NCBI GenBank assembly: GCA_000934665.2
Contig: KZ537974.1
Coordinates: 62,001 to 126,000 of the forward strand
Length of the DNA stretch: 64,000 bases
Direction of reading: 5' to 3'
DNA from: Catajapyx aquilonaris
Lineage: Eukaryota
Position numbers and translations under genes: made by a program
The notes under the pieces: model-generated
What the model was told of the DNA's origin: nothing
The model's input: the letters and a program-made list of their open reading frames with translations, nothing else
The model's database searches: none
Part shown: positions 1-64,000 of the stretch, one piece after another
Layout of the letters: every line of letters begins with the position of its first letter
How positions within the stretch are numbered: position 1 is the stretch's first letter

Positions 1-641
1 CTTCCCGAAATTGCAGAGGCATAAAGTTTTTTTTTTGTTTCTGGTACCGAGTCCCCAGGCTTGAAATTCGTGGACTATTTTCGCATATCACTTTCACCTT
101 GGAGACATTAGGGCCTGATTTATGCGCTCCTGATATTCCGCTGAAGGAAGCAGTATATTTTTATTTAGAAAATAAAGGAAGGCTGCGAGGCCTCCTCGTG
201 ATGATCCGAGGCGCCTCTCCAGAAGATACGGTTGTCACTTTTAAAGCTCCAGGCACACACGCAGACCTAGTAATTCAACATCTCAGCGAAAACTCTAAAT
301 AAAATCTATGCTCATCACGTCCGCCTCCTGCCGATTGGGGAGGATATTTTTTCGGCAGCTTTTCTCCTGCTCCTTTTTCGAGCTGAGAAACATGCTTGGA
401 TATATCCACTCCAAACGTGTCCTGTTTTGCATGTATTGTATGGGGTGTGACCTAGTTAGGCTGAAATCAACGATAGCATATGTAAACGTTTAGAAGGCAG
501 GGGTAAATCGCAGTTTCTATAATAGTATTTGTACTAGTTCATTCTTGTTTTTAAAGGCCAATTGAATATATTACAGTATTAGATGACTTTAGAAGTTTCT
601 AGACCAGTTTAAATATTTTTATTGGTATCTGCGCCGTGGGA

Positions 642-735
642 CCGCCTTATCCGTGGGTTCCATATTCAACTAACCGCGGATCGAAAATATTCGGAAAAAA
701 CACGAATTTCCGGGAAAAAAACTAGCATTTGTCGA
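642..735. mobile_element. Terminal/subterminal fragment of a pogo/Tigger-family DNA transposon (MER2/Tigger3-like)
   Basis: TATCCGTGGGTTCC-AT-ATTCAACTAACCGCGGATCGAAAATATTCGGAAAAAA (648-700) closely matches the MER2/Tigger3 end as I recall it. No outer CAGT terminus, partner end or transposase ORF is visible. Confidence 0.6.
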
Positions 736-1270
736 ACACAACAATACACGAATACGCAGGACTGACTGCATGAAAAATTTCAGGTTGTGCAGTGTACCAG
801 TTTTTAAAACAATGACTGAAACCGATACTCTAGAGTCTAGAGAGTCTAGAAGGCATCTTGTATGACATGCATGTATATACCCGTTAATTAATGTAACAAT
901 GGCATACACATAACGTAGTTTCTATACTGACACGCACCAATTAAAATTTGCGCACGTTCCATTTAGCACATTGCATTGGTGCCACACATGTTGAAATGCG
1001 GTCTATACATGTAGGATACAGTCGCATCATATCTATCACATCTCTTACAATGTCGCGCAACATGGCTGATTTTTAACATTGAGCAGTTTATGGGAGTAAG
1101 TTAGCATGCCAAAAATGTTTCGTGTATGTCAAGCATCACCTTTTAAACGTTGTGGTGTGATCTATAATGCTGAAATTAGAGACACTATACAGGGGATGTG
1201 ATGCTTTCAGTGAACTTCATAGATCATTGCGAAGATGATTATGTGATGGGTATGTTGCGCTCATTTCCAG

Positions 1271-1272
<2 letters not shown>

Positions 1273-1329
<57 letters not shown>

Positions 1330-1332
1330 TTT
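1273..1332. repeat. (ATTT)15 microsatellite
   Basis: Fifteen perfect ATTT units read directly from the sequence. Confidence 0.98.
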
Positions 1333-4300
1333 TCATCCACCATTTTGGGGGCCTGGGGCTCCTTTAGGGGGACACATACTCTCTGATGATACACTAAATA
1401 CATAATTGTAATCTTTTGTGAATACATATGAAAAACATTTCCAGTTGTTATTATTACAATAGCATTATAAATGTTGCATTTTGATCACTGAGAGAATTAT
1501 TGCAGAGTCGATCGGCCTATGAGTTTGGTATTGTATGAAGTTTGTTGTCGATAATAGTTTGTTTACATTAATCACCCAGACTAATTTTTAGACCGCAAAA
1601 AATTAAACGCGATTGGAAATGTGGCGAACCCATTGCTATTTGGCGCTGTAATTTTGTACCTGTTCATTTCCGTGTTGGTGATATTGCCGGGGAATTTATA
1701 TGCAGTATAATGATATAATTTACAATATATCGTGGTCGGTGGGTAGGTTATAATATTGCCCACATGCTGTTACGCCACTGATGTTATAGAAAAATGTTTG
1801 TGTAAAATTCGTATTTTGATATTATAGGGAATTGAATTTTTGTTGACACCGAAAAGAGAAACTTGTGCAAACCTCGAAAGACCTATATAATTATACGGTT
1901 TCATTACATTTGAAATGAAGGTTGCGTCGTAATATGAATACCGGTATATCAGTTGATTTCTCTCCCAAGTTTTTTTTTTGCATGGAAAACTCTTGCTAAA
2001 ATACCTACCCTGGATATGTTTGGAAATGCAGTATTCTGTTTGCCAAAGCTTTCCATTTTTTGAATTTGTCCACTTTTAACATAGGGAGCTGGAACTATAT
2101 AAGTAGTCCAAATCCTTATTATGTAGACATTTGAGACATTGCAGTAGTGAGATGTGCAGTACTGTACAATCTAATGTTTCAGTAGCCCAAAATGTAGCTT
2201 ATTGCCGGTTCGAAAGGACATGATCAGGACAATCGAAAGAAGCACAGCCCAAAGGGTAGCACGAAACCTGCTAGGATGTCATAATGTTAAGTCAGCAGCT
2301 CGGTCAGCGCAGTCCTGCCCTTTTCCCCAGGGTCGAGACCGTAGGCACCAAGGGACGTCGCTATTTTCTGTTAGTGCCCGCACCGGTTTGTGGGCCTCTA
2401 TGCGACATGTTTGATCAGTGGACCAGTTTTTACTAAGCTTGCTCTGGGTCGTCAAAAGCCACATTATTTCACATTTCAGTTGCTCGGTAGGAAAGCTCCT
2501 ACTAAGTGCACATAGAGGCATAATGTATGATCATATATGGTTAACTTGATTGTACGCTCAGCCAGCATCAGCATGTCTGTAGCAGCCTATCGTGCTGTTA
2601 AATTTGTCATATTGAAATGGTACAGGGACAGTCCAATTTGCATCGAACAAACGGTATAGATTATATAACTTTTTGTGACTGTACCGCAGAATTATGACGG
2701 TCTACCGCATTTTTGTTCACCCCCCGAGGCGTTAATATGATTTACGACAGTTGCCAGAAAAGCGGGTTAATGATATGCAGGAAATATTTTACGCCTCCCC
2801 ATTTTTCCCCCAGTTGGAAATAATTAGAATACGCTACTTCAGGCATTCGTATTTGGTGCATGCATGCATATAACGGTGTGTCCTGCCCATATTTAATACC
2901 AATCGCCAGTTGAACGAACATATACTTTAATGTAACACCAGTTCAACCAAAAGTTGGCCAGGAAATATGAAATGGAATTATCGCCTCCACCGATTGTAAA
3001 GAGCTCCAGATGAGAGAATCAGGTGAACGGTAAAACATGAAGCATTGGAAGGGCCCCCGAGGCGTTGTAGGAAGAAAGAATGAGAAGAGATTTCCCCCCT
3101 TCCTTTTCCTTTCCCCCCCTCTGGTTTTGGGAGATAAATCCGTGGTGCCGTCAGCGCTCCAGCCGTTTTTCAAAAAAAGGAGAGAAAAAGTAGATGAAAA
3201 AAAAATCATTGGCCTGGTTGGTCCCCACGAGCCTTCCAACTTATAGAGCCAGCAACCCATGGACTAGTCATAATTCCAGCTTGGAGACCCCGCCCACCCT
3301 CAAACCCTTCATCCAAACCATACCTACTATACCCCCCGTCTCGAATTTTATAAATGCGGGGGTCCCCCCCCCCCCCCCTGCTCGTATGTAGATTAGCCAG
3401 TTGGGAGCTAGCAAGCCTACCTTTTTTTAGTATTTTACTGCATTGTGCAGCTTCATTTGGAAAGACCCAATTGGCTGATACAGTCATTGACTCGACGGAC
3501 ATTTCTGCACGGCGGGAATGGTGGGGTATTGGTACTCGGGTTATTCGCGATAATGAGGCTTTCTGGCCTGTTGATACGACTCGAATTTTTTAAAACGACG
3601 TTTCAGGCGTGAAAATTATCACAAAAGCCATCCTCCCTCGAAAAGAGTGTTATGAGAGAACAGATTTGGACCTCAAATTGGCACTATTTTTTTGTTGAAC
3701 GTTGACTTTTTTCGGGGAGTTGGATCATGAAGGGATCACAGTTAAGCAGGCGAAATATAGGCCGGATTTTATGAACGTGCTTGAGGCCATAACCGAACTT
3801 CGGAAATGCTACGTGTTCAATGTACTTATTTTGTAATTTATTCATAAGTGTAGTGTGTATAGTTTGGTATTTGCCAGCGGCCTTGTAGGTCCAGTATACC
3901 TGTTTAGAAAACTTGGGTGTGGCTCGGAGTATATATAAGGTGGTGCTCCTTGCATTAGATGGATCTTGAGCCAGACACCTCTATTTTCTGCAAGAGAGAG
4001 TCTGTGGCAGCAGCATTTGCCCTCGTTTCTCCTAGAAGGCCCTAACGCTCTGTATGGATTGAACCAACCAACCGCTCTTCCCTTTCCTTTCTATTACAAA
4101 GCCATCGGGCTGTTCTGTCCATATGCAACCCTCCTGCTCTATTTTCCCTTTTTCTTTTCAATTTCACCGGCCCTTTTTCTATTCTCTTTCCGACGCACAA
4201 TATAAGTGGGATGCATTTTCCTTTTTCCTCCCATGCGAGTTTATGGAGGCAGAAATTGTCTGCATTTCCATATTTTACCGGTACTTTTTGAAAGCGGCAG

Positions 4301-7300
4301 TAATCGCCTTGTAGTTGCAAAGCCTCTTATGTCATTTTGTTACTTGCAGATTTTTAAAATAACTGTGGCTGATTCATGGTCCTTTTCTTTTTTTGGATTT
4401 TTAGGACCTGGTTTTATAACCGGTACTGGGTCTGTCGAGTGGCCAGTGACGGTACCCCCTGCAGGGCTGTTAAAGCAAAGAGTGGCGACGACCAAATTGA
4501 TATTTTTGAAGCCTCTCGGGACCTCTATTTTTTAGTGCGAGCCTAAGGTTTTTTTTTAGATCTTGCAGGTGCTCTCAGCCGACTGAGTTTCGGCCGAACG
4601 TGCTCCAACTTCTTTGGCAGCCCGCAACTGGTAGCAGGTGCCTGCTTTTTTTTTATTTGTCTCTCTCGCAAAGCTAATATCATTTTTTGCGAGCCCGAGC
4701 AGCGTGTAAATGAAAACGAGATGAGCAGCTTCCAGATGATTGGTTGCGGGCGGATACCCGTCAGTCGCATCGGGGCTTCCCCGGGTTTTCAAGTTTGCTT
4801 AATTCAGGATGTGCCCTACGGCCCGGGCGACTTAAAAGGGGTCGCTTGTAACGCAGCCAGGCCCTCCCAGTAAATCATTACTAATGAACTGCGCAGAAGA
4901 ATCCCACTGAATTAGTATCGTCGCGGAGGCAAATCATCTTTTGTGCAACACCCAACTTAGCCCGCTTTTGTCCCTTCCTTGCATGTTAAACAGGCGTTAG
5001 TCAGAGCAAGCTCCCGGTTAAAAATCGAGGCAACAAAGAGTAAATTGAAATTAGAGACAGAAGGGCCCTGTAATGAAGGGTAGTGCTGTGGAGCAACGTC
5101 CCTATTCTATGATAGAGACTGGGGAATAAATTATGGGAGGCCCATTTGTTGGGCGCCAGCTGCGGAACTAGGAGGCGTGACGTGTGATATGCGCTTGGAG
5201 TGACCTCTCGTGGATAATGACGAGTTTGCAGGAATTTGTCCGCGTCTGGTTGCCTTATCGTTTACACCTTGGGTTTTCGATAAGGTTGCGGCGCCTGCAG
5301 CCCGACTGACGGTGCCGTGACATGTTCTGGGGGTGGAAAAATGGCTCGAATGTTAGACTGCTGGGAATGGAGAAGCCCTTTTAGTTGGAGAGGTCGGGTT
5401 TCACGTGCGGTAAATGCTGGGGAAATCCAAGTGTTGTTTACACTCTTCGGTTGCATTAGGACTAATGAGTTGATGAGATTTTGAATTCTATGTTACATAC
5501 TACTGTTACATATGTAGTGTACGGAATTGAAGATCAGGTGGGATATTTCCTGGCCCAGTGCAGTGGTGCATACGTGCCGGTACACGCATCAGTGTCAGTT
5601 TTGCGATTGTCAAAGCTGCGGCAGTTTGCTTTTGTGTCAGTAAATAATGGATATCATGGAGCCGGGTCATCGCCACGGTCCATTTGATGTCAAGTGCCGT
5701 GAAAACAGATGGTGTATTTCCGGTTTGTTTTGGTTCGGGTGAGGTCGGATGCGGCTTCCCATGGAATCATCTTTTGTTGTTTTATCTCGGTCGCCTTTGA
5801 CGCGATTAAGCTTTGATACAACCCCTCCGGACTCTATCTATTTTTTTGCCATGATGTCAATTTGCTCTCTTGCAAGCCTTGGAGGACCGGAAACGTAAAT
5901 TTCGCAGGAATTAAAACGGACGGATGGTAATGCACTTGGGAAATGGGAGATCGGAATTTTGCCGGGGAAAATCCGCAGCCAGCCAGAAATTGCTCCTGAC
6001 ATATACCTCTTGATAAGGAAGAAATAATACGCCCCAGTTTGCAAAAAGAGCAACTGGCAATAAGTCTTGTCAGTTATCTTACGAGCCCATGAAGAAAATG
6101 CAACGGAAATGACATTTTTTTTTTCCTTTTCTGCTTACATGTGCTGGTGCAAGCTGTGGTATGGATGGTTGACCAATGTCACTCAATTGTCGAGCCAGAT
6201 GTCATTTTCCTCAAGCCTCCTTTTTCCTAGGTCTCACTCGCATACTTTCCCATGAGAAATATGTCAGAGGTAGATGCTGACGAGCAGAGGAACACGGGTA
6301 TCCGATCCCTTAATATAGGTGCGGCTGCATCCGGGAGAATCCCCCGGATTGGAGGTTTCCTCCAGGGATAAAAGTGGCAATTGAGAGTCTGCCGGGTCTT
6401 TTCCGGATGACATCATCGGATCCGGAGGCGGGCAGTTGGCCCACTTGCCACCGGGAAGGAAACCCCCCCATCCAAATAATGAGCCTTTCCTCTCTATCTC
6501 CTCCCTTCTTTCCTTCCAGATTGCCTTTTACACCATCCCCAACCTCCTACCCCCTCTCTCTCTAAAAAAAGAGGCTCATTCCCACCTTAAGAACGTGACG
6601 TCCATTTCTTTTCCTCCTTTTGCTCCTAGGGATAGGAACAGTCTTAACGCCCCTCTTGACTGCTCCAAGGGTAATGTGCCCTCTGGTTTATTCGACGTAT
6701 AAGCACCGCCCTACTGGTGCACCCGCTTAAATCAGCGCAACCTCTAGGTCAAATTGGCCCATTCATTATAGAAGAAAAGGTTGTGGTGTGTGTGAGTTAG
6801 ATATACTGAAGGTACAAGAGTTGAAACGCGCCGTTTCAATGGTTCCTCCCGATTCGATTTGGGTTTATTTAGCCGCTAAGGTCCGTCAGGTGAAACAAAT
6901 GGCTTGGGCTGTGTAAACGCGCCCGGAGGAGCACCAGGGGAGCTCCCGATTGCATAATGCAAATGTAATCGCTTCCGCTTTCTACGGGACACGCCTTGAT
7001 AAGTTAGAACCTTGTCGTCTCCAAGAAAGATGGCCCCCCCTTCTACTTCTGCGAACCATGAGAGAGAGAGAGGAAAATCTCCTTTCCACTCCGCCCCCTC
7101 TACGACCCCGGACATTTTTTTATCGCCACGTATAATTCGCCAACCAAAATGACATTTCCCGGATTCAGGGTCGTTATGTACTTCCCGTGAATCTGAGGTT
7201 TATGCCTCGTTTCGTCTTATTCATATGCAAGTTGAATTCGATTTTTGAGGGTTTGTTTATTGCAGTTTTTTTTCTGAACTGATGGTCTAGATTTCTATAA

Positions 7301-7584
7301 GAAATTTTGGGCTTGTAAAAGTAAAGACCGTTTGTATATCAACTAGAATTATTAATCGTTCGAGTTGATGCAACCGGTTTCAAGCCAAAATTTAAGGGAA
7401 GATCTCTGATTATGTCTAGGAATTCGCGGGATTTTCTCATAATTTGCGTACATACAATCGGTCCTAATAAGGCAATGCGGAATATTGTTCACGTTACAAA
7501 TATGCATTGCGGACATTCCCAGAGATGCCGTACTCTGAATGCGTCATTAACGTCCTGTTTATGAATGCACCAAACTTTAACTTG

Positions 7585-7617
7585 TGACTAATAATCATGT
7601 CTTCTTTACAGGTAAGT
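7585..7617 (+). promoter_or_regulatory. Candidate recursive splice site (ratchet point, zero-length exon): juxtaposed 3' and 5' splice sites
   Basis: Sequence tgaCTAAT-aatcatg-tcttcttta-CAG|GTAAGT. Branch-point match at 7588-7592, pyrimidine tract 7600-7607, AG at 7610-7611, perfect donor at 7612-7617. No AG occurs in 7525-7609. It is on the same strand as the CadN exon. Confidence 0.7.
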
Positions 7618-7661
7618 GTCGTTCACCTCACGAGAGTTCTTCCTGCAGTGTCTGCGCAAAG
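7612..7661 (+). other. Candidate 50-nt cryptic ratchet-point exon
   Basis: Runs from the ratchet AG to a second donor AAG|GTAGGC at 7662-7667. Its length is not a multiple of 3. Confidence 0.5.
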
Positions 7662-10308
7662 GTAGGCTTGTGTTTGAGTTATTATGTGTGAGCGTGTATT
7701 TGCAAGGAGAAGTGGATTTGTACCTATCAAAATATATTTTCATCCTCTGCACCTTATCTCATCTCCCTTATTCTAAACTCGCCGTTCCCACCCTCCGGAA
7801 TATCAAGTTATTCAAATCGATCCGAGAAGAGTGCAAGGGAAGGTTGACACAAAACGTCATCTTAACGGCTCGATAATTCTCACATTGATTGCCCCCTTTG
7901 GGAGCCTAGTAATGGATTTTATAACCGATCGGATTATGGAGAATATATTGGGAGCAAGCTTCTCAGAATTTTATTCCCTCACCGCGCGGGGGCACGCTAA
8001 TCGACGAATGTGACACTAGACCTAATGTGCGGGGTTTTGGGAGGCTCTATATTTGTAGATGGAGAGAAATTGAGGATCTACTCACCTTGGGGCTGCTTTT
8101 CCTCTTGGGGCTTCAGATGCACTTAGGTTACCTGTTTACATACTTGCAAGCACGCTATGGTGTAATTTTTAATGTTCATACCTATAGACAGGAGTTATGG
8201 CTATTAGTTGCGCCTGTGCTAACACCAGCCTGTCCACAGTCTCAGAAGTTAGATCAAAGGGTCTCAGGGCAAGTATTTCGACTCTTATCCGTGCTTCTTC
8301 CTCCATTCCTTTTCACCTTTCCCGACCAACTCTTTCCACTTGACGCTGCTCTCAAAAGTTGCTCAGACTTTGCCAGCGGAAGCTGAATCATCCACTTCCC
8401 CATTCCTATTGCTCCAGACTTTCCTGCTGCAGATAAATCCATGTTTCGTAGTGCGTCTAGGGAGGTGTGCTGCAGGGCTCTATGACCTCCAGCAGCCGGG
8501 ATTTTCCTAGGAGAAAAGCGCACAATTCGCAACTTGAAACACGCTCGCACATATTCGTACAGTATATCACATGGAAAACCGGCTGGACTACCCCTGAAAA
8601 CTTTTGAGGCACTTTGTGGTATCAGCTTAATCCTAACCGCAGATCGTTTGGCGCGGTTTATTCGGTCTTATGAACTCGCGACCCTTAATCCCGACCATGA
8701 ATCAAGGGAATGACTTTCTCCATCAACATGTAATATTGCTCCCAAACTTCATTTCCACATTAAGGGTCGGGCATTAAGCCGGACCATTTGAGACACGGGG
8801 TGTGTATATAGTCGCAGGGCATCACCCCGTACCCCCAGAAATATTGAATTCAAGTGGGGCAGTTAAAATCTGCGGGATACGAGCTCTAGGGTTTGCTGGG
8901 ACGTGGCGGTTCTTCTGGAGCGGGAATTAATTTTGACAATTCCGGGCGACAATTCGGGCGACGGCCAACTTTATTCGATTGTGGAACTTTCCCCCTAGAG
9001 TTGTAGTGACATGTTGACGAACTGCTTGGGTGAATCAACTCCCGAACTCGGGGGTCCATTTTTGCGATTTTTATTATCCTGGATCATACTGTATAGACAG
9101 AGTATATCACAGCTTTTCTGCAGATCAGGTGAATGGACAGTGTTTCGAATATTTTTTCGTCGCAGCGTGTTTGCAGTACATGAGAACATGCTACTGTCCA
9201 CGGTATGCGTATGCAAAATCCTCGTATGTTTTATATATAGGGTCAAGCTAGACAGCCCGTTTTTCGCGTATGGCTACGGATTTTTCCACGATCATTACAA
9301 TGTAAATGAATCGGAACCGCTTGGAACAGGCCGAGTGGATTAAAATGGAAAGGTATGCAGGCATAGGAGGAAGTTGCAGGTTTGCTGGAGCCCTGCTCTG
9401 AAAAAGCCCTAGGCCCCGCGTTTCGGCCAATCCCAAAATTCGCTACATTATCGAGGAAATTTCCGCTCGAATGGCATTCGACATGGGATCAGCTATGGAA
9501 TGGAAGGTAAAAAAAAAAAAATTGCAGAGTTTCCGCTGCACATATCCGAATATCCTCGAATATACAGGAGGACCATCTCCACATACACGCATATGATCGC
9601 GCAGGGGGACGCAGGGGCACACATGCTTCTGACGTGGCGGATGGCAGTGTGCGTTGTTCCCCGCAAATATCCGGGTAAATAATCCGGGGGAGCGGCCAAC
9701 CGGTTCCAAAATCAACTCTGCCATTTTTTGAGTAAACCGAGCTGTCAGCAGCCTCATGTTGTGACGATAAACATGGCGCCGCCATTCTGCACTCATGATA
9801 TCGTGGTCCCCTCAAATTACGTTGCTGCTCACTCAGATGTACTTTGGCGGATAAGCACCCACCAGATTTTTTACCACCCACTTTTTACGTCGCCTTTCAC
9901 CCATTCTAGGGGGGGGGGGGGGGGCAATTGGCTGCGGTTTGGGATGTAATTTCTCAGCCGGATAACAAAATATGTCGCATAAATTGCGTTAATTTGAGGG
10001 GTAACTTATGATAATGGAGTGTGTTTTTTTGATAGGCTATTATATGACCTGCATTATATTTTTAAGGGTGTATCGTTGCGTGGCGGTCATGCGTTAATCA
10101 GCTATTGTTAGGAACATGTACTTAGTGCGACTTTGTTGTAGCTACAAAGCTTTCTGATTATGAATGCGTCCAAACAAGAGCTGGTTGTACCTGCGCACGT
10201 ACTGAAGCTTGTGGTCGTGTGATTAACATGAGTGTATTTTTATAATGAGACTGCTATAGGAAGTCTATTGTGGAACTATAGGGTTGCAGTGAATTTTTTA
10301 CAATGTAC

Positions 10309-10330
10309 TTAAAGGGGAACTGCCGGCAGC
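10309..10330 (+). mobile_element. Possible Kolobok/T2-type DNA transposon terminus
   Basis: TTAA followed by AGGGGAACTG resembles Kolobok-type ends (TTAA target duplication, AG terminus). No matching opposite end was found. Confidence 0.2.
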
Positions 10331-13300
10331 ATTCGCGCTTATTTTTTGTCATCAAAAATCTGGTTATTGTTGGAATGTAGAATGTTAGCAAGGAAGATTA
10401 TTATCTGTTTGCTTGGCCCCCTGGTTTTTGTCGGAAATAGTTGCAAATTCGCAGAATTTTCCCCCCAGTTTCGCAGCTCTGTATCTCCAGTTTGCTGTAC
10501 TCAGATTTCACTTTAATTCTTTTACTACCTGTCATATTTGCTAACATCCCCCCAGAAAAAAGCATTGAAGTCAGTGTCCTGCGTAGATTGCGAACGTGCC
10601 CATCGCAATTTAGACCACAGTATTTGTTGCGTGTTCCACTGCTATTAATCACTGATTGTGCAAGTGAACTTACCGTTATTCAGTTTGGAGTAGGCCGTGA
10701 CTGAAAAGGGACGAAAACATTTCCTTTTTTTTGCTCCCTGACTTCACTCTGGAGGAGAAAACATACTCAAGTCCCGTCCATGGACAATTCGATTCCATTA
10801 CGATATTGCCATCCAAGAGAGGCTTCAGGAAGGACGACTGTTCGTAATAGAAAAAAAGAGACGTCGTGGCATGCAGTCGAGCGTCGTCTATAGCTGGAGG
10901 ATATGAAGCAATCGTGTTGATGGTGATGTCCCTTGAACATGGGGAGAGGTAGAATTATTTTTATATAAATCTCTGGCCGATATTCGTTATTGCCTTGACC
11001 TTCTCGCACCACTTTGAAATCTCGAGAAGGTTGGCAATCAGTTGCGATGGTTACCTTCGTCTTCTTTTTTAAACATCGCATGGTTTTTATTTTTCTTTCT
11101 TGCCTTTTTGCTGAAAGGATACACGTGGTGCTCTTATTGAATTTCGTACTGGGTGCGTATCCTAGAAGTGTTATTTTTTTCTTATTATGTACCGGAGAGA
11201 GGAGAGAAATATTATTACACAGCCAGCATTGGTTCCAAGCGAGCCTTTTTTTCCTTCTTTTTGTTCCATGCAGGAGTGAAAAATTGTGTCCAGATTTTTC
11301 ACCTCCGACTCGTTCCAGCAGGCATGGATATTTTAGAAGGACGGAAATGGAGCGCAAGTTGCCAAGGAAATTTCACTCGTGCTTCTCGTGTCTCAAGTAA
11401 TGGACGTTATTTTCTCCGACATTTGGAAGGTCCCTGGGAATTTATCACGGATGCTTGGGACATTTCGTGCAGGCTTGGCTGTGTAGTTGTTGTTTTCTTA
11501 GGGGGCCGAAATTGTAGTGACAGCGAGGACCTAAATTATTGCTGCTGACGGTGGTTATTGTTGCATTAGTTATTCAGGTTGCCAAAATGATCCAAAAATT
11601 GTGCGTCATTAACTGCTGCACGTATGTACTCAATTAGACGCGTTTCAGAGTTAGTTACGTCTGAACCAATACCTTGCTTTTTAAAATATTATTTCAGCTG
11701 CTCACTCGCCCAGCAAAAATGCGTGTAATTGTTAAAATTCAGGCTTGCTCGTATTTTCTGTTGAATAACCAAAGCGTCCACGGATAAAAGAATTTTCCGA
11801 ATCGAATCAGCAGTGTACTGGTGGGAGTGAGTTAAAATCGCTGAACCCACGAGTATATATGCACTTGCAACGGGTATTGAACTATGAAGCTTTTGCCTAC
11901 CGAATGAAATATAGTCCTTTTATTTGTGGATGCTGTACAATACTTGGCAGTGTTACACCAGACATCCAGAAGTGGCTGCATTTTACGAAAACCTACATCA
12001 GCTTAGTTAACGACAGTGTAGATGCAACAATGGATACTGCGGCATGCCTCCTCGCAGGTCAGATGCCAATATGATCAAAATTCAATAGAAAGCAATTTGT
12101 AAACAAAGTGATCAAGGGGAACATGCATGATTTTGCATCCATGGAGTTATCGGTTCCTGCAGGGGGGAAAATGCCATGCTCCAAACACTGACGTCATGTT
12201 ATAGCTGATCAAAAATGCCTATCGCCTCATGCCTACCTTCACCTATTACATTTTCCGGTCGCTGATCTGGCGTATGTACACTCTAAACCATGCCAATCTA
12301 AATTCATTAAAGGGCTACATGGAAATGACTTTTAAAAATACAGGGAGTTCGAGGCAGCTTTTCCACCAAACATTGGGTTCAATCCAATGCCTTGTCTATG
12401 TCTTCTGATGTGGTCCGTGGCACTTATCTCAATACCATTTGTTGTCCTTTCCGGAACCTCAAGCATATAGATCTCTCCGGATTTCAGCCAAACTTACCGA
12501 GCGTGACATTTTCATGTGCTGTTTCCGAGGCATACAAATATTGACTTTCGATTTTGGCTCCAGCTTCTCCCCCAGGTATAGCGCGTATAACCACACCCAG
12601 TTGAGGAAACCCCACGAAGCTGAAAAGGTACACATTCGCAAAATCCGGTTGCGTATAATTTTGGTGCAACATGCTAATAATCCGTTGCCACTTTCACCTG
12701 CAGTGACCGCTCACTCCAACCCAGTTAATATTGAATCACCCTTTTCTTTGAACCCTACTTTGTTCAGGTTTGCCCTGCAATTCCAACTTTACGTGAGCAA
12801 ACAGTAGTCCTCTTTTCGGCGCCCGTCCGATGCACCGGACGGTCCACCTGTATACTAATGGAGTTGCCACCCTTTGTCGCAATGCCCCGATCGGCTTCAT
12901 ATAGTCAACCCCCCTAGGTCACGTATTCTCTCCCTGTAACCGTACTTAAAACCGGTATCCGTAGTTATGGATTGGCAATTTCCGGCCTAGGGGTCGTAAA
13001 AGAGGCGGGGGGTACAGGTTAGGGTCCCGGAGATGAGAGGCTGCTTCTACATAGCTGTGTGGGGAGGGTAGGTTAGGTGAGGCGTCGTAATTCCAGGCGA
13101 ATTCATCAAGGGACGTTTTACGGCACACAATCGGAGCGGACCGAATAATTTGGGCGCCATGAACACGGCTATTAAGGGCCTGAGAGAGACGAGTACGAGG
13201 GCAGCCAATCCAGCTCTTCTCTTTTTTTCATCCGTCTTATCTCCCTTCGGAGGACCGCCAAACTGCTATTTTTGCTGATTGCGGCCATTATCACCGCAGG

Positions 13301-13912
13301 CTTTAGCTTTTTTTTTTTTGGATGGGGGAGGGGGCGTTTTCTTTCGGGCTCCTTATTAGGCTAATTGCTGGCGAAATACACGTCTTAAGAAGGGATTCGC
13401 CAGGTTGATGGTGGTGTAAGAATTGTGATTTTGTGGGCTGACGATGATGTTAATTAGGACGCGTGCCAGGGGCGCCAGCCCATTTCCACGAGCCTTTCAA
13501 GATGAGGTGCTTAACTGTTGTGGAACACGCGGTCGTCACACCAGAATGCGGGCTTTTGTTGTTGTTTTTTTCAAAAGGAAATGCCAATTAAACAAAAAAA
13601 AGATACCATAATTTTGAAACTAGAGAAAAATGAGCTCTACGATTCTCTTACCACTCTTCGCAAGAGAACTGACAACATTATTAATGCATGCTGCGGTGCT
13701 ATACGATCGAAGCACAGTGTCCAGCGGAATGTTAAGGTGGTTTTATTTACAGAGGACATACTGTATTACTCTGTCTTGCGACCCTCCTAATGAAAGAGTT
13801 CTTGAATAAAGTATATACATTCAGCCTATATGCTTCTGTATAATATAGATTAGACTTACTGTTTACAGACTTCTGAAATACTGAACATTTCCCAAAATGT
13901 TAAGTGCACTGG

Positions 13913-13989
13913 ATTTTAAGCTCCCAAGTTTTGAGTAGAGTATATATCGTAATACGATATACTCTACTCAAAGCTTTGAGACTTAAAAT
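13913..13989. repeat. Imperfect 77-bp inverted repeat (hairpin)
   Basis: Left arm attttaagctcccaagttttgagtagagtatatatcgt, loop aat, right arm acgatatactctactcaaagctttgagacttaaaat. The arms pair with one 2-nt bulge and a few mismatches. Confidence 0.9.
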
Positions 13990-13991
13990 TA

Positions 13992-14032
13992 AGTTTACTC
14001 AACTTCAGTCTATACTATAGACTGAGTAAACT
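13992..14032. repeat. Second adjacent inverted repeat (hairpin)
   Basis: agtttactc[aacttc]agtctata-c-tatagact-gagtaaact gives 17 complementary positions with a 6-nt bulge. Confidence 0.85.
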
Positions 14033-17000
14033 GAATACATTAATTTTGTACCTCTGTGTAAATATTTATGCGTTGCTTTAAACTCAGTAGTGCATCCTTG
14101 ACGAGAGCGCTGCATCGATAGTTTTTTCATATATAAAGGAATTTTCTTGGCTGCAGATGTCCGACACAGATTTAACTTCTTACTTTCCGTACATTTTTCA
14201 TAATTTTGGCACATAAATCAAGCTTACACCGGTCGAGTTGCAAGATTTGTATGCCAACAGTGACTCACCAGGTTGGCCCTGCCGTTCAGCCAGAAGTATT
14301 TACACTGCTGCCGATTCTGTGAAACGTTCGTTTGAAATTGGCCCAGAGCGTGTCTTGGTTGGAACAGCACAATTATTATATGATACTGACTGTATGAGAG
14401 AGAACCTTGAAGTGCAGTACGACTGAAGTCTCGCCCCATGCGGAGCCAGGTCAAACATTCTGAATAGTTAATAACACACTTCCCAGACCAGGCGATATTC
14501 GTGTGATATCGATAGCGAGAAGCGTGTGGTGTCTGAGAAACGAGCGATACCAAAGATGAGAAATGTGGTATATGTGGTCTTGCTAACGAGTGGAATTGAG
14601 TATGGTAAAGAAAGTTGTTATTTTCCAACAGTAATGATTTATTTCCTGCATTCTCTATTTGAACATGGAGAGTTCACTGAATTGATGATATATTTTTTAA
14701 TTCGTTAGGGAATTTCCTTATGAAGATTAGCAGATGCTTGGTTGGTTGGGTTGAAAAGGTGAAGATGAACACAGTACATATCTTTTTTAATTGTCATAAA
14801 TTATGCATTAGACTAATTGAGAAGTTTACTAGGATGAGAAGGGGTAAAAAATATTTAACCTGCTGAACCCCCAAATCCAGCATATATAGCAATGTTGCCA
14901 TCACCAACTGAGTGTAGGAAAATTACGAATTGCAACGAATATGTTAGTACAGTAACATATGAACCGGAATTCATCGGTAAACACTGGCTCCCGGGCTGTA
15001 ATTACGTAGATTACCTTGAATACTGAAAATCGCAAAGGCATATAGCAACGCAAAGGAACAAATTGGCAATGAATATGTGTAGAGTGAATTTAAGATAATG
15101 ATGTTATCACTTCCCGCACCCCCCACATGGGCGACTGTGCAAGGATTTAAATAGGGCTTATAGCTTATGCACTGCCCGTTTTGTATGCTTCCATTTCCAT
15201 ATACATTCATACTTTTGAGTGGTGAGTTAGTGCAGCTGAGTTTATCACTTAATTTTTGTAACGAGTGCATGAAGAGAACAACTAGCGGCATAAACGAACC
15301 GTAAGCTTTATATGTTATCCGTCCCTGTCAGACCGGCTATCATTAACATCATTTTTGTGCCAAATTTAAAGTAACTATTATTAATGCATCCGTGAAAACA
15401 TGCGTCTATATGCACAGAAAGTTGTGCAGCCTGACATTTCGTTACTTTTGAATTATTAATACGGTGCACACTCCGAGAGGCATGCAGCTTACCGTCATGG
15501 AATCCATTACCTGCTCCATCACACTGCACACACAGTTACGCATTCGTCGGATATTAATAACGCGCTACTGTTTAGAGTATGCATAGGCCTATAAACCCCT
15601 CGGAATTATGAATCGAACCAGATGCTGACCCATAGACCCATGTAATTGGCCTTGTTGGACTGTTATTCCCTATCCCATTCTACACTGCACTCCAATGAAT
15701 GCCATACGTCGGAATGGAGTCAGGTATAACTATACGTATATAGGGCTGTTATGTGCAGTTATGCTCTTGCAGGATCATTGGAGGGGACTGTTGGAAGTGC
15801 TTTACAAATACTGTAGTTATAATTATATCATAATGCTTCTTCCTCGAAGAGTAGCGGCTGGCAAGAGTATTTGATATTATTACTGTAAAGATTGTAGAAC
15901 AACATTGCAGGTTAGGCGGATTTTAAAAACTAACCACTCCCAACACGTACTGGCCATTGTTTTTGGTGATCTGTATTTGAAAGTGCAGTACTTCAGTGTC
16001 AAGTTTCGAGGGGAACACTACAGTGATGGCTGACAGGCAAATTATGAGTGAAATAGGTTTTTAAAAAAAACTATTTTTCAAAAAAGGGCGATACAGGCAT
16101 TCTTGGCCCATCCGCAAATTTCCGCCTGTGTACAAATTCCGATAGAAACTAGCAACTCTTTTGGTCTAGCCCTGGCTCTTTTGCAAATCCGATAATAATA
16201 TGGGCAGGCACTGCGGGCAGAAAGGAATTAATAACCCGCACTCGTTTGTGTAATAGACTAATCCGAGCTCACGCTGACGTCTATTGACATGTCCGTCAAC
16301 ATTTACCTACCCTGACGAGCGGGTTGAAGGGAGAGGAGGGCCAGGAAGGGGGAAAATAATAAATAATAAACTGCCTCTGGGGATGGGATTTATTCCGTTG
16401 CATTTCTGGGGAAATTCCTTGCCGATTGCAGCATCAGCGCATCCAGCAATTGAAGCTTAATGCAAGGAAAGGAATTCGCACAAGCTGAATGGGAATGCCA
16501 TTCCTACAAGCCTATGCCCATAATATAGGTTTAATAACTGATGCAATGAAATTCCCTCGGGTTAATTTCGTTTCCGTCAAATAAATTAATAATATGGCTC
16601 TGCACAAACCTGGAATATGTAGGCAGTGTTTGCCGACAGGCTTTAAAATGGGTGCAGCCTAAATATGCGCATTTAAGCTGTTCCAAGTGGCTTACTGTCA
16701 TAAAATATCACTGATATCGGATGATCCGGTGGAGAACGGTAAACAAGGGGCTGTCCCTTTGGGATAGAGCTGGCCACTGCATAGTTCGGTGTGGTGAACA
16801 ATAAAGATACAGTGAGGCATGAAAGGCGGAAGCATAACCTGGGTAAAGCATACGCAAATTCCCGTAATAATTTTTTTCAAATACTAGCAACACAGTATTA
16901 TACATTACTCTCATTGTCAAAACTGCAAAACATCTCAAGTGTATATGAATGAAGATGATGGTTTCTGTAGAGGACACTGGAAGATGCTTGGAACTGTACG

Positions 17001-20000
17001 AGGGTATTGCTTTTAATGCCGGAAGGGGTTAGGTAAAATTCCCTGGTACTGGAATAACCCGTAACATTCTCGGTGAAAGAACTGTACACTGAACACGCGC
17101 GATTATTTTTGTAATGTGGCCCGAAATTCCCCAAAAATGTGAAGATACAGGCCTCGGATGTGCCCCGCATCCCCTTGCTGTTGCCGTTGGCCAGTACGCA
17201 TACGATATGCTGATCACTTGATATACGGTAACTCCAGAGTTCTGTTTTACTATGAGAATATTTTATTACCAACTTTTCATAGGGAAATGTTACTTGCAAT
17301 TATTAATGCTGCAGGGAAGACTGTAATAATCAGGAAATTTAATTTAGAAGGGTAGAGGGCTATGTGTAACTTAATTATTTCTCCGTACTGACGTTTGCAG
17401 TAGTCGTATATTTGCTTCAACTCCTAGCTTAAGTTGGAACAGATGGCGATTCCCAGGAGCTATACTGTATATGATCGAATAAATAGTTTTTCGCTCTCGG
17501 GAGTCAACACCTGTTCAAACTGATATCAGGAGTTCAAAAACTAACATATATCTGTTGGAAACTAAAACCTGCATTCAGGATGTTTTGTGCCCGATAGTCT
17601 ATCTCGGTCCTGGTTGGTCCCTCAACATTTCTCAATCCTACATTTTTGTTTTGTACTGGAGCAATTACCCTGCCACATGCCGGCGGGATCTTCGACTATA
17701 TATAGTCAGAAACACCTAGCATACGTATACTAAATGAACTACGTAAATATTAGTGAAAGCTGTTATTTTGGGCGAATTTATTCTTCTTTGACAATTAGCG
17801 ATTCGGTTACGGGTGAACCATGTAGTAACGAGGGTAGATTAAAGTTGCAATTCGCATGCAAAAGTGTATGATGCGGATTAAATCGTGTTTTCAAAGCAAA
17901 ATTATCGAAACCCCACGTTTATACGTATTTACCAGCTTCTAACAGAGCTCTCTACAAAATTTCAAAGCATCATAATGGGATCTGATTCTACGACATGTAA
18001 TTCAATTTTCGTTTTTTTTTTTCCTATATCGCCTAGTGTGCAAAAAACCAAGCCATCGCTCTTGAATTCATGCACCGTGCGAGTAAAATGAAAAGGACAA
18101 GTGCCCCTCTTTTTTCATTCCGGAGACGGTCAATTTAGCCTGACAAACATGACTCGGAAGGAAGGGCTGGTGGGTGGTGGGTTGGGTGCTCCTGGAGGCG
18201 TACATGACCGGATACCGTTCCAGCTGGCCGAATGTGAAGCAAAGGACCCGGGGTTTTCCCGCGATTAACTCGTCAACAAAAGCCTCGTTTTGCTCGCCCG
18301 GACAATCCCTTCATTTCTACTCGGTCCCCATAGTTACTCCGTGTCACTTGAAGGCGACTTGACCCAGCTCGGGAATTCCTGCAGACGAGTCAGTTCCTTC
18401 AACCCCCCCTTCATCTCTTTTGGGGGCTGGACTGCTAGTGAGGGTAATGGATGTGGTTGGCAGGGATACTTTGTCATGGCAGTGACATTAAGTCCTGTCC
18501 TACTTACCTGCACTTGGACCTGACTGTGCTCCGAAACCCATTACCCGCTGGGAGAGGACCAGGTTGTAGGATGAGGACAGTCACATTTGCATGGACTGCC
18601 ACGTTATCTGTCCCGTGTTGCGAAATTAGCTCTCCTCCATTAGCTTCTTACTTGAAAAGTTGTCACACCTGTCAGGTGCACTGGTTGTATTTTATTATTC
18701 ATGGGGTGGACAAATGGCGAATTATGAGTTCGGGCCGGAAACATGTCTGGTGACAATTCTCGTCAAATTGAGTTACGCACTCCTAGGAAAAGAGGTATCT
18801 CAATTAGCGAATGGCATCGCGGATTTAAGTCATTCCATTTTCAAAATGAAAAATAAATTCTGATGGTGTCATAACGGTTTGAATAAATGAATTAGAAATT
18901 GCTGTTCTTGCAAAATATTGATATGGGCATAGGTACACACGAAATTTTGTACAATTCTCAACACATAATTTAAGATTTTCTCATTAATTTTCATTCATAC
19001 AACCATCCCCTATTGGCCGCCATATTAAACTTTTGTAAGTTTTCACTCATCTCCGGGTTTTTTCGTGTGTTTCACTTTGGAAGGCCCGGAAGTGAGTTAT
19101 CCCATGGTGATCAATATTGTAAACGGCTTTCGGCAGGCACCATATTTTCCGTCAACCTTTGTATTCGGAAAGTTTAATTAGAGAAAACTGGCGCTTTCTT
19201 CGGCGCGTCGGATTCGCATTTTAATTGGAGAAGATGCCAAAGGCGCTCTCTTCTTCTTCTTTTTTTCTTTCACCGGGGAATATTAAGTCCGGAGGATCGA
19301 CTTTAATTAAGAGGCATAAATCTCCCATGCCGTTCCCCCCCCCCTTTTTTTTTGTATTCTATCCCGCCATTTTGGGAACATGAGCCATGAGGGTTCAGAG
19401 TGGAAGATAGGCAGCTTTGAGTAGCCCCAATGCGAACTGGAGTGCTTTTGTTAGGTTCATACACACAATATGAAAAACAATACCTGCTCTCACTACATCT
19501 TCAGAGTCGTACATTTTGGGCAGTGTCATGCACATTATGCAGAAAATCTATCCATAAACGAAAATGTAACTTCGAAGAAACTGATAACATGCCCTGGATT
19601 TAATTAGTTTAATGGTGCAAAAATCTGGGGCTTTTCATGTAAAATAATTAGCAGTATTATGCGGACGCAACAGTTAATTCGGTTCAACGTGTGAGTGCAT
19701 TTCTGCATTGGGAGAATGGAATTAGCATTTTGATTGTCATCGGTGAGTGAATTTTAACTCATTTTGGAAAGTTAGTCATTCATTATGAACCTATTAGAAA
19801 GTGCTGCTCTTCCTTGCAACCTAATTCTTGATCGCGGGTGCAAACTTCTGGCCGAGTTGCAAAGCGGGGTTGGAGGGCCGGAAATTGCCCTTATTTCAGT
19901 ACCGGGTGTCTTATCGAAAGGGTGGAATGAAAATGGTGCCAGATCAATAATAAACGTGCGCCACGATTAATTCCGGGAGAGTGAAATCGGAGGCTTTTGT

Positions 20001-22910
20001 TTACGCGGCTTTCGAGTTCCCAGGGAGCTCATCAGCAGCTTGGCTGCTGATTTTCAAACCAAGCCTTCCCCCCAACATAATGGGTCTGTTTGTGTAAAGG
20101 GGGAGGCCATGACTTATTGCGGTGCATTGCGCCTACTTTTTTTTAGTGCGGGCCATTTGGGCTTGTTTACGCTGACGCTAGTGACCGAAAGAGACTTGCA
20201 AGCAAGGATACAATGGCCTGAACCTAGTCAATAGCTGGGGGGCAAGGGTTTACTTTTTTCCGTTCACCAATCAGGCCATGTATTTGCAAGTTCATGCTGG
20301 GTTCACACGGGCGTCACCCAACGACAGAGGCAACGACCAGCATCACCACACAACTCAGATATAGTACCTTGAAAAATGGGCGTGTAAATAGGCCGTGCCA
20401 AATTCCAGCCATGCATTGGAGATCGATCCGACCGCTACAAGCGACGCAATTAATTACCGATGTGTTGTAAACAATGGTAATGCGATTTGGAGGCTAAAGG
20501 TGCGATATTTTTGTGGTGGGCTATGCGGGTGGGCATATAAATTGTGCAGAGACATTTCTTGGTGGCTGACTGCACAATGGACTATGTGTCCCGGTAATTG
20601 CCGCTTTAATCACTCCCTTGTGATGGTCGCACTGTATCCATTCCGGACTCGTGGACACAACTGACTCTGCGGTCAATTTGTATTCGAACAGTGTTCGTAT
20701 CGTACAAGGAAGTGGTGAAGAGTTGGTCACCATTCAGGTCGAACCCTTAGAAATGGGAGGGGGATATCTGCAAATGGAGTTAGTTTTAATGAGACCGCTA
20801 TCAACTTTTAAGCCGATAACAATGAAAAACAAAGTTTATCCCGACCCCATAGCGGTCACCCCATTTGCGAGAGTGGAGCTTTACCTGGAGCCAAAAGTCT
20901 GCCAGTAATGATTTGTGACGCACGTATACATTGTGTAAGGGATGTAAATATTGCCCCGAATAATTTGGAAAAGGATACTTTCTAGGATTGTGTTTTCCTA
21001 GAACTCTCGTGATATATTTAGTGGAAGTTGTTCGTAATAATATCGGATGAAAGAGTGAAACTCGGGAATTTATGGAAATCTGCATTTCAAATTCTCAGTT
21101 TTGTGGCTCTCCGATGGAAAATCGCCGCAGGAGACGCCAGGAACCTGCCATAATTTTTCATTTTCACTTGTTATAGGAATGGTAGATGATGGATAATTTT
21201 TTTAGCGTTGCCATTATTTCACTAAAACTGAAATTAATGAAATTAATATGTCCAAAATCATGGCTCTCCATCGTAGTAGCCTATCATTTGGAGGGTCTTA
21301 TACTGAGTGGCCACTGTTGCACAATCATTAATTTCATTATGTTTCACTTTCAGTGAAAAACAAGCAGCCTAACACTATATAACATTGAGAAAAATCAGTA
21401 AAAATTATTTGTGGTTACTGAAGTCTCGGGGAATTTTAAAGTGGAAAACATATTTGCAAAATTGCTATAGGCCAAATTTAAAATTAGGATATCCGCAATA
21501 CTGAACGGCCCAAAACTCGAATGGATTTTTTCATCCTTCCATTATTAAGTACAACAAGCCACCAAACTTGTGGCGGTTCAATTTAAACATACTATCCTGG
21601 GGCTCTTTGTTGCGAATAAACAGCAGGTAACCTTATTATGGGTTCAGAGTGTGTAAAAGCAACCAATTATGAGTTGTGGCTTATATCCGGTTTTTCGACA
21701 TCTCATGCCCCCTCCCCCATATTATGTAGTACGTATATTTAGCGATAGTTAAGTAAAGGTTGCGCAACAAAATATGCATCTGATTATGTAATAAAAAAGT
21801 TGCTTTCTTTTAAAGGGTTACTCTGGGTTAGCTAATAATAGGGGGGAAAACCCACTGGCTATATGCATTATCGTTGTTATTGTATTCTGAAAGTAGCTAT
21901 GTTGCATGTTGCCTGAAAGTTATGAATAGAGAGTGTAAATATATTTTCATACCACTCGAGCCCGTATGAGAATAATTTTAATGTAAACATAATTAGTGCT
22001 GGACTAGCAGAGGCAACATGCAGCACATGAAAGTTGCGGCGGCATGTTACATATTCTAGCTGTTAACAGACACGCCGACCTAATTTACTGTAGAATAAGA
22101 AAAATGTGCAAAGAATGTATGACTACAAAGAGCATTTGATGGCGCACCAGTTTTAAGCCAAATTCATGCTAAAATTTGACTCGTACAGTGCAACAATGCA
22201 GCACTTGAGTTCCGGCGCACACTCAATAACCCGATATTGTGGTTCCCCCAAATCAACTTTGAACAATGACCTGTCAGGCAACCGGATTGCCTTGAAAGCA
22301 TATTTTGACAATCAGGGTGTCTAGAGGGACCTATATGCCTTTTTTTGGGTGCGTATATCAGTGATGGAGATGAGCCGTCAAATAAGGGTCGAGTTAATCC
22401 GCGGCGTGAAATGTATGCAAATGAGACGCGTCGGGCAGAAATAGATGGAAAGGTAGCAGGCTGAGGAAAGCCCTTCATTGATCCACTTCAGTGATCGACG
22501 CAGCGGGACCTCCATTGGAGTAGATGTTGCATGCGAAATGCCAGCCAATCTGTTTCCAAAACAGATGGCAGGTACCTTTCCAGGATGATTAGGATTATTT
22601 TTTGGGAGGCCTAGGATCAGCTGCATTGGTCATATCGGACCGGTTTTTAGTGTTGGTTATGAAGAGCGTGGTTGGATTTTCGGACGCGAATTGGGAAAAA
22701 TAATGTTGCGGCTTTATATGTTGTGGAATTGTTGACATGTTTGGATATTGGTCATTCACGTTGCTGTAAATTGTTTTCGTTTTAGGAGGCCTTCCATATA
22801 GTGCAATACGGTGGCAGTATATATTTCAGAGTGTAATGCACCTGCGGATGTAAACTGTAAGGGGGCTCACAATTCGAATTGGAATCAATAACCTATGATT
22901 AGTGTATGTA

Positions 22911-23010
22911 AATGAATGTAGAAGTTAGCTTAACTGCCGGAATGGAAATGAATGGGAAATGGATGGAGAATTGAATTCAAGGTGTGAAAATGAATGCGAA
23001 GACAATGAAA
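22911..23010. repeat. Degenerate (GAATG/GGAAT)n low-complexity tract
   Basis: aatgaatg...ggaatggaaatgaatgggaaatggatggagaattgaatt...aaatgaatg...caatgaaa. Confidence 0.5.
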
Positions 23011-26000
23011 TACAGTGTACTATTCCTAACGCATGCTATTTGTGTTTAAAATACATATACGCTAGCGGGACAAGGTGAATAGTTACGATTTGAACTGAAG
23101 CAGATGGGAATGAATGCAATGGTGATTGGACTGGAATTAATATCGGAATAATTAGAGAGGAGTAAATACGAACTCTGCGTGAATTGAAAAGACTTCCTCA
23201 TTTCGATATGAAAGGTGCCCATCAGTGGTATGCAATAATATAATTGCGTATTCATTAGCAGCCGAAGTCTCTGTTTTTGAAGGTTCCTTGCATGTCTTCT
23301 CCAGCAGGAAAATATTTTCTCCTGCTCTCAGCTCCCTGTGTTTTCGCTCGGCGCAGGATCGACGATGACATCGGGAAATAGGAGATGATTGGCTTGATCG
23401 GCAGAGGAGGGAAAGTTGGTGTGACAGTGGATTCTCTTCTTTCATCCCAGCCGCAAGTTGGGCCCCTTTGACACTCTGGAAATGGAAGGCTCTGTAACAT
23501 AACTCTCTTCACACTCACTTTGAATTTGAGCTGGAATGTTCTCTGTACAAGCTATAGAAAGGGGAATCCATAGTTGCGAACGTGTATTTGCAAATTATAC
23601 AAAGACAGATCTAATGCTATTGAATTGTTCAGGTGACTGGAGCACATACAGCTTACAGTGCAGAATGTATAGGCCATTCTGTTTCCGAACGTACTACGTT
23701 ATGTCCCTGCGCCATATGCGGCACCACACGAAATGATTGCTGCCGCCATCTTGGGTCTTGAAAGAGACACATAGGTTTACTGGGAGAGTCGCATTTGCAG
23801 CATACGGAGCCTCCTCTTATTATTTTTATAATGTAGGTCACGTCGGTCTTAGGCGGTATCAGAAACGCCGGGGGTTTGTGCAGAGCCGAGAAGCATGTAA
23901 AAATGCAAATTAGTGCGCAGTAAGTAGGTCTGATGGGCTCAGCAGGGCTTTCCCGGTGTGCAATTTGCGGCTGAGACCCACTCTCGCTTGAATAGATGCC
24001 TTGGGGACAAGGTGACATGTTCTTAGGTACATAGACTTCCCGAAAGAAGTCTGTGCCGCATAGGCTCACATTGGGGGTAAATAGTGTCACGACTTTTGGC
24101 CAGTGACAATAATTGTCAGCACTCTTAATGTTAGTACAAAGGTGATAGGTAGGCTAAAGGGTATGTTTGTTAATATCTATCGAATTTAATAGATCTTAAA
24201 ATAGCGACAGTTATGGTCGAACGGCGTGTATTTGACACCGGGCTAACCGCACCCTTATCTGATGACACCCGTGCGATAGAGTTGTCAAAAAAAAAAAAAA
24301 AACGCAGGCTATTAGGATCCGGAAGAGGGTGTTGCATAGGGCGTCCGCCATTGACACAGTGTCGCATTGGATCGATGGTTGGCAGCGATCAAATGGCGCT
24401 GGTGCTTCTGGCACTCTCCGCCAGGTGGTGTCGGCTTTCAGGTCTGGCTTCGGATTCTGGGCTGCTGCAGCGCCAGAAGCGGAAGCATCCAGGAAGATCC
24501 GGGGATATAACCGCGTATTGATCCTGCAGGAGAGGGGGGGAGGGAGAAATAATGGATCCGGGACTTAGTTTCCGGGCTTCCCGAGAGGGGGAAATGAACT
24601 CGGACACTGTCCATTTCCCTAGCCGCAAGTTTACCCCGTGGATTTTTAGCTGGGGATTTTTTTTAAAAAAAAGGTAAAAGCGTGGTTCACCTTTTTTATG
24701 GGTGGTCATGGGATGTTAGGAATTCGAATTTATTTTATTTTTTGGGTCCCACTTCTCTTTTTAGGAGTAGAGTGAAAGAGTGTGATGGGAGTTTACAGGC
24801 AGGAAATAGTGCTGTCGGAACGTACATGGCCGTTTCATCACAGGTTTATCTCCGGTAATTCGGTGGGAAATTGCTTGGGGTGGGTGGGTAGGTTGGTGGG
24901 TGGGCCTGAGGAATTGCCCTGTTTTCTGGAAATCACAAATGAAACGGGGTGTGAAGTTCTGCTTCCATAACTTGATTTCATGCGTTGTTTCATTCTGCAC
25001 ACCTCGGTTTCTGGAAGATTGTATGCAAGGAAATGGGAAGAAGAGTAAGGCCAAGGTGCTTCATCCACATTTATAAACAGCATCCAAATTCTTTGTATAA
25101 GCTGGCAGCTTCATACAATATTATTCATACCGGCTCTACTGCTTTAAGGTAAACTTTATAAAAACCGACAGAGCGTAAAACCTGCGTGCTAATTGGAGTG
25201 AAAGATAAGCTGCGTTCGTGAACATTTTTCATTTTTATATATCGGGTTTAATAATTACAGCATATAACGTGTCATGTCACTCTGCCACATGTGACGCATT
25301 ATCATATGTTCTATCTTTCATTTAAATCCACATCTTGACAAATTGAAGCTGGTGAGCGTAATTGTTTGCCATGGCAACAACTGCGTAATTAATATAGCAA
25401 TTGCAATATTGCGGGCCCTCGCGTAATATAATTTCACATCGAATAGTTCATAACATTTATCTTCATTCGCACATAATTATAATGTCCGGGCAATATATTG
25501 AAAAAAAATACATAGTTTCCCCATGTATACCAATTTGGGACCGAACTGACAAACATATACGGTTTTGCAAAATGATGGTGACATTGCGAAATGGTTGTAG
25601 CCTACATACCTCTCGCACCAGTAACTCTGACGTCTACGCGAGTAGCCGGATTTAATTTGGCCAAGTTCATATCGATTCTATGTCCTTTGAAAGAATTTTC
25701 ATTTGCGCGCGATTCTTTTTTCTGGGTTCTATTATTATGATTACCGGAGTGGGGTATAGGGCGGGATGGAGCAGCGGCAGAGGGGGCGAAACGAAATGAG
25801 TTATAGAAGAGGTAATTGTTGTCGGGAATTAATTTATGTTAATAGCCTGCTTGTTCAGCGTGTAATTTTTCATTAACAATTAGCTATTTCCATTATCGCT
25901 GTTTAATTAGCGGGCCCCGCGCGAGTGTTTGGAGAGAAAATGGTCGGCCTCCCACCGTTTGTTGTAGCTACCGATATGAGATAGTTGCATCCACTTTTCA

Positions 26001-29000
26001 TGTACATCCAACAGCCCTCTCTGCCATCACTTGACTTCACCTGTATTTTCCCATATAGGGTTTCCAACCGAAGTCCACAATAATTGGAACTTTAATCAAA
26101 AGTTGAGACGCATCATTTGTGGCCCCACATTATGATGCATTCATTTGACAGGGCGTGGAACCGCGTCTAAAAAAAAGTTGGTATGAATGGACTGGATTTG
26201 CATCAAAGCTCCTGTTCATCAAATGCACATAGTTGGATTTAAAAACAACAAAAAAAAATCGCCGCTTGTAATGACCTGCTCTGAGCATGCTGCTTTTCAT
26301 GCGGTGAATTTGCGTGTATTGCGCTACGTAGCCGTTGGCGTGTACACAGATGCAGCTGCTAATGTGGACAATGAAGGATAATATGTTGACAATCTCAAAT
26401 AAAAAACATAGGCTAACTACATAAAAATTAGCTACCAACTCCGCTGTTATTCATAATGTAATTTTGTAGGACACGGAGCAATCTGGGTAGAAATAGCGCT
26501 GTAATGACCTGCTTTGATGGACAGGGGGGACAGTAGCACCTGAGAATAAGCCGCTTTTGTAGTCTGAAGGTGCTGGACAAGAGAAACTGGAAACATTTCA
26601 ACCCGTCCCCACCCACTCTGGCGAAATTGCCGAGGGCGAAACCGGCGTTTGATGTTCGCAAACTCATCTCGCCTTCGCAAATTGCATTGGGCCCAAACTG
26701 AATTATACCCGGGAAATCCGACAGGTTCTATAGGTTGCAGGCTGGATAGATGCTGGCCAGTAAATATGCCTCGCACCTTGTCGGATTTAATGCTTTAAAA
26801 AAATGGGTGCCCGCAATTTATATATTGGCTAGTGAAAACAGACGGTGTCGCATCAAAGTGCGGCATAGCGGTAACCATAAAAAGGCGGAAAAACGCAACA
26901 AAAAAGTGCGTGACCACTGGCGTCGGCTATAACTGGTGGAGTTAATTGCTAGCCATTACGAGTAGGCCCTGGATACATGATTTGCCTCTATGAACCACAT
27001 GTACAGACGGACCAGGCCACCAAATTTTGTTGTTAGTAATGATGTTATTAGTGTGCTTGGGAATTAATTTGCTGTATTCGCGGTAAATTGAGCGGAAAGT
27101 TCGCTTTGTGGGACCGGCTGACCGGAATGCACGCCCTTTATGAGCGCACTAAAAAATGGGTAATTGTTGCAGCCCTCCCCCCCAGGTTGCAGGGGTTGTC
27201 ACCAATCGCTGTCCAATTGGTCATCTTAATGCGGCCGCCGGCAGTAAATCCCTACCTGATTGTGTCCCTAAAATCGTGACCAGATTGTCCAAAAACCCGT
27301 ATTAATATTGCAATTAGATCCGGTCCTAAAAACCGCTGTCTCTAAACAAAGTTACGAACGTTCTTGAGCGGTTTAAAGGACGTGCACAGCTGGGAAACAA
27401 GTTAATTAAAGAAGAAGTGCAGGCCAGAGAGGACCCTCCGAATTTAGCGATCCAATCACGTAGAGGCTTGTGATTATTCTGTCGGCCGGCTTAAGTTAAG
27501 TCGGGCATAGATCGGGGGTAAAAAATGGTGGAAGCTCGTTTGCGCCCCCCCCTCTTCAGACGAATGGTGCACCAAATGAACTCCCAGAGATGCGGGGAAG
27601 TAGAAACCGGGGAGGAAACCACCACAAAATGCCCCCTCCACCCCCCAGATCCTTATCCGGATTTCCTTAACGACTACCACTCGTGCCCTTACCTTTTATC
27701 TCCACAACTCTTCATTTCCACCTTTGTTTCCCCAGCCGAAATGCCAATGCAAAAGGCGGAATGGGGTTCAACTCTGGGGCTTCCTTCAGATTGTATCTTC
27801 CCAGCTAAGGAATTGCTTTCTTGGAGGGGTAGGAGGAGGATGAGTGGGGGGAAAAAATTAGATAAGCCGAGATGTTAGAATGCAAAATAACTGAGGGAAT
27901 TTGCGGGCGAGTCTCATTTTCTGTGTGTCGTACAGGTGGTCGTGCCTTGAAGAAATTTTAGGGCGCAAACGTCGTGACACAATCGCATTTTCGCAAACAT
28001 CGTGATATTGTAAGCCGGAGACGTGCCGTGCGAGTTAGCTTTTCGGGAAGTTCCGCCGGAAAAATCCGCAGTTGTGCGTGCTCTCCGGACGTTTTCCGCT
28101 CCCAAAGTGGGCGCTAATGCGGCGCAGTTGATTAGGCCTATAGGCTTCTGCCCGGTCGTAAAGGCAAAAAAAGAGAGGAATGGACAATAGTCTGGTCCCA
28201 TCCTCACGTGTCGCTAATGCAGGTAACTCGCCTGACGTCACTTTGCTCTCCAAAAAGCAGACAGTCAGCTCAGAAGCTGCTCTATAATGGCCTCGTAAAC
28301 TCCTTCATTGCATCCAGCGTCACGCTCGCACGACTCCTACGGCTATATAATTTCATTATATCATCCCCCCCTTTCTCAGACTACAACAAGTGGTTGTTTT
28401 ACATGCACCTAGCCCCTTTTCCTCTAACCTACATAAGCCTGCCTGCAATATAGGGATGCTCAAAAATGCGGCAGTCTGCAGTTTTCTATGGTATCTTCTG
28501 CTTTTTTTTCATAATAAGCTCTGCTGGGAACTGGTTTTATTACGGATGGATAGCGCTGTACGCACCGGTGGTCGTTCGCTGGAATAATGATGACCACACG
28601 GATCCTGTCAGTACAGTGTACATATCCGCGGAAGAACCGGGGAGATCAAAAGAGATTTTGTGAGAGCCACAAAAGCAGTTTAAGCTTCACCAAGGATTTG
28701 GAACCGTCAGCATTTTTTTCCACCGAAAAATTGATTTTGGCTCGGTTTTCATACAGGTAAAAGTAATTAGTGCACACCAAAATGGGGTTGGTCAGCTGAC
28801 TACCTTATAGGTGACAAGCAACAGCCTTGTAGCGTTGACACCGGTATATCTATAGGAGGCAGGCTCCAAAGTGCGAAATCCGGGCAGATGTGCAATTCAT
28901 CAGTGCGGAAACATTGGCGCGCAATTAAGTCTGAGCTCGGAATGCAAAGGAGTTATTCCTCGGGAGTTTGCCGCAACTCCGGGATTAAAGGAGTGATACC

Positions 29001-32000
29001 GCAGACCAGGTAATAAACGACCCAGAATTAGAACCCAAACTTCTGGTATAAATCTGTCCTTTATATCGCGATTATAGCCTGAGCCAAAATGGAAGTTTGG
29101 GGCGTATGCGCACACACGCAAAAGAGTGAAGAGAACCTCTCTCTTGATGAATATTAGTCTCGCTTTTAACCGCTTTGCTCTCCCACGGTACTCATCTACG
29201 TAATGAGTTTTTCTTGGAGCTTTTTTTTCTGGGGGGATGGGGCCAAGAAGAGTGTCGCCACAACTGAGCCGTTCCATTACGGTTAGAAATGGGATAGAAT
29301 CCTGTTCTGCGGGGAAACAGGGCGTTAAAGTTATGCAGAACGTGCTTGGAAGGCATCGGACATTGACGTCTATGTCATTGGGGTGTAATATGGCAGGGTT
29401 GTATCATTTTTTGACGTATTTAATTTGTGAAAAACTGGGTTCGTTTTGATCCATAGATATGTTTATTCATGTGAGGCGGAATAAACTGTGGAATGACGCA
29501 TGTAACAGCCCCCTCTGGAATTTTCTTGCAGGGTACAGCATTAATGGGCCGCTATTTTCAAAATGGCGCCGGCACTTTGTAAGAGTAATTACACGCTTGT
29601 GCTGCTGGCGCCGGAATCATGCAATTTTTGCAAAGGCCCGTGATTGGAAGCGACGCGTCGGTTGAACGGCCTTGCATGCCGCTGGAAATTGCGGGCCTCT
29701 AAAGATATGTAAAAGAGAGAGTGCGGGGCGTATCTCCGGGGGCATTTATTGTTGAGTGCATCGTGTCCGCAAAATTTTTATTGCGGATCCGCAGTGGAAA
29801 AATTCGCGCGCACATATACACATGGCATGTGTCGGTCGAATGTGTTTGCGTGGAACTGTAAAGGCATGCATATCCCATTAATGGCTCGCTTGTGAAGTAT
29901 TATAATTATTCGGAGTGAGATTTATTGTTGATTATTAAATTTCCAACCGGGTGGATTACAACCCGTCCCATCCAGTGGTATTATGCGAGTGTCAGGTGGT
30001 CCAGATTTAGGATGCAATCCGGATCCGCTTTTCGCCCGCCAATTGTTGTGGACATGGAGGAGCGTTCAATTTGCATCGGTTTTTAACAGGCGACGGGTAT
30101 TAACATTATTCGAGCAATGTCTGAGGATAATTTGAGAGAGAATTTTTCGAATGTAGCTGTTGGGCACCATGGGAAAGGATGATTTGTGGCTCAGTTGGGA
30201 TAAAAGAGGAACGAAGACGGATGGGCACAAAAGTGGCCGTTGCGGATAAAATATGTCGGAACCTGTTGGGTCCGGCAGTGGTAATAAAATTTCTGGTGCG
30301 CGATCTCGGGCGTTCCAAACGCCCCCAGTCGCACTATTCTATTTTTTTTTTCTTTTGAAAGCTGAAAAGAGCTGGAATACTAGAAAATGGTGGCCTTGTG
30401 ATGAAGGATGAGCCCCCCTCATGGACTGAAGGGTTTAATATCGCATGAAAAATTAGGCATTATCTGCTTGATCAAGCCCACTGCTCCTCCCGGGCCACTT
30501 CGAAAAGATGGATGGTACTTGGGGTGTCTCTGCCCCACTCTCTTTTCATGCAAGAGATGTATTGTGACCTGGATGCATGCAATGGGGGGATTCGGACACC
30601 CCCCAGACACATATATCAACCGGGCTTGTCCAACCTTGTACTGTGAAACACTTTCTGCAGGTGGAATTTCGTTTCGCGTGATTCCATTCCATGTTGCGAA
30701 ATTGAGCTCAGGATGTGATTTCTCTTGGGAGTTTTGCAGACAGCCTGCAGGGAAAGGTAGGGACTGATATTAAGACGAGGCCGGTTTTTTTTCCAGGACT
30801 CGTCTTTGAATATCAACAGTTAATATTAGGTCGTGTTTTCATTTCTCGTTGCCTGAAGACATTGAATCATCTACATGCATAGCGTGGGATGTGATGTGCG
30901 CTGTCGGATGATGTTTTGCTGATTTTGCTGTATTATCGCTCGGGACACTGCGAGGGCTACTGGCCTCTGGTTTACTGGTTGCTGTCAGTGACGCTTTTTT
31001 CAGAAAAGTTCTCGCTTGTTTCCAACTCCCAAAGAGGACAGAAACTTCGTGCGAGTGACAGTTAGCAAGCCCAGTGGTGTATGACTAGAAAGTTGCGATG
31101 GTCTTTTTGATACTGGCTGGACGCAAGCCATTTTTAGCTGCCAAAAAATTGGCATAGGTCTGTTCAGGGTGTCTCCGAAAGGAATCCGTGCAGTTATGTC
31201 AGAAGGCTTTATAAGTGAACAATGCATTTATCGGTGCGTCAGTTTTGTAGCTGAAAGCACTTTGCCGCTTGGCCTGGAAAGGTTTTAAAGGAATCCTTTT
31301 TTGGAGTACCTGCATTATAGTTTTTTGTCATATTATAATATTTCAGTATTGATATAATTTAGTCGCTGCCACTGTTGTCACATCAGTAACATGCATATGC
31401 AGATTAGTTTTTGAACCCAATGCACGAATTTAATATCGCCGACTTTGAGCCCAGTAATAATGATTTATTCAGGAACACACCTGAAGTGCAAAAACTAATT
31501 ATGTAAGCTTACCTCTCCTTTTAGAGTACGTGATGAAAAAAATTCCTCTGATAATGAAAGGACGTGAAAAGGGTTCTGCGCCATATGGATATATGTCAGC
31601 AGTGATTTTTCCTCCCCACACATATATAGAGCCGACTTCCGACGGGGAATGGAAAGGATGATGGATGCTTGTGGGCTTGTGGAAAGGGAGGGTGAGGGGT
31701 ACGGGTTAGACTCGAGGACAAAGACTTGAAAGCCTGAATCAGGCCTTGAATGGGCTCCAATCAAGTGCGGAGAGAGAACTTTTCTAGCCAGCCTGAGACA
31801 TGGCTGCCGTCAGCTCTCGAAATGACACCCGTTTCATTGGGTGGAAAAGGGAATTAAAATGCGAGGAAAGAGGAGGAGGTGGTAAGAAATTCAATATGAG
31901 GTTGATACCGAGTCGAAGAAGAAGACTCCTTACGTCATCTTTTGTGAAGGAAATGAGAGGAAGACAGGATCCGACCTTTTTTTTCCCACTGAGTGTGACA

Positions 32001-33730
32001 GCTGCCTAGATTTTCTAAGGGAAGCTTTTCAGGTTCTCGCCTTTTTTCTGTGTTCCGCAGCTCTTGTTTCTGCTTATCCTTGGTTTCTGGTCTGAAACAA
32101 TGGCGTTATATATTACACGCCTTCCGATGTCGCAGGAGGCAATTTTGACTGATGGATTCTGGCTTTTAGGGGCAATCCAGTTATTTAGTGCCCATTATGT
32201 GGAGCGAAAATTTCGGTAGACCCGAATCAATTGTAACAAGGGATAGTAACAAGAGTTTTCATATCTGGGTGAGCTCAGTGTTGTTAATTACCAGACCGCA
32301 TACAATGGTCATCACATGTGTTACGTACACAGCCTATGAAAGGTACCGTAGTAATTTGTATATGTCAAAAGTGCTAAGAGAACAGGTGCAGCTAGAAGGC
32401 ATATTTATTTAGATATTTGTTTGCCAAGCGCCCGTTTATACAGTTTTACATTGCCAGAATGTATACGCAACATTTAATAACGGGCACAGTCAACATTTTG
32501 CTTTTGCAGAGTGGAAGCCTCATGCTTGTTATGTAACGCAATATACAAAATTGCTGTTGTTATGCACCTGATTTTTTGATACTTTCGTGGTGGGCTGACT
32601 GCAATGCAGCCGTTACTTCCATGGACTTTAAGGGCACCTATTGCATCATTTCTTCTAACAGAATGTAGGACAGTTTAAATGCAGCCAGTCCCCGACTTAC
32701 GTAGCTCCGGCATACGTATTTTAAAAATCGACACACATTTATGCTAGCTTATGCATTCCTGGATAATATCACATACAATATGTTCAGTGCCTTTAACAAT
32801 TCTGAGCCATTATTTTCACATTGAGCCGTCTGCTAAGTTTCCAAGACTTTCGTAAATTGCCTCGCCTTTTCACCTGCGTTACATGCGCTTCTTTTTAATA
32901 ATTTAAAAGAGGAGGAGAAAAAGGTGAAGAGATATTGATCAGCAAGCTTCTGACAGTCCATTCATCCCGGAGGCCTCCTGATGTCAAATTTAATTCCGGG
33001 TTATGAAGAGCAGATCCACCTTTCTTTAATGAGATCCGGCGAGAGAACTTTTCCGATTTGTTAACTACGCCATATTTTCGTCCCTTAAAAAAAGTGGGAA
33101 CTTAATTATTTCTTCCTAAATGAATTTGCAGACACATTGATTTTTGCACATGGCTAGTCTTAAAAATGCGAACTCTGCGGGCTCTCCCTATACCTATTCC
33201 CCTCTGGCCATCCACTCCGAACTAGATTACAGTTGCCTAGAAGCCTACATCGTCAAAGGAACACTCAGGTAACCCTTTTACCCTACTTTTCATCCCTCTT
33301 TATGTGGCGATAGAGGAAATAGAGTTGGAGCATAGCTTTTTAGGATCGGGCGAGTTATATTCTGGAGCAAGTTCGTATGCACAAAATCTATACGATATGC
33401 ATTCATAGCGTGATGACAGACGAAGAACATGTTATTTGATTCTAGGAGCTGCAAGCTGGGGGAAGTAATCTAGTGTAGCGAAAGGGTTTCTGTATGGTGC
33501 TGGGTGGGTGGCGGGGAAGTAAAATAAACGATATTAAAAGTGTAGCAGAAATTTCCCAACTCCATTGCGCTTGAATAAACAGGGGCGTTGTTTTTCAAGA
33601 GTACCCCGCTTCATGTTATCGAAATTTGAAATGTAAAGCGAGCAGCCCCCACCCCCAGGCGGCTTTGTTTTCCCCAAAAACACCGTTCTCACCTCCGTGG
33701 CGCCATATTATGCACATAATCTGATGCCCC

Positions 33731-33740
33731 NNNNNNNNNN
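33731..33740. other. Assembly gap (N10) between a C run and an A run
   Basis: cccc-nnnnnnnnnn-aaaaaaaaa; true gap length unknown. Confidence 0.97.
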
Positions 33741-36700
33741 AAAAAAAAAGTACGTGCTGAAATTGCGCAAGTGTGATTTCGGGGTTAGTCATCTTCGATT
33801 TAAGTTATGGGACTTGTCGGTCCTGTGCTTTTGGGCTCTTTTTCGGGCCATGTTATGTGGCGGTCTCAAAACGCTGATAGGAGGATAAATATCAGCGTTT
33901 AGCGCAGGATGTGATGTACAGTGCAAACTTTGAGCGCAGCCATCTCGTTACCGCTTGTTGACTCTGGAGCCAAGAGTTTTCTAATTGAGGGCGAAGAATA
34001 AATTAGGCTAGAGAGGTATGGAGATAATCATAGGTAACAAGCACCAACCATGTCAGTCATGGTGTTCGTGAGGTGGAATAAAATATACCGCGCTATAATA
34101 ATTGGACGATTTGAATGCGCTATTTTTCATTTGCACGGGTAATTCCCGCCGGCAGACAGCGGGAAAGTAATCCTGTTTGGTGAGTTGTTTAGGAAATTGA
34201 AATGGATTGCTTGTCATAAAATAGCATTTTTGGGGCGGAGCTCATGCCGAATGAGCTTTTAAGTACTTGAGTCGGAGAGATTTCACGTGATGCAGTTGCA
34301 CGAGAGGGGAGGATTGGACAACATTGGGTTTTTTTGCATGAGGTAATATGTGGATTCCATGCCCATTTTATGGAGTAAGAAAGATACTGAAAAGAGGATT
34401 TGTGGGATTAAAATGACGGGTTATTGTGTGGCAGAAGATTGTTGGCGGTGGTGTCCACACCTGGGGACCATAGTGGATCAGTCACATTTGGATTGCTTGA
34501 AATTGTGTTACGCTATGTATGGGCGAACACCAATATCATGTCTCTATAAATAATTCTCTTGCATGAGGGCTGGATGAGTTAGTACAATACGACAGAAGGT
34601 GTAGTGCATCAGAGACTGCATAATGTTTATATTGTTTTAATCGCCTCATCAAGCGTGCAAAAATGGGTTTCATTGTGGGAAAGTAAATTATTATTCAGAA
34701 CTAATAATAATTTACTAATGGCCCCAACTTTGTGTGCTGAGGGTTGCATAATAATGCGCAACGATACAGTATTATATGTTAATTATCAACTACTCGATAG
34801 GAATTAAAAATTGCTCATTTACCGCTTTTAACCACAACTGTCAGTATAATTGCAATATTAATTTTGGTATTAAGTACATTGGTAATAATTATTATGCAGT
34901 TCGATTATTATAAATGGATGTAATATTACTCGCCTATTTCATTGGCAGACACATAAAACATTTTGGCAAAGAGCCATGAAGCATGACAGGGTATGCAACC
35001 ATGTTTTTATATACTACGTACGGTATATATTGAAAGAGCTAGTCTACATACGTAGGAAAATTACTGTACTTTGGTTACATCTGCAGATATGCAAAACACC
35101 TTTCGTGAAATTTATTTTGGCGAATAATATTGCAGGCACAGGCGGCTCGAAAATTGCGAAGCTTTGCGGAGCTGATTTTTTCACAATGAGAAGGCTCTAA
35201 AAAGCTTTTCTAAATGGTCCTATTATATGTATTTTTTTCTGTCTAAGCCTGCATATACTGCTTTGTACATTACAGCCATACGTGTCAGGCAGAGGAAGCG
35301 TAATGCAAACTGTAATAGTCTCAAGCTCCCGTATAAGTGAAATATAATTTGCACAAATAGACTAACAAAAAGTCAACAGCGAGATTCACAACTGAGAGTG
35401 ATTCTCTGAGGTTGAAAACATGTGTTGCCCGAATCGGAGAGTGTCTATGCAAACAAGTTTATCCCTATTAATCCAGGTGCGCATCAGGAGGCAAAACAAC
35501 CGTACCCAAGTAGAATCCTCAAAATTTTCCACCGCCGGGAAGCGCAAAACAGACGCTAAAGTAATGAAAGAGGCGGGTGTAATCTGTGATGCGACACTCT
35601 ATGAATTTTGACCATGCCGCTGTTAATCGGGTAAACAATTTTGAATCAATTTTCCAGCGGCCAAATAAAACTATCTCCCGCCCGCCTACACATATGACTG
35701 CAATTTCAGCGTTTGCAAAACACGGCTTACCGTAATCCAAAATATGCTCCATGGTACATGATCCCACATTTGTTGTGGTTGGTCCAGCATTCCTCTCGCA
35801 CCACAACGCTGAGTAGTTGCAATGCGCAATACAGCTGGCGCCATAATAATGTATAGCTCGAACTGTAGGGTTATGTCAAGATTGAACCCAGCCAGTGAAG
35901 CGTGTCCTAATCATCTGGCAGTCAATTAAGCCTTTCGCATTTTGGCCCCAGCCAATGATGGCCCCTGTAATCTGGCCTTGGGGGGCGACTATCGCTCATT
36001 CCTATCTCTCATTCCCAGATCCCCGCCTAATGATCCGTGAAAGCAAATCTGATTTTAAAGCCATTTAAATTCCCATCAACGGTCTTGTTTCGCCCCGCCA
36101 TTTTTGAGCACCATTCCAGGCCATCTTTTTTGGCTGTAATTCCCGGCACACTAATAAGGTCAATCTAGAAAAATTCCTGTGGGCTTGTGTTGAAGACCCC
36201 CACAGATTATCAGTGTTGGTGCGTTGAAGTGTTGATTAGATAGGCGATGTGGACAAAGAGGGACGGTGTGAGGTAGAGGGCCTTGGGGAGACAGCGCATC
36301 TCTTTGTGAAGCCGCCATAAAAGGGAACCAACTCTGAAAAGCAGACCTTCCGGGAGCATTCGAGCCAAACCCATTTCCAGCAGGCACAGTCACAGAGAGT
36401 TTCGTCAGAAAGAGAGTTACAAAAAAAAAAAATGCCCAATATGCATGGTGTAATTGTGTGCAAAAGCTGCTTCGTATTCGGTGGAGAGAAAGAAGAGGCG
36501 TATAGAGGTAATGACATAATTGGGAGTCAAATTAGGCTTCTGTGCAGAAAAAAAAGTGGGTATGCAGAGTGACTGGGAGCTCATGTACGCGGTCGAAAAT
36601 TCATGAATTTTTTTTTGTAGGGTCACAGGTAGGCAGCTCTGGGGAACTCGGTCTCACTGGAGGATATGCCCTCGCTTTTATATATAAAAATGCCTATTAA

Positions 36701-39700
36701 AACTTTTAGTTTGTGATGTACAAACAGGAGCAACTTTAGCGAGTAGGAACTCGATTTGCTAAAGTTGAGTGCGGTTCACACACCGCGACGATGCTTATAA
36801 ACCATGGAAGCTTTAGCGTTAGGGTTGGTGTAGTATTGATGCACATATTTTGAGCTATGTTAAAAATTGAAGATAAAAGAGGATTAGGTGGTGGATACGA
36901 TGTGATATGTTTCAGTGAATTTTAATAGTGGGATTCACACTCGGTGCCTTTGTATAGAATTTTTTTCATTAGGCCTATATATTTTACGCTTTACAGTTTA
37001 CACGCTGGACCTATTTTATGCGGCCGAGGTAGAAAAATCAGGGCACGGTTCCTGGTTCGTAGAGAGACCTTTCATGCATAACTGCAAACATAATATAACT
37101 AACCATGGTAGACGACTTGCATGTAACATGATTTAACCTGGAAATACAGGTCCATTAGAAACAACTGCCCTGCATAAGCTTGCAGGTGTAACCGAGTGTG
37201 CTGAGATATCTATACGTTATAGGGAAAAGTGACCTGACCCGGGGAAAAACCCCCTGCAAAATGAAGCAAATAATTGCCTAATTGTCGGAGCTATAATTAA
37301 CTGTTTATTCCGCCACTTTTGTCTTTAAGAATTTTCATGTTGATTACGTTACGGCAAGAGTATTGACCTCACGCACCACCAGTCTATCCAGATAGATAGC
37401 CTGCAGCTGCGATAGACCGGTGGACGATATCATATGCAGCAATCCCAGAGTTATAGGTCTGGCATATATGCTGATGCTATTGTTTCCCCCGTTATCAGAT
37501 CAGTTTTTTCCCCCCAGAGCAGGACCGGCCTTCCGGGTCTCGTGTGCATGTGGGGAAATTTCCTATTCAGCATGTCCGCCCCACTCTTTTTTGACGATCT
37601 GACCAAAATCAAGTCCGGTGGCAGTTGTTAAAGCGAGCAGGGTCGTTCCTACAGTCATCCGGGCTTAGGAGAATGGCTGATGTTCCTGCAATGATGGGGA
37701 CATTCTCACGTGAAGGCAACCGCTTCTAAAGTTCACCTAAAAGAAGCGGCTCTCGGAACATAATACTGAAGTGACAAGCGCATATGTATATGACCATTTG
37801 CGCAGGTTAATGACTTGATCCGCCTACCCAACCCAGAATGTATTTCAATTTGCACGCAGCAGGGTATTTGTGCATTTAGGGATTACGCGTTTTCATCTGA
37901 TCCGTGAGCTACAAATGACTGGTCAAATCACCGATGCAGCATGGTGGAAGTGATCCGCCGCGATCCGTGATGGCAGTTCGAATAGCTGTCGTGTGTTGAC
38001 GGGCCGCGCCCACCATTAAATTGGACGGAACCTATTGGCTTAAGAGCCTTGTCCAGATTTATAGCCAAATCAGTCGCATGTCCTTTAAAAAGTAAAACCA
38101 ACGAAAAACTTACAGCCAATAGGGACAAAAGTGCAGTGGACCGGAATTGTTTTTTTTTCATTTACATTTGCAAGTGGAGTGTACCTGTTAATGAAGGTAC
38201 AGACTCTTTGTGTGGTCCAGGATGAAATTATTGCCGCTCATTAAACAATCGATTGTCAGCGTGAAGCTGGGAGGAAGTGTTGATTTGGTATCGGAGTCAC
38301 CTTCCATGGGGGCGAGGATTGGTGTCGGTTGCGAGACAATCAGAGAATAGCAGTCGATCTGCATCCAGCCGGATGCATTTTGGATGGCTGGTGCTGGGGA
38401 GGATGCTGCTTTTGTGGGTCGTGCCAGCTGGAAACACGATCGCGGAGGGAACTGTTACCCCTCCTTTTTTTGTGCAACTACGGCGCCGGCTGGCCGTTCG
38501 CCGAATTAATATTAACAAGATGGGACTCCACATTGCGCGGCCCTGACGATAATTGCCAATTCCTGTCCGAGGCGGTTCCAGAATGGGAACTGGTTCTAAG
38601 ACGCAAGGCTCCTGTCGTCTCAAGGATAATTCAGGCCCGGAATGTGCAGGACAGGTGTGTGGGCCCGGGTTATTCCTCGAACATGTGATTTATGGCAGGT
38701 TGACAGGGTTCGTCTCCATTCTGCTCCCTCCATTTGTCTTGTTCAGCACAGTGGTCCTGGGTAGAATGTTGATCGATGGCGAACTGCGTGTTGCAGCTGC
38801 AGAATAGAGCTTCCAATTGGAGAACCCCCCCAAGTCAGGCTCATTTTTTTTTCGCGAATGCCAGAAAAGTGAATGGCGGTGTACTAAGCACGATGCACAC
38901 AACGAAACGTCATAATTTTATAACCGGTACCGGTATGTTTCTGTTTCGCCTTTGTGCACACCAGCATTCCGGGAGTGGGGATAGGATTTATATAGTGTTG
39001 GGATGGATCAGGTTGTATCGGGGGGCGATTAGGTATTGCGAATCCTGGGGAAAATGGGGGGTGGTGTTGCTCGGCGTGGACGTAACAGGATTATGGGGGT
39101 TGCTGGGGAGATAAATTTGGGCCTTGGGATGCAGGTTTTGCACTCTCCTGTAGTGCTCATTACCGATGGGGTCCTAATACCGTTTCGATCTGCATTTTGC
39201 GTTTGCGGCAAAGACACTTTCCATTGCTTTGTAGTCTGGGATGGATCGATTTTCTGATGCGTTTGGGGGAATGGGGAATTATTTAGATAGAGATGTGTTT
39301 CGCCGGTTCTGGCGAGTTGGAAAAATATCCGGTAGCTGGTGTGAACACATGCGTACAGTATCAAAATACTGTGGGTTGCGTTGCACCTGAATTACTAATT
39401 AGTGCCGAGCAAATATACTTCGCTTTGAGAATAAGTATAGAGTTGTGGAAAAATAGCTTATATATTGTGTACTGTTTTAAGTACTGTACTTCACAGTTTG
39501 GCGATCACGTGCAAATACCCGCTAATACATGAGACGACACAATAACACTATATGTTTCATACTTGAATTACCTGGATTGGCTGAATGTAATGTACAGTAC
39601 AGATCCGCATTTTTGAACAAATTGTAATGGCCGTTGGGCACAGGAAATGTTGCAATGGAGGCAACTGATGAAGTGATGCAAAGATTAGTTTCATATGCTG

Positions 39701-42700
39701 AAAAGAAGCATTCATAATGAATATAACAACTCTGACAGAATGGTCGTGTGCTTAATGAAGAGGAAATTAGGTTCACAAAGAGCCTTGTCGTAATAATACT
39801 TGCTTCTGGGCATCTCTATTTTTGGAGCCTTTGAATCTGTACAGTCGTTCTAAGGAGCTTAACGTATCACCAACGCCGTCACATAAATTGTAAGGGAATA
39901 TCAGTGACGATGAAGAAGAGAGAAATATCAAAATATAGACTATATTAAAGCCTCAATGAGGTACATAATGCACTTTAAGTAAGTCCATTTATTTCAACAT
40001 GTTAATAACAAGCGGGATTTAGGCTGGGATGCGAGACGGATTCAGAACAAGTGTGTGTGGCTGGTGACAATATTATAAACAATAATATTGCAGTAATAAC
40101 AACAACCACCACTAGATGTACAGAAGCATTCTCCCAGACTTAATTCAGCCTGTGGACGTTAATACACACACGCTTATAAGGGTCTTCTTTTATCATTTTT
40201 AACAAAATGTTGCTGGGAATTACTTGTGAATGTACAGTACGTCATTATGCCTGTACGCATTAGGATAGGATGGCTTTGTACTCATGCTGATGCTACCTGC
40301 TGAACAGAAACTAGACTTCATCCCCATTAGTTTTGACGCAAATGTTCATTGTACAGGAGCACACCAGTGTGAATCCGTGTACAATCTAGCATCACATTGT
40401 TGAACTGCTTCAGGGAGTGTACTGTATGGCCTGGAAGTATGGAGTCAGTCGACAGCAAATGCGCCCAAAATGCGCCACGTTCAGTGCCAGGACGCAAGAC
40501 GCTGAATGGTCTCCCGCAAATTCGTAGTCCCGCGCGATTTGCTCAGAAGACACCGGGAGATGATTCGCACTCTGCCGCACCTTTGTTGCCCTGATTGCAT
40601 TGTTGGAGGCAAGCGGTGCGTACTACAACCTGCAGGAGCGCTACGAGAATAATTTAAAGGTTGTCGAATTGTTGGCCGGGAGAGGGTACGGCGCAAACAA
40701 AGGAGCTCCCCCGTGCATTGAATTTCCGGCAAAGACCACCGCCTCCTGGTTGGTAGTACAGGCAGGCAGTACATCCGAAATCCATCTGCACGCATCCGGG
40801 AAAAATGCTCAGCCTCACCCACCATTTTGCCCCATTCCTATCGTCGCTCTGCGGCTGGAATTCGGTTCGGAATCAGGGACAAGGCAGCTGGCGGAGATTC
40901 CACGGACTTGGGGACTAAATCTTGCATCGAGGGAATTCTTGGGGACCGGTTGCAACTAGGCTGGGATCACGCTTCATCTTTCCTCTTGAGTTTAAGGCAC
41001 TTTATGGGCCAAATGCAGAGACAGTGGTGCAACTTCTCTTTGCTAACATGTTGCTACAAACTGCAGGCAGATTTTACGGTTGGGGAGAAACTTTGTGGGT
41101 GGTCAGTAACTTCCGCATTTGCTTCTGACAGGGCGATTCCTGTTTTCTAAAACCATCTGCATCACTTGGGCTGAGAGTCGTAGATATAACTTGATAGCGT
41201 TATGGTAAAATGAAGCTGCCGACTTGGGTATACACTACAGGCAAGTATTACGAATTCAGAGTAACCGTGTGTTTTCGTTAGCATCACCTGTGCTATAATC
41301 TAGCGACTTTAGAATACAATAACAGTGCCTGATTCAATTTGCCGAGAGTCTGGCCGGCCATGTGGAGGTTCCGCTCTATGTACAGTATAAATAAAATGAT
41401 GTGCTTGTTATTCAAATTTTGGTATGTTAATCAAGCCTCTGTGCCCTCAAGGTGGCTAGTGGGTAAATACAATTTTATTATAATTTTATGCGCAGGGGGG
41501 TGTTAGGTAGCCTGCAGTTCTTCGTACTTCTAGATCAAAGTGCAGCATATCCCCCTTGGAATCAGGCTTCCCAACATACAACACAACCACAAGGTTTGCT
41601 CTGAATAGCCAGGATAACTAGGTCAGACTGCAGATCACTGGTTATTTTAAAAGGTAGAACGTCGTAAACATGTGAAGTGTAGGCCTCGTTGTATGAATGG
41701 TCCTTCATGTAGGCAAGTGCTCATGCAGTGTTCACTTGACTTGCGTTTGCAATAGGATATGTACGCGTAATAGAGTAAGGGTGCTTGTACTTAATCAGGG
41801 TTGGTGGTTAGTGCCTCTCGATCCTCTGATCTCTTTTGTGGCAAATGAGTCGATGGACACCAACGAGGCTCTTTTATTTCCAGCAAATCTTGACTCGGGT
41901 GTAGACTGATAAGGCGGGGTTTCATGCCCGGATTGGTAATTACTGGGCGGGCATTATTAAAGAAGCCCACAGAGGAAAAATGAGCTGGATTGGAAGGAAG
42001 CCTTTCCTCTTCTTAAACCTTTAATGAATACGAAACAAGAAGTCTGGTCTCATTTCTCTTGTGCGCCAGGAAGCGTGGCAAAAAGGTGCAAGGAGGCAGT
42101 TTAAATGAGGAAAAGTTCGTCTCTTTTGGCCTCGAATTAATAACACCCTAGCGTTCTATTTGGACGGGGCATGTCGAGAGGGGCGTCGTGGCAACTACAC
42201 AAAACACCAGCTTGGCCTAATTGTTTTGTTTCGCCCCCCTTTTAACCCCCCTTTTGGACAGTGGTCAAGCACAGTTTTACATGCGTGCCAAGCACGCTAA
42301 TGGAGGTTTCTTTTTTTGGGGTGAAATCTGTGTATTCCGTTTCCATCCAGCCATGAAATCATCTTTGTGTAAGGTGCTAAAACGACTTTTAGTGTATCTG
42401 CAGTAATAACATGGGATTTCTGGAGCAGAAACTAATCGGGTTGGAACATGTGGCTCTTTCCCACTCGATTCGCGATAGAACTCGGAAATTAATAGTCGAA
42501 CGTGAAATTTTGACGATTGAAAAGCTCGTAATTCGGATTCGCCTTTGTCGTGGATTGGCACCATATAAACTGTGGCCCAAAAAAAAATAGTGATCGGCTT
42601 GATTAATTTTGGGCGGTCGGATTTGGAAATGATTACCGAATTACAAATTTACACTGTGCCATTAACGACAGGAACACCATGTCAACAACAGGGCGCAAAT

Positions 42701-44184
42701 AAATGGTTTGGAAACTACTACCCCGTGTACATAACACCTAGTAATACACACTGCCATTAGCGTCGCTCGCCGGAATATAACACATCAAGATTTACATGCT
42801 TGCGCGATTGTACATGAACCAGAAAATTACACGTGACGTCATCCATTCAGGCAGTAAAATTGGGTATTTTAGGCGCAATTTACTCGCGAAAAAATATATA
42901 TCAAGTTGGTCCAAATTTGACGAGCCATGGTTGGATGAAATGAAGCGGGAGCCAGATTCTATTCCAAGTCTTTCAGACTTTTTTTTTTTTCAAAAAAAAA
43001 GAAGAAGAAGAGATAGAAGTCTCGTCGTTTATCAGCCGGAATAAGTAGGTTTAGTGGCACAGAGTTTGAGCCGTTTCGGCGCTTGAGTCGTGAATGACAT
43101 TTCCTCCCAATTTATCATGGGGACGATTGCCGTGTGGAAATCGATAATCATTAGGTAGGTGGGACGCTGGGTAGATATCGAGTGATGGGTGGGGCGGCCC
43201 CGGGGCGGATAATGTTGTGGGGGGCATGCCGTGAGATGGGAGAGAAGCGACCGTAATTGGCAGGGCATCGACCCTATATCCTCTACCCCACTCTTTGTTT
43301 CACCCCTGCCGCTGTTATTAAGCTGGGAGAGAGACAGAAGAGATGCATCGATTAGTGCTTGTTCCTGTCGAAACGGGAGATAAGTGACTCTTCAAATCCT
43401 ATATGGGGAAAAGCAGGGGCCGTCCTTCAGGTTCAAGTAGAATTTTGTTAGCATGTACAGTACAAGGATCAAAAGGACTGTGTGTGCATGGAAGGAGCGG
43501 TTGCGTGTCAGGCACAAAGCTGATAGTTGGGGGTCCAACAGTCAGTGGACAGTAGATAACGAGGGTATTCTGACTATCTGACAGGTTTTTGTCATGTCTG
43601 AAATCCAGGGTTAATTCGCACCGTTTAAGTGTGGTTGCAAAAGCATTTTACGGCATGTAAAAGTTTCATGTGGTTTGCCGGAATTTTTGTAGTGTAATGT
43701 ATGCCTGTGTACTGTGGTAACTTACAGATTTTTGTAATGAGGTGTGTGAGGAGGTTCCGTTTTAGATGTTAAACTGTAGGCGACAGAAATGTGCATGTTC
43801 ACGTCGCTTTTCATGAAAAAAATTATGTACGCTTTATTTGGTGCGGCATATGTTTACACAGCTCGATACTACACGCCTTGCTCGGGACATAAAAGGCAAT
43901 TTAAAAATTATGAAATCCAATTTTGACTAACCGTTTCAAAACTGTCTAACATTCAACAACACTCCCGCCTGATGTTAAAACAACATAGACGCAGCTCTTG
44001 GTCGATATGCAGTTACCACCCGGACAGACCGAGTAAGGGTCACATTTAGCAGTCAGTATAACTTTGAAATGACCCAAATAAGCAATTTGGAAATAAATTT
44101 GGGTGGGCAGCCCCTGGTAGAGTTTGGGCCGAGGAGAAAGCGGCATATATCGACGCGCATTGGCCTGGTCCCGAGCTGGTGCCT

Positions 44185-44220
44185 GCGTCGGAGGCGTCGG
44201 AGGCGTCGGCGGGCGCCGGG
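44185..44220. repeat. 9-bp GC-rich tandem repeat (GCGTCGGAG, about 3-4 units) in a small CpG-rich patch
   Basis: gcgtcggag gcgtcggag gcgtcggcg ggcgccggg. Confidence 0.85.
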
Positions 44221-47200
44221 GAGGGAAGCAGTCGAGCCAAGGGCCGCCTCCGATTCAGATCCGATCCTCCACTGCTCGGATACACATCCTGTACCACCCA
44301 CTATAAGACCATGAGTGTCACTCTTCAGGGTGCGTGTGCGCGTGTTGATTCCAGTGCGTGATTTTTTGGCGGCTTCTTGATTTTTGGGGGATAAGGGTGG
44401 GTCGTTTTTTTAGGTGGCTCTGGCCAGTGATGTGACGTGTGTATCATTCCTAAGTGACGGGAATGGTTGATCCCCTCAAAGTTTTCTGGGTGTTAACCAA
44501 CAGCACCTACTTAGGTGAGTTATAACCTGTTATTAATGGTGGTTATCAAGATACGGGAAGGGAGCATCATTTTGGTGGGGTGAATAATTCATTATCCTGC
44601 CTGCGTTCTCCATTTGAGCCATTAGGAGTAGAATTTTCCCCTGTTAATAATATATGATAGGGAATTTATGATTTGGAGCGGAAGTCGAAATATCAGCGCT
44701 GGACAGGGCGGTGCAGAGGAAAAAAAAGGCCAAATTCCCATGACCCCCTTTTTGGGTTTTTGCACATTTCCAATTCCATCACCCTTCCCGCACATTACCA
44801 GCAAACGGTTTCCATGCCCGGTTATTATTCATCATCCCAACTGCATGGGCCAAGTGTTCCGCCAGAGGCCATTGTTATTGGTTCCTGGGAGAGCCTGTTG
44901 TACCCTGCACCAGGGAATCGGATGGTGACTGCGAATTTCATAACTTATATTCTGAATATTTGAAATTCTACCTAGCTGATTTGAGTAATAGCCAAGTTGG
45001 ACTTTTTGAACCGCCCTGTCCACTATGCAAACACTGTACAGTTGGAGTGTACAGTCCGCCTTTGACCTAGGCATGTATGCTTTGAGCCGCCCCTCGTTTG
45101 ACACACACATGACCCTTATTCATCCTTCCTTTTCCGAGTGTGCCCAGCTATTGAACAAGTCGCGTCCTTTTGTTCCTCCACTTTGAATCGGAGCAGACGA
45201 CACCGTGTGCTCCAACTCTCTCCAAAAAGCTAGACAATCTGCAGCTAGAAAATTGCCAATTAATTTCGGACCAAATGTTGGAAATGGAATTAAAAGAAAT
45301 GTTGCGGTAGGTCTGACAGCCCCCTCCCTTCTTTCCTGTAGGCCCTTTTGTACGTGACCTGAGGAAATGCTGGTGGGATGGTGCAGGAAGATTGATCACC
45401 TGAGCCTTTTGTTTCCTAATCGGCACATTGCTGGCGTGATGATTAATCCTGAAATATATTTTTTTGTGACGTTTAACAGGCCAACTTCATTTGCAGACGG
45501 AATGAAGGTTCAGGCCCGAAGTTTTTTTTTGTTGGATTGCCACTAAATAGTGGGTCGATTTGTGTTGTGGCTGCGTGATTGTGTATGATTTAGGGCCTTC
45601 TGGTTTGATTGCGCAGGGATTAGAGCTCAGGGCAACATTCACTGTTGGGATTATCCAGGACCTCCGTCCCATGTGTTGTTCAGATTATGTTCTGTGCCCG
45701 CAGTTAGTCTGGCAACAAAAGAGTTGCATTTATCGCCAATAACACTCCCGTTGCCTTTTGTGCCCGGGAAAAGGTTTACGCGAATGCTATACGGTGGCTT
45801 AAAGTATTGGCCCGTTGTTTTTAGCAAGAACAGCCCTTTTATTTGTGAAGAGTGTTTGCGAAATAAAGCGAAATTGTGTCAGTATAGTTGAGGATATTTT
45901 GTGAATCCAGCTTAGCTTTTTTTACCACTTTACCTGATATCTTTGTGCAGGGATACTGCTTTGTTTTCTCAGGTTTTCAGTAACAGATTTTTGTTTTTTT
46001 TTTGGACTGCCCGGTGGTAATTTCATTTGTACACAATATTCCAATATTTTAACCTGCACATGAGCCGCATCGATTTTCAATCGCGCTACGCATTTTAGCT
46101 ATCTGAGACACAATGTGTGTTCTGAAAGCAACAGTAGTGCTGAACCCGAATGGAGAGTTCCTTCTGGCGCTGCGATTTTAATTGCCCTGACATCATAACT
46201 GGGTCGGCCCAGAATTCTCAATTAGGCTGCACAAAACACCTCAGGTTTTCCAGCAGTATGCAAATAACAGGCCTCCTGTATAAAGAAAAAGTTTGGTCAC
46301 GGTTGCTATTCACAGCCTTTTGTGTTTTTCACTCTTTCAAGCGTGCCCGGAGAGCTCTTTTTTGTGTGTAAAACTTACAACCGGTTATTGTTGAACAAGG
46401 TTGGACACGCCTGGCCGCATTCTATTATTTACCGCATATAATTTGGTAGCCAGAAAATAGTGCAAAATAGTGAGTTGAAGTCTGAACACGTCGTAACTCC
46501 CAGAGTCCGCCTCATTTGGGACTTTGACGTCCGTCAGATTGCAACTTAGGAGTTAGTGGCCAGGGAGCCTCAAGTTGGGCGGAGGCCCTAATTTGTTGAC
46601 GTGTGCTGGGGCAAGTTAGGGGGGGGGGGGGGTGGCGGNTAGTCGGAAGCTAGTTAGTTGCTCGGCTGAGCCAACCATCACTCGAGATGGCTTACATCTG
46701 GAATGCACTTGGCCGGACACAAATCCTCTTCCGCTGCTGGAGCCTGGCTGGAGGAAAGCACAATAGCGCAGCGGTCTGGAAACGGGCAAGATGCTGCGGC
46801 AGCAGGGGAAAATACAAATTCCTGGCCAGGTGCAATCAATGGGCTTGCTTGCCGCCGTCTATTTGTTGTGGCTCCGGGGGAATTCCGGGTGGGACAATTG
46901 GCGCGTCGGGTTTTTGTGGCCAACAATAGCTTGAAATGTAATTGGGTAGGACGGAAGGGAGGTTGGCCTAATAATTGTGTACATGTACAGTCAGTGAAAA
47001 TATCATGTTTGGGGAAATCCAGCTGATGAAACCCGCACTCTTTTCAATGTGACGTGTCTAGGTAGATAAGCCCCGTTTCGTGGAATTACAGATTTGAGTT
47101 GACTTTTGGTTGCGGGATGTGAGACATTGTCTGATGTAATCTGAAATGTTTTCCACTTATCCTGTCGCATTAGTGGGGCGTGTGATCAACGACCTGCATT

Positions 47201-50200
47201 GCAGATATCACGCTTAGAGTTACACCCTGTGATTGTCAGACGTGTTGAAAAGGGGCGGGTCTGTATTTGGTGTGTAGTGCACGTAATGTCAGTTTCTGCA
47301 GGACTCCGACAGCATTTTAGGAATATTTTTGTGTAATTGGCTGGTGACTTCGTGTGTCAAAGCTGGCGTAATCAAAGGCGCTGAGCTCTCATGCATTCCA
47401 TCTTGTCATTAGCAGGTTTCAAAAGTACATCCGGATGACCTGTGCAATCCGATACGCAATCAACGTAATGAGGACTTGGTAGGACTTGACACGGAATGTT
47501 TGTCATTTCTGACATTATTTGTTGTGGTCGTTCCAACAATGCAAGCCAGCCCTGGGCTTAATATGCGAGTGTCACATTATCCCATCACATTTCTACTTTG
47601 GAGCTTGCTTTTGCAACTAGATACTTGCGTATGCAGCGGTGTTTTGTGTCATTACAGCATTCTGCTGGTTGCTTCATGATTCAGGGAGACTAGACGTATG
47701 AGGCTGTTCCCTCCAGAACGGTCAGGAAAACAATAGAAAGTTTTATGGCGCCATCGATTTTTTTGTGCTGTTTCATTTTTTACCCTGCACGTTATTCCGC
47801 TCCGTCCTAAGCCTCCTTCTGCAAACAATTCTGCATCAAACATGCGATGTAGCAGCAATAGAAGAGATTGAATCTTCATCACAGCAGTATATCCAGGGCA
47901 AGTCGAGAGATTAAACAGTTTTAAAGGGGGAACGCAAGATCTATATTGGTTCAGCATTGTTGCAGGTAAAGGTAACAGTGCAGGGCACGCTCCAAATATG
48001 ACGTTATGTTTTACCAAGCCTGCAGCGGTACTATTTCTAAATTCGCGGCGAGAAAATGGCCATGTTAAAAGGACAGGTCTAACCTCACATATCTCACGAT
48101 GCTTTTAGATGTGGCTAAACGCATCACTTGGTTTGTTAGGGGGCAAAAGTAGACCCATGCAGCATTTAAATTTGATTTAATCATATATCAATGCGTCAAA
48201 AACTGCGTCATTTTGCGATACACACTGCGGCACTGTGTTTTACAGTGTAAAATATATGTTTAAATTATATGCTCAATTCCGGTACAGTTTTGAGTGTCGT
48301 ACCTCTTTAAATTTTTCGAGCCAAGTAATCGATGGCAGTAGCTGAGTCTACAAGGAAAGAAAGGTTGGAGGTTTAGTTCATCACATCAATTAGGTTCTTA
48401 TCTGCTGCAACTCAGCCCCTTCTTTTTTTTCCTCTGGATTCCCTAGAGAGACTTGAACCCGGTTAAGGAACGTACTCCTTTTTTTTGTGGGTCCTACCCC
48501 ATTCCTTGCTTCCTCTGGAGTGTGGTTGCAAAATTGAGGGTGAAATATGAAGGGGGGGAGATATTGGTGAGGTTTTCCTTTACGAGTCCTGAGAGAGCCA
48601 TCGGTTCACATGACCTCCATAGTCTTGGGTAGGAGGGAGGACCACCCCCCCCCCCTCCAAAGTCTGACCGATATTCGATCAGTAGGAGCACACCATGTCT
48701 GCCAGGGAAGTCCATATTTGGCAGGAATGATGTGGTTGCGTCTTGGGCGTCGCAAACGACCTGGAATGGTGATGTAAAAGGGATGGAAGTCGGGGCCCCG
48801 GAGGTGCCATCTTTCATCACCCCCTCTTCGGATTGAGCAGCCCCCGAGAAGAGAAGAGAGCCTTGCATAATGCAGCCTTAAATCCTACTTTGCCTTGTAG
48901 GCTCCCTCTTTCTCCTTCAGATTTTCAGGAGATGAGTTAGGTCGTGGCCTGCAAGGACAAAAAAGCTCGGATTTTTTTAAAAAGTCTGACCTGGCTGCTT
49001 TACTGGCGCCCATATTCGCCGGTTGCAATTTTCTGGGGGGGGGGGGGGGGGGGNAAATACGAGCCTACTTAGCGACGGGCATTTTATTTCCAAGGGGATT
49101 CCCTGCACCGTTAGGGATTTCCCTGCCAGCAAAACGACCCTCTCTTAGAAAACGTGGAACCTTCATATGCCAAAACCCAATTTTTTTTGGGATGGAAGGA
49201 AGCGACAATTGGTTCGATTGCATTTCACATTTGGAAATGTGGTAACTGTTTTTTTTTTCCAACCCCATTTTTGCGAGGAAGGAAGACGCCAAGCTCTTGG
49301 AGATTTGCCGGTCGTTAGCCCCCTTTTCGCGTTGTCATTCCCGTAAGGGGAAAGAGGAAAGTTGGCACTGAGCTGGAGAGCTTTTCTGGCTGGCATTCCA
49401 TGCCTTTGCACCTCCCCCTCCCCTCCTCTCCATATCGGTATCCTACCACGCGATGGGAGGGAATAAAATGCCTGGAATTTTAAAGCGGAACATCCCAGCA
49501 GCGTTAATTATTCAGCCATTTTTTACCCTTCTAAAAATAATTACCACCCAAGGCATGAAATAGGAGAAGTTTGAGGTGTAAGACATTAGTAATCCAAGCG
49601 GAAAAGGCTGTAATTTTGCAGGTTTTGTCCCTAGGAGCGGGGGGTGGGGGTGGGAAGAGACTGATGAAGTCGCGCGTTCAGAACAATTCATATCCCAGGA
49701 AAAGTAATTCCCAAGTTTTGGGGCACGGGAGTCTGTGGGATGCGCCGCAAGCTGGCTTCACATTACACCCAGAGACATTATCGTCACAAGAATAGTGAGG
49801 GGTTTTCCGCATGAAATCCGACCAACTCTGGGACACTTTCTAATTACAAAACCCAGGCTTTAAAAAAAAAACAACACTGTATGATGCTGTAGGTAATAAT
49901 TGTTTTTCATTCTGGCAGTGGAGGACCCCACCGTGTTAACTTATGCATGTAGTGTGGAGTAATAGACGTCGGCAGCAGAGACGGATGGAGTCCCCGAATG
50001 TGGCGCCGGCGCCAATTCCTTGTCGCTTAATCCTTGGCAACAGCTGGAAAGAGCTGAATAATTGTGGGCAGAGCGCGGGAGCCACGCCAAGCTAATTCCA
50101 CGGGACTTTCTCTCCTGGATTCACATCACGGATTCTGTAGAAAAGATGTGCCCGTTCGAGGACCCTACGTGCTGCCAGTGCGGTTCTGACACTTTTTTTT

Positions 50201-53200
50201 ATTATATAGGGTAAGACGTCGAAGGGGTTAGCCGATTGTCAGTCGGTCCACTTAAGCGGCGGTTCGGAATCACGGCGGAAGTCATTAGGGCCGATTGGCG
50301 TCCGGCAATTTGATCACATTGGGGCTCCCCGCTGCATGTTCGCTAATTAACTCCCCAAGGTCGTTTGCACCCGGACTGGGAGGGCCAAAGAGTCAAAATC
50401 ACCGCCGCCGGAAACTTTCGGTGCTTGCAACAGCCGAAATGATGACTACGAGAACTGCCTGATGAATTTAGCTCTGGAAATGGTTTGAGACTTTTTTCGG
50501 ATGGTATAACCATTACTACCATCAGCACTATTTTATGGCAAGTCAACTATCGGCCTACCAAGGTGCTAGATTTGGAGGTGGTATTGGCAGCGATCTGACC
50601 GTTCTTCCTTCCTATCTGCCACTGCAGGCATATACATTTCCGAGGCGATTCGACTAAAGGAGAGGCAAAAGTGGGTTGATGCTCGATAGCGCCCTGGCTG
50701 TTTGGTCCAGGAGCCAAGAATTATTTCGATCCGGAAGATTCGGACCAAAACCTGTTGAATAATTCAAGGGGGGTGGAAGACCTAACATAGCTAAAGGAAG
50801 GGTATCGAGACCAGCCAAACGTTCCGCCTGCAAACAAAAGTACGCGAGTAAGGCAGATTCATGTTGACCACTTGGAAGGCGACATTAATCCAGGAGACAC
50901 TGAAGAAATGGACCCTGTGGTGGAGATTGCCTGGCTTTGAATTGCAAACTGGTCCCCGAGTAGTCCTTGTCCAATCGCCCAAACCCATTATGGAAACATA
51001 GGGACCCCTCTCTTTTCTCTTTCATTCCCAATGGCGATTGCACTGTCAGTTTGGGATGCGCAAAAAGCGTAAAAGAATATTGCTTTTTTTCGATATCGAT
51101 TAACTGGCCGGGACACCTCAGGTCAGTGTACGAAATGCACTTATTAGACTTGGCTACAAATTTGGTCAGTTCATACTTTTTTATTTCTTTTGCGTTATTT
51201 TTATATGAATGTACAAATACTGTATATTACTGGAAGCTTCAGTTTCATAATTAGTAATTTAAAAGTGCAGTAGAGCATGCATGGGCAGCTATGACAACAA
51301 TGCAGTATTCATTTCCGAAATCACTTTTTTGGTGTCCGAAAACAACATTACGTATTTCACTAAAATTTTAATTAATGCCCATAATTATATTGTCACTGCA
51401 GTTTGTAGTGCAGCAAACACATTATAACTACACAACACAGGGCTTGTGGCAGTAAAAAAGAGCTGAGGGAAAAATCGAGTTTGTGACTCTGCAATATTTA
51501 GTACGACACCTGATACAATTTATGTCAACTGAGCCACCCTGTACTGCATACTCCATCCTCCCCAAAATGTTCACACTACCCGCTCACCCCTGGTGCCTAC
51601 ACTTGTTTTATAACCCCCCGGTATAATTCAGGACAGATTGGCCCCGGTATTAATTTTAGCAAGTCCAATCCAGTTCCCGTCCATTGTGCTCCGGAATAGC
51701 AGCAAAAAAAAGAGAGGGGGGGGGGGGCCTTTTAAGCGGAAATGAGTGGTGTGGGTTGGGATTGTGAGGGCAGTCTATTGTGGCAGCATGGAGCCAGCAC
51801 ATTCCCATGTTCGCCAAAGAGCCCATCATTATGCACCGGTGGGAAAGAGTACGTCACGGGGGCTCTTACTGCCCCGGATTTTCCAGACGAGTATGGGAGG
51901 CCAGGACGCGGCTGCATTGGTAATTTCGCATCAGGAGGAAAAAAACCATTCTTTTTTTTTCTAGTTTCGCAAAATGGTAGGGAACAGCTAGCTTAAGGGT
52001 AGAAAAATGTAGGAGCGTTCGTTTCATACTAATTGGGATAATGAGTCTCGCTCTGGGAGTTTGCCCAACTGAGTTGACAAATCAACTTGGTGGCTCCTGC
52101 GATTTGTCGCTTGATTTTGGTGACGCTTGAAGCAATATGGGCGTCACGTGCTCATCCAATGCATTTGTAATGTGAGACGCCATCTTGTAATTCTGACACA
52201 GGGTTTTACGATTTGATTCCGGAACAAGCTGACGGTGAGGCTGCAATTAATGTTTCATTTTCTGGCCCCCTTTTTTTTTGGGGGGGGGGGGNACCTTATT
52301 CACGTCTTGAGACTGGATCGATGGCAGGCAGCTTGGCATTTGAATAAAGACGACTCCTTTCGTGCCTTTCCATTTTCAGTGGAGCGCCAGTAAACAAATT
52401 AGTCTTTTGGGGGTGGGCTATGAGGGAGGGCCAAATGGCAGGGGTATTTGAAGACAAGGTTTGAAACAATCCGAGAGCGTTTAGTAGGGGATCAATGGCG
52501 ATGGAAGTGCGGCTGCTGAGATAGCTGCCAGACCTATCCCATGAGGCTTTGAATCACGTTTACACTGAGATGGATACTGTATCTCCGGTAATATTGTCAA
52601 CACGACTTCACCAGATTCGTTTATTGGCCGATATGGACAGCCTTGAACCATGTCCCCAATAATATGTTGCGAGGTTCTTAACTATGTATTATGCAGGTTC
52701 GTTTCGTAGTCTTGAGCGGAGGGGTATAATATGCGTGACGAAATTTCCGATGTTTGTCAGGTCTGACGATATTTCATCCGTTTCATCGTGGGGGTGACAG
52801 GTGACAGCCCTTTATCAACGTCGACGAAGTTGGCCCTAATGTGTCAGGATGTCGCTTTTTTGCCGTGTTTCGCCGTGAATATTCAGAACACGACAAAAAA
52901 AACGAGGGGGAGTCGTTATTGAATGTAACAAATGGCTCAGCAATAACGTCGTGTAACAGGTAGTTATTGGAAACGGGGATGTTGATGACTTATTTTGGAG
53001 GAACGTGGCGCAGTGGAGGCGACAGGAGGACGGGAATGAAAAATCGTGCTTTGATTTTGTGCCCCGAATTTGTAGGTTTTTGCATACAATAGAAATTGAC
53101 TGGGCATGATGTCATATAGGGAATGTGTCACAGATTAGCGCTGCGGTATCCAACATGGGCAACATAACTAGATTATTGTCATATCGTTGTGCACAAACAC

Positions 53201-56200
53201 AGCCATTCCATGAAACAAATATTTTGGTGTGTTGGTCTGCATTTGCGCAGTGGACACAATACTATAGGAGCCCTGTTAACATGAATTATTCGTGACATGC
53301 GAATTGAATGTACGTAAACCATAACCTAATATTGCATCCTACGCGAGTAAAAATTCAAAAGTAGTACCAAAGCTCTATCCTGTTTCATTATAAATTTAGT
53401 CTCAAATGTATCAAAACAGTGCAAACAAAAGGATATTGCACGTTTTATATTTAATTGCGGTGTGAATTTGCGCTGTACGGTTGAAATAACAGTAAATTGA
53501 AGCTGATGACGCAGGTTGGTGTGCCTTTTGCTAATTTCAATAATGCAACATCTTTCTTTGTATACATAACAAGCATTTTCGGTAATTCAGCATCATAAAA
53601 TAAACCAAACCATATCACCACATTACCCCTCGCTTTTCATATATTCGCTAATTTCTTGCTTAGTTTTATCGGCTTTTTAACAGCAGGTATGACAAATGCG
53701 TGTCCGAAACACGGTGTTTGCAATGTGGAACTTTTAGAGCGTTCATTTGTGCTGTCACTGTACGGATACCAAAGCAGCGAGTAGGCGTGATGTAAAAAGG
53801 GATTGTTTGATGTGTGTTGTATTTCTTTGCTGCTGATAGCAACACAAGCTCCCTGTTAACATGACTGTGTGTCTGGCGCAACATTATGAGTGACATGCAT
53901 TTTAACGTCTCTTACTAACCCCTATTTTTTCATGCAATTACATGTGAACTGAATGAAGTTTGCCTCCGGTACTCTCGCTGAGTAATATTCATCACCGACC
54001 TTTTTTTCCACTCACCAAACTGGAGAGGGTCCGATTGAATTTTGCTCCGGAAATTCCGTTCAGGAATAATATTTGTATTTCTGATTAGTCAGCTACGAAA
54101 AGCGTTCCTGACATTGCTTACCTGCCACTGGCCACCGAATGTGAGTGGAATTGATTGCAAGCTTTACCGATCGTCTCCTCAGGTACATTTTGACCCGGTT
54201 TCTTTGATGCTATCTGGGACATACCAGATTTTTTCCCTCCCTCCAAAGCTTTGCGGCGCCGAATGAAAAATTGCACCATTTGTGGCGTTGGTTTCCTCAC
54301 GGAGCGTCTCATTTTTTATCAAGACCACCTGTGAGATTGAAAGTCTTCAACTTGGACATTTGTCACTGATAGCCATCTAAGACTGACCGCATGTATTTTT
54401 GCGGTTTGCACAAATTTGTCGTAGAAGTTAGTTAGGCTGGGCAGAGTAGTTATATCTCAGGTTTTTGCTCCATGTTCAGTCCCCAATTTCGTTTTGGATC
54501 GAAACGTGAAACTTTTTCCATTAGCTTTCAGGAGCGAGGCTTTCAGACTCGACAGAAACCGGAACTTTTCTCCTTACCCATTTGTCATTATTCGGCATGG
54601 ATGAGGAGCATAGCAATGTCGCTTGAAGCAAGTGTTGCACTTCAGGTCACATGCAGGACGTTTCTCAGCTAGACCGGCAAACTTCTAGAATTGATTTTTG
54701 GACACTATGTGACTATGTAATGATAGTCGACGATAGTATCATAAATTTGACAATTTCAACTCAAATAGTGCATTTTTTATACTCAACCTAAACCATTTTT
54801 GGGAGAAGATATGTGGACAATATGGATCCTACTTGTATTACAGTGCACCCCCAAGTGACAAAATTAGTGCAGAAATTGCACCTATTACACTATAGTAACG
54901 AGTCGGGTCTATAACAACGACAGCACAAAATGACCAGAAATTTGTGGCATTTTGAAGCACCCTGTGACAGGCAGTTGGGTACGTGGCCCAGCAGGAAAAA
55001 GCAGTGTGCCGCTGTTCAAAATTTGATTAGTTGTATGATGCTGCGGTATGGACCTGTCCTATGCACTTTTACTCACATGGCGGCAATGTCCCGGTCGATA
55101 CCCGTACCCGAGTTTAGAGCCATGTACCACCGTGGTCCCCCTGTTTGTAAACTAGTTGCGTTACTAGCCTGCCCCCTTTTCTCTCACGTCGGCTGCGGAA
55201 ATAGGGTATTTATGTCGCAACTGTGGTGTGCAAGTCCTCTGCAACACTATCGATCATGGCAACTTTGCCTACCCCACCCTTTTTGTTGGTGGCTGCACAC
55301 CGGCTGAAAGGCTGGGATTTGGGTGCAGAGCACAAGTGTCCGGGTTCCCACTGCTAAATCCCTAGGCTTCCATATCGATACTCTCGTCCGCCCCCTTTTT
55401 TTTCATCTCGTAGATACCTACTTGGCAAAAAAAATAAAAATTCGCGTGGATGTGAGAAGGGCGGCAAAAATGGCATGTAATTACAGGGTGGACACTTTGC
55501 ACTTGATATGCGAGACATTCTCTCTAGGAAAAATTACGTGCTTCTGCTTTTCTGGTCATGAGAAAAAGGTCGGGTTCGTGACCAGGGTGGGTAATCAGCA
55601 GGGTTGTTTTTCGAGTCTATTTTTATGGGGTGTTAATGAAGTCTGAAGGGGCTTATTAAGGATATGCGACAGGTGAAGTGTCCTTTTATTGACTCGAGTA
55701 CAGTGAGGTCAATTTACTATTGGCTATAGCTCGGTTGTACACACTGGAGCTCCCGGCCTATCCTTATGGGTTAATTCTCCACGTATCGTTATTGGAATCA
55801 AGTGTTCCAAGAAAGAAGCAGAGGACAATAAAAGCCGAGTTTTTACGACCATTCGGGCGCAGGTGGGCACTTGCTCCCAACTTTTGCAATAAGGAGCAAA
55901 GTTGGACACACTTCCTTTTTAAAGAAGCGAGCATATCCGCCTGTTTTTTGAAACTTTGTTTCCAATTTAGTAGCAACAACGCCGGAATTAGACACTTTCG
56001 AAGGGCCTTTTACCCAGCAGCCTTCCAAGATGTTGAAAGATCCCCACTTTATGAAGCCTCTCATTTTTCGCCTATCCCTGAGGGGGCCTCATAGGTGATT
56101 TATGAGTGTTGAGGCGTGTAAGTGGAGGAGAAGGCATTTGGAGGAGGATCCCTGGCGGGGCAGGAAATGAGGCGACGGGACAATGATGGACGCCACATTT

Positions 56201-56601
56201 GGGGGCCATTCGTCCTACAGGCCGCTCCTTCTCCTTGCTTCTTACTGCAATGGGTGTCATTAGGTGCTAACGTGCCTTCAGAAAAAGGAACGGGATAGTG
56301 CACCTGCCCCCACAGAAATTGGATCCCAAATCCGTCCACGATTGGATGGATGTTAATTTAAATACCTGCGCATTTCTCAGGTGAATTTACGGCTGGTCGT
56401 TTCGACCAGGAGAACTTAATGGACGTTAATACTGACCAAAGAAATTCCTTCCCACTTTATATCCAACCGACCGGCGTTCCTGCTGACCCCGCAAGGAGCC
56501 ATTACAGGAGGGCCGATGGGCTCTTCTGGGGCCATAACGACGACCGTCGCGGTTTGCGGTCCTCTCCTGAATTGGAAAAGCGTCTAATTTGAATCCAGAA
56601 A

Positions 56602-56622
56602 GGGGTGGGGAGGGGGGGGGGG
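56602..56622 (+). repeat. G-rich tract with G-quadruplex potential
   Basis: GGGG-T-GGGG-A-G11, about 780 nt upstream of the exon acceptor. Confidence 0.7.
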
Positions 56623-57400
56623 AACGAACTATTTATTTCCTCCCCATTTTTTTGCGGAAGGGTTGAAATCAGGTTGATCCCACTTGACGGGTTGGCATTC
56701 CTTTTGTCGTCATCCCGGGAGGGCTCCCATCATTACTGATGCAGATCCAAAGGATTTGAGATATTTAGCAGTCGGCACATTTTGGCAGATTAGTAGCTTC
56801 AGGTGAGAGGGGATTTACAGATGTTAAGCCTAGGGAGGACATGATGTGACCTTTCGTTTCTGCGACTGCAGATTCGGTGCAATACGTTGCAAAGTAATCA
56901 TGGTCGGAAGCAATCTCGTCCAGGCTGAAGGTAAGCCCGGCGCTTGGGGCTGGCATAAAGTGGACTTATCCGCAATATTACTGCTGGGGTTAGTAGGTTT
57001 GGGTTTTCAGTGGGGGTGGGGAACGTTTTCTGTACCTGCTCACAATGAGGATACATTTGAATGGGTTTGTTGGCACCAATTTTCCGGCCGTTTTGCTCCT
57101 GGAGATTAGCTCTCGTTTTTTTTCGGGTGTACGCTGAGGGCATGGTAATGGCCCTGCTGGTTGTGTATAGGGTGAGGGGGTTGGGTGTATAACCTACACG
57201 TGCCCCGGATATTTTGCGCCTCTTTTCCGGCTCGTTACAGTTAGACCCCAGCAACCCACCGCTCCCTGACGCGGTTTTTGTTGCAACCAACCTACCCAAA
57301 GTGCGCTTCTAAACGACCGTTGCATGTCGAGGAATTTGTTGCGAATATGCCCGCATGTCCCTGTCACCAAACGTAATATGCATTTTTCTACTACTTTCAG

Positions 57401-57544
57401 TGACCAAGTTCATCCGCATCGGAATCGCCGACAAGAATGACAACCCGCCATACTTCGACAAGGCGCTGTACGAGGCTGAGGTTGACGAGAACGAAGACAT
57501 CCAGCACACCGTCCTCACCGTCACTGCCAAAGATCACGACGAAT
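57401..57544 (+). CDS. CadN: Internal coding exon of neural cadherin (DN-cadherin / type III classical cadherin), spanning an EC-repeat junction; probable orthologue of Drosophila CadN alternative exon 13
   Basis: Acceptor catttttctactactttcAG ends at 57400 and donor GTAAGT starts at 57545. The exon is 144 nt with phase 1 on both sides. Translation (G)TG-TKFIRIGIADKNDNPPYFDKALYEAEVDENEDIQHTVLTVTAKDHDE-T contains the cadherin Ca2+-binding motifs DxNDNxP, xDE and AxDxD. Third codon positions are strongly C/G-rich compared with the flanks. It is nearly identical to the DN-cadherin segment as I recall it. Confidence 0.95.
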
Positions 57545-58776
57545 GTAAGTACCTTGCTTTCACCCTCCTTGGGCACGTTTTGGGTGTGCTGTACACGGTT
57601 TGGGCTGCAAGCTGCAAATTGCATTTCTGCTCCCGAATACACATCCGCTCGCTCGATGGGGCCAGAAATTGCCGTCAGGATAGCTTGTTGCCTCCGATGA
57701 TGATGTCAACACGAGTGCCGCCTTCTCCGGGAGAGTGTCCTCTCCCCCATATTGAATTAAGGCGTCCTTCGAAGGGGAAGAGTGCCCTCTTTAGGCCATA
57801 AACCCAACTTGTGCCCGCGTATATTTTTGAGAGGTTGCAGGATGGGCTGGAAATGAGCAGAAAAATATGTTGCAGTATGATACGACCACATTGCCAAGGT
57901 AAGTAAAATTGGTTGTTTTTAAATGAATGGAGCGGCAAAGTCCGGTTTCCTATTCAGCTGATGCGGAGAGACATTTGGCGCCGACTTTACCACAGGAATT
58001 GCAACTCGGCGGGGGTCGGGAAGGCACAAAAAAAAAACATAATGCATGCATAGCGGGGATAATACAGACATTTGGTGGATATATAGGAATGGCGGTGGTG
58101 GTGACAGCTGGGAGTGAATTCCGCGGCCAAACACTCCCGATTATTAATCAATGCGGCCGTTCCGATTGTTTGCGCGATCGGGTGTGGAGAGGCTTGAAAT
58201 GAGGTGGGGAAAATGCGGGACATCTGCCGAGCCCCCATGTTTTTAGCCCGGGCCACGAACCTTCGCTCATGGACGTTAATTACCAAGGGAATGACGGCCA
58301 ATTTCCCTCCCTCCCTATATGGAAAGAGAGGATTCCAACGACGCTTTTCTGGAAGCAAGTTTTGTCGGGCCTCGGGCCAGCCCTTGTTGGTAGTCGTGTC
58401 TGAAGCAGTTGCAGGAGCTCGTGTAGGATTTATCAAAGGCACCCCCTGGCAACATCCATCCCTGCTGATGCTGCTGCGCGCCCCAGGCAAGGAAAAGCCT
58501 ACGCAGTAAGCCCGTTTGGCCGACTTATCCACCTCTATGGAGTGGCAGCTGCTGAGGCTTTATTGCACCTATGCACTTGAGAGAGCGCACCAGAGCGAAA
58601 ACGCCCCTCAAGTTTGCCAAGACACCGAGTTAGAGTGGGGTAGGGATGCATGAAGGCACACCCTGACGCTCATTTCAGGCCGCGGTTGCACGCTGTAATT
58701 GAAATCGGAACTTGGTAGCCAATGGGGTGAGAGGTGATCACGTGGTTCGATGCGCTAGTCTAATTGGCTGGAATTG

Positions 58777-58792
58777 TGCTGCCACCTGGCAG
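58777..58792 (-). promoter_or_regulatory. CTCF-like motif
   Basis: The minus strand reads CTGCCAGGTGGCAGCA, 14/16 identical to the CCACCAGGTGGCAGCA form of the CTCF core. Motif match only. Confidence 0.35.
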
Positions 58793-60236
58793 GAGGATGG
58801 ATTCGCACAAAATGGCGTATTGCTTGGTGGTAATTTGCTTAGAAATTCTTAATAAATGGGCGTTTTCCTGTGTACGTCAGAAACATTGGATATCAGGATG
58901 GAAATGGTTTGGACACAGTGTTATGATAGAGATAAAATAAAACTAAAGAGCTGTACCTTCTTTTGGCGAACCCATCTCTTGGAGACATTTCCACATCTTC
59001 CAAGTTTGCCAAGGGTTAGAAGGCATTATCCGGGACACATGGAGGAACAGCAGTCGCTAACTTGGCCCAACTTCTTCGCCGGGTCGTTGCGCCTGGGCCA
59101 ACCCAGCGTGCAGGATGGCTTTTCTGGAGACTACATGGCGGCAGAAATGGGCAGGTGAACACTCTTGGTGTTTCGCCAGCTGCAAAAGGAAAATAGTAGT
59201 AGTTGTCTCCCCCCTCTCTTTCCTCCCCTCTTCCCACCCTCCCTAAAACCGCTGATGGAATGGAATTATGCAAAGCCTGCGGTTCCCTCCCCTCCCCTGC
59301 AAGTGTCGAAACAGGCAGTTGTCCCAATTACCAGGGACAGCCTCTGGGATAACAGCCTCTGTATGTAGTTAATGTGCGTTACGTGACTGCTCGTGTGTCA
59401 GACGTTTCTGCACTAATCTCATTAAAACTGAGGGCGTAAAAAAAAGCGTGCTGATAGCTGAGGCCCCAAAATTTGCTGAAATGGAAGCTGTTATGCAGAT
59501 GGTCGTGACTGGCAGATGCATGTCGTACACTACCAAAGCACAAGTTCCTGTCAAGGTGAAACATACCGGTTCAGTTATCCTGATTGTTCTGATTCAGTCA
59601 TTAGTTGAGCTCTTAACTTCATCGAACATTGCATGGTTACAAGAGTGTTAGGTCAATGCAGAAATTCTTCCGCAGCAGTAATTTACAACTCAAGGGACAT
59701 TCAGTAACGCATCTGAGTCCCAGCATCAGCATCCAGGAATGTGTTTAAACACATTCTGGAACGAACAGAACTTTGCCAATATTCCACCCCTACTTTCTCT
59801 CCTTCCATCCCGAACAATACACGCACCATGTGTGCTGACAGCGATAGATCACAGAGATGCATCCGCACGACGTGACCTCACCGTAATGGCACTCTGGACC
59901 AAGCCCGAAACTTCTTCTTTGACTCCTTTAATCGAAAACGGGGCAGTCTGGACCGATACGAGCCGGATATGTTCACTTTCGATTGCAGCACAGAGAGAGA
60001 GAGAGTCCATATATATACAGGAGCCAGGTCCTATGCATGGTTGTAGTGTTTGGTGAGGGAAGCGACGGGTGTTTACCCTTTTAGCCCGTTCCTACGCTTA
60101 TCTGGGTCGGAGGGACCGCTGCAGGCGTCAAACTCGTGCTGAACAATGGCGCTTTGAAGTGCTTCAGTCGGCCGTTTTGGCCCCCCCTCAGGCCTACAGG
60201 GGGAGACTGGTTCGTTCACTCTCGGAGCCATCATTC

Positions 60237-60258
60237 GGGGGGGGGGGGGGGGGGGGGG
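60237..60258 (+). repeat. Poly-G tract (G22), the longest of several G/C homopolymers
   Basis: Other G runs: 9909-9924, 46619-46632, 49035-49053, 51716-51727, 52280-52291. C runs: 3364-3378, 19335-19344, 48645-48655. Confidence 0.9.
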
Positions 60259-63200
60259 AAGGTGTTNGGGTTTTGCTACCCACTTACGGCACAGTATGTC
60301 GCCGGGCCCATCATCTTGAGATACGATGAACTCATTTGTCGCGACTTGTTGTGGTCGCCCTCGATAACTTCCTGCTAATATGGAGCGTTGAAGCTAATGG
60401 GGCGGTTAGTTCTTTTAAAAGAGCTATTCTGAAGGAACTGTTGCCTTGGATACAAGATGATGAGAACGAGATTGAAATACCTTATTTTGGGCCATGAGAA
60501 AAGTTTGCATCTAGCTCTATTAATAAGTTGATTGATGTTGGTTGCCACGACAACGTTTGGAACACAGATACCCCATCTCCATCCAAGCGAGAACCTCATA
60601 TACGAGTGTCACAAAAAATATGCATGTTTTCAAGTAAGATGCGGCCTTGTAAGCTTGAACAGCAGAGTGTCAACCCGTGTAAAGTGCCCGTGTTAGCCTA
60701 TTGACACCTGAATTTGCAGTCGGCCAGGCAGGAACAATCCGGAGCGACGTGTAACATGACTAGAGTCGAGGCCGAGATGGCCTCCAGGTGCTTGTAGGTT
60801 AGCGAACCAGTCGAGAGCCTGGAAATGAGCAGATTTCCATACTTTCCAGGGCGCAGAACTCATGCATTTAACATAGTCCCGAGTCTCAGGCTGTGATCCA
60901 CTTCCCTTCTCCTGCATTTACTTTCCTCCAGGCCCTTTTGCTGGATAAGAGAGCAGGATTGAAGAGGGTAAAAAACAGGGGTGTGTCTTAAGCAGATGGC
61001 CTAAGTCGCCTGGAGTAAATGAATAGAGTCGAGGAGTAGAGGGGGGGTTGGGGATGGGGCTAGTGCTTTATGGGCCCATTTTGTCCCCCCTTTCCTTAAC
61101 AGTCGCCCACGTAACTAAATTTGCAAGGCGTGAATTAGGAGCCAGGAGTGCAAATAGGGATTAAAGGAACATAATGGGGAGGAGTAAATTAGTGGCGCCG
61201 CCTGTAGATGATTACGGAATCGTTACAGGTTAGACCCCGTGCAAACTGTTTAATCTTTGGCAGTCGATGGCAATGCTCCAATTTCATGAATCAAAAGGGG
61301 TGGAGTGTTTGGAAAATTATTTGGGTGCTTCAGTAGGTTGTTTCCATGCTGGGCCAGGGGGTTTTTCTCAGAAATTATTCAGTGCGTGCACCCTTGCGAA
61401 AAAAAAAAAAATGGCGAGGGCCTGTAATGTGTATTCGGGAGGGATCATGATGAAATATGCGGGTCCAGTTGGCAGAGACGCGCGTGCGAGCCACGTAATT
61501 TTGTTTATGGGTGTCCAGGGCATGAGAGATGTGGCTCTCTCCCACCCCTCCCAAAACACACATGGCCTTTTCTGGCATTGATAGCGGACCTGCTTCCACA
61601 TGATTAGCTCTCAGCAATGATGTGCTCGACCTGGACGTGTGTGGATGAGCACACACGATATGACCATTGGACGAGGTGGATAACCACACAGGACTTTGTG
61701 TGAACGACAATTTTTTTGCGTGTTGAGAACACGGTGATGGAAGTAGGCGTGGTTAAAATCACTTGGGAGTGGCCATCTCAAAGGGGTTTTAGTGTCTTAA
61801 ACTGGAGGAGATGACTGCGCCATTCATGCCACCATCAGCGATGGGATATCGATTCTCATTTGGGCGTCGAAAGCGTGAAATTCGAGAGCGAGTTAAGGGC
61901 CGGGGAGAAGGAGGAAATGCCGATACCACCCTCAGATGTTAAAATGGATGGACTTGGAGGATGAGTTATTAAGGTTATGATCCTCCGCGGTAATTGGTTC
62001 CAGTCGATGTTACCCGCCGCCGCAAGATCGTCCGTAAATGGAAGATTCGGTTGGCCGGCTCCTATACGGAAAAGAATGTGTTGCTGCTGCAGCAGGCGTG
62101 TAATTACATGGTCTGCTTATGTACACTAATTAGGTCGGGTGGGATGAGATAAGTCGGCTTATCGGCCTGGCCGCAGCCGTTTTCCAGCCCGAGTTCTACC
62201 GAATTATATTTAAGTGCGTTTTGTGCAAACAAGTCATTGACGTGTGTCTTGCCTGGAGTAATTGACTTCTCCGAACCAGTGTCGTGCATAATGTTCCGCT
62301 TTTTACGACTGCATGATCAAAAATGTACTTTCCAAAGGGCTTAAAAGAATCCACTCCCAGTACAGTTACTGTCACAGTGCCGCTCTTTTTCTGTAAGTCT
62401 GAATATGGTACTGTATATACTGCCTTATCCACTTATGGCACCCAGGGGATTTGTTTTACTGTGCTTTATGCCCGGACTTGCAGCACAGTGCAGCTACTTT
62501 CACATTAGCAGTATCGCCTTTGATACTGAGCCACTAGAGGATTCTAATTTTTGAACAGATGTAGACAAAATCTACCATGGCACTAATATTTCAAGGGTCA
62601 GTTTATCTCACATTGTCGTATGGTGGTAGCAATGTTGTTATCCCAGTGAGTTTGAGTCATTTATGATTTGTAAATCAAGATGATCATCAGTGAACGCATA
62701 TATGTAAACAGAACCCGGCGATAAATCGACTAACGTTTGATACGTCTGGATAATTCAGAATATTATTACCGAGAACGTTGTAATGTACATATTGATAGAA
62801 AAATGTCTACTGACTTGGAAGAGTAATCTGGAGGCCAGACTTAAATGTACACAAAGCTCAGTGTAATTTAACCGAACCTTTGCAAGCTCCAGCACCGTAG
62901 CAAAGCAAATTTTAACACAAATTACTCCACTGCGCCAAAGGCTTTTGAACGAAACTTTTATACTCTTACACCGTAATTCCTTTATTGAAGTCAAAAAGTC
63001 TGGCAGTCGAGAACAGAACGTCCTCCCAGTGACATCCGAGAAAGGCCAAAAAATTCGTCGATAGGGAGCAATAATTTGGCACTGGAAGGACAGGTGTCCA
63101 TGCAAATATGGCCCAGATATTGGGACGGCTGTTCATATTTTATATTTTCTCACTTGGAAAAAAAAGGAGGACAAAAGGAGCGCCAGCCTTCTGCGGAACG

Positions 63201-64000
63201 GAGCATCTGATAAATCGCATTAAAGGACACGTTAAAAAACGCGCCAGGCGAGAAGTGGCGAAGACTTTATTGCCTCGTAACATCCAGAGGAGAGCTATGG
63301 TGTATAAGACGGACCCCAAAAAAATGAATGTACACATGCAGAATACATCTATTTTTTTTTAAGTACGGCCTTGTACCGCAGTTATCGAAAAACACTTCGC
63401 GTCGAAATCATTTCAGCTGTAGGTGGGCGGAAGTAACGAATCGGCTATAAATGCAATCCGACCATGTCCGTGAAAATAGTTAGCATTCCGCTCGGTAACA
63501 GTTGGAGCCCTAAACGACGCTATTAATTTGGTGAAACGTACAACAAAGCGAACGCCCTGCCAGTATAAGGACTCGGGTGTGAAAAGCCCAGGCGTGCGTG
63601 AAACATAACAATGCAGATGGCCCTTTAGACCCCACATCTTTTTTGGGGGTTGAGCTGGAGAAGGCGGGATTTTGCGGGATAGGACTGCAATATTTCAATA
63701 TATCGATTTTGATGTTGAATTTACGATATATCGATAGAGTGAATGCGATTTGATATTTGTGCATAATAGTCTTGGCTCATATTTATACCCGGCTCATGTT
63801 CGCTTCTCGTAGCTATATAACCGATAGCCTTAATAGGAGTGTAGGCGATGTTGGAGGAAGAAAGGTTAGTTGAGAGTTGGAGCGTGGCAGATGGTAGGGG
63901 TATTAAAAGTGGGGCCTACCCCTTTGTCTGCTCTTCCTGTGATGTCTGGAGGCATATGGTGCTCGCCTTGCAAGCTGGTTGTGTGGCCTTGTAGGCCGAC

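Follow-up and report, generated by a model that had tools for sequence, protein, structure and literature searches.

A candidate Drosophila-type recursive splice site within a long intron of neural cadherin

The window analyzed here, a stretch of DNA of 64 kb considered at its full length, carries on its plus strand a 144-nt exon of neural cadherin (Table 1). The 47-aa translation of this exon, TKFIRIGIADKNDNPPYFDKALYEAEVDENEDIQHTVLTVTAKDHDE (beginning TKFIRIGIADKNDNPPYF), aligns at 98-100% identity with neural-cadherins from many insects, at E-values down to 4e-57, and the insects matched at this level include beetles, lacewing, locust, psyllid and flies among others. Outside the insects, the identity amounts to 94% in a centipede, 85% in a horseshoe crab and 83% in an ostracod. 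A Pfam scan of the 162-aa frame surrounding the exon returned no match, because the exon is short, and the intron-encoded flanks of the exon were common to none of the short matches from other insects; judged by these flanks, the sequence is not one of Drosophila. The assignment of the gene to neural cadherin, which the initial annotation had proposed, is thus well founded upon the 98-100% identity of the exon translation, and the same comparison places the host among the insects.

To delimit the intron preceding this exon, the window was searched by tblastn with eleven neural-cadherins, five of them long. The five long proteins located neither the preceding long-isoform exon (which ends ...ARPNSNGQPNS in relatives) anywhere in the window nor any other long-isoform exon within positions 1-57400. 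Since the preceding exon is absent from the window, the intron of the long isoforms should exceed 57.4 kb and reach past the window start, in agreement with the earlier estimate of more than 57 kb. Within this intron, the feature of principal interest is an AG/GT boundary (the slash marks the splice junction throughout) that we refer to as the 7610 site. Its placement inside the intron is by homology with other insects. The initial annotation had located it on the CadN sense strand about 50 kb upstream of the next exon, and the exon at 57401 indeed lies on the same strand 49.8 kb downstream, a distance that is approximate due to an intervening gap of 10 Ns at 33731-33740. Besides this assembly gap, single Ns are found at 46639, 49054, 52292 and 60267.

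Apart from its two cadherin exons, the window resembles plain non-coding DNA. None of 92 open frames of at least 95 aa on both strands matched a Pfam family at E-values up to 0.01, an Rfam scan of the window likewise yielded no match, and the window contains no internal repeats of at least 60 nt. The lack of any recognizable transposon remains in a 57-kb intron is a notable feature in itself. When the window was divided into 2-kb bins, GC skew was positive in 30 of the 32 and AT skew was negative in 25 of the 32, with no break at the 7610 site. This pattern is weakly consistent with a single plus-strand transcription unit spanning the window.

The second cadherin exon is an ATG-initiated one at 44463, so that the earlier statement that the gene has no exon for 50 kb downstream of the candidate site was mistaken; this exon falls between 7612 and 57400. 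Its coding sequence, MVDPLKVFWVLTNSTYL, matches the N-terminus of a neural-cadherin isoform from Chrysoperla carnea (1711 aa) at 17 of 17 positions and is near-identical in the neural-cadherins of Anthonomus grandis and Diaphorina citri. The exon is followed by a GTGAGT donor at 44515, and its joining to the exon at 57401 produces an in-frame read-through. Judged by this homology, 44463-44514 is the predicted beginning of a short isoform that starts from within the long intron, which would imply an old internal promoter at this exon and a short isoform devoid of the N-terminal cadherin repeats. Approximately 200-300 nt 5' of the alternative ATG, the plus strand exhibits a GC-rich stretch (44150-44280) containing repeated GGAGGCGTC units, which may be the promoter. 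Closer to the ATG, a run of T followed by AG/GTGGCT occupies 44405-44419 (+), and the tttttttAG portion of it (44405-44413) may be an acceptor to which a non-coding exon farther upstream is joined.

Table 1. Features of the neural-cadherin locus and of the candidate recursive splice site within the window
Feature	Position	Strand	Basis or remark
AG-free zone, 85 nt	7525..7609	+	preceding AG at 7523-7524
CTTTAAC, branch-point candidate, A at 7580 (-32)	7575..7581	+	inferred from motif
CTAAT, branch-point candidate, A at 7591 (-21)	7588..7592	+	inferred from motif
Acceptor half: pyrimidine run TCTTCTTT (7600-7607), then ACAG	7600..7611	+	sequence
Donor half GTAAGT, candidate regenerated 5' splice site, exact consensus match	7612..7617	+	sequence
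Candidate cryptic recursive exon, 50 nt, skipping expected	7612..7661	+	motif level
Weaker donor AAG/GTAGGC, could close the candidate recursive exon	7662..7667	+	5/7 non-GT consensus positions
Alternative first coding exon with its own ATG, covering MVDPLKVFWVLTNSTYL and the initial base of a Val codon	44463..44514	+	tblastn
Neural-cadherin exon, 144 nt, acceptor ...ctactactttcAG, donor GTAAGT at 57545	57401..57544	+	translation and homology

At the 7610 site, the plus strand of the window reads ...ccaaaCTTTAACttgtgaCTAATaatcatgTCTTCTTTACAG/GTAAGTgtcgtt..., such that an acceptor end (...TCTTCTTTACAG, with its AG at 7610-7611) is followed immediately by GTAAGT. The individual elements reported previously, namely the AG-free zone, the CTAAT, the pyrimidine tract and the CAG/GTAAGT, were all found where they had been placed. 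An AG-free zone as long as that of the acceptor half is uncommon: just 24 of the 3729 plus-strand AGs in the window (0.64%) are preceded on their 5' side by an AG-free stretch of at least 85 bases. The two T residues at 7606 and 7607 place a TT at positions -6/-5 of the site, while 12 of the 16 positions from -5 to -20 are pyrimidines and the longest uninterrupted pyrimidine run measures 8 nt. On the donor side, CAG/GTAAGT agrees with the donor consensus at 9/9 positions (7/7 of the variable, non-GT positions). The next good donor, GTAGGC at 7662, is located exactly 50 nt 3' of 7612 and would delimit a small exon whose length is not divisible by 3, and its inclusion would consequently break the reading frame: following a phase-1 exon, 7612-7661 provides 17 open codons before a TGA is created at the junction with the exon at 57401. 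As 12.3% of random plus-strand positions have an equally good or better donor 25-90 nt downstream, the 50-nt spacing itself adds little weight.

How readily such a combination could arise was assessed with simple rules, both within the window and in 3400 dinucleotide-preserving shuffles of it. The window contains 221 AG/GT sites on the plus strand and 177 on the minus strand, among which the 7610 site is alone in having a GTRAG donor behind an acceptor with TT at -6/-5 and Y at -3. A pyrimidine-rich acceptor precedes 10 of the plus-strand sites and 5 of the minus-strand sites, and none of these except 7610 has more than 4/6 donor matches. The initial annotation had described it as the sole site in the window combining all of the parts, and it retains that status across both sets of AG/GT sites. 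The YAG/GTAAGT motif by itself occurs once per strand; the minus-strand copy at 18510 is without a tract (8/20 pyrimidines) and has an AG-free zone of 3 nt. Under the fly-derived rule, the real window yields 1 match on the plus strand and 0 on the minus strand, and the antisense strand, which serves as a natural control, contains zero sites even under the loosest rule. Among the shuffles, 270/3400 contained at least one match to TT (-6/-5), Y (-3) and AG/GTRAGT, a count that fell to 20/3400 upon addition of at least 12/16 pyrimidines at -5 to -20 and to 5/3400 upon further addition of an AG-free zone of at least 40 nt. These counts are somewhat flattering, as the rule thresholds were fixed after the site was seen, and shuffled DNA is a simpler null than genuine intronic DNA.

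A second exact AG/GTAAGT is present on the plus strand at 57897-57904, 353 nt past the donor of the cadherin exon. Its acceptor side is poor, with 11/20 pyrimidines and an AG-free zone of 21 nt, and we consider it probably a chance occurrence. Together with a possible acceptor at 57835-57840 (ttgcAG), it would delimit a 58-nt non-coding exon.

The observed basis for interpreting the 7610 site consists of its sequence elements, their rarity in the window, the identity of the gene, the strand and the effect of the cryptic exon upon the reading frame. Of the explanations considered, the one we favor is that 7610-7617 constitutes a functional intronic ratchet point of the Drosophila type, situated in the >57-kb intron before the exon at 57401-57544, and we regard the chances of this being so as about even. 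The context fits a ratchet point, as the gene encodes a neuronal adhesion molecule, the site is on its sense strand and no long-isoform exon falls within 1-57400. The two-step removal that we infer at the RNA level, step by step, would proceed as follows. Once transcription had advanced past approximately 7670, positions 7612-7661 would be seen as a small exon with TCTTCTTTACAG at its acceptor and AAG/GTAGGC as its closing donor. Splicing of the long-isoform exon situated upstream, beyond the window, to 7612 would then remove the first segment of the intron. The resulting junction of the exon end with GTAAGT would remake a strong 5' splice site, one expected to prevail over the weaker donor at 7662. 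Finally, the joining of this remade donor to the acceptor at 57400 would excise the remaining 49.8 kb, cryptic exon included, without a trace in the mRNA. An additional suggestion of the initial annotation, that the regenerated donor selects the downstream and possibly alternative exon, received no support.

Several observations count against a ratchet point. Its tract is short, with 8 contiguous pyrimidines and 12/16 at -5 to -20, and the confirmed acceptor at 57400 possesses a richer tract. In addition, the AG/GT scan found no second candidate site in the remaining 49.8 kb, a stretch well above the mean segment length of the fly, albeit inside its range. A genome of expanded introns would also dilute the true sites and leave the background unchanged, and it is this dilution in a large genome, together with a weaker-than-typical acceptor, that led us to set the likelihood of function at roughly one half.

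A second possibility is that the 7610 site is simply a coincidence of acceptor-like and donor-like sequences in neutral intron DNA, either unused or a source of splicing noise. We view this as a serious rival, though a less probable one. YAG/GTAAGT is hardly a rare motif, given its single occurrence on each strand and the frequency with which the looser rule was matched in shuffled sequence; measured against fly sites, the pyrimidine tract is weak; and both the features and the thresholds were picked after the site had been seen. Furthermore, in a 2009 survey the antisense strands of several insects carry a background of about 0.1 RP-sites per 100 kb (PMC2773006), and at such a density a large genome must hold many chance sites. 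What a coincidence accommodates less easily is the complete combination, which arose in only 5-20 of the 3400 shuffles, depending upon the stringency of the rule, and which has no counterpart on the window's antisense strand. It would further require that the 85-nt AG-free zone, the branch-point candidates, the TT at -5/-6 and the 50-nt donor spacing all coincide. If the site is a chance motif after all, then it is merely an example of the background.

Another explanation is that the boundary marks an ordinary exon that has escaped annotation, either a non-coding 5' exon ending at 7611, with GTAAGT as its donor and perhaps transcribed from an intronic promoter, or a regulated 50-nt cassette or poison exon corresponding to 7612-7661 that some transcripts would retain. 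The internal start exon at 44463-44514 in the same intron suggests that internal promoters exist in this gene, and the possible acceptor at 44405-44413 could take an upstream non-coding exon. Usable signals also flank 7612-7661, and the premature stop that results upon its inclusion is reminiscent of a poison exon. A plain 5' exon, however, leaves the entire acceptor half unexplained, from the AG-free zone through the tract to the TT at -5/-6, whereas a plain cassette exon leaves unexplained why its first six bases should be a perfect GTAAGT. Moreover, extra residues at this junction are present in 0/5 of the long neural-cadherins compared. We consider an ordinary exon edge to be unlikely. Less probable still, and in our estimation very improbable, is that the sequence functions solely as a landing site for U1 snRNP. 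In vertebrates, U1 shields nascent RNA from premature cleavage and polyadenylation, a phenomenon termed telescripting. Here, CAGGTAAGT would bind U1 and guard the nascent transcript in the same manner while remaining unspliced. Its agreement with 9/9 positions of the donor consensus would suit such a role, as would the thought that this protection matters in long neuronal introns, but the acceptor features would again go unexplained and a single site per 57 kb would afford little protection.

If the 7610 site is a genuine ratchet point, it would offer a concrete case of recursive splicing, open to testing, from beyond Drosophila and in a neuronal adhesion gene that is conserved. For such insects, the evidence that we found in the literature consists of motif statistics and one indirectly supported site in locust. 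It would also provide a handle on how expanded insect genomes process introns of at least 50 kb, while the known principle of recursive splicing would be unchanged. One could go further and propose that zero-length recursive splicing operates as a conserved means of removing the expanded introns of non-drosophilid insects and that the CadN site, with its skipped 50-nt poison exon, acts as a checkpoint upstream of the internal promoter exon at 44463-44514, committing long-isoform transcripts to the acceptor at 57400 and mis-spliced ones to decay. This extended proposal is conjectural, and we regard it as improbable.

The search for a related sequence elsewhere produced a single match in one scan, a 1571-nt metagenome contig containing the 20-nt core of the site. 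This was rejected as a chance match, as the flanks are unrelated: only a 26-nt stretch including the core aligns, at 96% identity, and the contig has a GC content of 34%. With respect to the literature, a search at the level of main texts found none linking recursive splicing with CadN or N-cadherin. For D. melanogaster CadN (FBgn0015609; PMC7655102), the terms "CadN" and "FBgn0015609" have 0 occurrences in 5 supplementary files of the S2-cell catalogue (PMC6110457), in 2 supplementary files of PMC8605326 and in all but one of the supplementary files of PMC8906543. Its absence from the S2-cell catalogue counts against a ratchet point, but may simply indicate that the gene is not expressed in S2 cells.

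The initial annotation had considered such sites to be poorly catalogued outside of the drosophilids. The novelty is weaker than this had suggested, in view of the RP-site enrichment described in 2009 (PMC2773006) and of a prediction made in locust (PMC8892266). The survey of Shepard et al. reported that RP-sites are enriched in the large introns of mosquito, bee, beetle and sea urchin, and its Table 2 expresses density as RP-sites per 100 kb of introns >50 kb, in comparison to the complementary strand (PMC2773006). The tabulated sense and antisense densities are 2.196 and 0.101 for fruit fly, 1.029 and 0.000 for mosquito, 0.807 and 0.101 for beetle, 0.484 and 0.122 for bee, and 0.540 and 0.066 for sea urchin. 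From these values it follows that most sense-strand matches in the large introns of insects exceed the background; taken at face value, the excess would account for 75-95% of them. In locust, a recursive site was predicted within the 230-kb intron of NPF1, with indirect support from a U2AF65 pull-down (PMC8892266). The 7610 site has in common with both reports that all are predictions made at the level of the motif, in long introns of non-fly insects. The survey is nevertheless a genome-wide statistic and the locust site belongs to another gene, and neither report, in the parts available, names neural cadherin. The locust site also differs in the pull-down that indirectly backs it, while the 7610 site is a prediction from sequence.

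The most detailed comparison is afforded by the ratchet points of Drosophila. These are AG/GT sites with a juxtaposed splice-site consensus, a prominent pyrimidine tract and a strongly conserved core (10.1101/006163), and examples of the genes that carry zero-nucleotide ratchet points include Ubx, kuz, osp, fz and luna (10.1101/006163; PMC6110457). Their shared (Y)nNCAG/GTAAGT arrangement is matched here by ACAG/GTAAGT at 7608-7617. TT occupies -5/-6 in 196/197 of the fly sites (10.1101/006163), as it does at the 7610 site. Recursive branch points of the fly are situated mostly at -36 to -21 with a peak at -30 (10.1101/006163), and both of the present branch-point candidates fall within this range, although the A of CTAAT (-21) is at its edge. 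A ratchet point of this type is expected to have a stronger tract than ordinary acceptors do, and it is the tract that sets the 7610 site at the weak end. Positions -5 to -20 were counted by hand for 17 sites of Pai et al., the first ones among 47 displayed rows of their site table; the number of pyrimidines was 12-16 (median 14), and 1 of the 17 was as low as 12. A further distinction is the manner of recognition, since the fly catalogue is defined by junction reads, saw-tooth coverage, lariats and conservation, whereas the 7610 site is recognized from its DNA sequence.

The parallels extend to what follows the site as well. Fly ratchet points carry a cryptic exon of about 50 nt that has a weaker closing donor and is mostly out of frame, and because the RS-exon is generally out of frame, it must be skipped (PMC8605326). 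The 50-nt candidate exon at 7612-7661 corresponds to the RS-exons described by Joseph and Lai, and to the vertebrate model of Sibley et al. cited therein, in that the regenerated donor forms the beginning of an exon close to 50 nt in length (PMC8605326). The weaker closing donor (5/7 versus 7/7) and the frame-breaking length are likewise shared, with the present exon being a prediction. The genomic setting is also comparable. The host introns of the fly measure 11-133 kb and are removed in segments of 2.6-63.6 kb (mean about 18 kb), and their genes mostly reach peak expression in the nervous system (10.1101/006163). In S2 cells, a high-confidence recursive site is found in 63% of introns >40 kb (PMC6110457). 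The 7610 site similarly resides on the sense strand of a >40-kb intron in a neuronal or developmental gene, and the 49.8-kb segment downstream of it is inside the range removed in the fly. Drosophila provides a well-established precedent for recursive splicing at such sites, and the 7610 site is best viewed as a plausible further case, rather than as a site of a new kind.

Follow-up and report, generated by a model that had tools for sequence, protein, structure and literature searches.

Nucleotides 7612–7661 of the window, by which we mean the whole 64,000-nt stretch of DNA analysed here, are probably an ordinary cryptic RS-exon at an intronic ratchet point, which would be recognised and then discarded within the very long intron that belongs to the long isoform of N-cadherin. 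The features on which this reading draws are as follows.

7580..7611, plus strand: ratchet-point acceptor, made up of a pyrimidine tract, a CAG that ends at 7611 and, some 21 nt before it, CTAAT
7612..7617, plus strand: ratchet-point donor GTAAGT, proposed to be regenerated after the first splicing step
7612..7661, plus strand: candidate cryptic RS-exon of 50 nt, frameshifting (3n+2), with the incoming frame open for 17 codons
7649..7661, plus strand: proposed 13-nt micro-exon with its acceptor at 7648, judged a chance feature
7662..7667, plus strand: RS-exon donor AAG-GTAGGC, of middling strength, the best GT in 7613–7900
44011..44514, plus strand: putative alternative first exon of short N-cadherin, with the ATG at 44463, 17 codons plus one base, and a phase-1 donor at 44515
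57401..57544, plus strand: coding exon of N-cadherin (CadN, type III classical cadherin), with a phase-1 acceptor and a donor at 57545; TGA opens its +2 frame

On the plus strand of the window an AG ends at 7611 and GTAAGT starts at 7612. The interval 7612–7661 is exactly 50 nt long, has AAG as its last bases and is followed by GTAGGC from 7662. The coordinates 7611, 7612 and 7662, and with them the claim of the preliminary description that a second donor lies 50 nt past the ratchet AG, were verified in the sequence. Between positions -40 and -3 of the acceptor there is no other AG, and the CTAAT upstream of 7611 is a branch-point-like element.

Our proposed sequence of events is as follows. 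Acceptor 7611 and donor 7662, whose layout is observed, would define the 50-nt exon by the kind of recognition known from Drosophila. The upstream coding exon would be spliced to 7612, regenerating a donor of the form N-N-G-GTAAGT. Given the scores reported below, this donor is predicted to beat the one at 7662, so that the 50 nt would leave with the next ~49.8 kb, and the upstream exon would then join 57401 in frame. Rare mis-inclusion would introduce a premature stop and create a likely NMD substrate, an outcome that would remove errors and regulate nothing. A short isoform, transcribed from a putative internal promoter near 44.0–44.2 kb, would never meet the ratchet site.

The host gene is identified by the exon at 57401–57544: over 48 residues its product shares 96–100% identity with many neural-cadherins of insects, and it also matches cadherin repeats of known structure. 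Pfam gave no match for the 48-residue exon alone, and the identity comes from the protein and structure comparisons. No exon of the long isoform upstream of this one turned up in the window in a tblastn search with stored proteins of more than 140 residues; the intron therefore starts before base 1. Rfam gave 0 matches in the window. On the plus strand T exceeds A on both sides of the ratchet site (z -5.7 and -4.5) and G exceeds C downstream of it (z 10.4), skews that fit one long plus-strand transcript running across the site. The segment from 7612 to 57401 measures ~49.8 kb, inside the 2.6–63.6 kb range given for fly recursive segments in the covered part of the preprint by Duff et al. (10.1101/006163).

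The phase of the intron was assessed in 25 of 39 homologous loci, the other 14 (L026–L039) being left out as partial or distant. In L020, L021 and L022 the last complete codons of the upstream exon encode Asn-Ser, and a single G stands between them and the GT; in 9 of the 25 loci the junction is uninterrupted and in the same phase. The homologues thus bear out the phase 1 proposed earlier for an intron whose upstream exon is not readable from the window. At this position the intron is absent from six homologues that keep the neighbouring introns (L014–L016, L018, L019 and L024) and is only ~60–70 nt long in L020–L022, so its giant size is lineage-specific. The covered part of Sasaki (2017; PMC5473995) describes the position of the largest intron as conserved among arthropod type III cadherin genes; that intron may be the present one.

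The splice sites were scored with weight matrices for which 56 donors and 61 acceptors, all distinct, were taken from other arthropods and for the most part from short introns. They derive from 74 introns called in the fetched arthropod loci, at least one of these calls being doubtful. With 18.5 bits the ratchet site ranks first among 221 plus-strand AG-GT sites and exceeds all 177 on the minus strand, and it juxtaposes a strong acceptor and a strong donor in the form YAG-GTRAG. It is also the sole perfect match in the window to an IUPAC pattern of the ratchet consensus; with one mismatch allowed the pattern is found 2 times, which is not significant, as 18 of 100 shuffles reach 2. When the intron was simulated 100 times with a third-order Markov model, a single run attained 18.5 bits (the maxima averaged 14.2, sd 1.8), the threshold having been fixed only after the site had been seen. 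The second-best AG-GT site (CAG-GTATGA at 53686/53687, plus strand) scores 14.6 bits and lies 3.7 kb before the exon. It was considered as a further ratchet point between 7612 and 57401 and rejected, its score falling inside the null maximum.

The 7611 acceptor scores 10.0 bits, the 61st percentile of the 61 real arthropod acceptors, and 22 plus-strand acceptors in 1–57399 match it, 7611 itself counted. At 7.8 bits, the donor at 7662 stands at the 45th percentile of the 56 real donors; it has two mismatches to the consensus. A donor this good occurs after a random intron position in 1.1% of cases at 40–60 nt, 2.1% at 40–80 nt and 3.7% at 30–100 nt.

These figures bear on two other accounts of the site. 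In the first, the cassette as a whole arose by chance and plays no part in removal of the intron. The many acceptors as good as 7611 and the threshold chosen after the fact speak for this account, but the joint acceptor and donor score recurs in only 1 of 100 simulations, the site lies on the right strand, and a second donor follows at the expected distance. We consider it unlikely. In the second, a genuine ratchet point merely happens to have a GT at 7662, and some other downstream element, or none, defines the site. The two mismatches and merely median strength of the 7662 donor would suit this, as would the zero-nucleotide sites without an exon that exist according to the covered part of Duff et al. 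(10.1101/006163). Against it, 7662 is the best GT in 7613–7900, gives an exon of typical fly RS-exon length and would be met by chance only 1–4% of the time, which makes this second account very unlikely. The preferred reading, in which a ratchet point is paired with a cryptic RS-exon and the donor of that exon normally loses the competition, had already been put forward in the preliminary description, and it is supported by the 18.5-bit score, by the 1.1–3.7% chance of the donor at +50 and by the layout known from flies. A blastn search with 7401–7900 found no match in the 39 loci, which extend no further than 10 kb upstream of that exon, whereas the site lies 50 kb upstream.

Comparison with flies gives the reading its main context. 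According to the covered sections of Joseph, Scala, Kondo and Lai (2021; PMC8605326), more than 500 fly ratchet points each carry a cryptic exon of ~50 nt that shows poor conservation and is usually out of frame, and these exons are skipped since the ratchet donor wins. Weakening the ratchet donor leads to inclusion and, in coding introns, to loss-of-function alleles (PMC8605326). The present site resembles these Drosophila cases, among them kuz RP1 and RP2, Bx, Ubx-RP (53 nt) and chinmo (56 nt), the 53- and 56-nt exons being out of frame: it has a tandem acceptor and donor in a long intron, a ~50-nt exon, a downstream donor that is probably the weaker one and a length that is out of frame in coding sequence. 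The Ubx m1 and m2 expressed RS-exons (51 nt each) are of similar length and likewise have a ratchet donor at the exon start, but they keep the frame and are ultraconserved, whereas the present 50-nt exon shifts the frame (PMC8605326). In the first portion of the table of fly sites of Pai et al., counted by eye, 42 of 47 sites read GTRAG and 13 of 47 GTAAGT; the parts of that work covered also support exon definition at ratchet points. CadN, sought by name and by gene identifier, had no match in the supplementary fly site data of Pai (2018), which come from cultured cells, so that the blank says little.

Vertebrate RS-exons (Sibley 2015, as described in the covered parts of PMC5126111 and PMC6224609) share the competition between a regenerated and a downstream donor, with inclusion leading to a premature stop and decay. 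Poison exons with NMD (PMC8605326, covered in part; fly cases in PMC2689934) share the premature stop and the very long 3' UTR on inclusion. The present site and exon are candidates predicted from sequence, and in this they differ from the validated Drosophila sites, from vertebrate RS-exons, whose inclusion has been observed in rare isoforms, and from poison exons, which are defined by regulated inclusion; the host gene, N-cadherin, is a further difference from the validated fly sites. The known alternative splicing of CadN comprises three mutually exclusive exon pairs and a 12-nt micro-exon, 7a' (PMC2655722), and in the portion of the CadN splicing literature covered neither the ratchet site nor a short start is mentioned. 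A literature search for recursive splicing in non-fly insects gave nothing relevant. The present case would add one more candidate to the hundreds of known insect ratchet points, and it suggests that the exon-definition layout of Drosophila also applies in the giant N-cadherin intron of another insect.

Whether the exon is skipped would depend on the contest between the regenerated donor and 7662. In the intron half the ratchet donor has the maximum score of 8.5 bits, vs 4.2 bits for the RS-exon donor. The exon half has to be borrowed from homologues, as the upstream exon of this gene lies outside the window; among 12 homologues that exon ends in CAG in 4, CGG in 3 and CCG in 5. With these ends the regenerated donor scores 12.5, 10.9 and 8.8 bits, respectively, vs 7.8 bits for 7662, so the ratchet donor generally appears to outscore the RS-exon donor. 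Only ends absent from the homologues bring it below 7.8 bits, to 5.9–7.5. By predicted U1 pairing, the regenerated donor with a CCG end is slightly weaker than the RS-exon donor (-8.8 vs -9.2 kcal/mol). Since the regenerated donor scores above 7662 with the exon ends found in homologues, skipping of the RS-exon is the likely default outcome. Some inclusion, with no relation to donor scores, was seen for 4 of the 8 cryptic RS-exons placed in fly reporters (PMC8605326, in the sections covered).

A hairpin of 10 pairs is predicted at 7645–7671 (plus strand), spanning both the RS-exon donor and the internal acceptor. It was considered as a structural switch and rejected, with a z of -0.36 and 63 of 200 shuffles equally stable. 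Burial as deep as that of the RS-exon donor is found for 8, 11 and 23 of 117 donor-like sites under the three window settings used. The ratchet donor is equally buried under two of the three, and 212 of 300 shuffles of the interior leave the RS-exon donor as deeply buried.

Inclusion of the exon would end the reading frame at the junction with the next exon. The single G of the upstream exon and the 50-nt insert make up 17 sense codons, after which translation would meet the TGA at 57401–57403; the frame calculation made earlier (17 open codons, then TGA at 57401) was thus reproduced. The open stretch is not unusual, since 40% of random 50-mers that start with GTAAGT likewise have 17 open codons in this frame. 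Nor is the stop. Every insert of length 3n+2 meets the junction TGA and every insert of length 3n+1 meets a stop 12 codons later. Of the pseudo-exons in the same intron, 19/19 under strict thresholds and 44/47 under loose ones give a stop. In 19 of 25 homologues the first triplet of the downstream exon is TGA or TAA: 13 of the 16 with the intron and 6 of the 9 without (counted by eye, in loci that are related and not independent). The junction stop is best read as a reflection of Val-Thr codon choice, as it is equally common in homologues without the intron. A stop on inclusion is generic for this intron and no sign of a regulatory switch, because nearly any stray piece of the intron would cause one.

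The preliminary description had suggested that donor choice here could switch between full-length cadherin and either an NMD target or a truncated, non-membrane-anchored ectodomain. As a kind of idea the switch is not new: it is already published for vertebrate RS-exons, the binary switch to decay being the model of Sibley (via PMC5126111 and PMC6224609, covered in part). Applied to this site, it would make the 50-nt segment a regulated poison RS-exon, with tissue- or stage-dependent donor choice, in which inclusion sends the long mRNA to NMD and shifts the long-to-short isoform ratio. Several points are compatible with this. The exon frameshifts into a stop, the 7662 donor has the strength of a real site, and an upstream exon ending in CCG could make the donor contest a close one. 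Several kilobases, or ~1,690 codons (with the downstream length taken from P0013), would go untranslated after the early stop, and fly NMD targets are marked by long 3' UTRs (PMC2689934, in the part covered); in flies, exonic elements and the EJC can promote RS-exon inclusion (PMC8605326); and the vertebrate binary-switch model offers a precedent (PMC5126111). What tells against regulation is that the stop is the default (19/19 and 44/47 pseudo-exons), that it is as common at the junction without the intron (6/9) as with it (13/16), that fly cryptic RS-exons are described, in the sections of PMC8605326 covered, as always skipped and poorly conserved, and that the hairpin over the exon donor is within chance. 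We regard a regulated poison RS-exon as quite unlikely, and with the stop generic for pseudo-exons and for all 3n+2 inserts, the claim of a switch goes unsupported.

A useful truncated ectodomain fares no better. By repeat counting in Drosophila numbering, with three linkers interpolated, the junction falls in the final strand of EC9. The protein of Drosophila ananassae (P0004) has its furin site at 435, in agreement with the covered part of PMC8325961; its junction is at ~1400, shortly ahead of a linker at 1410. Inclusion would therefore give a product ending inside EC9. Fly constructs ending at EC8 or EC9 showed lower accumulation and no bead aggregation, EC1–EC10 being the minimum (PMC8325961, in the sections covered). 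A functional secreted form is unlikely to result from RS-exon inclusion.

The earlier proposal of a 13-nt micro-exon stands as far as its acceptor goes: a CAG at 7648 exists and defines 13 nt. Its use is another matter. The acceptor scores 5.8 bits (16th percentile of the 61 real acceptors) with two AGs at -16 and -14, and an acceptor as good is found in 16% of 50-nt intron windows, which is chance level. The 13-nt insert also frameshifts, into a stop at codon 13 of the shifted frame of the next exon; neither 50 nor 13 nt is the multiple of three that a frame-keeping RS-exon has. That inclusion yields a functional secreted ectodomain, or else a micro-exon isoform, could be argued from the 17 open codons of the inserted frame and from the CAG inside the exon, which has a branch-like CTCAC 19 nt ahead of it. 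Yet the frame is no more open than 40% of random GTAAGT-starting 50-mers, the secreted product would end in the last EC9 strand while EC1–EC9 is non-adhesive in fly assays (PMC8325961, covered in part), the micro-exon product frameshifts too, and splicing from 7612 to 7648 would need a 37-nt intron, the shortest of the 74 homologous introns being 53 nt. Either product is extremely improbable.

The segment between the RS-exon and the coding exon (7661–57401) is not exon-free. It contains a start exon at 44463–44514, conserved and missed in the earlier reading of the locus, whose encoded peptide is identical in 17 of 17 residues to the N-termini of RefSeq isoforms (P0013, P0015). The same or a near-identical starting peptide is found in 11 of 154 stored proteins, from lacewing, beetles, butterflies, moths, wasp and psyllid. 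We read 44463–44514 as an alternative first exon, in which case the long-isoform junction 7661–57401 assumed earlier stays valid. Two of the six correctly spaced Inr-like and DPE pairs in the window, both strands counted, lie at 44011 and 44230, a short way upstream of this exon, and we take them to mark putative transcription starts. Since this first exon lies downstream, short-isoform transcripts would bypass the ratchet point, and only the long transcript would meet it. A literature search, which took in few of the subscription papers, found none on the conserved short N-cadherin start. This deeply conserved alternative start may merit separate study.

The alternative start also defines what a regulated poison RS-exon would mean. 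With the short isoform starting downstream of the ratchet point, such an exon would shift the long-to-short ratio. A regulated choice between 7612 and 7662 would then send only the long isoform to decay, a recursive-splicing dial for two cadherin ectodomain lengths, a prospect we hold to be distinctly improbable. If true, the dial would act in the insect nervous system and leave untouched the short isoform, which starts in the last EC9 strand. Regulated inclusion would raise the importance of the site, as no regulated poison RS-exon in an insect is shown in the part of the literature covered.

Several observations accompany the alternative first exon. Three ATGs lie upstream of its start codon, and the hydrophobicity of the short N-terminus is no more than mild (1.3 as the best mean over 9 residues). 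A weak acceptor of 2.0 bits, a T-run then AG, lies at 44413/44414 (plus strand), 49 nt before the short-isoform ATG; it could yield a 101-nt internal version of the exon or a 5' UTR intron.

The strongest ordinary pseudo-exon of the intron is a 59-nt segment at 56872–56930 (plus strand; acceptor 9.1, donor 11.1 bits), which lies 470 nt before the coding exon. As a cassette it contains a stop, and an ATG inside it, at 56900, would be in frame with the next exon once spliced to it. The segment is a candidate extra start or poison exon, and no homologue among the stored proteins or loci supports it. A ratchet-like CAG-GTAAGT occurs on the plus strand at 9106 of L006 and 7245 of L008 (16.4 bits), 0.9 kb before the orthologous exon. 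It is probably a chance site: L007, although closely similar, lacks it owing to a small indel, and its score is within chance for the 56 kb scanned. Finally, a TTTA tetranucleotide microsatellite of ~15 units occupies 1271–1331 (plus strand) of the window.
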